A DNA stretch of 61,862 bases. Source: Perkinsus chesapeaki ATCC PRA-425. Its lineage: Eukaryota; Protista; Perkinsozoa. Below, piece by piece: positions 1 through 61,862 of this stretch (position 1 is its first letter; each line of letters starts with the position of its first letter). The stretch lies in NCBI GenBank assembly GCA_013115145.1, contig JAAPAO010000150.1, positions 1 through 61,862 on the forward strand, in the 5' to 3' direction. The position numbers were made by a program, and so were the translations under genes. The notes under the pieces are model-generated. The model was not told the DNA's origin and did not search any database. It saw nothing but the letters and a program-made list of their open reading frames with translations.

Positions 1-72
1 TGGAATGGTCTAGTTGGTTATGACGACTGCCTAACACGCAGTAGGTCCCGAGTTCGATTCTCGGTTCCAGTA
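1..72 (+). tRNA. tRNA-Val(AAC), 5' end clipped by about 2 nt at the window edge; lies in an intron
   Basis: Cloverleaf: TGGAA...TTCCAGT acceptor, D-loop AGTTGGTTA, anticodon stem ACTGC/GCAGT with loop CT-AAC-AC (anticodon 33-35), T-arm CCGAG-TTCGATT-CTCGG, discriminator A72. Confidence 0.93.
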
Positions 73-96
73 TATTCCCTTTCATTCCCTTTGCAG

Positions 97-3000
97 CCAC
101 CACATCCATCGGGGTTAATGCTTCCGCATGGGATATACATGACAGCTATCAAGAGGAAGTCGTGGCTCCAGATGTCAGAATTAAACTTGACTGTCAGCGA
201 GATCTCGATGAGACGGTACCATCATCGTCATCCACAATTCTGCGATCTCTATCCTGTTCCTCCATGCAGGCATCCGAGTGTCTTGCCAAACCTGGCTGTA
301 TCCTGGATACATCTTCAGAGGCAGTACTTATGCACACCGCTACCCTAGCAGGTCGATCTAATACTGCTCAATCCAAGAAGGAAGGGTCCAGAGGGCAGGT
401 CTGTCGCTTCTAGGGGGACATCGTCGTGGTGCCGACTTTTCGTGTGTGATAGGGCCTCCGTTCCGGCAAGGAGGTGGCCAAGAGTGCCGCAGGAAAGAAG
501 GCAGGCAAGGAAACAAAGCAGTCGACTAGGGATAAACGTAGCATGATCAGGGAGTCATAGGGGAACTTCAAATTCTGAAAAATTTTCTCACGTACGGTAT
601 AAGTCATCTCCACACTAGGGACGCCATTGAGTCTCGAATAGCACGTCTACGTGATGAGGTTAGAGTGATTGAGGCTAAGCATGGTGCAAGCTACTCAAAC
701 TGAGCAACAGCTCTTGTTAGGTGCAGCGAGCAGGGAGAGGCAGACCAAGACGGACGACTCTATAGCGGTAGATATATGAGGTCTGCTGATTGGAGCGTTC
801 CGCCTCAGGCCATCCAAAGGGAATTGAAGTGGATCATGGGTGCCAACTTGGCGGTGCCTTCCGGGTTGTCGGAGGCGGCCAGAGTTATGGAGAGAACTCT
901 AAGCCAGAAGGAGTACCATCATGCTCACTTGCTGTAGGAGCCTGATTGCGAGCATCGACCTTAGATTCGTCTGACAGGTATCGCAACTATCCCACACTGG
1001 CTGAGCTCCTTGAGCGAGAGCAGCAGTTTGCTGCTTCGACGGAGAGCCTTAAATCAACAGGCATGTCCGCCGGGTAGCTCGTCTTGTTCTGAGCCACATG
1101 TCATCCTTGTGGTTGCAGCGCGACTAGCGTCAATCGTTCTCGGAGGCCCTCTGTCTCTCATAGTGACATGAAGGCTGGTGATGATACTGGGGAGGAAGAG
1201 CCGCAAGAGGCGGAGGAGGCCGAGAGCGACAATTCCTCCTCCACAATGAAGGTATCTCTTGGTCGCTTGACAAAGGTGTGCTCGGAGAGATCGTTTCAGC
1301 ACCTCTTCTGCTATGAGGCGCCACAGCTCACTGGCGGCTTATCAGCTACTAACTTAGAGTGGCACCGTGTTAATCAGGACCTCCTTTGCGTTGCCTACGG
1401 TAAGTCTCCGGGGGATACTCGTAATATGCAGTTTGTTTTTAGGTGCCTCCGATACGGTATGGCGCAAGTCAGCTAGTGGTGCGGTCCTATTCTGGAGCCT
1501 CAAAAACCCCAGTTACCCCGATAGGGTCTTGAAGGCCAGCGCTGGAGTGAGCTGGCTCTTCCTGGAATTGTCCAACCGAGTGTGATTAGGTGTCCTCCCT
1601 GGCGTTCAGCTCGGTATACCCGAACCTGCTCGCCGTGGGAATGCAGAACGGCGGCGTCGCCATGTGGGACCTCCGGCAGAAAGGAGAATCGCCAGTCGGT
1701 GCACTACCAGGAGAGGCCCACCTCCTATAGCTCCATCAGATACTCGATTCGGCACAGTCCTCTGCGAATTCGCAGCAGCGGGCGACCGGCGGTCAGCAGC
1801 CCCAGGGCGGAGGAGCTGCGGGCTCGAGCTTGGCTAGCAGGCATACCGATGTGGTGTGCGACCTTAAATGGGTGAGGGTTACTCTGAGCGCCGCCGCCGC
1901 CGCCGCGTAGGAGTTGGATCTCGCCTCAGGTGGATAGGGGGGCTGATAAGATACCGAGAGAGTCCCTGGTTTCAGTGGGTGCTGATGGCAAAGTCGTGCA
2001 GTGGGACATGCGGAAGGTAGGAAATCGACGGGGCTGTCAATTTGATGTCTTCCCTCATTCAGGGTTTGGATCACTCGGTCCTTATGTCACTGAAGCGAGC
2101 ACCCAATCCGGAGCTGGCGGCGAGCGCGCTTAACACAGGGCCACAGGAGATAAGTCGCCAAGACGGCCATGCCTTCCGGTGAGCTCTAGCCTTATCATGA
2201 ATGGAGGAGGCGTTGTCAGGCAAAGCTGCGGCTTCTGTGTGGACTTCCTCCGCGACGATTCCTCCGCGTATCTCGTCGCAACCGAGGACGGCCTCCTTCA
2301 TCGATGTTCCGTCAACTATAACGAACAGTATCTTGAGACATACTACGGTCATGCTGCTGCGGTGTACAAGGTGAGGCGTTGGCTCAAGATCTCCATAGCC
2401 GCCGCCCACTCTCCAGGTTCGGTGCAATCCTTTCTGGACACCGGCTTTCTTATCCTGCAGTGCGGACTGGACAATTAAGCTGTGGTCGACCAAACCCATT
2501 CCACTAGAAGCTCGCCGAGGTTACTTGGCTCATTTGAGTCAGACCAGTCGTTCACTCAGGCAGTGGCATGTCGGCGCCCCGGCGGGCTGATTCGGTCGCT
2601 CTCGATCGGTACGGCGCGCAGACTAATACGCCTCTGCAGAGCTACCAGTCAATGGACCTCTGCGACTCGGTAAGCTGCCGAACTCAACAATAATGCTTAG
2701 ATACTAACAGGTTAACGATATCTGTTGGAGCCCCCAAAACTCTACCTCGTTCGCCGCAGCAATGGACGATGGCCGAGTTGAGCTGTGGGACATCTCTAGA
2801 AAGCCATTAGATCCGATCATAGTGGGCAACACATCAGAACACCTGCATGCTATCTGAACCCTCGTCCGCAGGTTCACTATCCAGCCAAAGATTTGGGCTC
2901 CAATCGTTGGCAGCGCGTCACATCCGTGAGGTTCGCTGAGAACTCCCCTGTTATCGTGGCTGGTGACAGCACGGGACGAGTGGAGGTGATGCGGCTCTAT

Positions 3001-3116
3001 GGCTGCGAGGTATCTTTGGTTACACAGGTGACAATTCCATGATTGCGCAGGTGCCTTTGATGAGTGCCGCAGAACAACAAGAACGGTTAGTCCGATGCGT
3101 AGTGAACCAACAGTAG
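97..3116 (+). CDS. DNAI4: WD40 axonemal dynein intermediate chain (WDR78/DNAI4-like), multi-exon, 5' part lies upstream of the window
   Basis: Exon after the tttgcag acceptor (96) reads ATTSIGVNASAWDIHDSY. Later exons: LEWHRVNQDLLCVAYG, LFWSLKNPSYPDRV, LVATEDGLLHRCSVNYNEQYLETYYGH (WDR78-type), FAENSPVIVAGDSTGRV. Stop TAG at 3114-3116. Confidence 0.85.
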
Positions 3117-4478
3117 CATGCCTGCCCATGCCTCGACTGTAACATAGTCATCAACGTTTTAGTGTTGCGTACAAGTTCGTGGACAAGCGCGCTACACGTA
3201 TCAAGGTTGCATAATGAAAATGCATCAGTGAATCTAATACGATCTACCGTTCGTATGCTTCACAGTTCGACTGTCAGTAATTAACGACATTTGCATTTAC
3301 TCCCTAATGGAAGGCAGAGAGAAATGAAAATAGGCTTATTGTGAATGGTATATGTTGGACGCGGAAAACAACGCTATACTAGTAGCATTAATAGCATTAC
3401 TGTATACCCATAGTCTGAGGCCCAGTCCGAGTCAGCGATTATCAGACACTAATGCGGCTGGAATGGCGTCCTCTCCCAGTTAAGCTCAGATGCAGTCTCT
3501 ATGGGTGGACCAGTTGTTATAGTATTTCTGAACCAGCAATAGTGTAACCAGTGGTTCTTGACTCGAGAAGTGGTTCTGATTCAGAAATTCTGAAATTGGA
3601 GACACTAATTCTAAATCTCGCCAGCACGATTTCAGTATCCCTTTCTAGGAAACCAATACCGTGATTTTGTCGTCCGAAGGAGCTACCATCTACCATTTGA
3701 GTAGCAGACACACACGGCTCATAACTTTCCGGTTTCCTGCGTCTGCGAGGACGCAGTGCCTCAGTCAGGACGGAGAAAAGCCGAAGTTCACCAACAATGC
3801 CCAGTAGTTCCAGAATCTCGGTCTGGTCTGGTTGTTACATCTTTCATCGATGAACCGCGTATGGGCGAAGTGAGGGAAAAGGCTGAGATATACGTATTCT
3901 AGGCTATAATTATTATAGCATCATTAGTAGGATATATGCTAAATGAATTTATATTAGTGCTAGAATTTCCAGCTGCTGGAATTCAGCACCCTTCAAACGT
4001 ATTCTTGTCCTTCTATTGACGCCGGCAGGGAGCTGACTCTCATCTATTCATTTCGGCCATCCCGTTACACTGTTGCAGTAGTACTGTGAAACGCAACACA
4101 TCAAGTGCCTGGTACGATGACATGGCTGAAGCTTAATTATAGGAGGGGGGGAAGACATGTTCATGGAACACTAATAGAACATTCTTCTTGTGTCCGGCAA
4201 GACCGATCGTCTGAGTAGCAATGTGAGTACTGCGTGATCTAAGTCCACAATAACAGCTTACTCTATCCTCACCCGCAGACCGTTAATGACGTGCCTGCGT
4301 TGAGCAAGGATCCTCTCTGCCGTAGTAGAGTCACCGAAGCTGCAATCAGCCACAGAATAGCTGTGGCCCTCTTCATCAATCTGCCAAGTAGAGGTGTCGA
4401 CGTGGTCAGTTGCAGTCGCTTACAAGGACTTCATTTTGGGAATTCAGTTCCCGAACCTCGCCGAACTTGCATAGGTAC

Positions 4479-4512
4479 CTGAGGGTCGCAGGTTCGAACC
4501 CGAGGGAGGGCA
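4479..4512 (+). other. Degenerate tRNA 3'-half-like sequence
   Basis: CTGAGGGTCGCAGGTTCGAACCCGAGGGAGGGCA resembles a variable loop, B-box and acceptor 3' strand. The T-stem pairs poorly and no 5' half is found. Confidence 0.3.
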
Positions 4513-4564
4513 TTTGTTGCCTACATAAGAATTGGACCTGGTTTAAGCGCATCCGGCGGCCCCA

Positions 4565-6165
4565 CTATCCGAATGGACTGAGGTGCTGGAATGCGTCTGA
4601 GAGGCAAGACAGTGTGTAGCGGGTGTGGTTTCGGTAAACTAACCCCTTCGGCCTTGCTGGCGTCATTGGAGTGCCGCTGCCAGGATAGGAATGCTTTGAG
4701 GCCGGCGTGGAGTCCTCGGGAAGGATGGGCGGGAATGTTTGTCGTCGCTGGTCCGGTCCGAAGATGAGTGGCCTAAAGCAGTGCCTCTGCTTATGCTGGC
4801 ATCTGGCGAGTGTGACCCACCAATAAGAGCTGTCTTTGTCCATAACGGTTGCCGAGTTCTTATAGTGTCGAACATTCTCATTGAAGCCTTGAAGAACTGC
4901 CCATTGGCAGTCTACTCTTTTCCGCCCCGGCCCTCTGAGCTCTAGGCCGGTGAAAACTGAGGCAGATATTCTCCCCCGCCGCAGCTGCTGCTACCACGCG
5001 TACTCTCCTCGAAGTCCTTTGCCATTAGAGACTCCTGCAGATTGACAAAACAGTAACCAAGATTCCGACGAGTGCCGGAGTCCATCGGAGCGTAGAAAAA
5101 GTTGACCCGGATATCTGAAACGGGCGGGGGCAGTGAACTGCAACCACGGCTGGCTCTGGGGCATACTCTTTCCTCGCTGCTTGCAGGTCTTCAATATCAA
5201 ATCCACCAGCCCCTCCTGATTGAGGTCATTCGGTACGTTCCGCATCAGCAGGGTGGTTCCTGAGGCTTATGGCTGTCCTGGCCTCCTTATTGCGACATAC
5301 GTTTCTCGTGGGGGTTGAAGGCCATCTTTGCCGAGGGCAGCCGGGCTGATATCCTAGTGTTGGGCGTGCCGGGCCCGCCTCGGTGGCTGTTCCTCCCACT
5401 GTTCCACGAGTCCCTACCAGATCACGCTGAAATATCCATCACCGTGGTGCCTCTCACCAAGTCCTCGAAGTCTGGTCTCCTGCTGGGGTTGTCGGCTGTC
5501 GAGGCAGCGCGGCGGTGCCCTGTTGTCCTTCCTTTGGCGTCCATGTCAGATTACTGTAGCGACCAGGCGTCTGGAAGGAACCGTCCAATGGCATCTCAGT
5601 GATGAAGTCACCTCTCCACGTGAAGTTGATGGTGTTGGTACACCTTCGAGCGGCGATACGTCCCCTTCGGTGGCGGCAATGACCGCCTGTGACGCGCTCA
5701 CTGCCAGCATGTCGGCTCCTGACATGACAGTGGCCCATCGGTGCCGCCACGAGAGCCTACTTATCTTGGCCATCTGACGGGCATAGTAACCCAGGACCTC
5801 GTCTAGATCAAGTGCAATGTTATCCATACTGGCAACCTGGAGCGAGATAGGGCCGGCAACCAAGCCTTGGCGATGGCTACCTTCTCCTCATCGAACTCGG
5901 GTGGAGTGACAACCCCATCACGGGGCACTATCCCGGGAAGCAGCAAAGGCCTCATCGGGGCAACAGCCGGCCGAGGAGGACTGCTGTCCCCATTGGGCGG
6001 CGTCGGCCGTTGATTCGCAGGACTCTTAGACTGCCCTTGTGGATTCTGGTTAATGATTAGCGATCTATTGGCGTAACGTGGCCGTTGCGGTAGACCGTAA
6101 GGTGAGACCGCGCTCTGGTACGGGCCGTTTCGGCGATTGCTAGAGTTCGTTGTGCCGCCGTACAT
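4565..6165 (-). CDS. Mei2-like RNA-binding protein (C-terminal Mei2-type RRM), multi-exon
   Basis: Spliced translation gives TTLLMRNVPNDLNQEGLVDLIL, NFFYAPMDSGTRRNLGYCFVNL, LQGFNENVRHYKNSATVM and RPLIF, matching the Mei2 RRM3 pattern. The N-terminus is low-complexity. Confidence 0.85.
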
Positions 6166-6281
6166 AGTGGTGGCAGCGTGAACGAGGAGCTAGGAGACAT
6201 TGACAAAGTCAAGGCTTGGAGAGTAAGAAAGGCAAAGTATGTCTGGTAAAAGGAACACGTGTCTGCAGGGAGGAGCCATCT

Positions 6282-7400
6282 TCAATCGTGATGCTGCTCT
6301 TCTCTCATTTGGTGAAGCTCACGGCGGCGGCCAGTCGACTGACCGACAACCTTCATCACTTTGCGGACAACGCTGAGGATGAAAATGGCACCTGAGAGAA
6401 GGGAAGTGACAACCAGGACTGAGATGGAAGCGTACCTGCAGCTTGATAGAGGATACCGGTGAACCAGGCGTCATCAGAAGGGCACAACGCCAAGGCGGCC
6501 TGAAAATGGCGCTGCTGGGATTCGAACCCAGGTGGGCAGACTTACGTCAGGAAGAAGAGCTGCAACTGTGGGGTTGGAGCAGACGCCCTTATGGTAGATA
6601 TATACCAGAGCAAGCAAGACCATGAGCACGGTGGGCAATGCCTCGGCAACGGTCGATGGCGAGAGGGATGCCAGCAGCCCAGTTGATGGCTGTGTATGAC
6701 GAAATATGATTATCCTAAACACTAAGAGTTTGCCAGTATGGCTCGCCGCGTAGAAGGATACTTTGTTTTCCCGACTTGCAGTGTAAGGCTGCAGTCCACC
6801 CCCTCATTGGCGGTTCGACACATGATCTCGCCGTCACTAGTAAGGACATGCCAGCATGGACCTGAGAGGAATCGGTGCGCTACCTGCAAGAATGAGGTAG
6901 CGGATGACCCACCAAATCTTGCACTGAGATGTTGACGTATAACGGTTGCTAGATCCTGTTTGTCGGCGGGCCAAAGGTCATCTGATTGGGCCAATTTGGT
7001 GACTTCCTCGATCACTCCAGCAGTGTCGGGGCTGTACGTCGACTCGTCGACCTAGGATACCCATTTGGGATGTCGTAGAGGAGAGAGCGGTATGACCTTA
7101 GGCTGCTGCAAAACCTTGACCTTCCTTTTTGACTCTGCTACAGGCTTATCCTCCTCTATACCCTCTTCAGCTTTAACCTTCTCCGTCGCTTGCAAACGTA
7201 TTACCTGGCATACCGGAGGAGTGATATTAGTAACGTTGAAAGGGCGTCACCTCCCGATCAAGAATCTCAAGAGCTGGGCTCCGCCAGCACACCACCAGCA
7301 GCTGTGATGCGTCATTAGCTGTACTTATCAATACTATGGCAGATTCCTTCTTCCGCGACTTAAGGGCGAATCCGGCCTGAGGAGAGTCCAACAGTCAAAG
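6282..7400 (-). CDS. Dynein-light-chain (LC8)-fold protein with two C-terminal hydrophobic segments; start uncertain
   Basis: QDLATVIRQHLSARF..GPCWHVLTS..IIIFRH fits the DLC1 pattern. It is followed by PTVLMVLLALVYIYHKGVC and FTGILYQAAGAIFILSVV. Introns at 6500-6545 and about 6397-6438 keep the frame. Stop at 6282-6284. Confidence 0.6.
6507..6532 (-). other. tRNA 3' half (T-arm + acceptor 3' strand, His/Thr-like) inside a 46-nt spliceosomal intron
   Basis: Minus strand CCTGGG-TTCGAAT-CCCAG-CAGCGCC-A followed by TTTTCAG, inside the intron GTAAGT...TTTCAG (6545 to 6500). Confidence 0.65.
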
Positions 7401-7846
7401 AGCCTTTGTCTAGTCTTTGTCGGATAGGAGCGTTCTCCCAGCAACGATATGGCTCTGCGATACTATGTTAACAGGGCGGGATGTACTCAATGTCCTAGCC
7501 GATCAATAAGCTCGATTACTATTAAATTCCAATGAATCAACCCACAACCTATCAATACATTCCCCCACACTTGCTAAGCCTTATCACGCTTGAGTTGAGC
7601 CCATTTATGGAGACCACAGATTTCGGACGGAGTTTTATAGGCAATCTCTGTAGGGCAGTGTACGACTGTAATGTTCACGTCGATAGGATGAAGAGGACCC
7701 CCTTGGTATTATAAAAGTAACAGTTGGGGCATATCTTCCGGAGCATACACTAGAGCCCGCTTAAAAGCGCCCAATCTGCATAAGCGTTGAAAAAGACGCC
7801 AAAATCGTCCTTATTCTATCGACGCTATTCATTTGCCAATAGTCCC

Positions 7847-8191
7847 CTATTCAATCCAGCAAGGTCCCAATCGAAGCTGGCCTCCCGCCCATTGCGAAAG
7901 TCTGGAATCGCATTTGATTCGCAGGTTTATTGAACGACCATGGACCGTCGCGGAAAACACCCACAGTACCTTAAAGCCAGCACAGACATTCCAATCCTCC
8001 CCAAATCGGCGATCCATAATCTGTTTCATTGCCCCAGTAAACTCCTCAGAGGCCACATCGAACCGCTTAGTCCGGTCAGCCAACGTCTGGGCATAGACTA
8101 TGTCCGCAGCTGAACGAACAAACTCAGTCTTCTCTCGAGAGCCCATGTCACTGACACGGACGCGGAAGGTAGTTGGGGTGTTGTCGGTCAT
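7847..8191 (-). CDS. Divergent dynein light chain type 1 (LC8) family protein
   Basis: VRVSDMGSREKTEFVRSAADIV...FTGAMKQIMDRRFGEDWNVCAG matches the LC8 pattern (VKxxDM...IKKEFDKKYxxTWHCIVG). Confidence 0.7.
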   Translation of the reverse strand: MTDNTPTTFRVRVSDMGSREKTEFVRSAADIVYAQTLADRTKRFDVASEEFTGAMKQIMDRRFGEDWNVCAGFKVLWVFSATVHGRSINLRIKCDSRLSQWAGGQLRLGPCWIE

Positions 8192-8427
8192 GGTAAGACA
8201 GCTGAACCTTTATTCGAGGCAAGGGCGCGATCACGAGTTCTTTACCATTTCCAGTTGGCGATTATGAATGGGCGAATAAATCTCAAAACTGTGCGGTTTT
8301 ACCTGTGTAAAAACGTCAATCAAAACTTTCGATTGCCTTCTGTTGTGACCTTGTGTGCCACCCTTTTCCTCCCAGTTATAATAGCTCCTCTGCTGTCATC
8401 AGATTCATAAAGCTCTTATCTTGAAAT

Positions 8428-9952
8428 ATGTCAATGCCAGCTGCAGGATCATTAGAGGAGGCTACGGGAAGTGAAGAGGATGTTAACTATATTAATGTAT
8501 GGAAACGGTAATACATCACCAACATCATCGTTCTAGCCAATTTCCTAAGCCTATTTCCCCCTATGGTTGAGGCAGTACTGTCAAGCCGCTCTGTGCGATT
8601 TTCCGCCTTATACTGCAGATTGCTCTTACGCTATATTCACACGTACATAGCGTTCGCATGACCGCGTGCCGCGCAATGCCGCTGGGCTCTTCGAACTTCT
8701 ATGGGTCAAGTCCGCGTTTACAGGGAGCCTAGTTCGACTATTGATCTATCGTTATCAGATATGAGTCGGACCTAGAGGAGTCCCTAACGGATCCTTCTTG
8801 GAGCATCTTTGAATTTATCGAGACCATTCCAGTGCGGAGGGAGCTAGTTCGAGTTGTCGGAATGTTCCTCGTCCACCGGATACTGCGGGGCACACAGTAC
8901 GAGAATAAGTAAGCAATCCACTGGGCTTATGGGCTTATCAAGCTGGCTTTAGGGTGGACCTGCGGGCCGTGAGCGCATTTCTGGGCATGGTCCAGGCTGG
9001 GTACAAACAGACCTACGGCTACCATACGATGATTCACTCCGCCGATACGGCCATCACCATCTACCATATGATCCAGGTATTTGAGGAGCCTAAAGGTATC
9101 CATCCGCTGGATGAGCTCGCTGCAGTACTTGCGGCATTCGGGCATGATGTCGGCCACCCGGGATGGTCGAACTCCCTAGCGAAGGCCTTGGGCATGGGCG
9201 AGGCCGAGGACCCTCATCCGTTGGAGAGCATGCACGCTCGTGAAACGACGAGAATGCTTTCAATAGCGGGATTGGATGGCCTATTGGGCGACCGACGGGT
9301 CCGTATGATGGAGGAGATGATTGTGTGTACTTGTATGGACTATCATACTTTTATGCTGGAGAAGGCTCGCACCTACGCTGCAGAGGATCTACAGACGAGA
9401 CTTAGTATCCTGCTGCATTGTGCCGATATCTCTAATCCTACTAAAGAGGCCAAGCTCAGTCAGCAATGGTCCATACGGTGCTCCTTTGAGTTCTGGAGGG
9501 AGCATGACCTCAGCCGCGAGATCGGTGTAGTTCCACCGCCGAGCGTGCCGCCTCGTAGCCTCACATCGCCCGGGTACGCCCTATGTCAACTGGGCTTCTA
9601 TAAGAATGTAGCCCTGCCTCTCTTCGAGGCTCTGGACTCTGAATCTGAGTGGGCGTGTAGATTACGATGTAACATTCAAGCCCGGATAGATCTCATCGCC
9701 GCTTATGCACCGACAAGGTCGACCGTAGCGTCGGTTACCTGGCAACCAACTGCCGCTGAAGCTTCGCAGCCAATTGAAGAGCGCGAAGCGGTTGTCGTCA
9801 TCGAGGATCAGGCGGAGCCGTCTTGTTCTGAAGACGGCATACCATCGGCGACCCCCTCTCTATCAAGTGACCCCATCATCATCGATGGCGGGTTGTCTTC
9901 TCATCGACGTCGGTCATCATTATTCAGAATTGCGGCTGCAGGCGGCAAGTAA
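8428..9952 (+). CDS. Class I cyclic nucleotide phosphodiesterase (catalytic domain in one long exon, 8954-9952)
   Basis: YHTMIHSAD, AAFGHDVGHPGWSN, LESMH, TCMDYH, LLHCADISNPTK, EFWREHD and QLGF motifs of PDEase_I. The 5' exons are approximate. Confidence 0.9.
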
Positions 9953-10867
9953 GCCGTAGAGGTTTTATAGTCATCATCACTCCAGTCCGTAGCATGAGTT
10001 CTCGGAACTCCACCGTTCACACGGTAAATGGCCTTTGGCTGCCTTTACCGTAACGTCCTCTTCATTACCCTTCACCGATCAATAATCGGTACGGTATTAT
10101 CTAGTCTTGTTCCTCCTTCTATTGTAGCTTATACTTCCTATGCCTGATACAGCTGCTGCTGCTAACACTAGTAAGTTCCTTGTTCCTATAGCGTCCTGTG
10201 ATGCGTCATTATTACTCTGTAAAAGATCGGAGGGCCCGCCTGTTCCAGGTAGTCGGGGTCCGCCTAACTAAATTTATTTATTCGTTCCTCTGTGTTTCTT
10301 CTTCCCCTTCTGCCCCCAGCTCCTGCTAACGACATATAAGATTTCAACTCGTGTTTCGCAGTTGTCCGGCAAAGGTCGTGGTCAGTTTATACTCTGAATT
10401 CTGTACTTCACCCGTGTGATAATAAATTCTGACTCGGAGATTCAGGTGATACCAATCGTCGTATCGCCATCTGTGTTGCTTTATTTTCGTACTCTGCTAT
10501 CCCCTTTTCATCGTAGTAGTAGAATACTAGTCTTCCATATAAGAACTACCGTTCTCGAGCCGACCTATGCCTTGCGTTCGCATCAATTCTCGAGCAACCG
10601 CGACCTTCATCAGTTACTGTTGAGGGAGTGCTGCTTGGAGCCTTCTGTTACTTTAACTTGGTCCCGGTTTGATAATAGTACCACTTTTGCCTTTTCTTTC
10701 AGATAGAATTCGATACTTATCTTTGTCCTATATTAGCCACAGTTCTCGTTCGATAATAGAGTATTACAGAAAACAACACCTCGGACTCTGAGATGTCTCG
10801 ATGAGGCTTTCTGTCGCTCTCCGCCAAGTGAAAGTCGGGCTTCATCAGGCTATTTTCCTCTCAATCA

Positions 10868-12082
10868 ATGAGCTTCCTCGGCTTGGTCTGTAAGGTATCG
10901 GTTATATCTATAAGTGGCTGGATTGTGCTACTGGCCCTTTTCGTCGCCTACGTCGGAGATGTTACCCATGCGATACCGGAAAGCTACAAGACTACTGATT
11001 GCAGCGTTAATGAAGTGTATGGAGTTCATCGAGAACTAGCGCATCCCGATGTACCATTCAAGTGCGGCTCTGTCGAGCTGTTCAACTCTGCCGACCTAGC
11101 AGTCCGCGCTTACGTCCAGCCTGATGGTGGCACCTGCTGGAGCAACGGCGGTTTTATCAGAGTTGGTGGAAAGCTCATCATGGTTGACGCTCTCCAAGAT
11201 ATAACGCTCACTGGAAATATGGTGAAGTCCGCCGCCGACATGGGCGAGATCGACACGTTTATTCTCACGCACCCGGACATTGATCATTTCGGTGGCATCT
11301 TGGCGGTTCCGAATGCGACTACCGCCATTATGCACGAGAAGATGGGCCCCGTGGTGGAGGGCACCTTCAAGGTCGCTAAGGCATCCTTCAAAAAGCTCAC
11401 TGCTGCCTACTTTCTGTACGAGTATTTTGCTAGGTTTTTCGTGCCTTATATACACCAACTGCCCAGCAAGGTCCAAGGTGTGCTGGGGACGCTTAAGAAC
11501 GGTCACTACCTTGCCAAGTTCGATGCGACTATGCCGGAGAGCTTTCCATTGGAAACCAAAACTTTCGCCTCTGACGAGTATCTTGTGAACGAGGATGTCG
11601 GTGTGAAGTGCTTTGGCTCGATCCACAGCAAATATGACTGCATGGTCCTCGTCCCTCGCGCCAAGATCGTCTTTACCGGCGATTTGCTTTTTATTGGGGT
11701 CACGCCTATCATGTGGGCCGGTCCCGTCGACAAGTGGCTTGATGCCTTGGCTTGGTTAGAGCAAGAGGTTGATGACACCTGGAAGCTGGTGCCTGGTCAT
11801 GGTCCGGTGACGACTCTGAAGGGTTTGAAGGCCCTCGAGAGATACTGGACCTTTTTCCGTGACCAGATGAAGGCTGATAGCTGCAAGTGTCTCACTGAGG
11901 ATGAGCCTTGCGGAACCCGGAAACCCGAAGAATTCAAGGAATGGGTCTCCCCTGAGAGAATGCGTATCAATGGGTACGTCCATTGCGAGGTAGAGGACAG
12001 CTCTAAGATCACCGTTGACACAAAGATTCGTCTCCTCGCCGAGGCCGAAGTCCTGAGGATGAAGTCGGTTACGCCGTCTTGA
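10868..12082 (+). CDS. Metallo-beta-lactamase-fold hydrolase with N-terminal membrane anchor, copy 1, intronless
   Basis: AYVQPDGGTCWSNGG, THPDIDH, IHSKYD, FTGDLLFIGVTPIMWAGP and VPGHGP motifs; hydrophobic N-terminus. Confidence 0.9.
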   Translation: MSFLGLVCKVSVISISGWIVLLALFVAYVGDVTHAIPESYKTTDCSVNEVYGVHRELAHPDVPFKCGSVELFNSADLAVRAYVQPDGGTCWSNGGFIRVGGKLIMVDALQDITLTGNMVKSAADMGEIDTFILTHPDIDHFGGILAVPNATTAIMHEKMGPVVEGTFKVAKASFKKLTAAYFLYEYFARFFVPYIHQLPSKVQGVLGTLKNGHYLAKFDATMPESFPLETKTFASDEYLVNEDVGVKCFGSIHSKYDCMVLVPRAKIVFTGDLLFIGVTPIMWAGPVDKWLDALAWLEQEVDDTWKLVPGHGPVTTLKGLKALERYWTFFRDQMKADSCKCLTEDEPCGTRKPEEFKEWVSPERMRINGYVHCEVEDSSKITVDTKIRLLAEAEVLRMKSVTPS

Positions 12083-12358
12083 AGAGTGCTCTTCAAGCCT
12101 ATCATAGGACACTTTCACTATGGTTCACATCTCATAGCTGCTTTTCATATTTTACTAGTCTGGATGCTTTGTGTTGACCAGAGGTGGGCACCGGGAAACA
12201 CTGGCTCCATATCGTGTGAACCGCTGAGCGCTTGCGACGCGCTCCTCCACACGCAATGATTGCGCGACCTCCAGCAATGCAAGGCGACTCAGTTGCCCTC
12301 TCGAAAGTGCCGGTAGAGCTCTTTTTCGATACACTGATTAGTTCATTTGCCTTTGATA

Positions 12359-13579
12359 ATGTCCACTGTTGGTAGTTTCATAAAAGTGTCGACCCTGACG
12401 GTGGCTGTCTGTATGGCTCTGCTGGCCCTTTGGCTAGGTTACGAACTTCGAGACCCTCTACATGCTGTTCCTCCGAGTTACCTGGTTCACAGTTGCAGTT
12501 CCAACCCCCTCCCCAAGGCCCAGCAGGAACTGGCGCATCCCGACATTCCGTACCGGTGTGGGGTCACCGAGCTGTTTAGCTCTCCTAACGTTACTGTAGA
12601 GGCCTTTGTCCAGCCGGACGGTGGGCCGAGTTGGAGCAATGCGGGCCGCATTAAGGCCGATGGTCACGTCTACCAAGTCGACGCGCTCGTGGACCAGAAT
12701 CTGGCTGGGGCGATGGACGAGGCTTCTGAGCTCGGAGCAGCTGATACATTCATACTGACTCATCCTCATGGCGATCACATTGGAGGCATCTCTGCGTTCC
12801 AAAACATAACTAGGGGAGTCATGCAGGAGACAATGCTTCCTGTTGTGGAGGGCATTCTGAAGTCTTCTAGGGGTCAAGCTAAGAAACAGGCGATGGCCTA
12901 TTATTTATATGAATGGGTTGGCCAATACCTGCAGGGCTACTTAAACCTCCTCCCTGCCTCTTTGCAGCACTTCGTTACTAAGGTTGAACGAGGCCACTAC
13001 GCCGCTAAGTTCGACCCAGCTAAGCCCGAGACCCTTCCTTTCGCCGTGGAGGCCTTTAATGGCGATAACCTCAAAGTTGGTGAGCATATTGAAATAAAGT
13101 GCTTCGGGCCTACTCATAGTGCTTATGATTGCATGGTCATTGTTCCCGAAGCCAAGGTTGTCTTCACTGGTGACCTCCTGTTTGTGGGCGTCGCTCCCAT
13201 CATGACCACCGGATCTGCTCAGCATTGGTTAAATGCCCTCATTTGGCTAGAGCGCTCTATCGACTCGTCGTGGAAGCTTGTGCCTGGACACGGCCCTGTG
13301 ACAACATTTGAGGGTCTCGAAGCCGTGAAGCATTACCTACGGGATCTACAGACCAGTGTGCGTCAAGAAGGTTGCTCCTGTTTGGAGTCCGGTGGTTTTT
13401 GTGGCACCGACTTCTACAAGGAGCTTCCTGAGGAATTCTCAGATTGGGCCGAGCCTCAGCGCTCTGTAATGGATGCCCATATTGAATGCGAGTGGACCAA
13501 AGGAAGAAGGCCAGATCAATCGAACCTCGCGGATCTGTTCGTCGATTCCGAGTTACTCAAACTAAAGTCTTCAAATTAG
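12359..13579 (+). CDS. Metallo-beta-lactamase-fold hydrolase with N-terminal membrane anchor, copy 2, intronless
   Basis: FVQPDGGPSWSNAG, THPHGDH, THSAYD, FTGDLLFVGVAPIM and VPGHGP motifs; colinear paralog of copy 1. Confidence 0.9.
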   Translation: MSTVGSFIKVSTLTVAVCMALLALWLGYELRDPLHAVPPSYLVHSCSSNPLPKAQQELAHPDIPYRCGVTELFSSPNVTVEAFVQPDGGPSWSNAGRIKADGHVYQVDALVDQNLAGAMDEASELGAADTFILTHPHGDHIGGISAFQNITRGVMQETMLPVVEGILKSSRGQAKKQAMAYYLYEWVGQYLQGYLNLLPASLQHFVTKVERGHYAAKFDPAKPETLPFAVEAFNGDNLKVGEHIEIKCFGPTHSAYDCMVIVPEAKVVFTGDLLFVGVAPIMTTGSAQHWLNALIWLERSIDSSWKLVPGHGPVTTFEGLEAVKHYLRDLQTSVRQEGCSCLESGGFCGTDFYKELPEEFSDWAEPQRSVMDAHIECEWTKGRRPDQSNLADLFVDSELLKLKSSN

Positions 13580-13916
13580 GCTTGTTCAATGTCATCGGTA
13601 TACCATATCTGCTCCGCCTTTCGAGTTTTCTCGCGTGATCCACAACCAGTTGCGTTTGTTAATCTCGGCCCCCTTTTTCCGAACGCTAACGAAGCACTTT
13701 ATTGTCAAACCCTGATAGTTCGATAATGAGTGAAGTGAGCGGAACCTCGATCAACCACACGTTGATTGTAAGGTAACCACGTAGCCCGAACGTGATCTTG
13801 TCTAACTGTAATCTGCAGAGTTGCTCTTCCTGCACTGCAAGTCGGTACCACCTTGGTTTGTGATATAGCCGACGACAAAATCGCCGAGGTAAGATCACTC
13901 CCAAAGGGTTCCCTGA

Positions 13917-15799
13917 ATGTGTCATACTACGCAGGCATCTGAGCTCGTGTCCATCACAACGCGCGAGTTATGGCGACAGCTAGAGCGGATGGGATCAGTA
14001 GCCGACAGCAGCACAGAGGTCCTCGCTGATTTGGAGAAAGCTGTCGTTGAGAAAGCAGCGCTTTTTCGAGAAGAGCTCCAATCAGTCAGGTGAGCCACGA
14101 GGCACACGGTCCTGGCCGTTTGGCCGAAGGGTCGACTCCTCAGGAAAGCAACAGTCGAGGCAGAGGCCCGAGCATCCGAGGACAGAGCTATACTAGAGAA
14201 GATGAGAGAAGACTATTTCAGGGAGATCAACACTCTGAGGGAAGAGCTCAGCAGGAAAAGCATCGGGGAGCCATTGCCGCCCTCGGTTAACGCGGAGGAT
14301 ATTTGCTCCTTTAAAGTGGAAGATTATCCCACCGCGGACATGTCTGAGAGCGCTTCGCGACTAGTGGCCTTGGCAATACAGGAAGTAACGTCCGAGTTCA
14401 AGGTATCAGCTGTGTACCGCTAAGGACTCGAGGTATCTGCTTCCTTCAGCTCAAGTACGAAGAGGCTCTCGGCCGGCATTCTCGGCAGCTCTCGCATGCC
14501 CACGACGAGATCGCAAGTGCGCACGTTAAGCTCGAGCAAGTTGAGCGGCGATGTCGTTATATGATGTCAAAGTTGGGCTTCCAAAAAGAGTAGGCGTCCA
14601 CAGTGCATGTTGGACGCGATTTTTCAATCAGGTCGGAGATCGACAAAGCCATGAGCAATGGAACAGCGAAGTCTAACTGGAACCGAGCGCGTGACATAGT
14701 TAAGACATTGCGGGCATCGGCCAACCTGTGGGCTCAAATACGCGACTTCGAGAGAAAAGTAGACGTGGGAACGGACGTACAGAAGGTAGGCTGCGGACTT
14801 ATTACCAACTTGTTCATCTCGTTCGCTCAGGATCTACAACCACAACTCGTTAACCGCTTTATGATTACCGAGCAGGAATATTCTTCCAGGCAAACTCAAA
14901 CTGAACGGAGTCTGTCCCCCACAAGGATGCAACTTGGCCTCGACATCAACACTGTATCGAGGACTACCACAACCCCGACAGTTTCGCCGCGGATCTCGAG
15001 TGTGCGGCCGAGGACGTTAACGCGCGGATTAGCTCTCGTCATCCCCGCGCAGTTCAAAACGCGCGAGGAGTTGGCTATGCTCTGCGAAGACATCGGCAGC
15101 CTCTACTCGATGCGAATAAAGGAAAGCCTTTTCGCGGCTGCCCCTGATCAAGTTCAAGGGTGCCTCAACCTGTCCCACCTTGTACGGCTGCATTCGTATT
15201 GCTCAAGTCAGCTTGGTGTAATCGACCCTCTCGGGAAGGCCCCTCAGTTCCCGCCGCCCTTGAAGTTGAGGTCGCCAAGAGCGCGAAAGATGATTCCTCC
15301 ACTAGGGTATCTACAGGAAGTTGCGGACGCTACTTTTACCTCCTTGTTCACGTCTCGCGAAGAGTCATCCAGCCGACCAGAAAAAGATAGCCCTCGCCCA
15401 CGAAAGCGCGAGCCGGAGGTGGTCCTTAGTCCAGCAGATGAACGGCGGGCGATACTATCCGGGATCGTTAAGGGCGGAGGTTGGGCTCATTGGAAGTCTA
15501 CACCGCTTCCACCGCGGCGGACCAAGCGGAGAGTTCTAGCTCCCCCACGCGGACGGCGGAGAAGCTCTTTACTCGACCTGACTGAGTGCACGAAGATACG
15601 CACGGGCGTTTACGACGTTCAACACGATCCCAGCAAGATAACGCCCCTCGACATGGGGAAGCGCAGCATGCTGGCTGCCAAGTACATTGGAGAAGTGCAG
15701 CCTTCAGTGACACTACAAATCCCCAAAGTGCCACATGTCCCACGCGAAGAGTACGAGGAGCATGCTGATACGATGAGATCTGCACTGGGGATGACCTGA
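13917..15799 (+). CDS. Hypothetical protein, N-terminal coiled coil and long basic/Pro-rich last exon
   Basis: 398-codon ORF 14603-15799 plus upstream exons with GT-AG introns (MCHTTQASEL..., YFREINTLREELSRK). No recognisable domain. Confidence 0.65.
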
Positions 15800-16048
15800 G
15801 TTCCTTGGCAACCGATGGATCGGACGGTGGTGTGGCGGCGGCGGGGTTCAGTGGTTGCAGTATGAACAGGAACCCTCCATGAAACAGACGTGGCTGTACA
15901 TGAAGATGCGACTTGTCCCTATGCTATACTAGCTCCGAGTTTGAACTTGTATCCGGCGAATCCTGGCGGCGGCGGCGGTGAAGTGAGCGCATGTGTTATA
16001 ATAGATTGTTGGCACTTGCAGCCATTTCAATATCTTCTTCAACCTCTC

Positions 16049-19000
16049 ATGACTGAACATCCTGCCACTTCCACTTCACTGGAGGACGACTCCACGGAGA
16101 CCGGAAACATCAACGTCGCCGTTCGTATAAGATCTTGGCCGAACGTGCCAGACTCCTCGCCTTGCATTCTCCATGACGGCAATAAGACTCTCTCCATCAA
16201 GGTGAGGCGTGGATAGTATCGATATGCACGCTTGAACCCTGCCTCCTCAGGATTCCAGCAACAATGAACGAACCTTCACCGTCGACTACGTATTTGACAG
16301 CGCGGATCACGGCAGCTCGAGATACGCTACTCAGGAAAATATATACTCTGAGATCGGCTCGACGATCCTAAAAAACAGTTAACCGCAGCAGAAGATTCCC
16401 CCGTTGGATGAGCCGTTGGTGTTGTCAGGTTTACAAGGCTTCAACGGATGCCTCTTCGCTTATGGCCAGACCGGTTCTGGCAAGTCTTACACCATGCACG
16501 GTCAGTCCGGATCGTATTCGGGAAAGAAGCGTGGTATAATACCGAGGCTCAGCAGAGGCCTGTTCGATGCTGGGAGAGATTCGGTTGGCCAAGTGACAGC
16601 AGTTATTAAAGAAAGGTTCGCTTCTCACGGTTGGCTTTTCAGTTGAGGATGTGGCTGTCATACCCCGAAATATATAACGAGCATCTGCGGGACCTCCTCG
16701 CCGTGGATGATGAGTAGCCCCACCACAGTCGCCTTTGCATTCTTTTATTTGCCTTATTTTCCTCAGCAATAGAGACCTTACCGTCATGGAGCATCCAGGG
16801 ATTGGCGTGTATGTTAGGGATCTCACCGAGGCTGTACTGCAGACACCCGAGGACGTCGAGAAGCTCTTGCAATGTGACAAGCCGCCACCGATGAATGCTG
16901 GTAGCTCGCTCCTTTAGTTGGCAACAAGCGGCGGGCAGAGTCGGTCACTTGTATGAACCCGCATTCCAGCCGCAGCCACGCTGTCTGCAGAATTCGCCTC
17001 GAGGTAGTTGACCGGATTGCAACACGAAAAACGGTTGTTACGCGCTTTCAGTGCCAACCCGCCCCAGACGGGCCTATTGTACGGTCCTGCATAAACCTTG
17101 TGGACTTGGCTGGAAGTGAGAGGCAGGAAAAGACCCACAGCAGCGGCACTGTCCTTCGGTGAGAACGATACCTGATCGGCAGCGCTCGGCGGGTTCTACA
17201 TCAGCTTTGCTCTGTCAGTGAGGCCAACTCCATCAACCAGAGCCTCAGTGCTCTTGGCATGGTTATCAAGCACCTTGTGGAAAGAGGACCCAACTCTAAA
17301 GGCACTAAACGAGGGACGGCGAGAGGTTCGGCTCCTCTTCTGCTGGCTTTTCTTTCACAGTGAATTCTGGGCTCAGGCTCTCATAGCGGCGCGGCATGGA
17401 TTCCCTTTCGCTCTTCTAAGCTAACCTTCATCCTCAAGGATTCTCTCGTTGGCAACTCGAAGACCTTCATGATCGCCTGCGTCAGCCCGGCACAGTAGCA
17501 GCCTCCATTTTGACTTGGCGAAACCTGCCATGCTTCAGCACGGAGCTCGAGGAGACCCTCTCCACGATGCGCTTCGCCGCATCTGTACAGAAAGTCAGAG
17601 TATCAGCCAAGATCAACATCGATCGAAATGAACAAGTCCTCCAAGATCTCCAGCTTGAGGTACGCCACTGATCGCCCGACAACCAGGATGCACTCACCTC
17701 GTAGATCGGAAGCCTCCGCCGGCAGCTGCAGTCCCAGAAATCAATGACGAGATCTACTGAGGTGGCGATGCTCACTCGTGAACTGAAAGAGAGAGAACGT
17801 CTTGTCGCGGACATGAGGAAGTCTTACGAAAGCCAAGTACGCTAACACTCAACGGTAGCGCTGCGCACATTTCCGGTCATTTAGTTGGAGGCCTCCAAGG
17901 AGATGCTGCGAGTTCGCGAGGCGGCCTTAGCGGACATGGGTCTGTCCTCGTCGGAAATCAACGCGGCTTTCGGAGTCGGGGATGACACACCGTATATGCT
18001 GAACGTCTCCCAGGACCCAATGCTGTCGGGGTCTCTCATCTACTACTTTCAAACTGACGCAGTAGGCCGAACCCACTGGGCGGCTAAGCCGTACTTGCCT
18101 TTCAGACCACAACGATCGGTAGCTCCCCAACAGAGAGTCAGATGGTCCTCAGAGGAATCGGCATACCCGATTCTCTCTGCCAAGTTATCAACGAAGGCAA
18201 CAAAAGGCTAGCTATTTCCCTCACCGACGTGGGGGCCCAAGCCGGTGGCAGAGTTCTCGTCAATGGCCGCGTAAGGGTTTCTATTCGGCATCGCTGAAGA
18301 GAGATTGCTCAGGTTATTCGGCCAGGCGACCCTCCGAGAAGGATTCGCCACCTTGACCGACTTGTCTTTGGCCGCGCCCACTGCATGAGTTTGATTATTC
18401 CCAAGTCGAGAGAGGCCCGCAGCGCCGCCAACCAAGCGGTGTGTGCAACTGTTGTTAGGGGGAGTATCTGCACCTCAGATTGATGGCACCCCCAGTGATG
18501 TGGTGTACGACGACTTCGTTCGAGAAATAGTTCATGATGACTCTAGCGAGGCTTTCCAGGTTAGATGAACTTCGGCGGCGAAATTTCCAAGTCGCTTCAG
18601 GAGCTTCGCCACTATATTGAAGAAGTGAAGAACAAGCTCAATGAGCAACAGATGGCAGAGTTTGTCCAGGTTCGCCATGAGACATCAACACTGGACCAAC
18701 CATAGTGCTACTTAGGTGCTCAAGACCATCTGTCCACTCGTAGACGAGGCCAACGATATGAGCTCCGAGTTGAGGCCACAAATGAACTTTAGGTTGGGGC
18801 TGCTTCCTCCTTTATGAGCAGGCAAAGCATTCGCTTATCAGATTTGAGGTCGAACTCATCTGGGATATCTATAACTCGCCGGCTCGTGACCTCATCGTCA
18901 TTCGTTTGCTGGAGTTCCACAAAAACAGCGATGGACCAGAGGATGGCACAAACGCCACCGTAGCTTACGTTGGGTTAGAGTTGCTCATGTGTGAATCGAA

Positions 19001-20725
19001 GGTTCTTTGCTACTGGAGCTCCCAGAGATTCCGACATCAGCTGGATGTCATGCGGGACCTCTATCATCGGGTGCAGATAGGATCGGTCAGCCGCCGAGGT
19101 GAGGGGGAGCCTGCTGCTGCAGAAGCGCCGACGGGTAGCGCTTTTGGTCAGATGTAGAGACCGGCAAGTTCTTCAAGACCGCTGAGGGTCGACTGCTCGA
19201 CGCGTGGAGCGACGAGCCCACGGATGTGAAGTACCAGGCTCGACCACCTCCGACTGAGCACACGGTTGGAACATTTCTCAGAACTCACTGCGAATTCTCA
19301 ACAAGAGCTTCCCTCAATAAGGAGATAGAACAGATGAAGGAAAGTCTCGTCAGCTCAGCGGCTGCCCCTACAACGCGCAGACGATCGACAGTGATCTAAA
19401 GCCTTTTGTGAAGTTCTATTGATACAGCCAGTGCAGGTTCTACACAGTATCACTGGTTCTAATGCAGCACTCGTGTTCGAGTCTCCCGAAGAACCCAAGC
19501 CTGAGGAAGTTGCTGCAGCCGTGGGTTGTGGCGGGCTCGCTGAGGCAATGGTGTTGGCTTAACATTGGACTTCAGGTTGTTCCCGCCGTTCTGAAGAAAG
19601 CGCTCAATCAGCCACCAAGCGAATTAGAGGAGCTTAGAAGAAGGAATACCGAGCTGGCGGCAGTGAACGCTTCGTTAGAACAAGAAAATGAGAAATTGCG
19701 ACAAGTGACTTGCAGTCGGGCAACGTAGTGTATGAAACCCATCACTTTTCAGTTGCTGTTAGAGAAGACTGCCTCACGGGCACCTGAGAATCTTACGGCG
19801 TCTGACACTTCTTTACTATCGAAAACCTGGGGGAGCTTCGCACCGTCGATACAGAAGAGCATCTCTCAAACAGTTCTTCCCGACGCGGCTACATCGAAGT
19901 TGCTTCCTAGCTCGCTCGTGTATGCGCCTTCCCAGTCGGTACACGTCCACCAAAGAGGCCTATCACGAAGCCAAAGTGGCAATCATTTGATTCCGCCCCC
20001 TACACCGAGTGTCAGACCGGCTTCTCGTTACGGTACGCTCAGCTTGATGAACGATTCCCTCTTATCGCTTTTGTTAGGTGTTCTTCTCACAACTTCCCCT
20101 TCGTATCAACCAGTCGTACCAGCTCTCCAGAACCAGTCGATGGCGCCACCACCACAAGCCCGGACAGCGTCATTCCCTTCCCAAAAGCTTTCTTTATCAA
20201 GCTCCACCCCCAGTCTGACAAGGAACCAGACAACGCTCAACCAATACCAGCGAGCAGATGTCCGGTCCGTTTCCCCTGGTGGAAAGCACGAGCCACGAGT
20301 GGTGTCAATGCACGTGTATCCAGTCGGGGTGGTCCCTCGTTGCATCAAGTCCCAAAGGGAGGTGAGCCGAAAGAAAGGCGCTCTAACGGCAGCGGTTCGA
20401 TCCTGGTAGGTCTCATTGGCTTCATTCGGGCATCTCATAGAGACTCTGTTTGGTGGGCCGGCTCGAGCCATGTCATATTTTGACCCAGCTAGAAGGGGAC
20501 AGGTAAATCACTGTTCGCGGAGTCCTGGGATATCTATTGGCGAAGGTAAATTACTCCGATTTCGCACACCTGTTGGCCGCGGTTACGAGACGCGATTGGG
20601 TTATGACACCAAAAGGTAATTTACCACACGGCATCGGCAATCTTGGAAGCTCACTGCAGGCCGAGGACATGCCTCTCATGACACATTATTCGGATGCGAT
20701 GACGCCAATCTATTTGCCAACCTAG
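16049..20725 (+). CDS. Kinesin-3 family motor (FHA-containing), multi-exon; 3' end approximate
   Basis: [71 protein letters not shown], and [19 protein letters not shown] (kinesin-3 pre-FHA). In-frame splicing continues into the Ser/Pro-rich tail. Confidence 0.88.
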
Positions 20726-21047
20726 ATCAGGGTGGTAAAGGTCTGCTAACCATTCAAGTGAGACCGTTGGCCATGATAGCAAGCTATTGTTCTATCAGGA
20801 TTTTGTTTATGCACATATGTGCGCACACGCTTGGTCCCAAGGCATGGCATTGCCTCCTCCACCGCGGTAGTTCCCACCTAAGCTCGCCTTTCCCTGTCAT
20901 GTTATCGTTGTACGGTTGTTGTCTACTACCGGCTCGTGTTATTCAGTCAAACTAACAACTCAACGAAACTCGATGCTCTACGGGAAACTTCAAAGCCGTG
21001 TTTTACAACTCCAAGATAGAACGACATACAATAAGTCAAAAGCATCA

Positions 21048-23233
<2,186 letters not shown>

Positions 23234-23645
23234 ACAAGGTAGACCCAACTACGCTGAAAATGAAACGGAAATATCGAGACCGGATGGCCGAGCTATCTGG
23301 CAATGTGCTAGGTATGGAGTGCCGCGAAGGCATTACAGTGAGAGACTTAGCGCAACAGCAATACATATTCACATCACAACATCTTAACAACATCAGGAGG
23401 GGAGCAGTAGGGAGGGGGAGGGGGGACGTGGTGGTAACAGTACTTCCAGTGAGGCAAAAGCTACTGGTTATTGTTGGGAAGTGCCCAGAGCTTCGACGAA
23501 TCTTTGACGTTTCTTTGGTGGTCTGCGCTTATCCTCCTCCGTATCAACAAGCTCCGCTGTAGCGGCGGCGGCCTCAGAAGCATCAACACGGCTTCTCTTC
23601 GCGTAAGGGTGGTCCATCTCGGATGGTGCAGTGGAATCTGGCCTC

Positions 23646-24221
23646 CTAAAACACAACAATTGCAAGGACTGTAACACTCGTATCCCACCTGTTTTCAACC
23701 CTCTTCAGGTTCACTCTGTAGTCGAAGTCACTAGAGCCGTATCTCCCGAGGAGAAGGGTCAAAGTTGTGGCGTCTCCTGGCTGTCGACCATCCTCATCAA
23801 CCATCACAAACACAAAACCGGATGCGAGACTCCTCACACTAACCGTCGCACTTTTGGCATGATCTCGACGAGATAGGGATCCTATTCGCCATGATAAAGA
23901 GTAGGCATTTGACTTCAAGAAACTGTTGATGCCACCGATCACTGTCTGTTCAGCATAGGCGGGTTTTAGTTCAATATCTTCAATGGTGACGGGTTCATAT
24001 CCCAGTTCAGGTTTGAATACCAGATACGCCTTACGCCCACTGCGGGATGAAGGTGAATCCGATATGACCATATAGATTCGAGCCGTCCCTCTGAAAGGAT
24101 GCTGAGAAGGGTCAGAGACATAAAGTCCCGTTGGTGGCAGAGGAGGGCCGGTGGTTCGGCTCGAGGTGGGCGCGTGGCTGGCGAGTGATGGTACTAGGAG
24201 AGAGAGCAAGAGTAGTGCCAT
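23646..24221 (-). CDS. Perkinsus-type secreted protein (signal peptide + P-x-G-x-Y)
   Basis: MALLLLSLLVPSLAS...PPTGLYVS; open frame to the stop at 23646. Confidence 0.6.
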   Translation of the reverse strand: MALLLLSLLVPSLASHAPTSSRTTGPPLPPTGLYVSDPSQHPFRGTARIYMVISDSPSSRSGRKAYLVFKPELGYEPVTIEDIELKPAYAEQTVIGGINSFLKSNAYSLSWRIGSLSRRDHAKSATVSVRSLASGFVFVMVDEDGRQPGDATTLTLLLGRYGSSDFDYRVNLKRVENRWDTSVTVLAIVVF

Positions 24222-24431
24222 GGAACAGTATCCAATGCAGATGCTGCTAACACAATCACCGCAGGCCTCTACACGAACCATGAACACTATTATCCTCATA
24301 TATTTCCCTTTGGAATTACTGCATCGCACGAAAGTTGTCGGAAAAACCGCACGCCCTCGTGGCCACCGTATGCTGCGCCAGGCAGACTCGAGCAGGGCCC
24401 CCACCGCCGCTGCCGAATGGTCAATCGACTG

Positions 24432-24835
24432 ATGAGTGGGCGATCACACTCCATCAGATACGAGGAGCTCTCAGCTGCAACTGTGCCTTCATACCAGTGC
24501 GATGCAGATCTCAACGTAGTGTTTCACCAGCCCAGAGTTTCGGCAAGCGTCTCGTCTCCTCTGAATGCCCTCTATAGACACATAGAGATCGAGGGTCGAT
24601 TTAGATACAGAGTGAACTACTCAAGGATAGCCGGTTACTTCTGTACATCAGAGCCCGCCTTACTGCATAGCGCGGAAGGCGAAATTCATGCACTCGAGGC
24701 TCTGCGCAGATCCAAGCGGATGGTGGTGGGTTGAGAGATTCGTTCATCAACCTACTTGCATTAAAGACCAGGTCTATACATGAAGCACTGATAAAGACGG
24801 TGGGCCAGAGCAGTACTAGGCATTTCTCCATGTAG
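24432..24835 (+). CDS. Small hypothetical protein, probably spliced
   Basis: 105-codon ORF with plausible GT-AG introns; no motif recognised. Confidence 0.3.
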
Positions 24836-24915
24836 AAGTCAGGCACTGCTGAGCCTCTGAGATATGGAGTGCAGATGAGGGCGGCGGGGCACGCCATAGA
24901 CAACTCAAGAAGGGA

Positions 24916-26208
24916 TTAGCAAGAAACACCGAGAGTTGCGAGATGGTAGAAGTCTTCGGTAGAGGTAATGTGTATAACTCTGCATGAGCCATAGAGCCTG
25001 TTGACAAGACCAACGACCATACGCTGCAGCTCATCTACCTGAAATAGAAGACAGGAGACCGAATCGATCTGATCGATACCCCAACCGAGATCCACCGGAG
25101 ACTTCTAGTACGATATAGAAAACTAAAGGCAAAAGAAGAACCTCGAATAGAGAAATACTACATATAGAAGGCTACACTGTTTAGAAGGACATTAAACCGA
25201 GAGAGGCCCACCTTGTCGGAAGGTGTGAAGCCATCATCTCCACTACGCGAAATGATGACTATCCCTGGTGGGCAGCTGTAGCGACCAGGAAGCAGTTTTT
25301 CCAGCTCCGCGAAAGCCCTGGAAATCTCATCATCCGAAGACTCGTGAGAGGGGAGTGTTGGACATTCCTCGGGTACCTGGCAACCAGTGACGATCCCATC
25401 GGCCAGTTAGAGTACAGGATTGAAGCAGGAGAAGTAATCGAGGTCCACGTCGAGAATCCAACCAGATCGATGAGGAGCTGCGGCATTCTCTGAGAGGCTA
25501 GCTGCCCTCCCGACTTCCAGTTCAAACGAGGCTGATGGATCCTCAGGCTCGACCTTAGAGTCGCCATCAATGCCTTCGCCTTCATGGAGCCAATAGTGAA
25601 GGCCACTCCACACCTGACAGAGCAATACTCCGGGGAAGGCCTGTGGACTGACGACTGTGGGCCCCACTGGGGTCACTGAGCTGACGATGCACTATCTATC
25701 CTACTCTCATTCGCCCATCTTTAAACCCAACTTGCAGCTTCCTAGGATGGCAGTCGGGGAGCTGATGAGCCCAAGTAGGACGGCACCAGACCACTCGACC
25801 AACGTGGCCCTGTAAGACAGACGGGAGAAGCCAGCCTGATATCCCGTACACATCTGAGGTAAATAACAAGTCATTTCCAAGGACCAATGAAATCGAACTG
25901 CTTATGGATTGCCGCTTACCGTTCTCGAGCTTAGTGTAAAGGTCGACGGGGTCACCAAAAATATCTTCCGGGCCGAGCGCCTTTGATGCCGCCAAATCTG
26001 GATGGGCATCCACGTGGAAGACCTTAACAAGAAGCAATGTCAAAGATCGAGCACGTGCAACCGATCCGACCTCAAGATTCTCATCAGCCAGCCACTGTCT
26101 CCGAATGGCTAAGTGCAGGCTGGCAAGACCACTCGTGTGGCTTTCCACAACTACGACTGGCAGCCTCGACTCTCCAGCGGTCTCGCGTGAACATCGCTTC
26201 GCCGGCAT
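24916..26208 (-). CDS. UPF0489 (C5orf22-like) protein, multi-exon
   Basis: [41 protein letters not shown] and [12 protein letters not shown] motifs. Confidence 0.88.
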
Positions 26209-26287
26209 ATGCGAACGCAAGAACCTCTGGCCCAGAGGCCATTATAGTGGTACTGTAACGCGTCAAATAGTGCGGGTCAGAAACACT

Positions 26288-29295
<3,008 letters not shown>

Positions 29296-29388
29296 AAGGG
29301 GATAACTGATCCACACATTTGTACAGCAAACTCAAAGCCATTTATTATAGACGGAAACATCTTAGAGATTCCCCGAAACATGCGATAG

Positions 29389-32300
29389 TCAAAAATCATT
29401 GTAGAGCTCATCGTTGAGGGTGTCGAAGTCGATCTCCGCATAGCCGATCGGAATTGCCTATGAAACCGCTCAGGCCGGCGGCGCCGATGGAAAACGCGCT
29501 CACCTGAAGAGTAGTTCGTCCGCCTGTAGTGGCGCGGACGTGAGCGGCATATCCCTTCATCTTCGACTGTGGTACATATGCCACCAGCTCACAAGTGAAG
29601 TCATCATGAGACTCTACAGGATCAACGTGTGCTCGTCTGTTGAGAATAAGTTCTCTTCGAACTGGTCCACTGAGCTGAGCACAGCTCTAGTCTAGGTGCC
29701 GGGAGGCGAGCTTACCGTTCCGCGGACTTCCTCGGGGCCGCTGATAACCACCTGAACTACCGGCTCTAGCATTCTCACTGAGCCCTTCTTCTTGGCCTGG
29801 CAAAGCTGAGCAGCTGAAAAAGCTAAGTGACTCACCATCTTCATGAGGTGCTGAAACATTCGTATGACTTCGTCCTTAAGGACCTCCCTTTTGCTGTCGG
29901 CCTCCCAGATCACATCAGACAGGGTCACCTTATGAGAGCAGCCACAATAGACGTTTGTGTGCTGCCACTGTCTACTTGTGTTGCAGCCATCCTCGACTTC
30001 TTCACCGGGCCCATCGTGAGGGCATCGTTCAGCAACTCTGTTAGCTCGGCCTTCAGCTCGTCGGGGAGTTTGGTATCATCATCAACACCATCAATAATCT
30101 CAACCTCATTGACATAGGCGGCCTCACCTCCCTCTTCACCTTCCTCGAGATCGGGAAGGTCCCTTCTGGGCCCGACTGATAGCATAAACCTCAGGGAGAG
30201 ATCGAGTCCATGTCCAGGTGAGGAGCTGGTCAAGGCAAAGGCCTCAGAAAGATACTCTCTGTAGGTTATCTGGAAGCCGGTGATCGGAAACCAACCCTAG
30301 CCGTGACCAACCCTGAGGTCCCCCATTCTAGCTGGTATGTGGTATTCTGTCTCGATGCGGTCCCTTAAGAGATCGAGGTGGAAGTCGCCCATGCCCCAGA
30401 CGAGGAACTGGCCCGTGCTAGGGTCCACTTTGAAGCTGAAGGAGGAGGGAGAAGCCAACAATGATTCTATTATCGATTCACATTTCAGAGTCGAACAATC
30501 CCATAGAAAAATGTTAAAGCGTCGACAAATTTCTCAAGAGTAAATATTACGTTTTTCACAACACTACCCAGCAGACCCAACGCTGTTGTTTCGGGGAACC
30601 AGCATTGCTCACTCTAAGCTAGGGTCCTCCAGCATCATCCGCTTTAGCGCTGTCTTCAGAATCTCATCATTACCCCTAGTGTCGCTGGTGAATGTGGTGA
30701 AGCAAACACCAGGTAACTGATATAGAGCTTCACAACGAATACCTATACAACTTCTCCGGAGTAGTAAGCCCTACCGTATAGTAGCTCCACCTTTGCCGGG
30801 GTGAGACTACTAATAATCGACATGCTGCACAATACTAGCACCAATCTGCGTACAGTGCAGCAGTACTACCCATCCATAAGACAGTCTCTATCCACACTAC
30901 CCCTTCCCCCTCCCTCACCTCACTGGCTTTGGCATCAGCCTTCCGGAGCTCTATAATCGCCTGACAGGCCTCATTCATCCTAGAATCATCCTCCACCGCA
31001 GTCAGTATATCGCCGCTCCTTATATTCTCCAGTCCGCTAACCACGCCTATGTCCCCGGCTGCGAACGGCAGTGCAACTAGCGCATCGACGGCTCTTACCA
31101 AGTAGCACCTTTCTCTCGTGCAGCTCAGATGCTTTCACCCTATAAACGCCTCGAGCTGTCTCCTCTTCGCCGGCCTTTTCCCGAGTCCTATTCCGAAGCC
31201 TCGTGCCGGTGGTAACACTCCCCGATAGGATTCTGATCGAGGAGGACCCGTTCAGGGATGTCGGATGATGATGCTATCATTGTTCCTCCTCCTTGGCCAC
31301 ACTGCCCAGTACTGAGGATTACGTATATGTGGCACACGGGTTCTACGGTACGAATAGCTCACTAGCTTTCTACTGAAAAGTCTCTGTGAGTGAGTAGATT
31401 CGGGTATAGTACCCCACAGCAGACCCCACCTGGAGTAGACCACATTGCCTCGCTCTTCCTCCTCTGGATCAGCTGATGGCGGTATGACCTTAAAGGCTTC
31501 TATTATAGTGGTTGGTGCCAGAGGGTCTGGTAGGTAATGGTGCCGGTCCCGTGCAGCCTCGATAGGATTGCCCAGATACAGAGCTATGCAGTTCATCAGG
31601 TGCTGATCAACCCAAGCATCGTCATACCTAGACCAACTGGCACCCTACCTGTATGCCTACGTTCGTTGTGGCAGAGCCGAAGAGAACTGGGACCACCGTT
31701 CTCTTCACCGATTGCCGTCGAATCGCGGCGCTGATGCGCTCAGGGGACCCCTCTCCGCCGTCAAAGTAGTCCTCGGCGAATTTCTCGTCGAGGATGGCCA
31801 ATGTCTCCAGCAGATCTGTTCGAGCCTCTTCGATTCCCTTCCGAATTTCCTCGTCCACCACCGGGACATCAGTGAGATTCTCACCATACTGGCCCCTGTA
31901 CTCGTAGCCCTGCCGAGTGAGCAGGTCCACAGTCCCCCGGATGCCTCCCTTGGGCCGGATAAGCGGATACTGGATCATCACTGGTTTGCTCATCGACTTC
32001 GGCAAAGCGGTGTTGAGGCTTCTGCAAGCTGTCTCCCATGAGGCGCCCTCAACATCTAATTTGTTAACAAAAATGAGTCTAGGTAAATGATCAGTTTGCC
32101 TCCATATAGTCCTCGTCTGTGCCTGCACTCCAGCAGTGCCATCAATAACAACAACAGCACCGTCTAGCACTCGCACCGCCCTCTGGACTTCTGCTCCGAA
32201 TTCCACATGTCCCGGAGTGTCCACCAAGTTTACTGTATAGCCCTTCCATTTGAACGTAGTGGCCGCCGCCCTAATAGATATCCCTCTCTCAACCTCCTGC

Positions 32301-32437
32301 CTGAGGTAGTCCATCTGAGCCGTCCCCTGGTCCACGCTTCCCGGCTGCCCTATCTCCCCAGCATGCACCAGCATCCTCTCGGTCGTGGTGGTCTTGCCGG
32401 CATCAACATGGGCGAATACACCGATGTTTCGTATCAT
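29389..32437 (-). CDS. GFM2: Elongation factor G2-like GTPase, tandem paralog B, no in-frame presequence
   Basis: [34 protein letters not shown]; domain [22 protein letters not shown]; stop at 29389-29391. Confidence 0.8.
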
Positions 32438-32681
32438 CGCTCAGTGTCCGCATTTGCCCCGAACCATCGCGCAGCCGGGGAGACTTTCACTCGCCCCGTG
32501 GCGCGCGACAAAACAGGTGCTCCCTTAGCTATCACCGAGCGCATGACAATGAGTCATTTACTAACGATAGCATCAACCATACCGCCCTCTTTGACCTTTA
32601 CAAGCGCAACACCTGTCCATGGAGGGAACAGTATACGTTGGAGAACAACAACTGGTAGTACGCTGCAGTTCTGGAAGGCGA

Positions 32682-33432
32682 TTACGTGTTAACGTTGAAA
32701 CGGTAGCCGCACTTCTGGCATTCGTAGAAGACCGTCTGTCCTTCATCTGCACTACGCAGCTGCTGGGTCCAGAAAGCCATCCGAGGATTCTTGCACTTCG
32801 GGCATTCTTCATCGACCTAATACCACAAGGACATAAAACGCGGCCAAGGTAAGGCATGAGACACAAGTGTGGCCTCCATTATCTCAAGGTACATTCCAAT
32901 CCTCTATAGTAACCGGTGATCAATCAATGACTTACTATCACAACGACGACGATGAGGAGGAGGAAAGGCTCATATTGAGCGCTCACTGTACCAGGCAGAG
33001 GGCGGACAGGATGGAGCAACCCCGCCTTCATAGCAATTCACTTCGAATGACGCAATACATACGAGTGCTCGAATGCTGCTGCTGTTATCCAACGCACCCT
33101 CGGTGCTAGAGTTTATTTGCCACGGCGATATACAGTCCAACGCCGACAGATGTGTCGAGAATGCCTACCAGAGCCATCTTCTTATCTCCCTTCTTCTCCT
33201 TTCCTTCTTCTTCATCTATAATATTCTTCATCCATACCTTCATCTCGCCATAGTCAAGTACAGCATGAGACTCCATCAAAGGACCGGTGGCGAATCCTAA
33301 AAAGCGGTCGGGCAGTAATACGACCCCCAGGCAACCCAGCAGCTCACGGTCTCTCTTGGCACCACATCGTGGACAGACTGAGTACTGCCCCTTCTGTCTC
33401 TGGTCATAGAAAGATCCGCAATCTGAAACCAT
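32682..33432 (-). CDS. RPA12: RNA polymerase I subunit RPA12; start codon uncertain
   Basis: N-terminal ribbon DCGS...CPRCG. Last exon VDEECPKCKNPRMAFWTQQLRSADEGQTVFYECQKCGYRF. Intron 32817-33168. Confidence 0.9.
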
Positions 33433-33788
33433 AGTCTATCACCACATCTCTGGCGAGGTTATCTTAATCGCTGGTTGACGATCGGATGCTTGTCCATTCT
33501 ATAATTTTATATAATACGATGACTGTACATAAATGTACTATACTGAATATCGTATATTATATTCGTTGAATAGTGTCACCGTACAGATGGCAAGGTTCTT
33601 ACGCCGCATCTCGCTCACTTCGTCATGCTTGATCGATCTCAAAACTATACCTCACCGTCAGATCTGACTGCGGTAATGCACGTTTGGAACGAAGGAAAGC
33701 GTCACTACTGCCTTTCAAGATGACTACAACCGGAGGAGCATTCTACCCAGTGTATTTTTTAATCCCCAAAGGCTTGGGGAGGCATAGA

Positions 33789-34082
33789 CTAATGCAAATC
33801 CGCATGTCCCTGCTTACATCCACAGAACATGTTTTCGTATTTGAAGTACTCATCCTTGGATACCTTAGCCCATTCAGGAAGCTCAGATTCGTCAGCACAC
33901 AGTTCCGCCTGATAAAGCAGCCAGTATGCACTCCACCAACACAGCAGCCTGGTTACGTCTGCCTCGGTAGAATCCTTCTCCGCCGGATCCTTGTATGCAA
34001 GAGGCTTGCGTTTGAGCCATTCACTGGAGGTGACAGCCGGCACGAGAGGGCCGAAGGGGCCGTGGGGACGAAAGGAGGACAT
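33789..34082 (-). CDS. Small hypothetical protein
   Basis: ORF MSSFRPHGPFGPLVP...; protein-like composition only. Confidence 0.3.
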   Translation of the reverse strand: MSSFRPHGPFGPLVPAVTSSEWLKRKPLAYKDPAEKDSTEADVTRLLCWWSAYWLLYQAELCADESELPEWAKVSKDEYFKYENMFCGCKQGHADLH

Positions 34083-34199
34083 CGCGAGAAACCGCTGGTA
34101 CAAACAACAACAGCAAGCTGGAGAGGGAACATAATCGCCGCCGCCGTCGAAGGGAACTCAGCAGAGGGACGATCAAGAAACACTAACCGAGAAACATCG

Positions 34200-35222
34200 T
34201 CAATCCGCCTGACTCTCCTCTGCGAAAAACTTGGACGCTGCCATGGCCATTTTAAGCGTTCGATCCGAGACGTCATGGTCGCCTTCAACACTGAAATGAT
34301 TGCCATTGAATAACAGCAAAGTGGAGGAGACTTACGTGCCCCACTTCCCTCTGTTATCCAGCTCCTCCAGCACTGATGCTCGGCACGCCTGATAAAGAGC
34401 GTTCCCAACCGCCGCAACAGTGCCTTCTTACCTCATTAAGTGGGGCGTTGCCTAGATAGTAGTTGAGGGCTATAATGACAGACTTGGCAGACCTGGTCAT
34501 CTCATCGAAGGCCGTAAGCTGCCATGGACTCAAAGTGCTGAGGTAAGCCCGGAGTGCCGCGTCCTGACCGCGAACATGCTGAATAGGTTTGTAGCAGTGA
34601 AGCCCTACAGCTCCTTCTGAGTGCTTGGGAAGCGATATACCCTTGCATGAAGCAATCGTGCAGTTAAATTTCTCCGAGACGTACCTGAGAATGAGACCGT
34701 CTCTCACCCGCGATTTGAGGAAAAGTCGGTATGAAACTTACTTTCTGTATTTGATCCATTCCGGATACTCGCCATAGCATGTCATATCGGTGTTAAGATA
34801 ATGAAGATTCCTCTCCACCACACCTTCCATGTCTTCCATCGTCAAATCAATAGTCGTTGCCGCCAGCGCCATCAGAGGCATGTAACTGCAAAAAGTCGGT
34901 ATGAGCACGCATGCCCAAATTCCCTCTTCACCCACTGCGGACGTACAAACCGATCCTGTCGGTCCCATTCCTCGGCTACTGCGTATGCCAGGCCCTCTGA
35001 CGGCAGGACCAGATGCCGCTTGGCTGGTGTTGACAGGTGCCTGACGAAGCTCATTCGAAGCCGACGCTGGAGTATCTTAGCTCACTTGCCGTCCAATAGA
35101 ACTGTCCACCCTGCGTCGCCGTCGGTCCTAGCCACCTTTACGACATCATAAAACCGTTTCTGCATTCTGGCCGTGTTGCTAGGCAAGGCGGCCAGGAGCC
35201 GTCGACTTGGCCGCAAAGACAT
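34200..35222 (-). CDS. ATP12: ATP synthase F1 assembly chaperone ATP12, multi-exon
   Basis: Presequence, then MQKRFYDVV, VLLDGK, TPAKRHLVLPSEGLAYAVAEEWDRQ, MPLMALAATTID, YLNTD, VEGDHD. Confidence 0.92.
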
Positions 35223-35240
35223 TACTAATGATGGACTACT

Positions 35241-37330
35241 TTATAGAGCTTGGGCACCACAGGACGGCAGCACGCAACGCACCAGTGGCGGTGATACAAA
35301 GGCTAATAGATTATAATAATGGGGGAACAACCAGCAGTAGCATTCCGAAGAGCTGCTGCTGAGACATGGGATTCGGCGAATTCTATCAGAGATTCCGTTG
35401 CGGGTGTCTCTCTGGCAGTTGATATTCGGGTACGTTGTAAATGTTACATTTGAAGAAAGAACAGAAATGTTGGTTGTGCCAGCCGCCGTCAACATTGTGA
35501 TCATCGGCCGAAGAGGGTTGCTATGGTGCGCCACAACGTTGAGGGTCCAGTAACCCCATTGCCCCTTCTTCTTGCTTCGCTACATCTCTTCACTGTAGGG
35601 GGAGGGGCACGGCCACAGACAGCTCTCTCAACTACATGGGAGACAGTTCCTACTACATTACTAGAGGAGTACCAGTTCAGTATCTGATACAAGAATCGTC
35701 TGGTGACACGTGCCAATGAATCACCACCAACCTCCTCACACTCTCGACACTCCAGCTTGTCTATTCCAACTTCACAGCACGCCAAGCGCTCCGGAGTCCA
35801 TCCGGCTCGAGACCAAAGACAGGTAAGATAGCTTTCTCGGAGACGCTCTACAGGAGCGGAACCGAGGCCGCCTCGGCACACACAGATCGAAGAGGCCTCT
35901 TCGTTGGCACAAAATATCGGGAACATGGGATACCTGAACAAGGGAAGGAAGTCACGTTACGATGAAGCAGTTTCATTATACTATTTTATTATATTTTCTA
36001 ATTTTATAATTTTCATAAAAAATAATTTTATAATTTAATTTCTTATAATTTCATGTTATTCTATTTTATTATAGATTTGATAAACGATATCTGTCTAATA
36101 TTATACACTGTCCTAACATAAATATATTTCGTAACTTTTACAAGGCAATCAGAAGCTGCAGGTAGAGTTGATGAAGGTGGCACCACACGTGGCACGTGAC
36201 ACAGAGTGCTGTCCCCTAGTTTCGGGTATCTTACAGTTTTCTACGTAGCTGATACAAGCGGTACGGGTCCATGCCCCAACCGCGACTTGGGTTGAATGAA
36301 ATATCAAAGAGCTGCAAATCCTTCAGAGAGTGCAGCAAGAATAACGCACAAATCAAATCCTAAAACAAAACCATCAATGCTTCTAATCACCGATCTTCCT
36401 CACCTCATTATTATCCGTCGTCGCTCCAGCTAGAGAGCACCAACGAAGGTGCTGTGCGGCTTCAAGAACGTTCCTCAGTGAACGGGCAGGTATATGACAA
36501 AGACCTGACGAACCACAGTTGCCCAGGCTTCACTACAGGGCTTACCTTTACGGTCAGAAATGAGCTGTAGGTCCCTCAGGCTGTCCATGCCACAAGGGAA
36601 CTCGAGTTGACCCGGAGAGCAGTCTCGTGCTGCTGATAAAGTAATCTTTTTCAAGGACGTCTTGAGCAGCGGTTTCACAACATCAAAATTGTTGATCTGG
36701 AAAGATACGTTTCGAGCTAAGTTGCCAACATGTGCCGCCCGCCCTACATTCTCTAATCGGAGCTCTTCTAAGTTACATTTTCCAAAATTCAACAATAGTG
36801 GTTCGATATTAACTATACGACAGTCAACTTCCAGCCGACGAAGTGACCTGGTGACCATCGGACTCGCAAGAGCCATGCGTAGAGGTTCATCAATCTGGCC
36901 ATCCAAGCGCAGGCTCCACAGCATCGGGCTCAGGTAGCCTCGGGAAGAAGAAGACGAACACAAATCGCTGCTTCTTAAATGCATGCTCCAGAAGCATGCC
37001 AGGTGGTTGCGCCCTGAACGTAAGATTCAGGTTCGAGTCTCGATAACGCTGTGGGGCTACCTTGCTGCTTCCACCGGCTCCCCGGCGGCATGCCCTCCCA
37101 CATAAGCTCTTCAATTAAAGTGGACGACTTCAACATATTTTCTATCTCTCCAGCGTCAAGAAATATACAGATATTCGCCGCGACTAGAGCGCCGCCTCTG
37201 GCGAGGGTTCTCTCTATAAGTGCTGAGGCGTCATCGTCTTCTACCTGTGGATGCATGAAAAGTAATAATAAGCTTAAAGCCCGTACCAGTCTCCCATTAG
37301 GCGCACTTGAACAAAACAAAACAATACGAA
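35241..37330 (-). CDS. Hypothetical protein with RNI/LRR-like repeats; termini approximate
   Basis: Exonic ORFs with LWSLRL, LRRLEV, LEELRL, LKKITL and LRDLQL periodicity. Confidence 0.5.
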
Positions 37331-37408
37331 GAAACGTTTCGACGTTGGTAGGATTGTGTCATCCTCCTTGGTGAAGGTGTAAATAACGTATTAATAGACA
37401 CAGCATCA

Positions 37409-40400
37409 TCAGTCCTCTCCCTCCGAGTCCGAGAATGCCATCTCATGGACGCTGTCTTGCTGAGCGGCCTCGCCAATGGCTTCAGCTGCCGCTGCTTGTT
37501 GGGCCAGCCAATCTTCTATAGGGGAAATGTGTGCTGATTCGTATTGTTAATTTGCTTACGTCTCTTCTTCTCCTTTTGCCTCTGTCGTTTCAGCGATCGC
37601 TTGCTTCTCGCTGGGCCTTCGGCATCTTCCGCTTCTCCCGTCTCCTCAGCCTGTAAACAGAACAATTGTCCAGCCACCTATACTAGATTGAGCTTCGCAT
37701 GCTTTCGGCTTGGACATCCGAACTATGCGATAGCCACTATCGATAGCCACGGCCGTTGCTATCGAACGCTCACAGGTGGCAAGTGAGCTATATCTCTCCA
37801 AGTCAGCCTCGTCAATAAGGATTCGTCATCCAAAGAAGACGCCAATACGATCAGTTCTTTGCCGTGCCTTCCACACATAGACTCCCCCTATATTACCCTT
37901 TGCCTCTTAAGCCTCCTTTCAATCTCCTTATCTCCTGTCATCATAGCCTCTATCTTACTCTTCTCTTCCTCCTCTCTTTGCTTCTTTTGCTGCATATATG
38001 CCTTACCCATAGCACTATCACCGTACTCGTATCTACAGCACCACCACCGTCACCACCCCAACCACCAATAAGAAGCCAGTACATCATAAACTGCTCCGGT
38101 GGGGATTTCAAGGCGCTTCTCATCCGACTGATCTGGGCCGATGTCTCCTCTGACAGTGTGATCAGAGGCTTCAACTGAACCCCACACAAGTCCAGCCCCC
38201 TCTGGCCTGGTCACCCACCTCGTGCTTGACTGCCAAGTTGGATTTTTGCAGCCTTCGGAGATGCGTCATAAGAGGCGTAGTTATCTCGGGATACGACGGG
38301 CTTCGGGCTAGAAGAGCCAAGTGATGCGTCAGGACGAACAGGAGGTACCTAAGCCACTGCATTCCAGTCATTCAGCAGCTACAGTAGTGCGCTGATCGAG
38401 ACTGACAAGCTTACTTTCGTAGAGCCTGGCTGGTGGGGCGGTTATCCAACTGTCTTTCAGAAACCCTCACTACAAGGTCAACCTATGAGAATAAGGATTA
38501 TACTATTTGATATGGATATCTAACCTGAGTTGGCTTCAAGTCAGTGGAGGCGGCTGCGGACCGTCTGGTACTGGTCTGCTGTTTCTCCTTAGCGGCGAGA
38601 TTCGACAGACCACGCAGCTGAAAATTAATTTTTCTGACACCTCTAGCCATGACCTTACCAACAGAGATGTGAGTGGTGCAAATACGTTAGTCTTCTCGGC
38701 CAGAGAGTTAGCAAGCTCCAACATATGAAGCATGAACGGCATGTACACAGTGTGACCCTCCTTAGACTTAGCCGCCGCCAACAGGATCACCATAAGCGGG
38801 TGAAGCTAATAAATCAGCCGTCCTCTCATCCTATCATCACATTGCTCCCACTAGTACTACCAAATCCTTCAGCTGTTCCGGTAATCGTTCCATCGCGGCC
38901 ACCCAGACCGCTGAACTTCTAACATAACAGACGCTGTAGAGCTGTCGTACAGAGTCCACCCCTGCCGATCCCCCAGCAGCCGCCTTGCTGCTCTTTGAGC
39001 CTCCAGCTGACGATAATGATATGCGGCACGCCCCTAGCGAGAAGGAGCTACCTTGGCCAGGACTGATGGATTTGATGCCCTTGCTCTGGGCCTTCATAGC
39101 TGACCTCAAGATAACACCAAGCTGACGAATACCTTATAAACAAGGACGATGCTCCCCAGTAGCAATGAAGCGACAGAGGCCGTACTAGTGAAGGCGATCC
39201 TATAGGCTGCTTGAGGCTCCAAGGTAAGCATCTCAGCAATACAGTTCTCCATGAACCGACAGGCCGACAGCTGCCTATGTGTCAGGGCTGGTACCCTTTG
39301 AAGAGACACAACGTATCTGAATCACCGACGACTAGAAACTCTGAACTGTCTAGTGGTCGCTATTACGTTCTATACATCCTTCTCATAATGCCTTCAACCT
39401 CCTTGCCCGCCTCTACAGTGGCAGTCTTCGAAGTGCTGCTCTTGAGTATAAGACCAGCCAAGTTGTAGAGCACCGAGAAGGCAGCCAGCTTAGTGCCTTG
39501 GGCAGCTGAGCAAGAGAAATTTACTTAGCATTTCCCCTGCACACTGGGGATTGCGAACCTCCTATCCGCCTCCTTAATCGCTCAAGAACCTCACTTTGCC
39601 CACTTCTTTCTCCAACTATTACCTCCCTTAGCCCACTTTCTACAAAGCTCATTGATAACCAAAGGCTTCAGCTTCTTCAACGGCAGCAAATACTTCAAGG
39701 CATTGGTACTAGACAGCTGCCACAGAACCTGACCAGATAAACCCTTTTACTCTCCCAGCCACCACAACCCTCCATTACGAATTCCTGGGTATCAAGATCC
39801 GTTAGTTGCTGAAGTAGGTTAAGACTCTCGCTCCAGAACATCCGACCGAGCATGTATGTCTTGCCCCCACTGGCGTGGGCCGCTCCCTTCCCCTTAGCCT
39901 TAGCGACTTCCTTATCGTGATGGTCTAGCAGCTCAGGAGCCTAGTAAACGACGATACACGGACTGTGTGTGCGATATACAATAGGTACGTTCTTAAGAGT
40001 CCACTCCAGCACTGCATTGAAAACAGCCTCATCCTCTATACGAACACCGGCGGCTAAGCTTCCATCTGAACACTGCCATAACCACCCCAGTTCAATAAGC
40101 CCACACTACCCTCGCCATCCTCCTCTTTAGCCTCTCCTTTGCTCATTCTACTGGCCACACGATATGCCGATAGAACTGCTCTAAGGGCCTTCAGTGACTT
40201 GTTGCCGTCCTTCTTTCCCTCAGCTGCCTCTGTAAGCTGATTAAGGCGCTCAATCGTCAGTACCTACATGGAGCACTTAGTCTACCAAAGAGATGGCCCA
40301 ACAATCTCTACTACCCCAGCCTGCGCCTTGGGCTTCGCCTCCTTAGCCCCTGCAGGAGCAGCAGCACTACCATCATCGTCCTCATGGCCGAATTCAAGCA

Positions 40401-41003
40401 AGTCCTGATCTGTCTCTTGGAGAAACCTATGAAAAGCCTTCTTCAAAACAGGTGAGCATGCCAGCCTACTTGTAGAACTCTGGATCAGTTTCCTTCAGAG
40501 CCTCTAATTCCTTCTTATGAAGGTCGGCCTCATCACCTTGGCCTAACCATACCAAGCTCTCGGATTACTACCCCTTGATGCACACTACCCTCTTCAGATC
40601 CCCCCTCATTCTCCTCTCCCTCATGGAGGGCCTTCTCAAGCTCCTCCTCGCCGTCCATACCATCCGGGACGCAGAAAACAGCTTCATCGTCCGACCCTAC
40701 CAACCACGGAGCTCCCTATAATTTGCCAAATAACAGAAGCTACCCATTTCGGCCAGTTGAGCGTCGAGTTCGGCATCCATATCCTCATCAGGAACCTCCA
40801 ATGGCTCGTCGGCTAACTTAGCTGAATTCAACCACAAAATGGATCACTCCGGCCTTGTTGTTTTCCCCACTACCTTTCCGCTTGCTTTCCTTGATCTCAT
40901 CTCTATGCTTAATCTTCTGTGTCAGCTTGGTCTTTTGCTTTGCCTTTGCCGACACCCTGGACTGGGCCTTATTAAACTTCTTAGAACCCTTCTTGGACAC
41001 CAT
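37409..41003 (-). CDS. NOC2: Nucleolar complex protein 2 (NOC2), multi-exon
   Basis: Lys-rich start MVSKKGSKKF, acidic tract, FMENCIAEMLTLEPQAAYRIAF, YMPFMLHML, acidic end AFSDSEGED. Confidence 0.78.
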
Positions 41004-42422
41004 TATATATAGGGGATGTCACTAACTACTGACTTATAAAACCATCTTAATCCAACTCGCACTACTAGTATATAACTGTGACGACTAAACACCCAATATG
41101 GAGTTCGATGGACATAGTGGCCAGCTGTCGGCGGCTGTTCTCCAGTGACCGGAGGTGAGAGTCTGGTCTGATCTATCGCTATGTCAGCGCTCCGCTAATT
41201 AGATTAATACTGCGTACTACAAAGGCATTCACGTGGCGTCCGTTATGGCGTGTCTAGAGCTGGGAAATCTGGCCGGATACCCCAACTTGTGCGTGTTTCG
41301 GCGACATAAATGAACTATTATACAGGAGTAACCCCGAAGCTTCCCGAAACATGTGTGCTAATGGTGCCACTCTGCCTGACAGGGCCCCCTGATGATGCCC
41401 ACTGTGTGACACCCATTGTGTGTGCGCAAGGCGGAGGTGGCACTTCTTGCGCGCCACGATATATAGCGCACGTCGATAAAATCGTTTTGTTTCGGTTTCC
41501 TACCAGGTGGATCGAGCTTGTCTTGGTTAAGTGGTACCCTATCAGATTCGCGGACTACCGTCCATATATAGTTTTCCCAGCCAGTTGCCGAGAGTCTCAG
41601 TCTCCGGAATAGAACATCCATCACACGAAATAATAAAGCAGCCGTCATCTAGCCACCTCAGTCTGCGACCCGTTGAAAGATTGTAAATGCGTTGGAGTAA
41701 CAGTAGAGGGACGTCGAACTGCCATTTCTAGGAATAATTTATGTTAGCGTTTAAATCCCTGACGACATGCTGTATGATCTGCACCCTGACAAAATGTGTA
41801 CCATGACGAAATCCGTTACACTAGATTCACGTAAGTTGCCGTGTCAGTTCGAAGTAGTTCTTCCCGAGTTAAATGCCATCAAAGTTGAAATCGCTACAGG
41901 AAGCGCGGTTCCGCAGTGCCCAAATTCACAATCGAGTCAAAGGCATAACAGATAAAATGCAAGAGCACGTTGGGAAGGGTAGAGAACAGCGACGGAAGGC
42001 CAAATGGCTCGAAACAGCAAGGTGATGCCACAGATCGAGTCTGTAGTACAGACACTATATGGCACTCTGGGTGCGTAAGCGTCGTTGGCGAGGCCCGCGT
42101 TACACGTCATAGTAACCGGAGGCCCATGTGGAGCCCCAGCCTGCCGGGCCTGTCGAAACGGTTTCCAACGGGGCTACTTTAGCGACAAAGCAAACGAGGA
42201 AGCGTGTGAAAAACCTTGGAACGATGGGAAGTTTCCGCAAAAAGCTGAAGCCAAAATCTAGTTATGAAATCTGAGCGAGATCGCGCGAGTGTGAGAAGGT
42301 TAGAAGGTTAATGAATCAACAAAGATAGTTCGCATGGAATTCAACAGCTCCGGAGTCACCCTTTAAGACCAAATCAACGCCAGAGTTTCAGACAATATTT
42401 ACATGTGGAGCATAGCCTCGGG

Positions 42423-43901
42423 ATGGAACTCGAAGCCGCGGTCGAGGCTTTGTCACTGTATGACCCAGAAATACGGAAAATATACGAGCAGATGCGACAG
42501 GATGTAGAGAAGTTCAGAGAGGACACGCTGTCACCGGTAGGGGTGGCCCGTCCACGCAGTCTAAGTCTGGGAATGTTAGCTTTCTCTCGAGAATGTGACA
42601 GAAGACCGCTGTAGGTGCTGGCGTGTCATAAGATCCTCAGAGATGTCCCGCACAGTCCCAGCGAACTCGCTGAATTCGCAACATTCTTAGACAAGGCGCA
42701 GAAAGAGCTGGGAAGCCAACCAATGGCGAATATGCAGGAAGACAGAGAGAGCATCAGAGTCGCTGCTAGGATAGTTGCCAGTGTTTGCACTAAGCCAGCC
42801 TGCATGAAGGACGTTGAGAATCTGTCGGAAGAAGAGGAAGAGCTCTTAGATGAGGCCAGCCATCACTTGCGACCGCCGCAAGTGATTTTGGCTTATCATA
42901 AGAGACTCGAAGACATCAACGGGAAGTGCTGCGCACAACTAATCAAATCCACTGAAGAAATCGATGATGAAAAGGCGGCGATGATGAAAGCCTTTCCGAA
43001 TGTTAAGGGTCAGCTGGGTATATGTCATGGAATGCTTGCAACTTCACCTGAGTTACTCTTCCCAGAGCTGTCGGAAGCGGAAGTGTCCGCGATAGTTCGG
43101 GCAGGTGAACATATTCGTCTCCTAAATAGGAGGAGACGTACCATCTTTCGAAGGTGGCGCGAAGAGCGGCTTGAGGCACTACACGCTACACGAAGGCAGT
43201 ACCATTTGTGGGCCAGAGAGGAAGCAGAGAGCGTGAGGAAGATAGAACAGAAGGCATGTGCTTTGGCGAAGGCGCAGATCTTGCGAGAGAGGCTAGATGA
43301 CGCTCTTGCTGATAAACGCGCCCGTGAGGCTGGAATGAGGCTGGAGCTCGAGGAACTTGCTCAAGTGGAAGCGGCAAGGGAGAAAGCTGAGATGGCGAAG
43401 AGGAGTCAGTATGAAGCGGTCTTGAGAGCGAAGGTGGAGACGCATCGGAAAGTCAAAGCTGAACTGGAGCAAATAAGAGTGAAGGAGGAGGCGGCTGCGA
43501 GGCGAGCCGAGAAAGAACGCAAACGCCGCAATCGTCCACTCTTGGCCGCTCGTGTCGCATACCGCGAAAAACTAGCCGCCATACAAGCAGAGGAGCGGCA
43601 GTTCTGTAGGGAAGTTGCTCAGCTCGAAGTCGAAGAGAGAAAGCTCCGAATACAACGAGCCATTGAGAAGTTCTGTGTGAGAGCCGAGGCTGACGAATCT
43701 CGGCTTACTGCTGTACCGCCGCACAAAAACACAGAGGGCGAACACCCGTTGCCCAGAGAGATCTTCGAGCGATACGGTTACGGCGTTGACGACCTCGAAA
43801 AGGATCCGAGATATCGTCTTCAGGCCGCCCTGTTTGATGCTGGTCTCTTCATGTCGAAGAGTGGGCATAATGCCATGATAAGTATGATCCCTGAAGCATA
43901 G
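42423..43901 (+). CDS. CCDC148: Coiled-coil protein, CCDC148-like (one apparent intron)
   Basis: 428-codon ORF, E/R/K-rich coiled coil, C-terminal DPRYRLQAALFDAGL. Confidence 0.65.
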
Positions 43902-43959
43902 CAGTTTCTACGAACATACCTTGCGTTGGAGAGAGTCTTAAACGTTTTGCATCAAAGAC

Positions 43960-44300
43960 TCTCTGAACCAAACATAGGGAGGTTTCCATCACGTCCAAGG
44001 CAGTGCCTTGGAGGCACCGCTGGAGATAGAATATCAGTCTATATTGGAGTTTATGGCAGCTCTTTTTCACTCAGACCACTACGCGGGGATACCCTTCAGG
44101 TCGGATAATATAACCTTCAAGGTCATATTAGCCGGCAATGGCCCTTGCTCGAAAGATGAGTGCACGGGGGAGGTTGTGACCGAGGGGACCTCATGCCTCT
44201 TGAGCACACCATTGAAACAACGACTCCTTACTAATGAAGCACTGGCAGTACAGTACTGCCGGTACTGCACCGCACAACCAAGAACCCGGGGCGCACGCAC
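43960..44300 (-). pseudogene. Decayed fragment of the secreted multigene family
   Basis: KRHEVPSVTTSPVHSSFEQGPLPAN is homologous to 45160-45290 and 48430-48510; frames are broken. Confidence 0.55.
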
Positions 44301-44320
44301 TGTGCGTGCTGATCACTGGA

Positions 44321-44477
44321 CCCGTTGCCCAGAGAGATCTTCAGGCGAGACGGTTATGCCGTTGCCGATCTCGAAAAAGATCCAAGATATCGTCTACAGG
44401 CGGCGTTATTTGATGCCGGTCTCTTCACTCCGAAGAGTGGGCATAGTGCCATGATAACTACGATTACTAAAGCGTAG
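44321..44477 (+). pseudogene. Duplicated 3' end of the CCDC148-like gene
   Basis: Clear nucleotide similarity to 43745-43901. Similarity continues past the stop (gcagtttctacgaacataccttgcg) to about 44530. Confidence 0.85.
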
Positions 44478-44949
44478 CAGTTTCTACGAACATACCTTGC
44501 GCTGGAGAGAGTCATAAAAGCTGTGCATCTCTTATGGTGAATGGAACATGCCGGTGCTAGGCACCGTTGGCGATAAAACAAACAAAATATGCAGTTCCGA
44601 GTTCATGCGAGATCTTTTTTGACTTATATCACTACATGGGGACACCCTTCGGGCTCGAAAGATTCATAGCGAATCTCAATTACTGTATCTCGTGTATGAG
44701 CTAGTTCCTAGTTGAACGGAGCTACGCATTGTAAAGATGAGCCACAAAGAGAGCAAAAAACCGTCACAGTATAAAACAGTGAACGATGTAATGAGCATGA
44801 AACACTGCTTACATCGACCAACTTCCACTCAATGTAAAGTTGACGACGATTGTGCAAAATGCTCAGGCTGAAAAGATGAAGGCATAACGGACATGACATG
44901 GTGCTCAAATGAAATAACTCGAATGAGGGCATGCATAAGTACTGAAGTT

Positions 44950-45465
44950 CAGTCACTGAACGTTGCAGGAAACTTCGAAGGGTAATTGGAGAATAATGTC
45001 GAGGGTTTCGTCGGCGATTTCCTTCACACTGTACTGAGTGTTGAGAACAATGGCCGCACGACTATTGTATTTCAATTTACTCTAGAGGACCTGAGTGCTT
45101 TGGCGGATAATGAAGTAAGCGATGTATGACGGCTAATCTGGCCCGGGCTAGTCTCCCGGTCGACTAAAGGTCATATTAACCGGCAATGGCCCTTGTATGG
45201 AAGATGAATGTACCGGGACAGTCGTGACCAAAGGTACCCCACGCCTCTTGAACACACCACTCCTTACAGACCTAGCGGATACATAAGACTCATTCTTCAG
45301 TGCCAGATCGATGGTTCTCGCTCTTGTATTGTATCCCGATTGCATATGCGATTGACTTGGACCACAGACGCACGACCTAGCCCAAGGTGGTATCTTCCTG
45401 GGGATAGTGATTCTCCCGTGTACGATACCAGTGATAGCGAAGAATGGTAACATGGTGGTTAACAA
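44950..45465 (-). pseudogene. Frameshifted secreted-family gene
   Basis: Signal peptide MLPFFAITGIVHG, but the PGRY motif falls in another frame. The 3' part QYSVKEIADETLDI is homologous to EYTAKETADGTYDI at about 48270. Confidence 0.6.
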
Positions 45466-45862
45466 CTCTTAACTGCGACCCACGGTAAGACAACTAGTGT
45501 AATGCTTAGGCCCGCTGCAGTCCACCGCAGTCTGCATTTACTTTCTGTCACGCACGGTCAGACAGTGACATCAGGTTGTCTGCCTGAAGTAGACGGTCGC
45601 AGCAGACGTCACACATAACTCTTCGGCCCCAACTGGTACCAAACATCTAATCATCAATCTACAACTTTTCAGGCATCGTCGATAGAAATTGCAACTTCTG
45701 TAGTAGACCGATTAACCTTTGCGACGGCGCAAGTTGGGACTTTTACTTAGACATCTAGTCGCTTTGATAAACCGCCGTGTAGATCGACCAACCGATGCGA
45801 CGTCGGAACTTGAGACTTTTATTGCAGTGAACAGCACCGCTACGCGGCTCTTTGTTATCATA

Positions 45863-46257
45863 ATGCTCGTTATTCTAGTATTAGCCATAACGAATAATTG
45901 GTGCATGGGAGCAGAAGGTCCAGAGGGTTTCTATAATCGCGAATTCCCTGGCCCGCCGGTGCAGTGTGTGCTGATAACTCAGTGGAGGCAAGGCGAACCT
46001 GCCTCTATCGAACACCTGATGAGTGCGCTACTTTGCCTGCGGTATTACCACCACCCCTGAGAATCCATCCATTGCTGTACTCGTACTCCATAGACCCCAG
46101 TAGCAATGCTGATCACCGGAATTCCGTTATTCATATCAACATCTTTTTCGGAATTCATGCCGAAGGAGGTCTGCATGAGTTCACGTAAGATGAGAATGAT
46201 AATACTCTAACTTCAAGCGTCCTCAACGAAACTGTAGTTATGACGCATTTGAAATAA
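45863..46257 (+). pseudogene. Secreted-family gene with a frame change and an in-frame TAA (46186)
   Basis: MLVILVLAIT..PEGFY..GPPV. The C-terminal half aligns with the 58892-59150 paralog, and the TAA replaces the Tyr of F-S/T-Y. Confidence 0.65.
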
Positions 46258-46775
46258 CATTACGGTTTGAGGCGATGGAGTTCATCAGAGGAACTAAGCT
46301 CTACTTGTGTTAAAAAGGGCCCTTCTGTTGTCATTCGTTTGGTGGAAGGTGCGGTGTGAGACGCCTAATTATCCGGTCGATTCTTTCATACCTATTACAT
46401 GAGAGCTGTTGTTATTTATCTTACCCTCTGTCTGGTAGAGTATTCCAATGCTGGGCAGATGAGCTGCGCAGATTTGCTCTTCAAGACTATGTGGGTTGCC
46501 GAGCAATCCACCCCGGTTAGTCCTTGCCTCTATTGTATTAACTTTAACCGCCTTTTTAAACACTCCCGGTAGTTGCACATAGATGGATAGTCTAGCTAAG
46601 CCTTTTTTGGAGTTGGCCTATAAACTCACACACACATGCCACCTTTCCTAGTGCGAGCTAGCTATCCTATAACACCATCGTTTGACATCGAATTGTTCAA
46701 CCACCAGTTTCATAACAAATATATCATGGAAACAAGAACTCGTCTACCCGGCGACTTCAATTCGAAGGCCTATTT

Positions 46776-46891
46776 TTTTCAACGAGCTTCATCTGAGCCG
46801 TTGAGAAGACAGGGCTTACGAACAGGGTATCGATAGCACCCACCTTGTGATACTCATCAGTACCATGACCGTTGAGAGTGCCAGGCACGTA
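46776..46891 (-). repeat. 116-nt copy of an internal segment of the CD36-like gene (50981-51096)
   Basis: Identical to 50981-51096 except for one base. Confidence 0.95.
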
Positions 46892-46959
46892 GTTAGAGAA
46901 GCCAAGAGTAGTTATGATGGCAGAGATTCCTCATTGAGGAAGGCGAAGGCGAAGACCTG

Positions 46960-47692
46960 TACTCTGCCGAAGGCGCAGGCCTTGTGTGAGAGGATAGATG
47001 ACGCCCTTACTGATAGGCGTACTCGGGAGGCTGGACGGAGCCTGGAGCTCGAACGGGAGATCGCGTGCTCGAGATTGCTCAAACGGGAGTGGCAAAAGAG
47101 GGAGGTGAGATGGCGAAGAGGAGCCAGTAATACTAGCTCCTCTGACCCAGTATGGAGCGGTCTTGAAAGCCAGGTGAAGAAGCATCGAAAAGCCAATGCT
47201 GAACTGGAGCAAATAAGAGCGGAGGCGGAGGCGGTTGATAGACGAACCGAGGACGAGGTTCTTCATAAGATCGCACACGCCGCAACTACCCACTATTGGC
47301 CGCTGATGTGGCCCACCGCGAAAGACTAACCGTCATACAAGTAGAAGAGGGGCAATTCTCTAGGGGGATTGCCCCCTCGAAGTCGAAGAAAACAAAGCGT
47401 GAATTCAACGGGCAATTGAGAAGTTATCTGTGATGGCCCATCCTGACGAATCTCGGATCACTGCCATACCGTAACGTCCCATGCCGACGAATCTCGGCTC
47501 ACTGCCATACCATCACGTGAAAACACAGACGATGAGTGCCCGCTGCCCAAATAGATTTTCAGGCGTCATGGCTACGGCGTTGATGACCTTGAGAAAGATC
47601 CAAGAAATCGTCTGCAGGCGTTATTCGACGCCAGGTTATTCACACAAAAAAGTGGACATAATATCATGATCAGCATGACTCCGAAAACGTAG
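46960..47692 (+). pseudogene. Decayed copy of the 3' half of the CCDC148-like gene
   Basis: Homologous to about 43260-43901, with indels, stops and an internal duplication (gacgaatctcgg.tcactgccatacc x2). Confidence 0.85.
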
Positions 47693-48109
47693 CAGTACGA
47701 GAAGACCTCACATTCTTGGGGTCATGGGTGAACAAGCTGATACGAATGCCTAGGATTCTCCCCTAGGACTTTAGCAGGCACGGATATGATGTTCTATTTT
47801 CAGCAAACATCTGCGAACAAATCATGTTGATGATGCTAGGCACCGCTAGTAGCGGTCGGCTACAGAAGTAATCCCCCGCTGACTTGTAACACAACAGCTT
47901 TGGCTCCAACGACGAATAGCTACCCCGGATGTTCTTCTACGCGGGCTAAGTCCGAAGTCAGTATATAGAGTCAGGCTTCGGAAAACGGCCAGCTCGATGC
48001 AAAGCTGGCGATTCCGGAAAATACACTCCCAAGCTGATGACCTAAGGAATGATGGGTAAGCAGCTTACCGTAAGCTATTATTGACCGTGCTGTTCAATAA
48101 ATAGTTTTA

Positions 48110-48859
48110 TCAAAAAATGGTGCATTGTGTGCTGAAAACTGCTCGATGTCCTCCTTCACTGGTCATTCCCAACGACTCGGTCTTCGTATCGTACTGATAT
48201 CTGAAGTTGGTCTTGGCATAAGGAAACTTCGAAGGAGAGGAAAAAGGGGCTACAATATCGTAAGTTCCGTCGGCAGTCTCTTTTGCGGTGTATTCCATGC
48301 TGAAATATATCCTCGCAACATCATTATAGTACACCATACTGTGGAAGACCTGATGACTCGGGCAGATAGTTAAGAAATCAAACTTAGACCTCTGCTTGGA
48401 CTGTTCCTCGCACCGGTGGGGACTCCTATTGAACGGCATTGGCCATTACTCGAAAGGCGGGAGGACCGGGGCAAACGTGGACAAGAAGACCTCGTGTCCC
48501 TTGGACATACTATTCCTTACAGACTTAGAGGGTACATGGTGCTCACCCTTCGGAACAAGAACAATCGTATTTGATGTTGCATTATAATGCAATTGCCAGA
48601 GGTGACGACAGAACGGGAATGTTTCAGCATCATTAGGGAAACTGTTGGTGTCTAAGGAAATCAAGCCTGTCTTCTCGTTGACATGGTAAGGTATATCCTC
48701 GAAAGTGATAACCATCTTGTTGTTCTGATTTAAGAAACCATTCAGAGTCTCGCCGGGATTGATTCGGACAAAATTCATAAACGATGGCCCAAAGAAGTAT
48801 TCCCCTTCGGGGATAACAATCTTTCCACATAGGACGGCAATAGCGAGGGAACGTAACAT
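48110..48859 (-). pseudogene. Two-domain secreted-family gene with an in-frame TAA at 48446-48448 (pseudogene or tiny intron)
   Basis: MLRSLAIAVLCGKIVIPEGEYF; ORFs 48446-48946 and 48110-48439 are in the same frame, separated by one stop. Confidence 0.6.
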
Positions 48860-49390
48860 CACAAAACGTAGCTTCCGAACTACAAAGAAAAATAGCAAGC
48901 GTCTTGTACTGCACTTGCGGAACTTCCACCGCAGTTTAACGTTCACATTCTAACTTTCTGCATTCTGTCCACCTATCCTGTGTCGATCTCGGTGACCGCG
49001 GGTTACCGGCCCGTGACGTAAAAAGACGGTCACAACACCTGTCACAGCCGAGGTCAAGCGTTGGCACAAAAGGGCGTGAGTGCTTAGAATAGCAGGCAGA
49101 AAAACGCTCTTCATCTTGTTGTCATCCGTCTCTTTCCGAACCCTGACGATTACCGTTGAATAGAATGTCAAATTGCCAGCTCATATCGACTAACCAATAA
49201 ATTGTCGCAGCTCGCGATTCCCTGCCCATACATCTTTTCGAGCTGATCTCCCGAGATCTCTTCGAGATGATCTATCTATCATATCAAGAGACAGCTTATC
49301 AAAGGGTCTTGGTAGGCACTTGAGCCTTCCCGATACTTAGTTGACTGTGACTTAGCCGGATGTCGTGGGTAGTGGGTGATCGAGATCGGT

Positions 49391-49663
49391 GCTCTAGGGT
49401 TTGACTACTCTGGTCTCGGCTTTATTTAATTGCTTTGGGGTTTGACTACTCTGGTCTCGGCTTTATTTAATTGCTCTGGGGTTTGACTATTTTGGTCTCG
49501 GGCTTTATTTAATTGCTCTGGGGTTTGACTATTTTGGTCTCGGCTTTATTTAATTGCTCTGGGGTTTGACTATTTTGGTCTCGGCTTTATTTAATTGCTC
49601 TAGGGTTTGACTACTCTGGTCTCGGCTTTATTTAATTGCTCTGGGGTTTAACTATTTTGGTCT
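49391..49663. repeat. 41-bp minisatellite, about 6.6 copies
   Basis: Unit gctctRgggtttgactaYtYtggtctcggctttatttaatt, head-to-tail with no spacers. Confidence 0.95.
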
Positions 49664-50301
49664 GGAAATGGTGTAGTATTCAAAATCTCGATTCCTATTC
49701 ATACATCTGCCCTCCGGGAGGTAACATATAACATCCGAGCTACAATAGCAATGATGAGAGTGAAATATCCTGCATAGACCAAAAATATATTCCAGCTGGC
49801 CTATGTTGTATTCCACCCCCGTGATACGCCGTGTGATCGTGGCATCCGGTGAACGGTCACCGTAGTCACTGTGTCGCAGGTTTGCCGGCAAAAACAGAGA
49901 TTGAACGCTAGCTATGAAGAGTAGCCTTTATGCTAATAAGGGCCAATAGCGACAACGGTGAGCCAAGCTACTCATATACAAACGTGAACCACTCCCCAAC
50001 TACAGGAACACAACAACATAAAGCCAGAGGATCACGAGGAACAAATTTAGTACCCAAACGCGTCGCGGGTGTTAGTCCCACTAATAGAGAACGTAATCAA
50101 ACAAGTAGCAGTGTGGATTTAAACAGCCATAATGAGATTCTTATGTCTCGAAGGCCGATTAATAAATAATTCACGCTCATCAGTATTTCACTAATGCAAA
50201 GTTAGGGAGGAGTAGACAAATGGATATTGTGCAACAGGATAACAACAATGTTGACGTGACAAGGCTTCAAAAAGCAAAAAACCAAAACAACGAGATCAAC
50301 T

Positions 50302-52716
50302 TTACAGCGACTCGGTTACTGCAGAAGGCACCTTCTGTAAAGCAACAGCCTCGGCCTTGAGAGCGCGACGACGCTTCCAGCCGAAGAAGAAGAGGATACC
50401 CGCACAGATGAGCATGAGAATACCGAAGGCGATTCCCAACCACATGACCAGCTCGAACAAACCAGGCGCTGCCTGGAGCTGCTTGATAGAATCCACTTGG
50501 TAGGGGTAGGCCATCTGATGTTCATCAACCCACACAGCTGGGATCAGAACCTCATCACCCAACTTGCCAGTCTCAGTGTTAGCACCAGCAGGCATCATGA
50601 CGTTCATCTGAAGTTTCAAAGCACCCTTAAGCAAAGCGCCGGTGATAGGCTCGGTCCACATCTCGCAGTTGAAGTCCCTCTCAGAGTCATCGCACTCTTC
50701 AGAGCCAGAACAGCTACGAGTCTCAACACGATCACCGGGATACCAGTTCTGTACAGAAGAGGAACCATCTACCTTCTGGAAGTGGGGTAATGAAGCGTAC
50801 ACCGGAGTGCGAACCAGGTTAGGCATTGGAGAACTGAAGGTTCCCAAGTTGAGAGTAAGGTACGGGGAATCGCAGTCGATACCAGGGCTACCACTCTCAG
50901 AACCGTCACAATTCTCATTTCTGAATGACAAATCGGCAAGTGACCAAATGTCAACATTAGCACCGTCAAAGTCGTAGTCCTTTTCAACGAGCTTCATCTG
51001 AGCCGTTGAGAAGACAGGGCTTACGAACAGGGTATCGATAGCACCAACCTTGTGATACTCATCAGTACCATGACCGTTGAGAGTGCCAGGCACGTACTTA
51101 ATATCGAAGCCAGAAGCGTAATTAGGGTGACACTTGTCATCTGGAGTGCAGGTACCATTCTCCTTGAACTGATCTTGGGCCATACAGTCGGGATCGAAGA
51201 CGCAGTTGTACTCCATCCCATTGGACATCTTGAAGTAGTTCAAGCCCTTCCAGTCCTCGATATAGCTAGCCCTGTATTGCTCTGTTACGGGGTTCACAGT
51301 AGAGGCCAAAGCCATAGTCAAGGGCATACCAGTGACCTTGTCGACCTTTGACTGATCCTGGAAACCAAGAAGCTCACCAACAGTTAGCTTAATGAACCTC
51401 GGATAGTAATCGTAATCCGAATCATAGTTAGACGATGAGGGATCAGTTATAGGCAAGAGAGAGTATCTAAGCCAAGGTAGATTGTACACTGCATAAGAAC
51501 CAGCATACTGCATTTGCTTCAAGAAAGCCTTGAGTTCACTGGGCTTAACCATCATCTTCACCTGCAACAAAGCAGTCAATACCGAGGTCGTGCTGGAAAC
51601 GTCGGTGGAGTACACAAGGTTCCACAAGGCAGACTTAGCACCGGTCGAAAAGGTAGAGTCAATAGTCTCGGCCAAAGACTGGTCGTCGGCATTACTCGAG
51701 TCAATACGGCAACTGCCAGTAGACTTATCCTGCTTTGCGGGACATCCAAAGGCATAACCGAAATAGTCGCTACCCATGCTAGTAGGTAACACCAAGTCGG
51801 ACCTATTGCCGAACAACCCAGAGAAAGGCTGAAGAGATAATTCACCAGCATCATCATTGGCAGCTCCCAAAGCCTTGGCGAGGCCACCTTCAAAGTATTG
51901 AGCCTTTATAGCACTGACAGGTGTCTTGTACTGCTTCTCGATAGCCTGTCTGGTGGACTCGGTGAGATTGCCATAGCCATCGACGAAGTTGTTAGCCATG
52001 ACGTGATAAGCAGCAATGCCGCCAACAGTCTCAATCATCTCAATGGGGTTGAGGAAAAGGTCGGCTACGTCAAGATTACTAAGAAGAGCAAAGTTGCCAA
52101 CGGTGACCTTGCGGTTCATGAGATCGGTCTCGTCATCCTTGAAGAACACGTACTCGTCCTTCTCCTGCCAGTGAGCGATACCTTCGTTGTCCCACAGATC
52201 AGTATCAACCGAAGACTCATTCTTGGTGACACTCATAGCAGTATGGACAGGAGTAAGCTCCTGCACGATTGGTTTGGCCCCTCTCAGAACTTCATCAGGA
52301 TTGGTCAAGTTGTAGGCGTAGTAGTCATACTGCATACCCTTTTGGCACATATCCTTCGAACAGTCAGGGCTTGAAGCATCACACCAGGCAGAGTTGAGAG
52401 CAACGGCACTAGAAGTAGGAGCCTGATCGCTCATGCAGGTGTTGTAGAGATCATTGGAGCTCATAAGCCAAGCATCGTACGCCTTGCCACCACAGGTAGA
52501 ATCACCAGCCACCATGTTGTCACAGTCCGTTGTCTGGTATGTGTTATCAATGAACCGACCGTAGTTAATGCCGTCAATATACGCATTATAAAATGGTACC
52601 ATTGCGACTATTGAGATAACAAAGCCGACAATAGCAAACACTGCGGCGACCGCGGATAGAATAAAGTAGACCAACGGTTTGCACTGACAGCAACTCCCTT
52701 TGTTGTTTACTGCCAT
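50302..52716 (-). CDS. CD36 / scavenger receptor class B (LIMP-II-like) protein, intronless, two TM segments
   Basis: N-terminal TM; YYAYNLTNPDEVLRGAKPIVQEL; YASLPHFQ; EPITGALLKGALKLQMNV; IPAVWVDE; C-terminal TM. Confidence 0.85.
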   Translation of the reverse strand: MAVNNKGSCCQCKPLVYFILSAVAAVFAIVGFVISIVAMVPFYNAYIDGINYGRFIDNTYQTTDCDNMVAGDSTCGGKAYDAWLMSSNDLYNTCMSDQAPTSSAVALNSAWCDASSPDCSKDMCQKGMQYDYYAYNLTNPDEVLRGAKPIVQELTPVHTAMSVTKNESSVDTDLWDNEGIAHWQEKDEYVFFKDDETDLMNRKVTVGNFALLSNLDVADLFLNPIEMIETVGGIAAYHVMANNFVDGYGNLTESTRQAIEKQYKTPVSAIKAQYFEGGLAKALGAANDDAGELSLQPFSGLFGNRSDLVLPTSMGSDYFGYAFGCPAKQDKSTGSCRIDSSNADDQSLAETIDSTFSTGAKSALWNLVYSTDVSSTTSVLTALLQVKMMVKPSELKAFLKQMQYAGSYAVYNLPWLRYSLLPITDPSSSNYDSDYDYYPRFIKLTVGELLGFQDQSKVDKVTGMPLTMALASTVNPVTEQYRASYIEDWKGLNYFKMSNGMEYNCVFDPDCMAQDQFKENGTCTPDDKCHPNYASGFDIKYVPGTLNGHGTDEYHKVGAIDTLFVSPVFSTAQMKLVEKDYDFDGANVDIWSLADLSFRNENCDGSESGSPGIDCDSPYLTLNLGTFSSPMPNLVRTPVYASLPHFQKVDGSSSVQNWYPGDRVETRSCSGSEECDDSERDFNCEMWTEPITGALLKGALKLQMNVMMPAGANTETGKLGDEVLIPAVWVDEHQMAYPYQVDSIKQLQAAPGLFELVMWLGIAFGILMLICAGILFFFGWKRRRALKAEAVALQKVPSAVTESL

Positions 52717-53122
52717 AAAGTCAAAATAAGACAAAAACACTGAAAAAGACTAGATTTACAATGGACAGATACAAAGCCAGGGATGATCAACAAGACGAAA
52801 TAAAGATGCAACTAACACATACCATAATTCCAGTAAATCACAACTAGCTTGAGCGGGACAGCTAGTTTGTGTCGGGCTGATAACATTGTGTCGCGTGTCT
52901 CCTGTAGCAAAAGGCTTCTTCACGTATGTGATACTCATGCGAAGTACCTTTCCCTATGTGGCTTGCAGTATCAACCTTAACAGCAGGTCACCGAACACAC
53001 AATCATATGTCCCCTTGTCACAACCCTCTGTGTGCTACTATTTATCACTTCTCTTTCACACAAAACTCAGCATCGAGCCGAATATATGAGAAAGTGAAAG
53101 AGTAGAAGAACGCCGTACAATA

Positions 53123-54200
53123 TCAAGCGACGCTGGGAAAGAAGCAATCATAGAGACGACCGTCATTCTCGGACATCCTGTATTTTCCATAAATGTAACC
53201 AGTCTTAAGATTTAGATCGAAAGCATTATCGCCTCGAATATAGTGGATCGCCAAGGATCGCCGATGAGTATCTCGGGCCCTATTGGGAGGGCTGCCATGC
53301 CAAGTGTTTCCCAGGTGAAAGGAGCATCCTCCTCTTGGCAGTGATATGCTCCGGACTAAGCCAGTGTATCTGATCAGCGAGTGCCCGGAAACCCTCTAGT
53401 AAGCTTACTTGTGCGGGCAAGCTGCGAAGACGTCATCGCCACCTGTTAGAATTGAGCCAGACTCTTCACTGCCACGTTTAAAAATGGCATCCTTATCCTC
53501 TGAAACGGACCAAAGGTGACTTCCCTCGACATACTGGAGAGGCGAGTTCTCTTCACCGACGGGATCAAGCGCGATCCACAAAGTAAGCAAAGAATTGTCC
53601 TCGAAGAAGTTGAAGTAAGCCGCGTCCGTATGGCCCTTAGTAGCACTGTTGGCAGTGGAAGGTGCCTTCCACCTGATGACAAGACTGTTCTGCTGAGACT
53701 TCCTCGAAACTGACCACAAATCGTCCTGAGCAACTCTGATGGATTCCCATCCAGTAACAGCCTTTGCGAGGGAGCCCAGCTGCTTGCTGAGAACGATGCC
53801 TCCGACAATGTCATCTGATTTCCAAGCGTTCACAATTTCGCGAGGAGCAGACTCTTTGGAAATTCCTTCGCGCCAGTGCCATTCATCAGGGAACCTGCCA
53901 GACAACCCACTATACTATCCACAACTCAAGACCACTCACACGCCAGTGTCGAACTCGCCTCTGAAGATCGCTGGGAACTTGTTTGCCAAGGTCTCCGCTT
54001 CGTTGGGAGACAGCAGCTGGTTGATAGTGGCATAACTGGAACAATACAGAGAGTTGGCGAGTTGCAGGCGATAGTGCCACCCACCCCTTGGCCTTGAGAT
54101 GCGATTGGATGGCTTCCACTTCGCTGACCGTGGGCAAGCTGATATGAGGGTGCAGGGCACGGGTGTGAAGGAAGCATCGCTTGGCCGAAACTCGAATCAT
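53123..54200 (-). CDS. Phytanoyl-CoA dioxygenase (PhyH)-family Fe(II)/2-oxoglutarate oxygenase, multi-exon
   Basis: GHTD, LTLWIALD, LQYVEGSH and FHLGNTWHGSPPN..RRSLAIHY (HxD...H triad + Arg); presequence-like N-terminus. Confidence 0.88.
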
Positions 54201-54416
54201 TTAGAACAGATAACGCTCGGTGCCATCGTTTGTTAGTAGCAAATGTGCCTCCGATCCACGAAATGGGTATGCCTGCTGGGAAGCTGCGTAATGAATGACC
54301 TTTCGAAGGACCTAGTCTACAAGTTGTAGCCTACAACAGACCAGCGTTCGAGGCTAAGGTCGGTTGGATTAAAAAGAACACAAAACCACTATTAACCTCA
54401 TGATGGACCGAAAGAT

Positions 54417-56918
54417 TTACATGTCGAATTCGTCATCATCGTCGCCCTCGGTGGCAACAACGGCCGTGCTGCCGCCGAGGCTGCCCAGTAGCTTCGCGAT
54501 ACCAGCAGACTTAGACCTGTCTGCCCGACCGCCGCGCTGCGAGCGTACAGCAGGAGCGGCCTCCTCTTCAGACGAGGAATCACCGCCGCCGACGGCCCGC
54601 TTCAGCACAGCACTCAATGCCGTACTCTGATCGCCCAACGCTGAGGCAGATCGATAAACTTCCGGAATAGGTCTGCCAACTCCAGAAGGCTCTTGGCTGA
54701 ATTCCTCTCTACTATTATCTCTGACGCTTGATGTCGCCAAAGCGCCCCCTTCTTGTCCTTTACTCCCGTCCAAGGGCGCCTCGGATTCTGCAACTGCGCT
54801 GTCTACCCTTGGCTTATAAACCTGATTGTTCCTGCTGCTTGCGAACGAAGAGCTTTCTGCTGCCACAATCGTGTCGTCATTCGCCTGGCCTAGCTGTGTT
54901 GAGGGAATATTGACGTAACGAGGCCTAGCCTTCAATTCAGTCCGCGGAGCTGTGGGAGTGGAGCTACCGACATCGGCTTTGCTTTCGGTTCGTGTGGCGG
55001 AGAGAGTCGAGCCAACCGAGGCTTTGATGTTAGTCCGCGTCCCGGGAAGACTGGCATCTTGGCGGCTATCTTCATGCTTGACAGCGAAGCCCGGGCCTGC
55101 ATAATTTTTCACGGGCGAGGATACCTGCAACTAAAGAGCACTTCTGATGCAACCTTTCCGAGGAACCTACTGCATCCACCATGGCGGTGTAGCCAGAGCC
55201 AGTGTCGAGCATCGACTTAGGATACCTCAACAACACAGTGATAGGAAAACTCGGAACTGTATCCTACTCTATTGACCATAATGTCTCCCTCATCTTGTCG
55301 AGTCTTTGAGTCTCTGTAGAGCATTCAACTGCCAATCTTTCCAGCGTTCGCAGTGGCTCAGTAAGAGCGCTTGACATTTACGTGGCTGAATGACTTTTAC
55401 TATCTGCATTGAACCATGGTAGGAGAGTCCAGTGATTCTTCCGTATCCTTCCCCGACAATAGCAGCCGAAAGGTCAGAGCCTCGGGTGGACGATGCCCCC
55501 ATCAACCGATACTAGGAACTCAAGACGCCAAGATGAACGGCAAAAGCGCACATTCATGAACAGCACAAGTAAAGTGTTATCATTCTAAAGGCCTTTCAAT
55601 GACTTCAACTGGAGTGTTGGCGGGAGCCGGCGGCGTGGTGCTTATCAGCATTGCTATGCTCGGTGGTGGCTTCTTCAGCCTTGCACTTCTGGGAACCTGT
55701 CTACCCGTATTGCAGTCGAAATTTACAGTGGCTCACATTGTCTGGTTCTGAGCAGGGAATCGTAAGAGACACTGGTGAGCCAGCCCGTCTGTAAAAGCAG
55801 TAGTACTATCAGTCTCAATGAGAAGCTCACCTCGACGTCGAAGACACAGTTCCTATTCTTGAGGCCGTAACAGATGACGAGCTTCGGCTTGCTGGGGTTA
55901 TCCCATCCTTGATAGAGCGTGACGATGCGCTTACACCTGTACGGGAATGAGAGGAACCAAGCGCGGAGTTGCTACCGTCCTTGAGACCGAGTATCTCCCT
56001 CTCAGCAAGCAGTATTTCTGTTTGTGATCTCCTTAGCTTGTCCAGACCCTTGTCCAGCTGTCGCTCTCGATAAGCTTTCTGTTTCTCTATCAGATTCCTT
56101 TGGTCGTTGATCTCGCGAACCTTCCTTGATATCGAATCCTGTCTCGCCCGAGCACTCCTGAGCCACCGCGCTGTGATCACGTCAGCATTCGGCCTACTTA
56201 CGAGACTTCCGCTCTTTTTCGTTCGATATCTCTGGCCAGGGAGGCCTTACGTTTGGCCAGTGCCCTCCCAGCAACCCGCTGCTCTGCAACGGCGTGGTTA
56301 AGTCTATGCTTTAGTCTGGAGGCGTTTTCATACCGAATCTTCAGCGAGGGAAGTCGCTGGTCTCTCTGACCCAAGACTATTGCCCGTGTAAGCGACTGTG
56401 CCCACCTGTTTGTCAAGCTGGGCTTCGAGTAAGGCAAGGCTTTTCTCTTGCTCTAGAACTTCCCGTAATAGAGAATTTCGTTGCCGCTTAAGAGTTTCTA
56501 TATGCCCGGCGACTTCAGAAATCTCTACTTGGCATCTATGATATTTTCCAGACCATTCTCGTACGGCTACGTCCACCTGAGCATGACGCGCCCTAAGATC
56601 TTAAATAACGTTAATAAACAACCACTTCCCGAGACCTAGCGATTCCACAATTACAGTCTTCTAGTGCGAACATGAGCTCTAGAGGGGACACTACTTTCAC
56701 ATTTCACTCTCATAAAAAAGATTCTAGACTTGACTGGGTTTGTAGGTTACCAGATAGCCCCGCGAGAGACCTACCCCTTCTTTGCCAGAGACGCCCCTCC
56801 TGGACAATGGAGGATTGGCCAAGCTACGAGCTGAAGCTAGAGGATCATCACCGGCTACGAAAGTGACTGGCCCGAGAGCAGGAACGCTCTGTGCTGCCGA
56901 TGATGGCGCTTTTAACAT
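54417..56918 (-). CDS. Hypothetical coiled-coil / Ser-rich protein, multi-exon; start uncertain
   Basis: Successive minus-strand ORFs with coiled-coil composition and GT-AG boundaries; acidic C-terminus GDDDDEFDM. Confidence 0.55.
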
Positions 56919-58252
56919 TCTCAAAAGCTTATCTAGTCAATTTAGTGCAGACTACAGCGGGTACTTTCGCGCGCCGCTAAATTGCTCGCCGCGCCCTTAT
57001 CCGTCTTTACGGACGTTCCGCCTACAGTAAGTATGCTAACGATTATCGGCTACCTTGCTAGGCACAGGGGTCCGAGCAGGCGCAGGTCTGTGACTTCAAG
57101 AGGGGTCAAGGGCCCTAATCTTTGCAAACAAGTCGTGTATTACAGTATATGTCTTATTATACGCGGCTTGAGAAGAGTCGTAAGTTTTGCTCCCCTTGCA
57201 TGCCCATTGTTCTTCAAGCCGGAGAGGCTAGCGATAGGAGACACTTTTGAAATTATTCCCGTACTCGGTTGAGTGTTCAAGAGAAAGGAACGTGATGTTT
57301 TCACACCCAACACCCAGCGGCGAGGTGAACGTCTTGCACTGACAATGAACTCATTTCGTCGGTTTTGAAACATTCCAGAACGAGTAGTGACGAGGTGTAT
57401 TGAGAACGGCGAAATCCCGCTCGACTCGGTTCTGGACAGGAAGACCGCCGCGGTCTCAATTGTGGCAATCGATGGAAGCTGGGGCCAGAATTATTGAGAA
57501 TTGATTAATTAGTCTTGTTGAGATCTAGCCAGAATTAATATGCTAGTGCATATCAGTCTTTCGTGGAGTGGCTCGGATGAGGGTCTTTGAGATTCTCGAG
57601 AGGCTGGCCGATCTAAGGCCATCTCAGCCACGCTTGCATGTGACTACCGCATTAGCCGGCAGGGAGTGCCTGAGGGTTACCATGGAAGATGTGATGAAGT
57701 AGAGGGATCCAGGATTAGTGACATGAACTCGTATACATTTCAGTGAATGTTTACCTTGCCACGGTCCACGGTTCTGCTGAAAGGCGTACTGCTTGGAAGA
57801 GGTAGACATTGTGGCTCGATGCAACACATAAACCTGGCGAAACAATAAGTTCAATGATGGGTAGTGAACTCAAGCAAGACTCGAAGCAAACAAGCTACTG
57901 TACTATCACCAGAAGTACAGTTACAAGCGCAATCTAAAGCGCGAGTTTGGTGTCACCGACATAACCTCTCAAACCCCACACATACTGACCCGAAATTCCG
58001 GGTCTACAGTCTCCTCATACTGTAGTATCGTTGAAATACATGAGGAGTTGAAAGTTTTTCACTGCATTTTTGCGTGAAACATGCGCAAATACTGCTCCAG
58101 GCTCTGGACTCCAGAGTAAAACTCTCAAAAGTGCCCATGTAACATGCGCCATGTTGTACGCAGTCAATTACCGGAAAGTGAGCCAAGAGTGAAAGAGCAA
58201 TCCACAGTGCATCCTAGCACATATACTGTAAGCTTTCAGGGGCCTATTTCAC

Positions 58253-58384
58253 AAGCTTCTTTAAAGAGCCTTAAGAAGCTTAATAGGCACGTTAAGAAGC
58301 TAAACTGGTTCCATAACCACCTAAACCGTACTTCTTAAGCTTCTTTAAACCAAAACCCTTATTAAGCTTCTTAAAACCACCTAG
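58253..58384. repeat. Cluster of alternately oriented AAGCTTCTT(T)AA motifs
   Basis: At least 5 copies on both strands, plus AACCACCTA twice. Confidence 0.8.
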
Positions 58385-58891
58385 GAGGCAGTCCCAGCTC
58401 TCGGACTGAGCTCAGAGTCATGCTTCATGACTAACTATTGTCGGATGTGGGAAAAGAGTCGATTATTCCGTATATCCATCGTTAGTTTTGGTCTTGGGCA
58501 TGAGAAGCCCTACCAGTAGCAACCCAAAGCAAGTGTGCTCAAAATGGGCAGTTTGAGGGACGCGCAGGCGCGCATGATTTAGTCTCATGCCTAGTTTTGA
58601 CTTGTCGCTCGTGTTTGTTGAAGTTTTGCAACAACCTTCTCTTTCCTGATAACTGTATCCGGTCGACTAAATTATGATATGAATAGGTAATAATGTGCTC
58701 TAGTATCATACAGTCTGTACGATACAGACACACAAAGTACTTTAAAAGCAAAGAATACTCGGGGAGGGGGAGCTTAGAAAAAACAAACGATCTTACTGAG
58801 CACAATTTGCTCAGCTCATCAAACATGAGGAGACTCTACTGAATCAAGGAAAAATGAGTTGAACGCATTTCAACTGATGGGCACCGATGAC

Positions 58892-59303
58892 TCAACAAGG
58901 GTCCAACTCTAAGCTCATCACGGCAGTCTGGCCGACAAAGCTTGAAGTAAGTGTGTTGGCATCCTTTTTGTACGAGAACCTACGCAGGCTTCCATCGGCG
59001 TGAATGTCGAAACGCGTGTTGACCTCGTCAATAAATTTATGGTGGTCGTCATCACTACTGTGGTCTACAACGTATGGGTAAGCGTGCGGGGTTATCTTCA
59101 GGTGTGGTGATGAAACCATAGAGGAATGACACAAGACGAGGTCCACCATAACAGGAGGGCCGTGTGGGTCAAAGTTAGCTACAGTTGTACACGACAGGAC
59201 GGGATGAGGTTGGGGAACTCACAGTGGTAGAGAGTTTCTAGAAACCATTGGGCACGTCTCCCTCGGACCAGCCGTTGATGAGAGCTAATAGGAGAACGAA
59301 CAT
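58892..59303 (-). pseudogene. Secreted-family gene disrupted by an 11-nt insertion
   Basis: MFVLLLALINGWSEGDVPNGF, then TAG. Removing 11 nt and the 44-nt GTGAGT..CTGTAG intron restores GFYHSNFDPHGPPV, homologous to the 45863 gene. Confidence 0.65.
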
Positions 59304-61304
59304 TGTGGTAACAAAGAGCTACACAACAGTTTAACAGCTTATCACGCAAGGGTTTCTCATTTCGGGTCATCCGAGCACTGTAACGTCCTGTCCCTAGATT
59401 ACCAAGATTCAGTTACTATCTTCAACACGCGGCCGCTGACTGGCGTAAGGTTCAAACAGTCATCTGGCCTCAACGAGGCTCCAACTCTTACAGCCAGTAT
59501 GAGCCGCCTAGAAGAACCTCGGTAAGGGAGCGACGCTCCCGGAGCGTTATCATCCGCGTCACTGACGCGGCGTCAGCATCGATTATTCGCACGAACCACT
59601 GTGAGGGCCTGATCATTGTATTCCCAGTCATGCACCACATCCTCCTTTGGGATGCCACTACGCTATTTCAAAATCCGATTATATAAGTTGGTGGAAGCTC
59701 AGAGCAGATTGGTAAGAGCCGAGATCGAACGAATAAAGCCCATCTATCGATATCGCCAAGCACCTGATGCCACCTACAGCTACTTTGCTGTTTGCTATGG
59801 AGTGACCGTTGGGCACGTGTGGGGCTCCGTTGGCTATGCGTGTCTGTTCCTGCGTGTAGTCATTTATCTACGCCGCGACGTATATTGGGTTGAAAATCTT
59901 CCAGGATGTTCTTCACGGCATGGAGGTTTTTACCATCCCGATCTCATAGTTGGCGGGTAGCCTCTCGTGAAACCATCTATAACTCAAGTATGGCTGCTGC
60001 AATTTTGCCCGGGGAGCTTGTGCATGCGTTCTTTCACATGTTCATGCGTTAATTTTTTCAAAACGTGCATACATCTAACAATACGCGTGTGACACGCGGC
60101 GTGGCAAGACATGCCGAGGCAAGATTGGGTCTTAATTTCATCGTAGACATGTTACGTGGACTCCAAACCCGAATGTGGCATAACATTGTTAGTAAACTTG
60201 TTATCATTCGATCATATGTCAAGATCAATTTTATCTACCCCTGGCGCATACGTGGAGTGCCCCTCTCAAAAAGGCAAGATGTTGAATAGAGTACTGTAGT
60301 TGTTGAGTTGACACTGAAGCAATGTCGAATGACAGACATAAAGTACACCTCAAACGCTCATGTGATAGTGCTTTTTCGCATTCTAAACTGTTCTCAGGAA
60401 TCTACAGTAGTGTGAACTATTTTCTGTACCACTACCGGGCCGGTACTACCGGTTTGGGTTGGGGATATGCACAAGTTGTTCCGAAGTTGCACAGGGTGAA
60501 CTACGTTTCGACAAAGTATTGGCATAGAGAACATCTACGCCGACTTCAGTAACGAAGAAAGTGTGATGACACGAGAGAAAGTGAGTGTTACATACGTTGC
60601 TTATGGCTACTGCTGTGCAGCTGTAACTGCAGTGTAGTACTACACTGAAATTGTCAACAATATCGTCACGACAGTGTCGTGGATTAGTTTTACCCCTTTA
60701 GTTACTACAGAGTTATTTGGAGCTCCTATCCCCACAGTGCCCCGAGCGCCGAAAATATTTACTTGCTCACGCCGTGTGCACTGTGGTAAGAAATATTTTA
60801 GGGCTTGCAACTCGGCTAAACACATGGAAAGGTGTGGTGCGCAGCCTTCATCCTCTGTCAGAGGTGGCTAGTAGAGGCTTGGATCCATTAGACGTTCTGC
60901 CTTATGGGCCTGGCTTCTGGGGGTTTTCAGTGGGTACGGCTTAGCGAGTCCCACAGTATCCTTGTGAGGTGCACACTCCAAGGGTCTCCTTAACTGGATT
61001 TTCCCCCACAGGCTGGTGGATGCGTCAAAAAAAGTTACTACACTCCAGAGTCTGAAGTTCAGACTCCGGGTTGAAAGCGATGGATTGGGAGTCCCAATTT
61101 GGGACAGTGTCCAGATCCCGCACTATAAAGGATCTGGAAATCTCGATCGCCCAGGACAGCACGAAACGGCTCGGAGATCTTGTGGATGCCAACCTTCACC
61201 TTTGGTTACGAGGATGAACGTACGATTCATTAGTTCATGTATATCGTCAATTCATTAGCGTTTAGTGACTCTTTGTGCACGCATGAACTCTGTGTGAAGG
61301 TTGA

Positions 61305-61326
61305 ACCGTAGCCATCTTGGCTCAAG
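61305..61326 (+). other. Exact Perkinsus spliced-leader (SL) 22-mer in genomic DNA, not followed by GT
   Basis: ACCGTAGCCATCTTGGCTCAAG, followed by TTCTTTTTATAG rather than an SL-RNA intron donor. Confidence 0.92.
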
Positions 61327-61386
61327 TTCTTTTTATAGTATTTGCTCTTCAACTCCCTCCTATCGCGTCGAGTATTACAGTTTGGT

Positions 61387-61611
61387 ATGGAAGATACTAA
61401 CACAGGCAATCCAGAAAGCAGAGTCAAACCGTGTCTTTTTCATTTCACACGACTACACACGCAAGAGCCAAACAGAGCACGCTCACCAAACACGGCTCCA
61501 CAGTTTCCAACTGAAACACAACCAGTGAATAACGAAATCCTACGGTATAATGATACGCGATCGCGTATGATTCATTCTTCGGACTCATCTCGAACACAAC
61601 CAGTAGCCTGA
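61387..61611 (+). CDS. Short intronless ORF (74 aa) 60 nt downstream of the SL relic; putative retrocopy, possibly decayed
   Basis: First ATG after the SL (MEDTNTGNPESRVK...); no recognisable domain; TQPV occurs twice. Confidence 0.35.
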   Translation: MEDTNTGNPESRVKPCLFHFTRLHTQEPNRARSPNTAPQFPTETQPVNNEILRYNDTRSRMIHSSDSSRTQPVA

Positions 61612-61862
61612 GAATCACAACTTGGGATTGGGTTGAGAGACAAGCCTAATCCAACTGGTATTCTTGCCCCCAGTCCGAATTAACTGGAAGGAGCATACGT
61701 GCCGCCTCGATACTGTTGAAAATGATGTTCCTATAGACAACTCAATGCCAAATGGAACGAAGTGAACAAGTCTTTAACAAGTTCAACTGAATAATAGTGA
61801 TACTGATACTATATCTATTCTCATTCACTTAACTCGTTCTACAGCATGCATTAGATATCTCT

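What the first reader, a model, noticed from the sequence alone, without database searches (positions are those of the whole stretch)
61305..61862. Perfect spliced-leader 22-mer fused to non-SL-RNA sequence: recycled mRNA or SL-targeting retroelement
Seen: exact ACCGTAGCCATCTTGGCTCAAG followed by TTCTTTTTATAG, a 60-nt leader, ATG 61387 and an intronless short ORF with stop-interrupted continuation. There is no GT donor, so it is not an SL RNA gene. Known: the SL is added to mRNAs by trans-splicing; relic SLs mark reverse-transcribed mRNAs in dinoflagellates; NeSL and CRE/SLACS non-LTR elements target SL RNA genes in nematodes and trypanosomes. Inference: a very recent full-length cDNA integration in Perkinsus, or the junction of an SL-associated element. 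Together with the intronless genes and the templated patch at 46776, this points to active RNA-to-DNA flow shaping this accessory region.
Basis: partly seen in the sequence, partly recalled or inferred. Interest (0 to 1): 0.85.

Follow-up and report, generated by a model that had tools for sequence, protein, structure and literature searches.

The report
Host spliced leader inside a solo LTR
The spliced-leader copy near the end of this Perkinsus contig is not a recycled mRNA: it lies inside a 295-bp solo long terminal repeat of a retrotransposon family that carries the host's mRNA leader in its repeats, probably because the element's own RNA is trans-spliced.

Summary
The exact 22-nt leader (PmaSL1) is at 61305-61326, with no GT donor, a 60-nt leader and an ATG at 61387.

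It is not a cDNA of a cellular mRNA, not an SL RNA gene, and not an SL-gene-targeting element. It sits at positions 198-219 of a discrete 295-bp dispersed repeat (61108-61402). That repeat has TG..CA ends and a 3-bp target duplication (CAG), so it is a solo LTR.

The same repeat start follows a pol-type ORF and a purine tract on contig C1841. Related full elements (C8, C919) carry the leader in both LTRs. Relatives in another Perkinsus assembly carry that assembly's 21-nt leader at the same place.

An SL-primed cDNA from a public RNA run matches the window from the leader, through the LTR end, into unique flank.

My best reading is that the leader marks the 5' end of R of a trans-spliced element RNA. 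A precise 7-nt deletion (GTCTCAG), which arose at least twice and occurs with exact leader copies, fits use of the next acceptor.

This scan has already reported leader-bearing LTRs on other contigs of this genome. I found no published description.

The parts
61105..61107 (.). Left copy of the 3-bp target-site duplication (CAG)
   Evidence: The same 3 bases follow the repeat at 61403-61405. Copies C217 (CGC/CGC) and C476 (CGG/CGG) and the full element on C8 (GTC/GTC) also have matching 3-bp flanks.
61108..61402 (+). Solo LTR, 295 bp, with termini TG..CA
   Evidence: Dispersed copies have different flanks: C217 (94% by BLAST, 96.6% without gaps), C476 (86%) and C2893 (76%), plus eight contig-end fragments. 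On C1841 the first 79 nt follow a 230-aa pol C-terminal ORF and a purine tract.
61110..61138 (+). 9-bp inverted repeat (61110-61118 and 61130-61138) enclosing TATAAA at 61124-61129; candidate U3 promoter element
   Evidence: Read directly from the sequence. It is only partly kept in C476 and C2893. Its function is inferred, not shown.
61305..61326 (+). DNA-encoded copy of the host spliced leader (PmaSL1), LTR positions 198-219; proposed 5' end of R
   Evidence: The leader is the only segment shared between otherwise unalignable LTR families.
61326..61327 (+). Junction that lacks the 7 nt GTCTCAG present in copies C217, C3352 and C2893
   Evidence: Alignment A1. A variant carrying the 7-nt insertion is also present in DNA run X2.
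61327..61402 (+). Rest of R plus U5 (76 nt); contains the family's in-frame start codon at 61387-61389
   Evidence: On C350 the same 85 nt run into TGGTGACAGCTG, a 12-mer shared with C206, and into an ORF that aligns with the C206 gag-like ORF.
61403..61405 (.). Right copy of the target-site duplication (CAG)
61306..61727 (+). Stretch matched by an SL-primed cDNA contig (RNA run X6): a transcript headed by the leader that reads out of the LTR into unique flank
   Evidence: record 17: 423 nt. The one difference, 61316 C>T, is the letter of the dinoflagellate SL primer.
61387..61611 (+). 74-aa ORF: 5 codons from the LTR, the rest from flanking DNA; probably not a gene
   Evidence: Similarity to other copies ends at 61402. 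The composition is low-complexity. No homology search was run on it.

Best explanation
Window 61108-61402 is a solo LTR, left after LTR-LTR recombination, of a very divergent LTR retrotransposon clade of Perkinsus with the order protease, RT, RNase H, integrase and 3-bp target duplications. Like the LTRs of at least three other families in this genome, it contains a copy of the host spliced leader. Shown here: the repeat, its ends, its target duplication, its link to a pol ORF, the leader in both LTRs of full elements, and a leader-headed cDNA from this locus. Inferred mechanism: transcription starts in U3. The primary transcript is trans-spliced at the AG that ends the DNA-encoded leader, so the mature element RNA begins with the leader, which is thereby the 5' end of R. 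Minus-strand strong-stop cDNA then ends in the complement of the leader and can pair with the DNA-encoded leader transcribed from the 3' LTR. Terminal redundancy therefore survives trans-splicing. If the next acceptor (..TCTCAG|) is used instead, strand transfer loops out 7 nt and installs a fresh canonical leader. That gives exactly the form seen in the window.
For: Solo LTR: there are sharp boundaries with unrelated flanks in all copies, TG..CA termini, and 3-bp duplications in all three full copies. Three further broken copies can be paired through matching flanks (ATA, TTC, CTG). On C1841 a pol-type ORF and a purine tract are followed by the LTR start. That ORF is 53-57% identical to the C206 polyprotein. 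A profile of the C206 polyprotein's family matches solved RTs (E 2e-21), PFV integrase (4e-21) and Ty3 Gag-Pol (3.5e-14). Leader in LTRs generally: the C919 element has 396-bp identical LTRs, a 4-bp TSD and a 2004-aa ORF with Pao peptidase and integrase zinc domains, and the leader sits at LTR position 169 in both LTRs. The C8 element has a purine tract, TG..CA ends and a GTC duplication, with the leader in both LTRs. Same-contig pairs 5.7-6.6 kb apart lie on C8, C61, C919 and C2061. Tracking of the host leader: two relatives in assembly GCA_000006405.1 carry the 21-nt leader type 100-140 nt after pol. The window's genome has no 21-nt type at all. Trans-splicing footprint: the 7-nt deletion is present in C553, C350 and C476 and absent from C217, C3352 and the outgroup C2893. 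Given the identities (C553-C217 96.6%, C553-C476 86.6%), that needs at least two events. Both full deleted copies have the exact leader, and every undeleted copy has a variant leader. Ten of 11 independent one-mismatch leader copies differ only at positions 1-3, next to the cap. An SL-headed cDNA matches this locus without a break.
Against: No full-length element with two LTRs of the window's own family is assembled, because contigs break about 73 nt inside the repeat. The cDNA comes from an SL-primed library, so the primer could have annealed to the DNA-encoded leader of an unspliced transcript. It therefore does not prove trans-splicing. No transcription start, poly(A) site or R boundary was mapped. 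Heritable leader variants (ACTG in 11 loci, the CCTATTTGG type in 4) show that the leader is often copied from DNA and not renewed. The deletion/exact-leader association rests on 2 against 4 copies. Recombination between co-packaged RNAs could spread a single deletion. The TATAAA lies 175 nt upstream of the leader, so it implies an outron that has not been observed.
Confidence: 0.6

Rival explanations
1. Solo LTR as above, but the leader is hard-coded. Either transcription starts directly at its first base, so the element mimics host mRNA 5' ends without trans-splicing, or the leader is an inherited passenger from one old capture of a trans-spliced RNA.
For: Leader variants are heritable within families (ACTG in both identical LTRs of C919 and in 9 more loci). 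Zhang et al. 2011 could not detect SL-RNA-like products from intron-less SL copies of P. marinus. The cDNA evidence cannot tell the two apart.
Against: Pol proteins of the families are only 26-57% identical or unalignable, and their LTRs share nothing else, yet the 22-mer is kept to 0-1 mismatches. A passenger would have decayed. The leader type follows the host. The precise 7-nt loss ending in a pyrimidine-AG occurred at least twice and goes with exact leaders.
Confidence: 0.28
2. One reading: a recent full-length cDNA of a trans-spliced cellular mRNA integrated here (a retrogene with a relic leader, as in dinoflagellates).
For: A complete leader is followed by a short 5' UTR and an ATG. Retrogenes with relic leaders are well known in dinoflagellates (papers listed).
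Against: Copies share 197 nt upstream of the leader with a sharp common 5' end. There is no poly(A). Similarity ends 16 nt after the ATG. No intron-bearing parent was found. No tandem truncated relic leader exists anywhere in the genome.
Confidence: 0.03
3. A variant SL RNA gene, or the junction of a non-LTR element that targets SL RNA genes (NeSL, CRE, SLACS type).
For: Undeleted copies (C217, C3352) have GT right after the leader.
Against: The window copy has no GT. Nothing after the leader resembles the bona fide SL RNA genes C411:600 and C2742:298. There is no Rfam match. No SL RNA gene remnant lies on either side. The linked enzymes are LTR-type RT and integrase.
Confidence: 0.03
4. Assembly artefact or cDNA contamination of the genomic library.
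For: The site is 536 bases from a contig end in a repeat-rich stretch of a fragmented assembly.
Against: Two DNA data sets from different studies hold the junctions. The repeat has target duplications and many independent insertion sites.
Confidence: 0.02

Closest known systems
Intron-less PmaSL1/PmaSL2 copies in the Perkinsus marinus genome (Zhang et al. 2011, PLoS One, PMC3101222)
   Same: The same 22-mer occurs in genomic DNA without an SL RNA intron. Most copies start with T, some are 'arrayed in repeats', and none is expressed as SL RNA.
   Different: That paper left them unexplained, suggesting retroposed mRNA or recombination. Here they resolve into LTRs of retrotransposons, with TSDs, purine tracts and pol ORFs.
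Relic spliced leaders of dinoflagellate retrogenes (Slamovits and Keeling 2008; Song et al. 2017, PMC5585692)
   Same: A DNA-encoded leader is a footprint of reverse transcription of trans-spliced RNA, and the locus can be trans-spliced again.
   Different: Dinoflagellate relics sit at the very 5' end of retrocopied cellular genes and pile up as truncated tandem relics. Here the leader is internal to a mobile LTR, is full length, and no tandem relics exist.
Cer1, the Ty3/gypsy element of C. elegans, another SL trans-splicing host (PMC3315495)
   Same: It is an LTR retrotransposon living in a host that trans-splices mRNAs. A Cer1 sub-genomic mRNA can carry SL1.
   Different: The 8-kb genomic Cer1 RNA is not trans-spliced, and that paper describes no leader in the Cer1 LTR. 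The Perkinsus elements instead appear to build the leader into the LTR.
SLACS/CZAR/CRE and NeSL non-LTR retrotransposons
   Same: They are retroelements physically associated with spliced-leader sequence.
   Different: They insert at a fixed site inside SL RNA genes by target-primed reverse transcription (my general knowledge). Here the leader travels inside the element to many unrelated sites.
Bel/Pao and Ty3/gypsy LTR retrotransposons
   Same: Shared features are the PR-RT-RH-IN order, the integrase zinc-binding domain, TG..CA LTRs and a purine tract. The C919 family has the Pao peptidase domain.
   Different: The window's clade is so divergent that Pfam RT and integrase-core models stay below threshold. 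It makes 3-bp instead of 4-6-bp duplications, and its gag start codon lies in or on the LTR end.

Membership tests
LTR of an LTR retrotransposon (here as a solo LTR) | Discrete repeat with TG..CA termini, flanked by a short target-site duplication | tested here: met
   61108 TG .. CA 61402, with CAG on both sides. C217 has CGC/CGC and C476 has CGG/CGG.
LTR of an LTR retrotransposon (here as a solo LTR) | The same sequence directly follows the 3' end of a pol ORF and a polypurine tract | tested here: met
   On C1841 a 230-aa ORF ends in ..GGAGGGGCCG, followed by the first 79 nt of the repeat at 97%. C206, C3300 and C8 have the same layout.
LTR of an LTR retrotransposon (here as a solo LTR) | The associated polyprotein has reverse transcriptase and DDE integrase | tested here: met
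   Profile A2 (C206 ORF plus 23 homologs) matches PDB RTs at E 2e-21, PFV integrase at 4e-21 and Ty3 Gag-Pol at 3.5e-14. Single sequences stay below Pfam cut-offs except Integrase_H2C2 in relatives.
LTR of an LTR retrotransposon (here as a solo LTR) | Primer binding site complementary to a tRNA 3' end right after the 5' LTR | tested here: inconclusive
   C350 and C206 share TGGTGACAGCTG right after ..ACA, and C8 has TGGCGACACC. No matching tRNA was sought.
LTR of an LTR retrotransposon (here as a solo LTR) | A full-length element bounded by two copies of this very LTR | tested here: inconclusive
   None is assembled, because contigs break about 73 nt inside the repeat. Full elements with leader-bearing LTR pairs exist for the C8 and C919 families.
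SL RNA gene | GT splice donor directly after the 22-nt exon, and an intron like that of the functional genes | tested here: not met
   TT follows the leader. There is no similarity to the C411 and C2742 introns and no Rfam match.
Retrogene with relic leader (dinoflagellate type) | Similarity to the parent or to paralogs begins at the leader; there is a poly(A) tail; truncated tandem relics occur | tested here: not met
   Homology starts 197 nt upstream. There is no A-tail at 61402. No SL-plus-truncated-SL arrangement exists in the genome.
SL-gene-targeting non-LTR retrotransposon (SLACS/CRE/NeSL) | Insertion at a fixed position of an SL RNA gene, with the rest of the gene on the other side | tested here: not met
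   The flanks of all copies are unrelated to one another and to SL RNA genes.
Bel/Pao superfamily | Pao-type aspartic peptidase (PF05380) together with RT and integrase | tested here: inconclusive
   Met for the C919 family. In the window's clade there are only weak protease hits. No RT phylogeny was made.

The most novel reading that the evidence does not exclude
LTR retrotransposons of Perkinsus have built host SL trans-splicing into their replication. The leader added to the element RNA serves as the terminal repeat (R) for first-strand transfer, because a DNA copy of it sits in each LTR. The LTR copy is renewed from host SL RNA, which would explain why it follows the host's leader type. 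Alternative acceptor use leaves precise, recurrent deletions such as the 7-nt loss in this window. Solo LTRs would then scatter promoter, leader and ATG cassettes through the genome.
Probability: 0.5. Interest if true: 0.8.

Novelty: new variant of a known kind. Interest (0 to 1): 0.65.

Why it matters
Trans-splicing replaces the 5' end of an RNA, and LTR retroelements need identical sequence at both RNA ends to replicate. How such elements survive in organisms that trans-splice most mRNAs has hardly been addressed. In C. elegans the Cer1 genomic RNA simply escapes trans-splicing. Perkinsus seems to show the opposite solution, with the host leader written into the LTR. This would explain the more than 100 unexplained intron-less leader copies reported in P. 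marinus in 2011. It also warns against counting DNA-encoded leaders as retrogenes in perkinsids and perhaps in dinoflagellates. It would mean that solo LTRs can donate ready-made 5' ends to neighbouring DNA, as the cDNA from this locus suggests. The idea can be tested directly with existing Perkinsus cultures and RNA sequencing.

Tried and rejected
- Retrogene reading: rejected because the copies share sequence upstream of the leader, and no parent locus was found for 61403-61722 in the genome.
- SL RNA gene reading: rejected.
- DNA transposon or MITE with a 3-bp TSD: rejected. The termini form only a weak inverted repeat (6 of 10), and the repeat abuts a pol ORF on C1841.
- Slippage as the cause of the 7-nt loss: unlikely. 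Only a 2-nt AG microhomology flanks it, and the nearby CTCA repeats would predict an 8-nt loss.
- The search for homologous proteins on the C206 ORF gave nothing. That is a word-index limit, not absence: the exhaustive search found 142 relatives.
- phmmer of the C1293 ORF against PDB gave nothing. The profile search did succeed.
- Pfam on the C8, C206 and C1841 ORFs was mostly blank.
- Look-ups of P0010 and P0012 returned no DNA. L073 and L074 end too soon after pol to show an LTR.
The LTR pairs on C61 and C2061, and the other 3-mismatch hits, could therefore not be read.
- Read laying returned only contigs. No 5' ends, strand or depth could be used, and the short pieces bridging 61313-61328 were not among those listed.

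Full report
**1. The observation.** The exact 22-mer is at 61305-61326 on the + strand. It is the only match in the window even at 3 mismatches, with none expected by chance. It is identical to PmaSL1, the 22-nt spliced leader of Perkinsus marinus (Zhang et al. 2011, PMC3101222). TT follows it, not GT. The ATG is at 61387 and opens a 74-aa ORF. The window is the complete contig C553 of a 41.7-Mb, 3544-contig assembly.

**2. The leader lies inside a dispersed repeat.**
- The genome holds 8 exact and 13 one-mismatch copies of the 22-mer, against 0 for the control. At 3 mismatches, positions 3-22 give 68 hits against 5 for the control.
- Only C411:600 and C2742:298 share an SL-RNA-type intron.
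- The window copy is embedded in a unit that recurs on C217 (94% by BLAST, 96.6% ignoring gaps), C476 (86%) and C2893 (76%).
- The unit also recurs as about 73-nt fragments at the ends of eight contigs, where the assembler broke.
- In alignment A1 every copy starts at the same base (TGTCC..) and ends at the same base (..CTAACA). The flanks on both sides are unrelated between copies.
- In the window the unit is 61108-61402: 197 nt before the leader and 76 nt after it.
- Each full copy is flanked by a 3-bp direct duplication: CAG in the window, CGC on C217, CGG on C476.
- The broken copies pair up through matching triplets: C641 with C3352 (ATA), C3125 with C3498 (TTC), C291 with C1384 (CTG).

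**3. The repeat is an LTR.**
- Contig C1841 (762 bp) is a 230-aa open frame that ends in a purine tract. It then runs into the first 79 nt of the repeat at 97% identity.
- That frame is 53-57% identical to the C-terminus of a 919-aa ORF on C206. It is more distantly related to ORFs on C3300, C1293 and C8.
- On all of these, pol ends in a purine tract followed by TGT...
- An exhaustive search found 142 relatives of the C206 ORF.
- A profile of 24 of them matches solved reverse transcriptases (E 2e-21), PFV integrase (4e-21) and Ty3 Gag-Pol (3.5e-14), in the order RT then integrase.
- Single sequences mostly fall below Pfam thresholds, so the clade is very divergent.
- C8 holds a whole element: LTRs about 6.2 kb apart, TG..CA ends, a 3-bp duplication (GTC), and TGGCGACACC after the 5' LTR.
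- On C350 and C206 the LTR end is followed by the shared 12-mer TGGTGACAGCTG. It continues into an ORF whose N-terminal part aligns between the two (E 7e-5).
- The ATG at 61387 is therefore the family's in-frame start codon, located in the last 16 nt of the LTR.
- The matching CAG on both sides makes the window copy a solo LTR.

**4. The leader is a regular part of LTRs in this genome.**
- On C919 a 6.9-kb element has two 396-bp, 100% identical LTRs, a 4-bp duplication (CACC) and a 2004-aa ORF with Pao peptidase and integrase zinc domains. It carries ACTGTAGCC.. at LTR position 169 in both LTRs. A third copy of that LTR is on C1631.
- C8 carries TCCGTAGCC.. in both LTRs.
- Further same-strand pairs 5.7-6.6 kb apart lie on C61 and C2061 (not read).
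- Families with homology on both sides of the leader are the window family, the C919 family, C3349/C72 and C8/C1068. Between families, only the leader aligns.
- The C919 polyprotein shows no BLASTP similarity to the window's clade. At least two unrelated lineages therefore share the feature.

**5. The leader follows the host.**
- Two relatives of the clade were fetched from assembly GCA_000006405.1. By my recollection this is P. marinus ATCC 50983; I did not verify that here.
- Both carry TCCGTAGCCATCTGGCTCAAG, the 21-nt PmaSL2 type, 100-140 nt after the end of pol.
- One of them has leader flanks visibly homologous to the C3300 LTR of the window's genome.
- The window's genome has no 21-nt type anywhere.
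- A more distant relative from another assembly (L070) has a short LTR with no leader. Its host is unknown.

**6. Transcription.**
- RNA run X6 is a 454 'RT-PCR' metatranscriptome. It contains a 423-nt contig equal to 61306-61727.
- Its single difference (61316 C>T) is the dinoflagellate SL primer letter.
- A leader-headed cDNA therefore runs from the leader, across the LTR end at 61402, into unique flank.
- This shows that the locus is transcribed on the + strand and is not polyadenylated inside the LTR.
- It cannot separate true trans-splicing at the AG of the DNA leader from primer annealing to that DNA-encoded leader.
- DNA runs from two studies hold both the flank junction and the deletion-type junction. 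That excludes an assembly artefact.

**7. Mechanism (inferred).** I propose that the leader is the 5' end of R.
- The element RNA is trans-spliced at the AG ending the DNA-encoded leader. This regenerates the same sequence.
- Strong-stop cDNA then ends in the leader's complement and pairs with the leader transcribed from the 3' LTR.

Three patterns fit this model:
- **(a) A recurrent, precise deletion.** The 7 nt GTCTCAG after the leader are present in the outgroup C2893 and in C217 and C3352. They are precisely absent from C553, C350 and C476. C553 is 96.6% identical to C217 but only 86.6% to C476, so the loss happened at least twice. The lost piece ends in pyrimidines plus AG, as an acceptor does. 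Splicing there, followed by transfer onto the 3' leader, would delete exactly these 7 nt.
- **(b) Deletion goes with exact leaders.** Both full deleted copies have the exact canonical leader, while all undeleted copies have variant leaders. That is expected if the deletion and the renewal come from the same event. The sample is small (2 against 4).
- **(c) Variants cluster next to the cap.** Ten of 11 independent one-mismatch copies differ at leader positions 1-3. This would follow if reverse transcriptase often transfers before copying the cap-proximal bases. That would also explain why such variants are heritable.

Weak points are listed under the evidence against the best explanation.

**8. 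Prior knowledge.**
- Zhang et al. 2011 reported more than 100 intron-less PmaSL copies in P. marinus, mostly starting with T and in repeats, and left them unexplained.
- Five full-text searches found no paper placing a spliced leader inside LTRs.
- The nearest comparison is Cer1 of C. elegans, whose genomic RNA avoids SL1 trans-splicing.
- Earlier notes of this scan report leader-bearing LTRs on other contigs of this genome, which they call P. chesapeaki. I read them after reaching the same reading, and they agree with it.
- New here are the solo-LTR case, the locus-specific cDNA, the recurrent 7-nt loss, the position bias of the variants and the cross-assembly switch in leader type.

**9. Verdict.** The structure is ordinary (a solo LTR). 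Its content is unusual, and the phenomenon it belongs to appears to be unpublished.

Noticed in passing
window 60700-61042: A dispersed repeat of about 323 bp (60710-61032) ends in an A-run and is flanked by the 10-bp direct repeat AGTTACTACA (60700-60709 and 61033-61042). It has many copies elsewhere with unrelated flanks and A-rich ends. It looks like a SINE-type retroposon inserted 75 nt upstream of the solo LTR.
   Followed up: partly
window 61723-61862: The contig ends inside another dispersed repeat of about 190 bp that starts with TG. An SL-primed cDNA of run X6 joins the leader to 61788 on the minus strand, after ..ttattcAG. No DNA-encoded leader is present there, so this looks like genuine trans-splicing of a copy of this repeat.
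   Followed up: partly
L056 (C350) 1700-2153: This copy keeps only the leader's last 8-9 nt, the R-U5 part, the TGGTGACAGCTG motif and a 114-aa gag-like N-terminus. Everything upstream of GGCTCAAG is replaced by unrelated sequence, and a chitinase gene lies 300 nt downstream on the other strand. The same junction is present in DNA run X2. Its origin is unexplained.
   Followed up: partly
L071 2511 and L072 9174 (assembly GCA_000006405.1): Retrotransposon relatives carry the 21-nt leader type with a T start about 100-140 nt after pol. The leader flanks of L071 resemble those of the C3300 LTR in the window's genome.
   Followed up: partly
L070 4180-4340 (assembly GCA_040384185.1): A distant relative's LTR begins TGTTCCAGAT..ATCTGGAA, a terminal hairpin like the one at window 61110-61138. 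It has no leader copy. The host organism is unknown.
   Followed up: no
L054 (C8) 567-702: The 5' LTR of the C8 element has a 136-bp insertion that the 3' LTR lacks. Its ORFs are split into several frames, so this copy is probably decayed.
   Followed up: no
G000 C8, C3375, C1068, C1631:1301, C217: In several LTR families the leader is followed by a similar 7-mer (ATCTTAG, ATCTCAG, GTCTCAG) although the rest of the LTRs does not align. It may be a conserved second acceptor or part of R.
   Followed up: no
G000 C739:1644, C796:356, C3300:1610, C3352:19: Four loci share the leader variant with CCTATTTGG in place of CCATCTTGG. It is also seen in DNA run X2. I could not check whether an SL RNA gene with this variant exists.
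   Followed up: no
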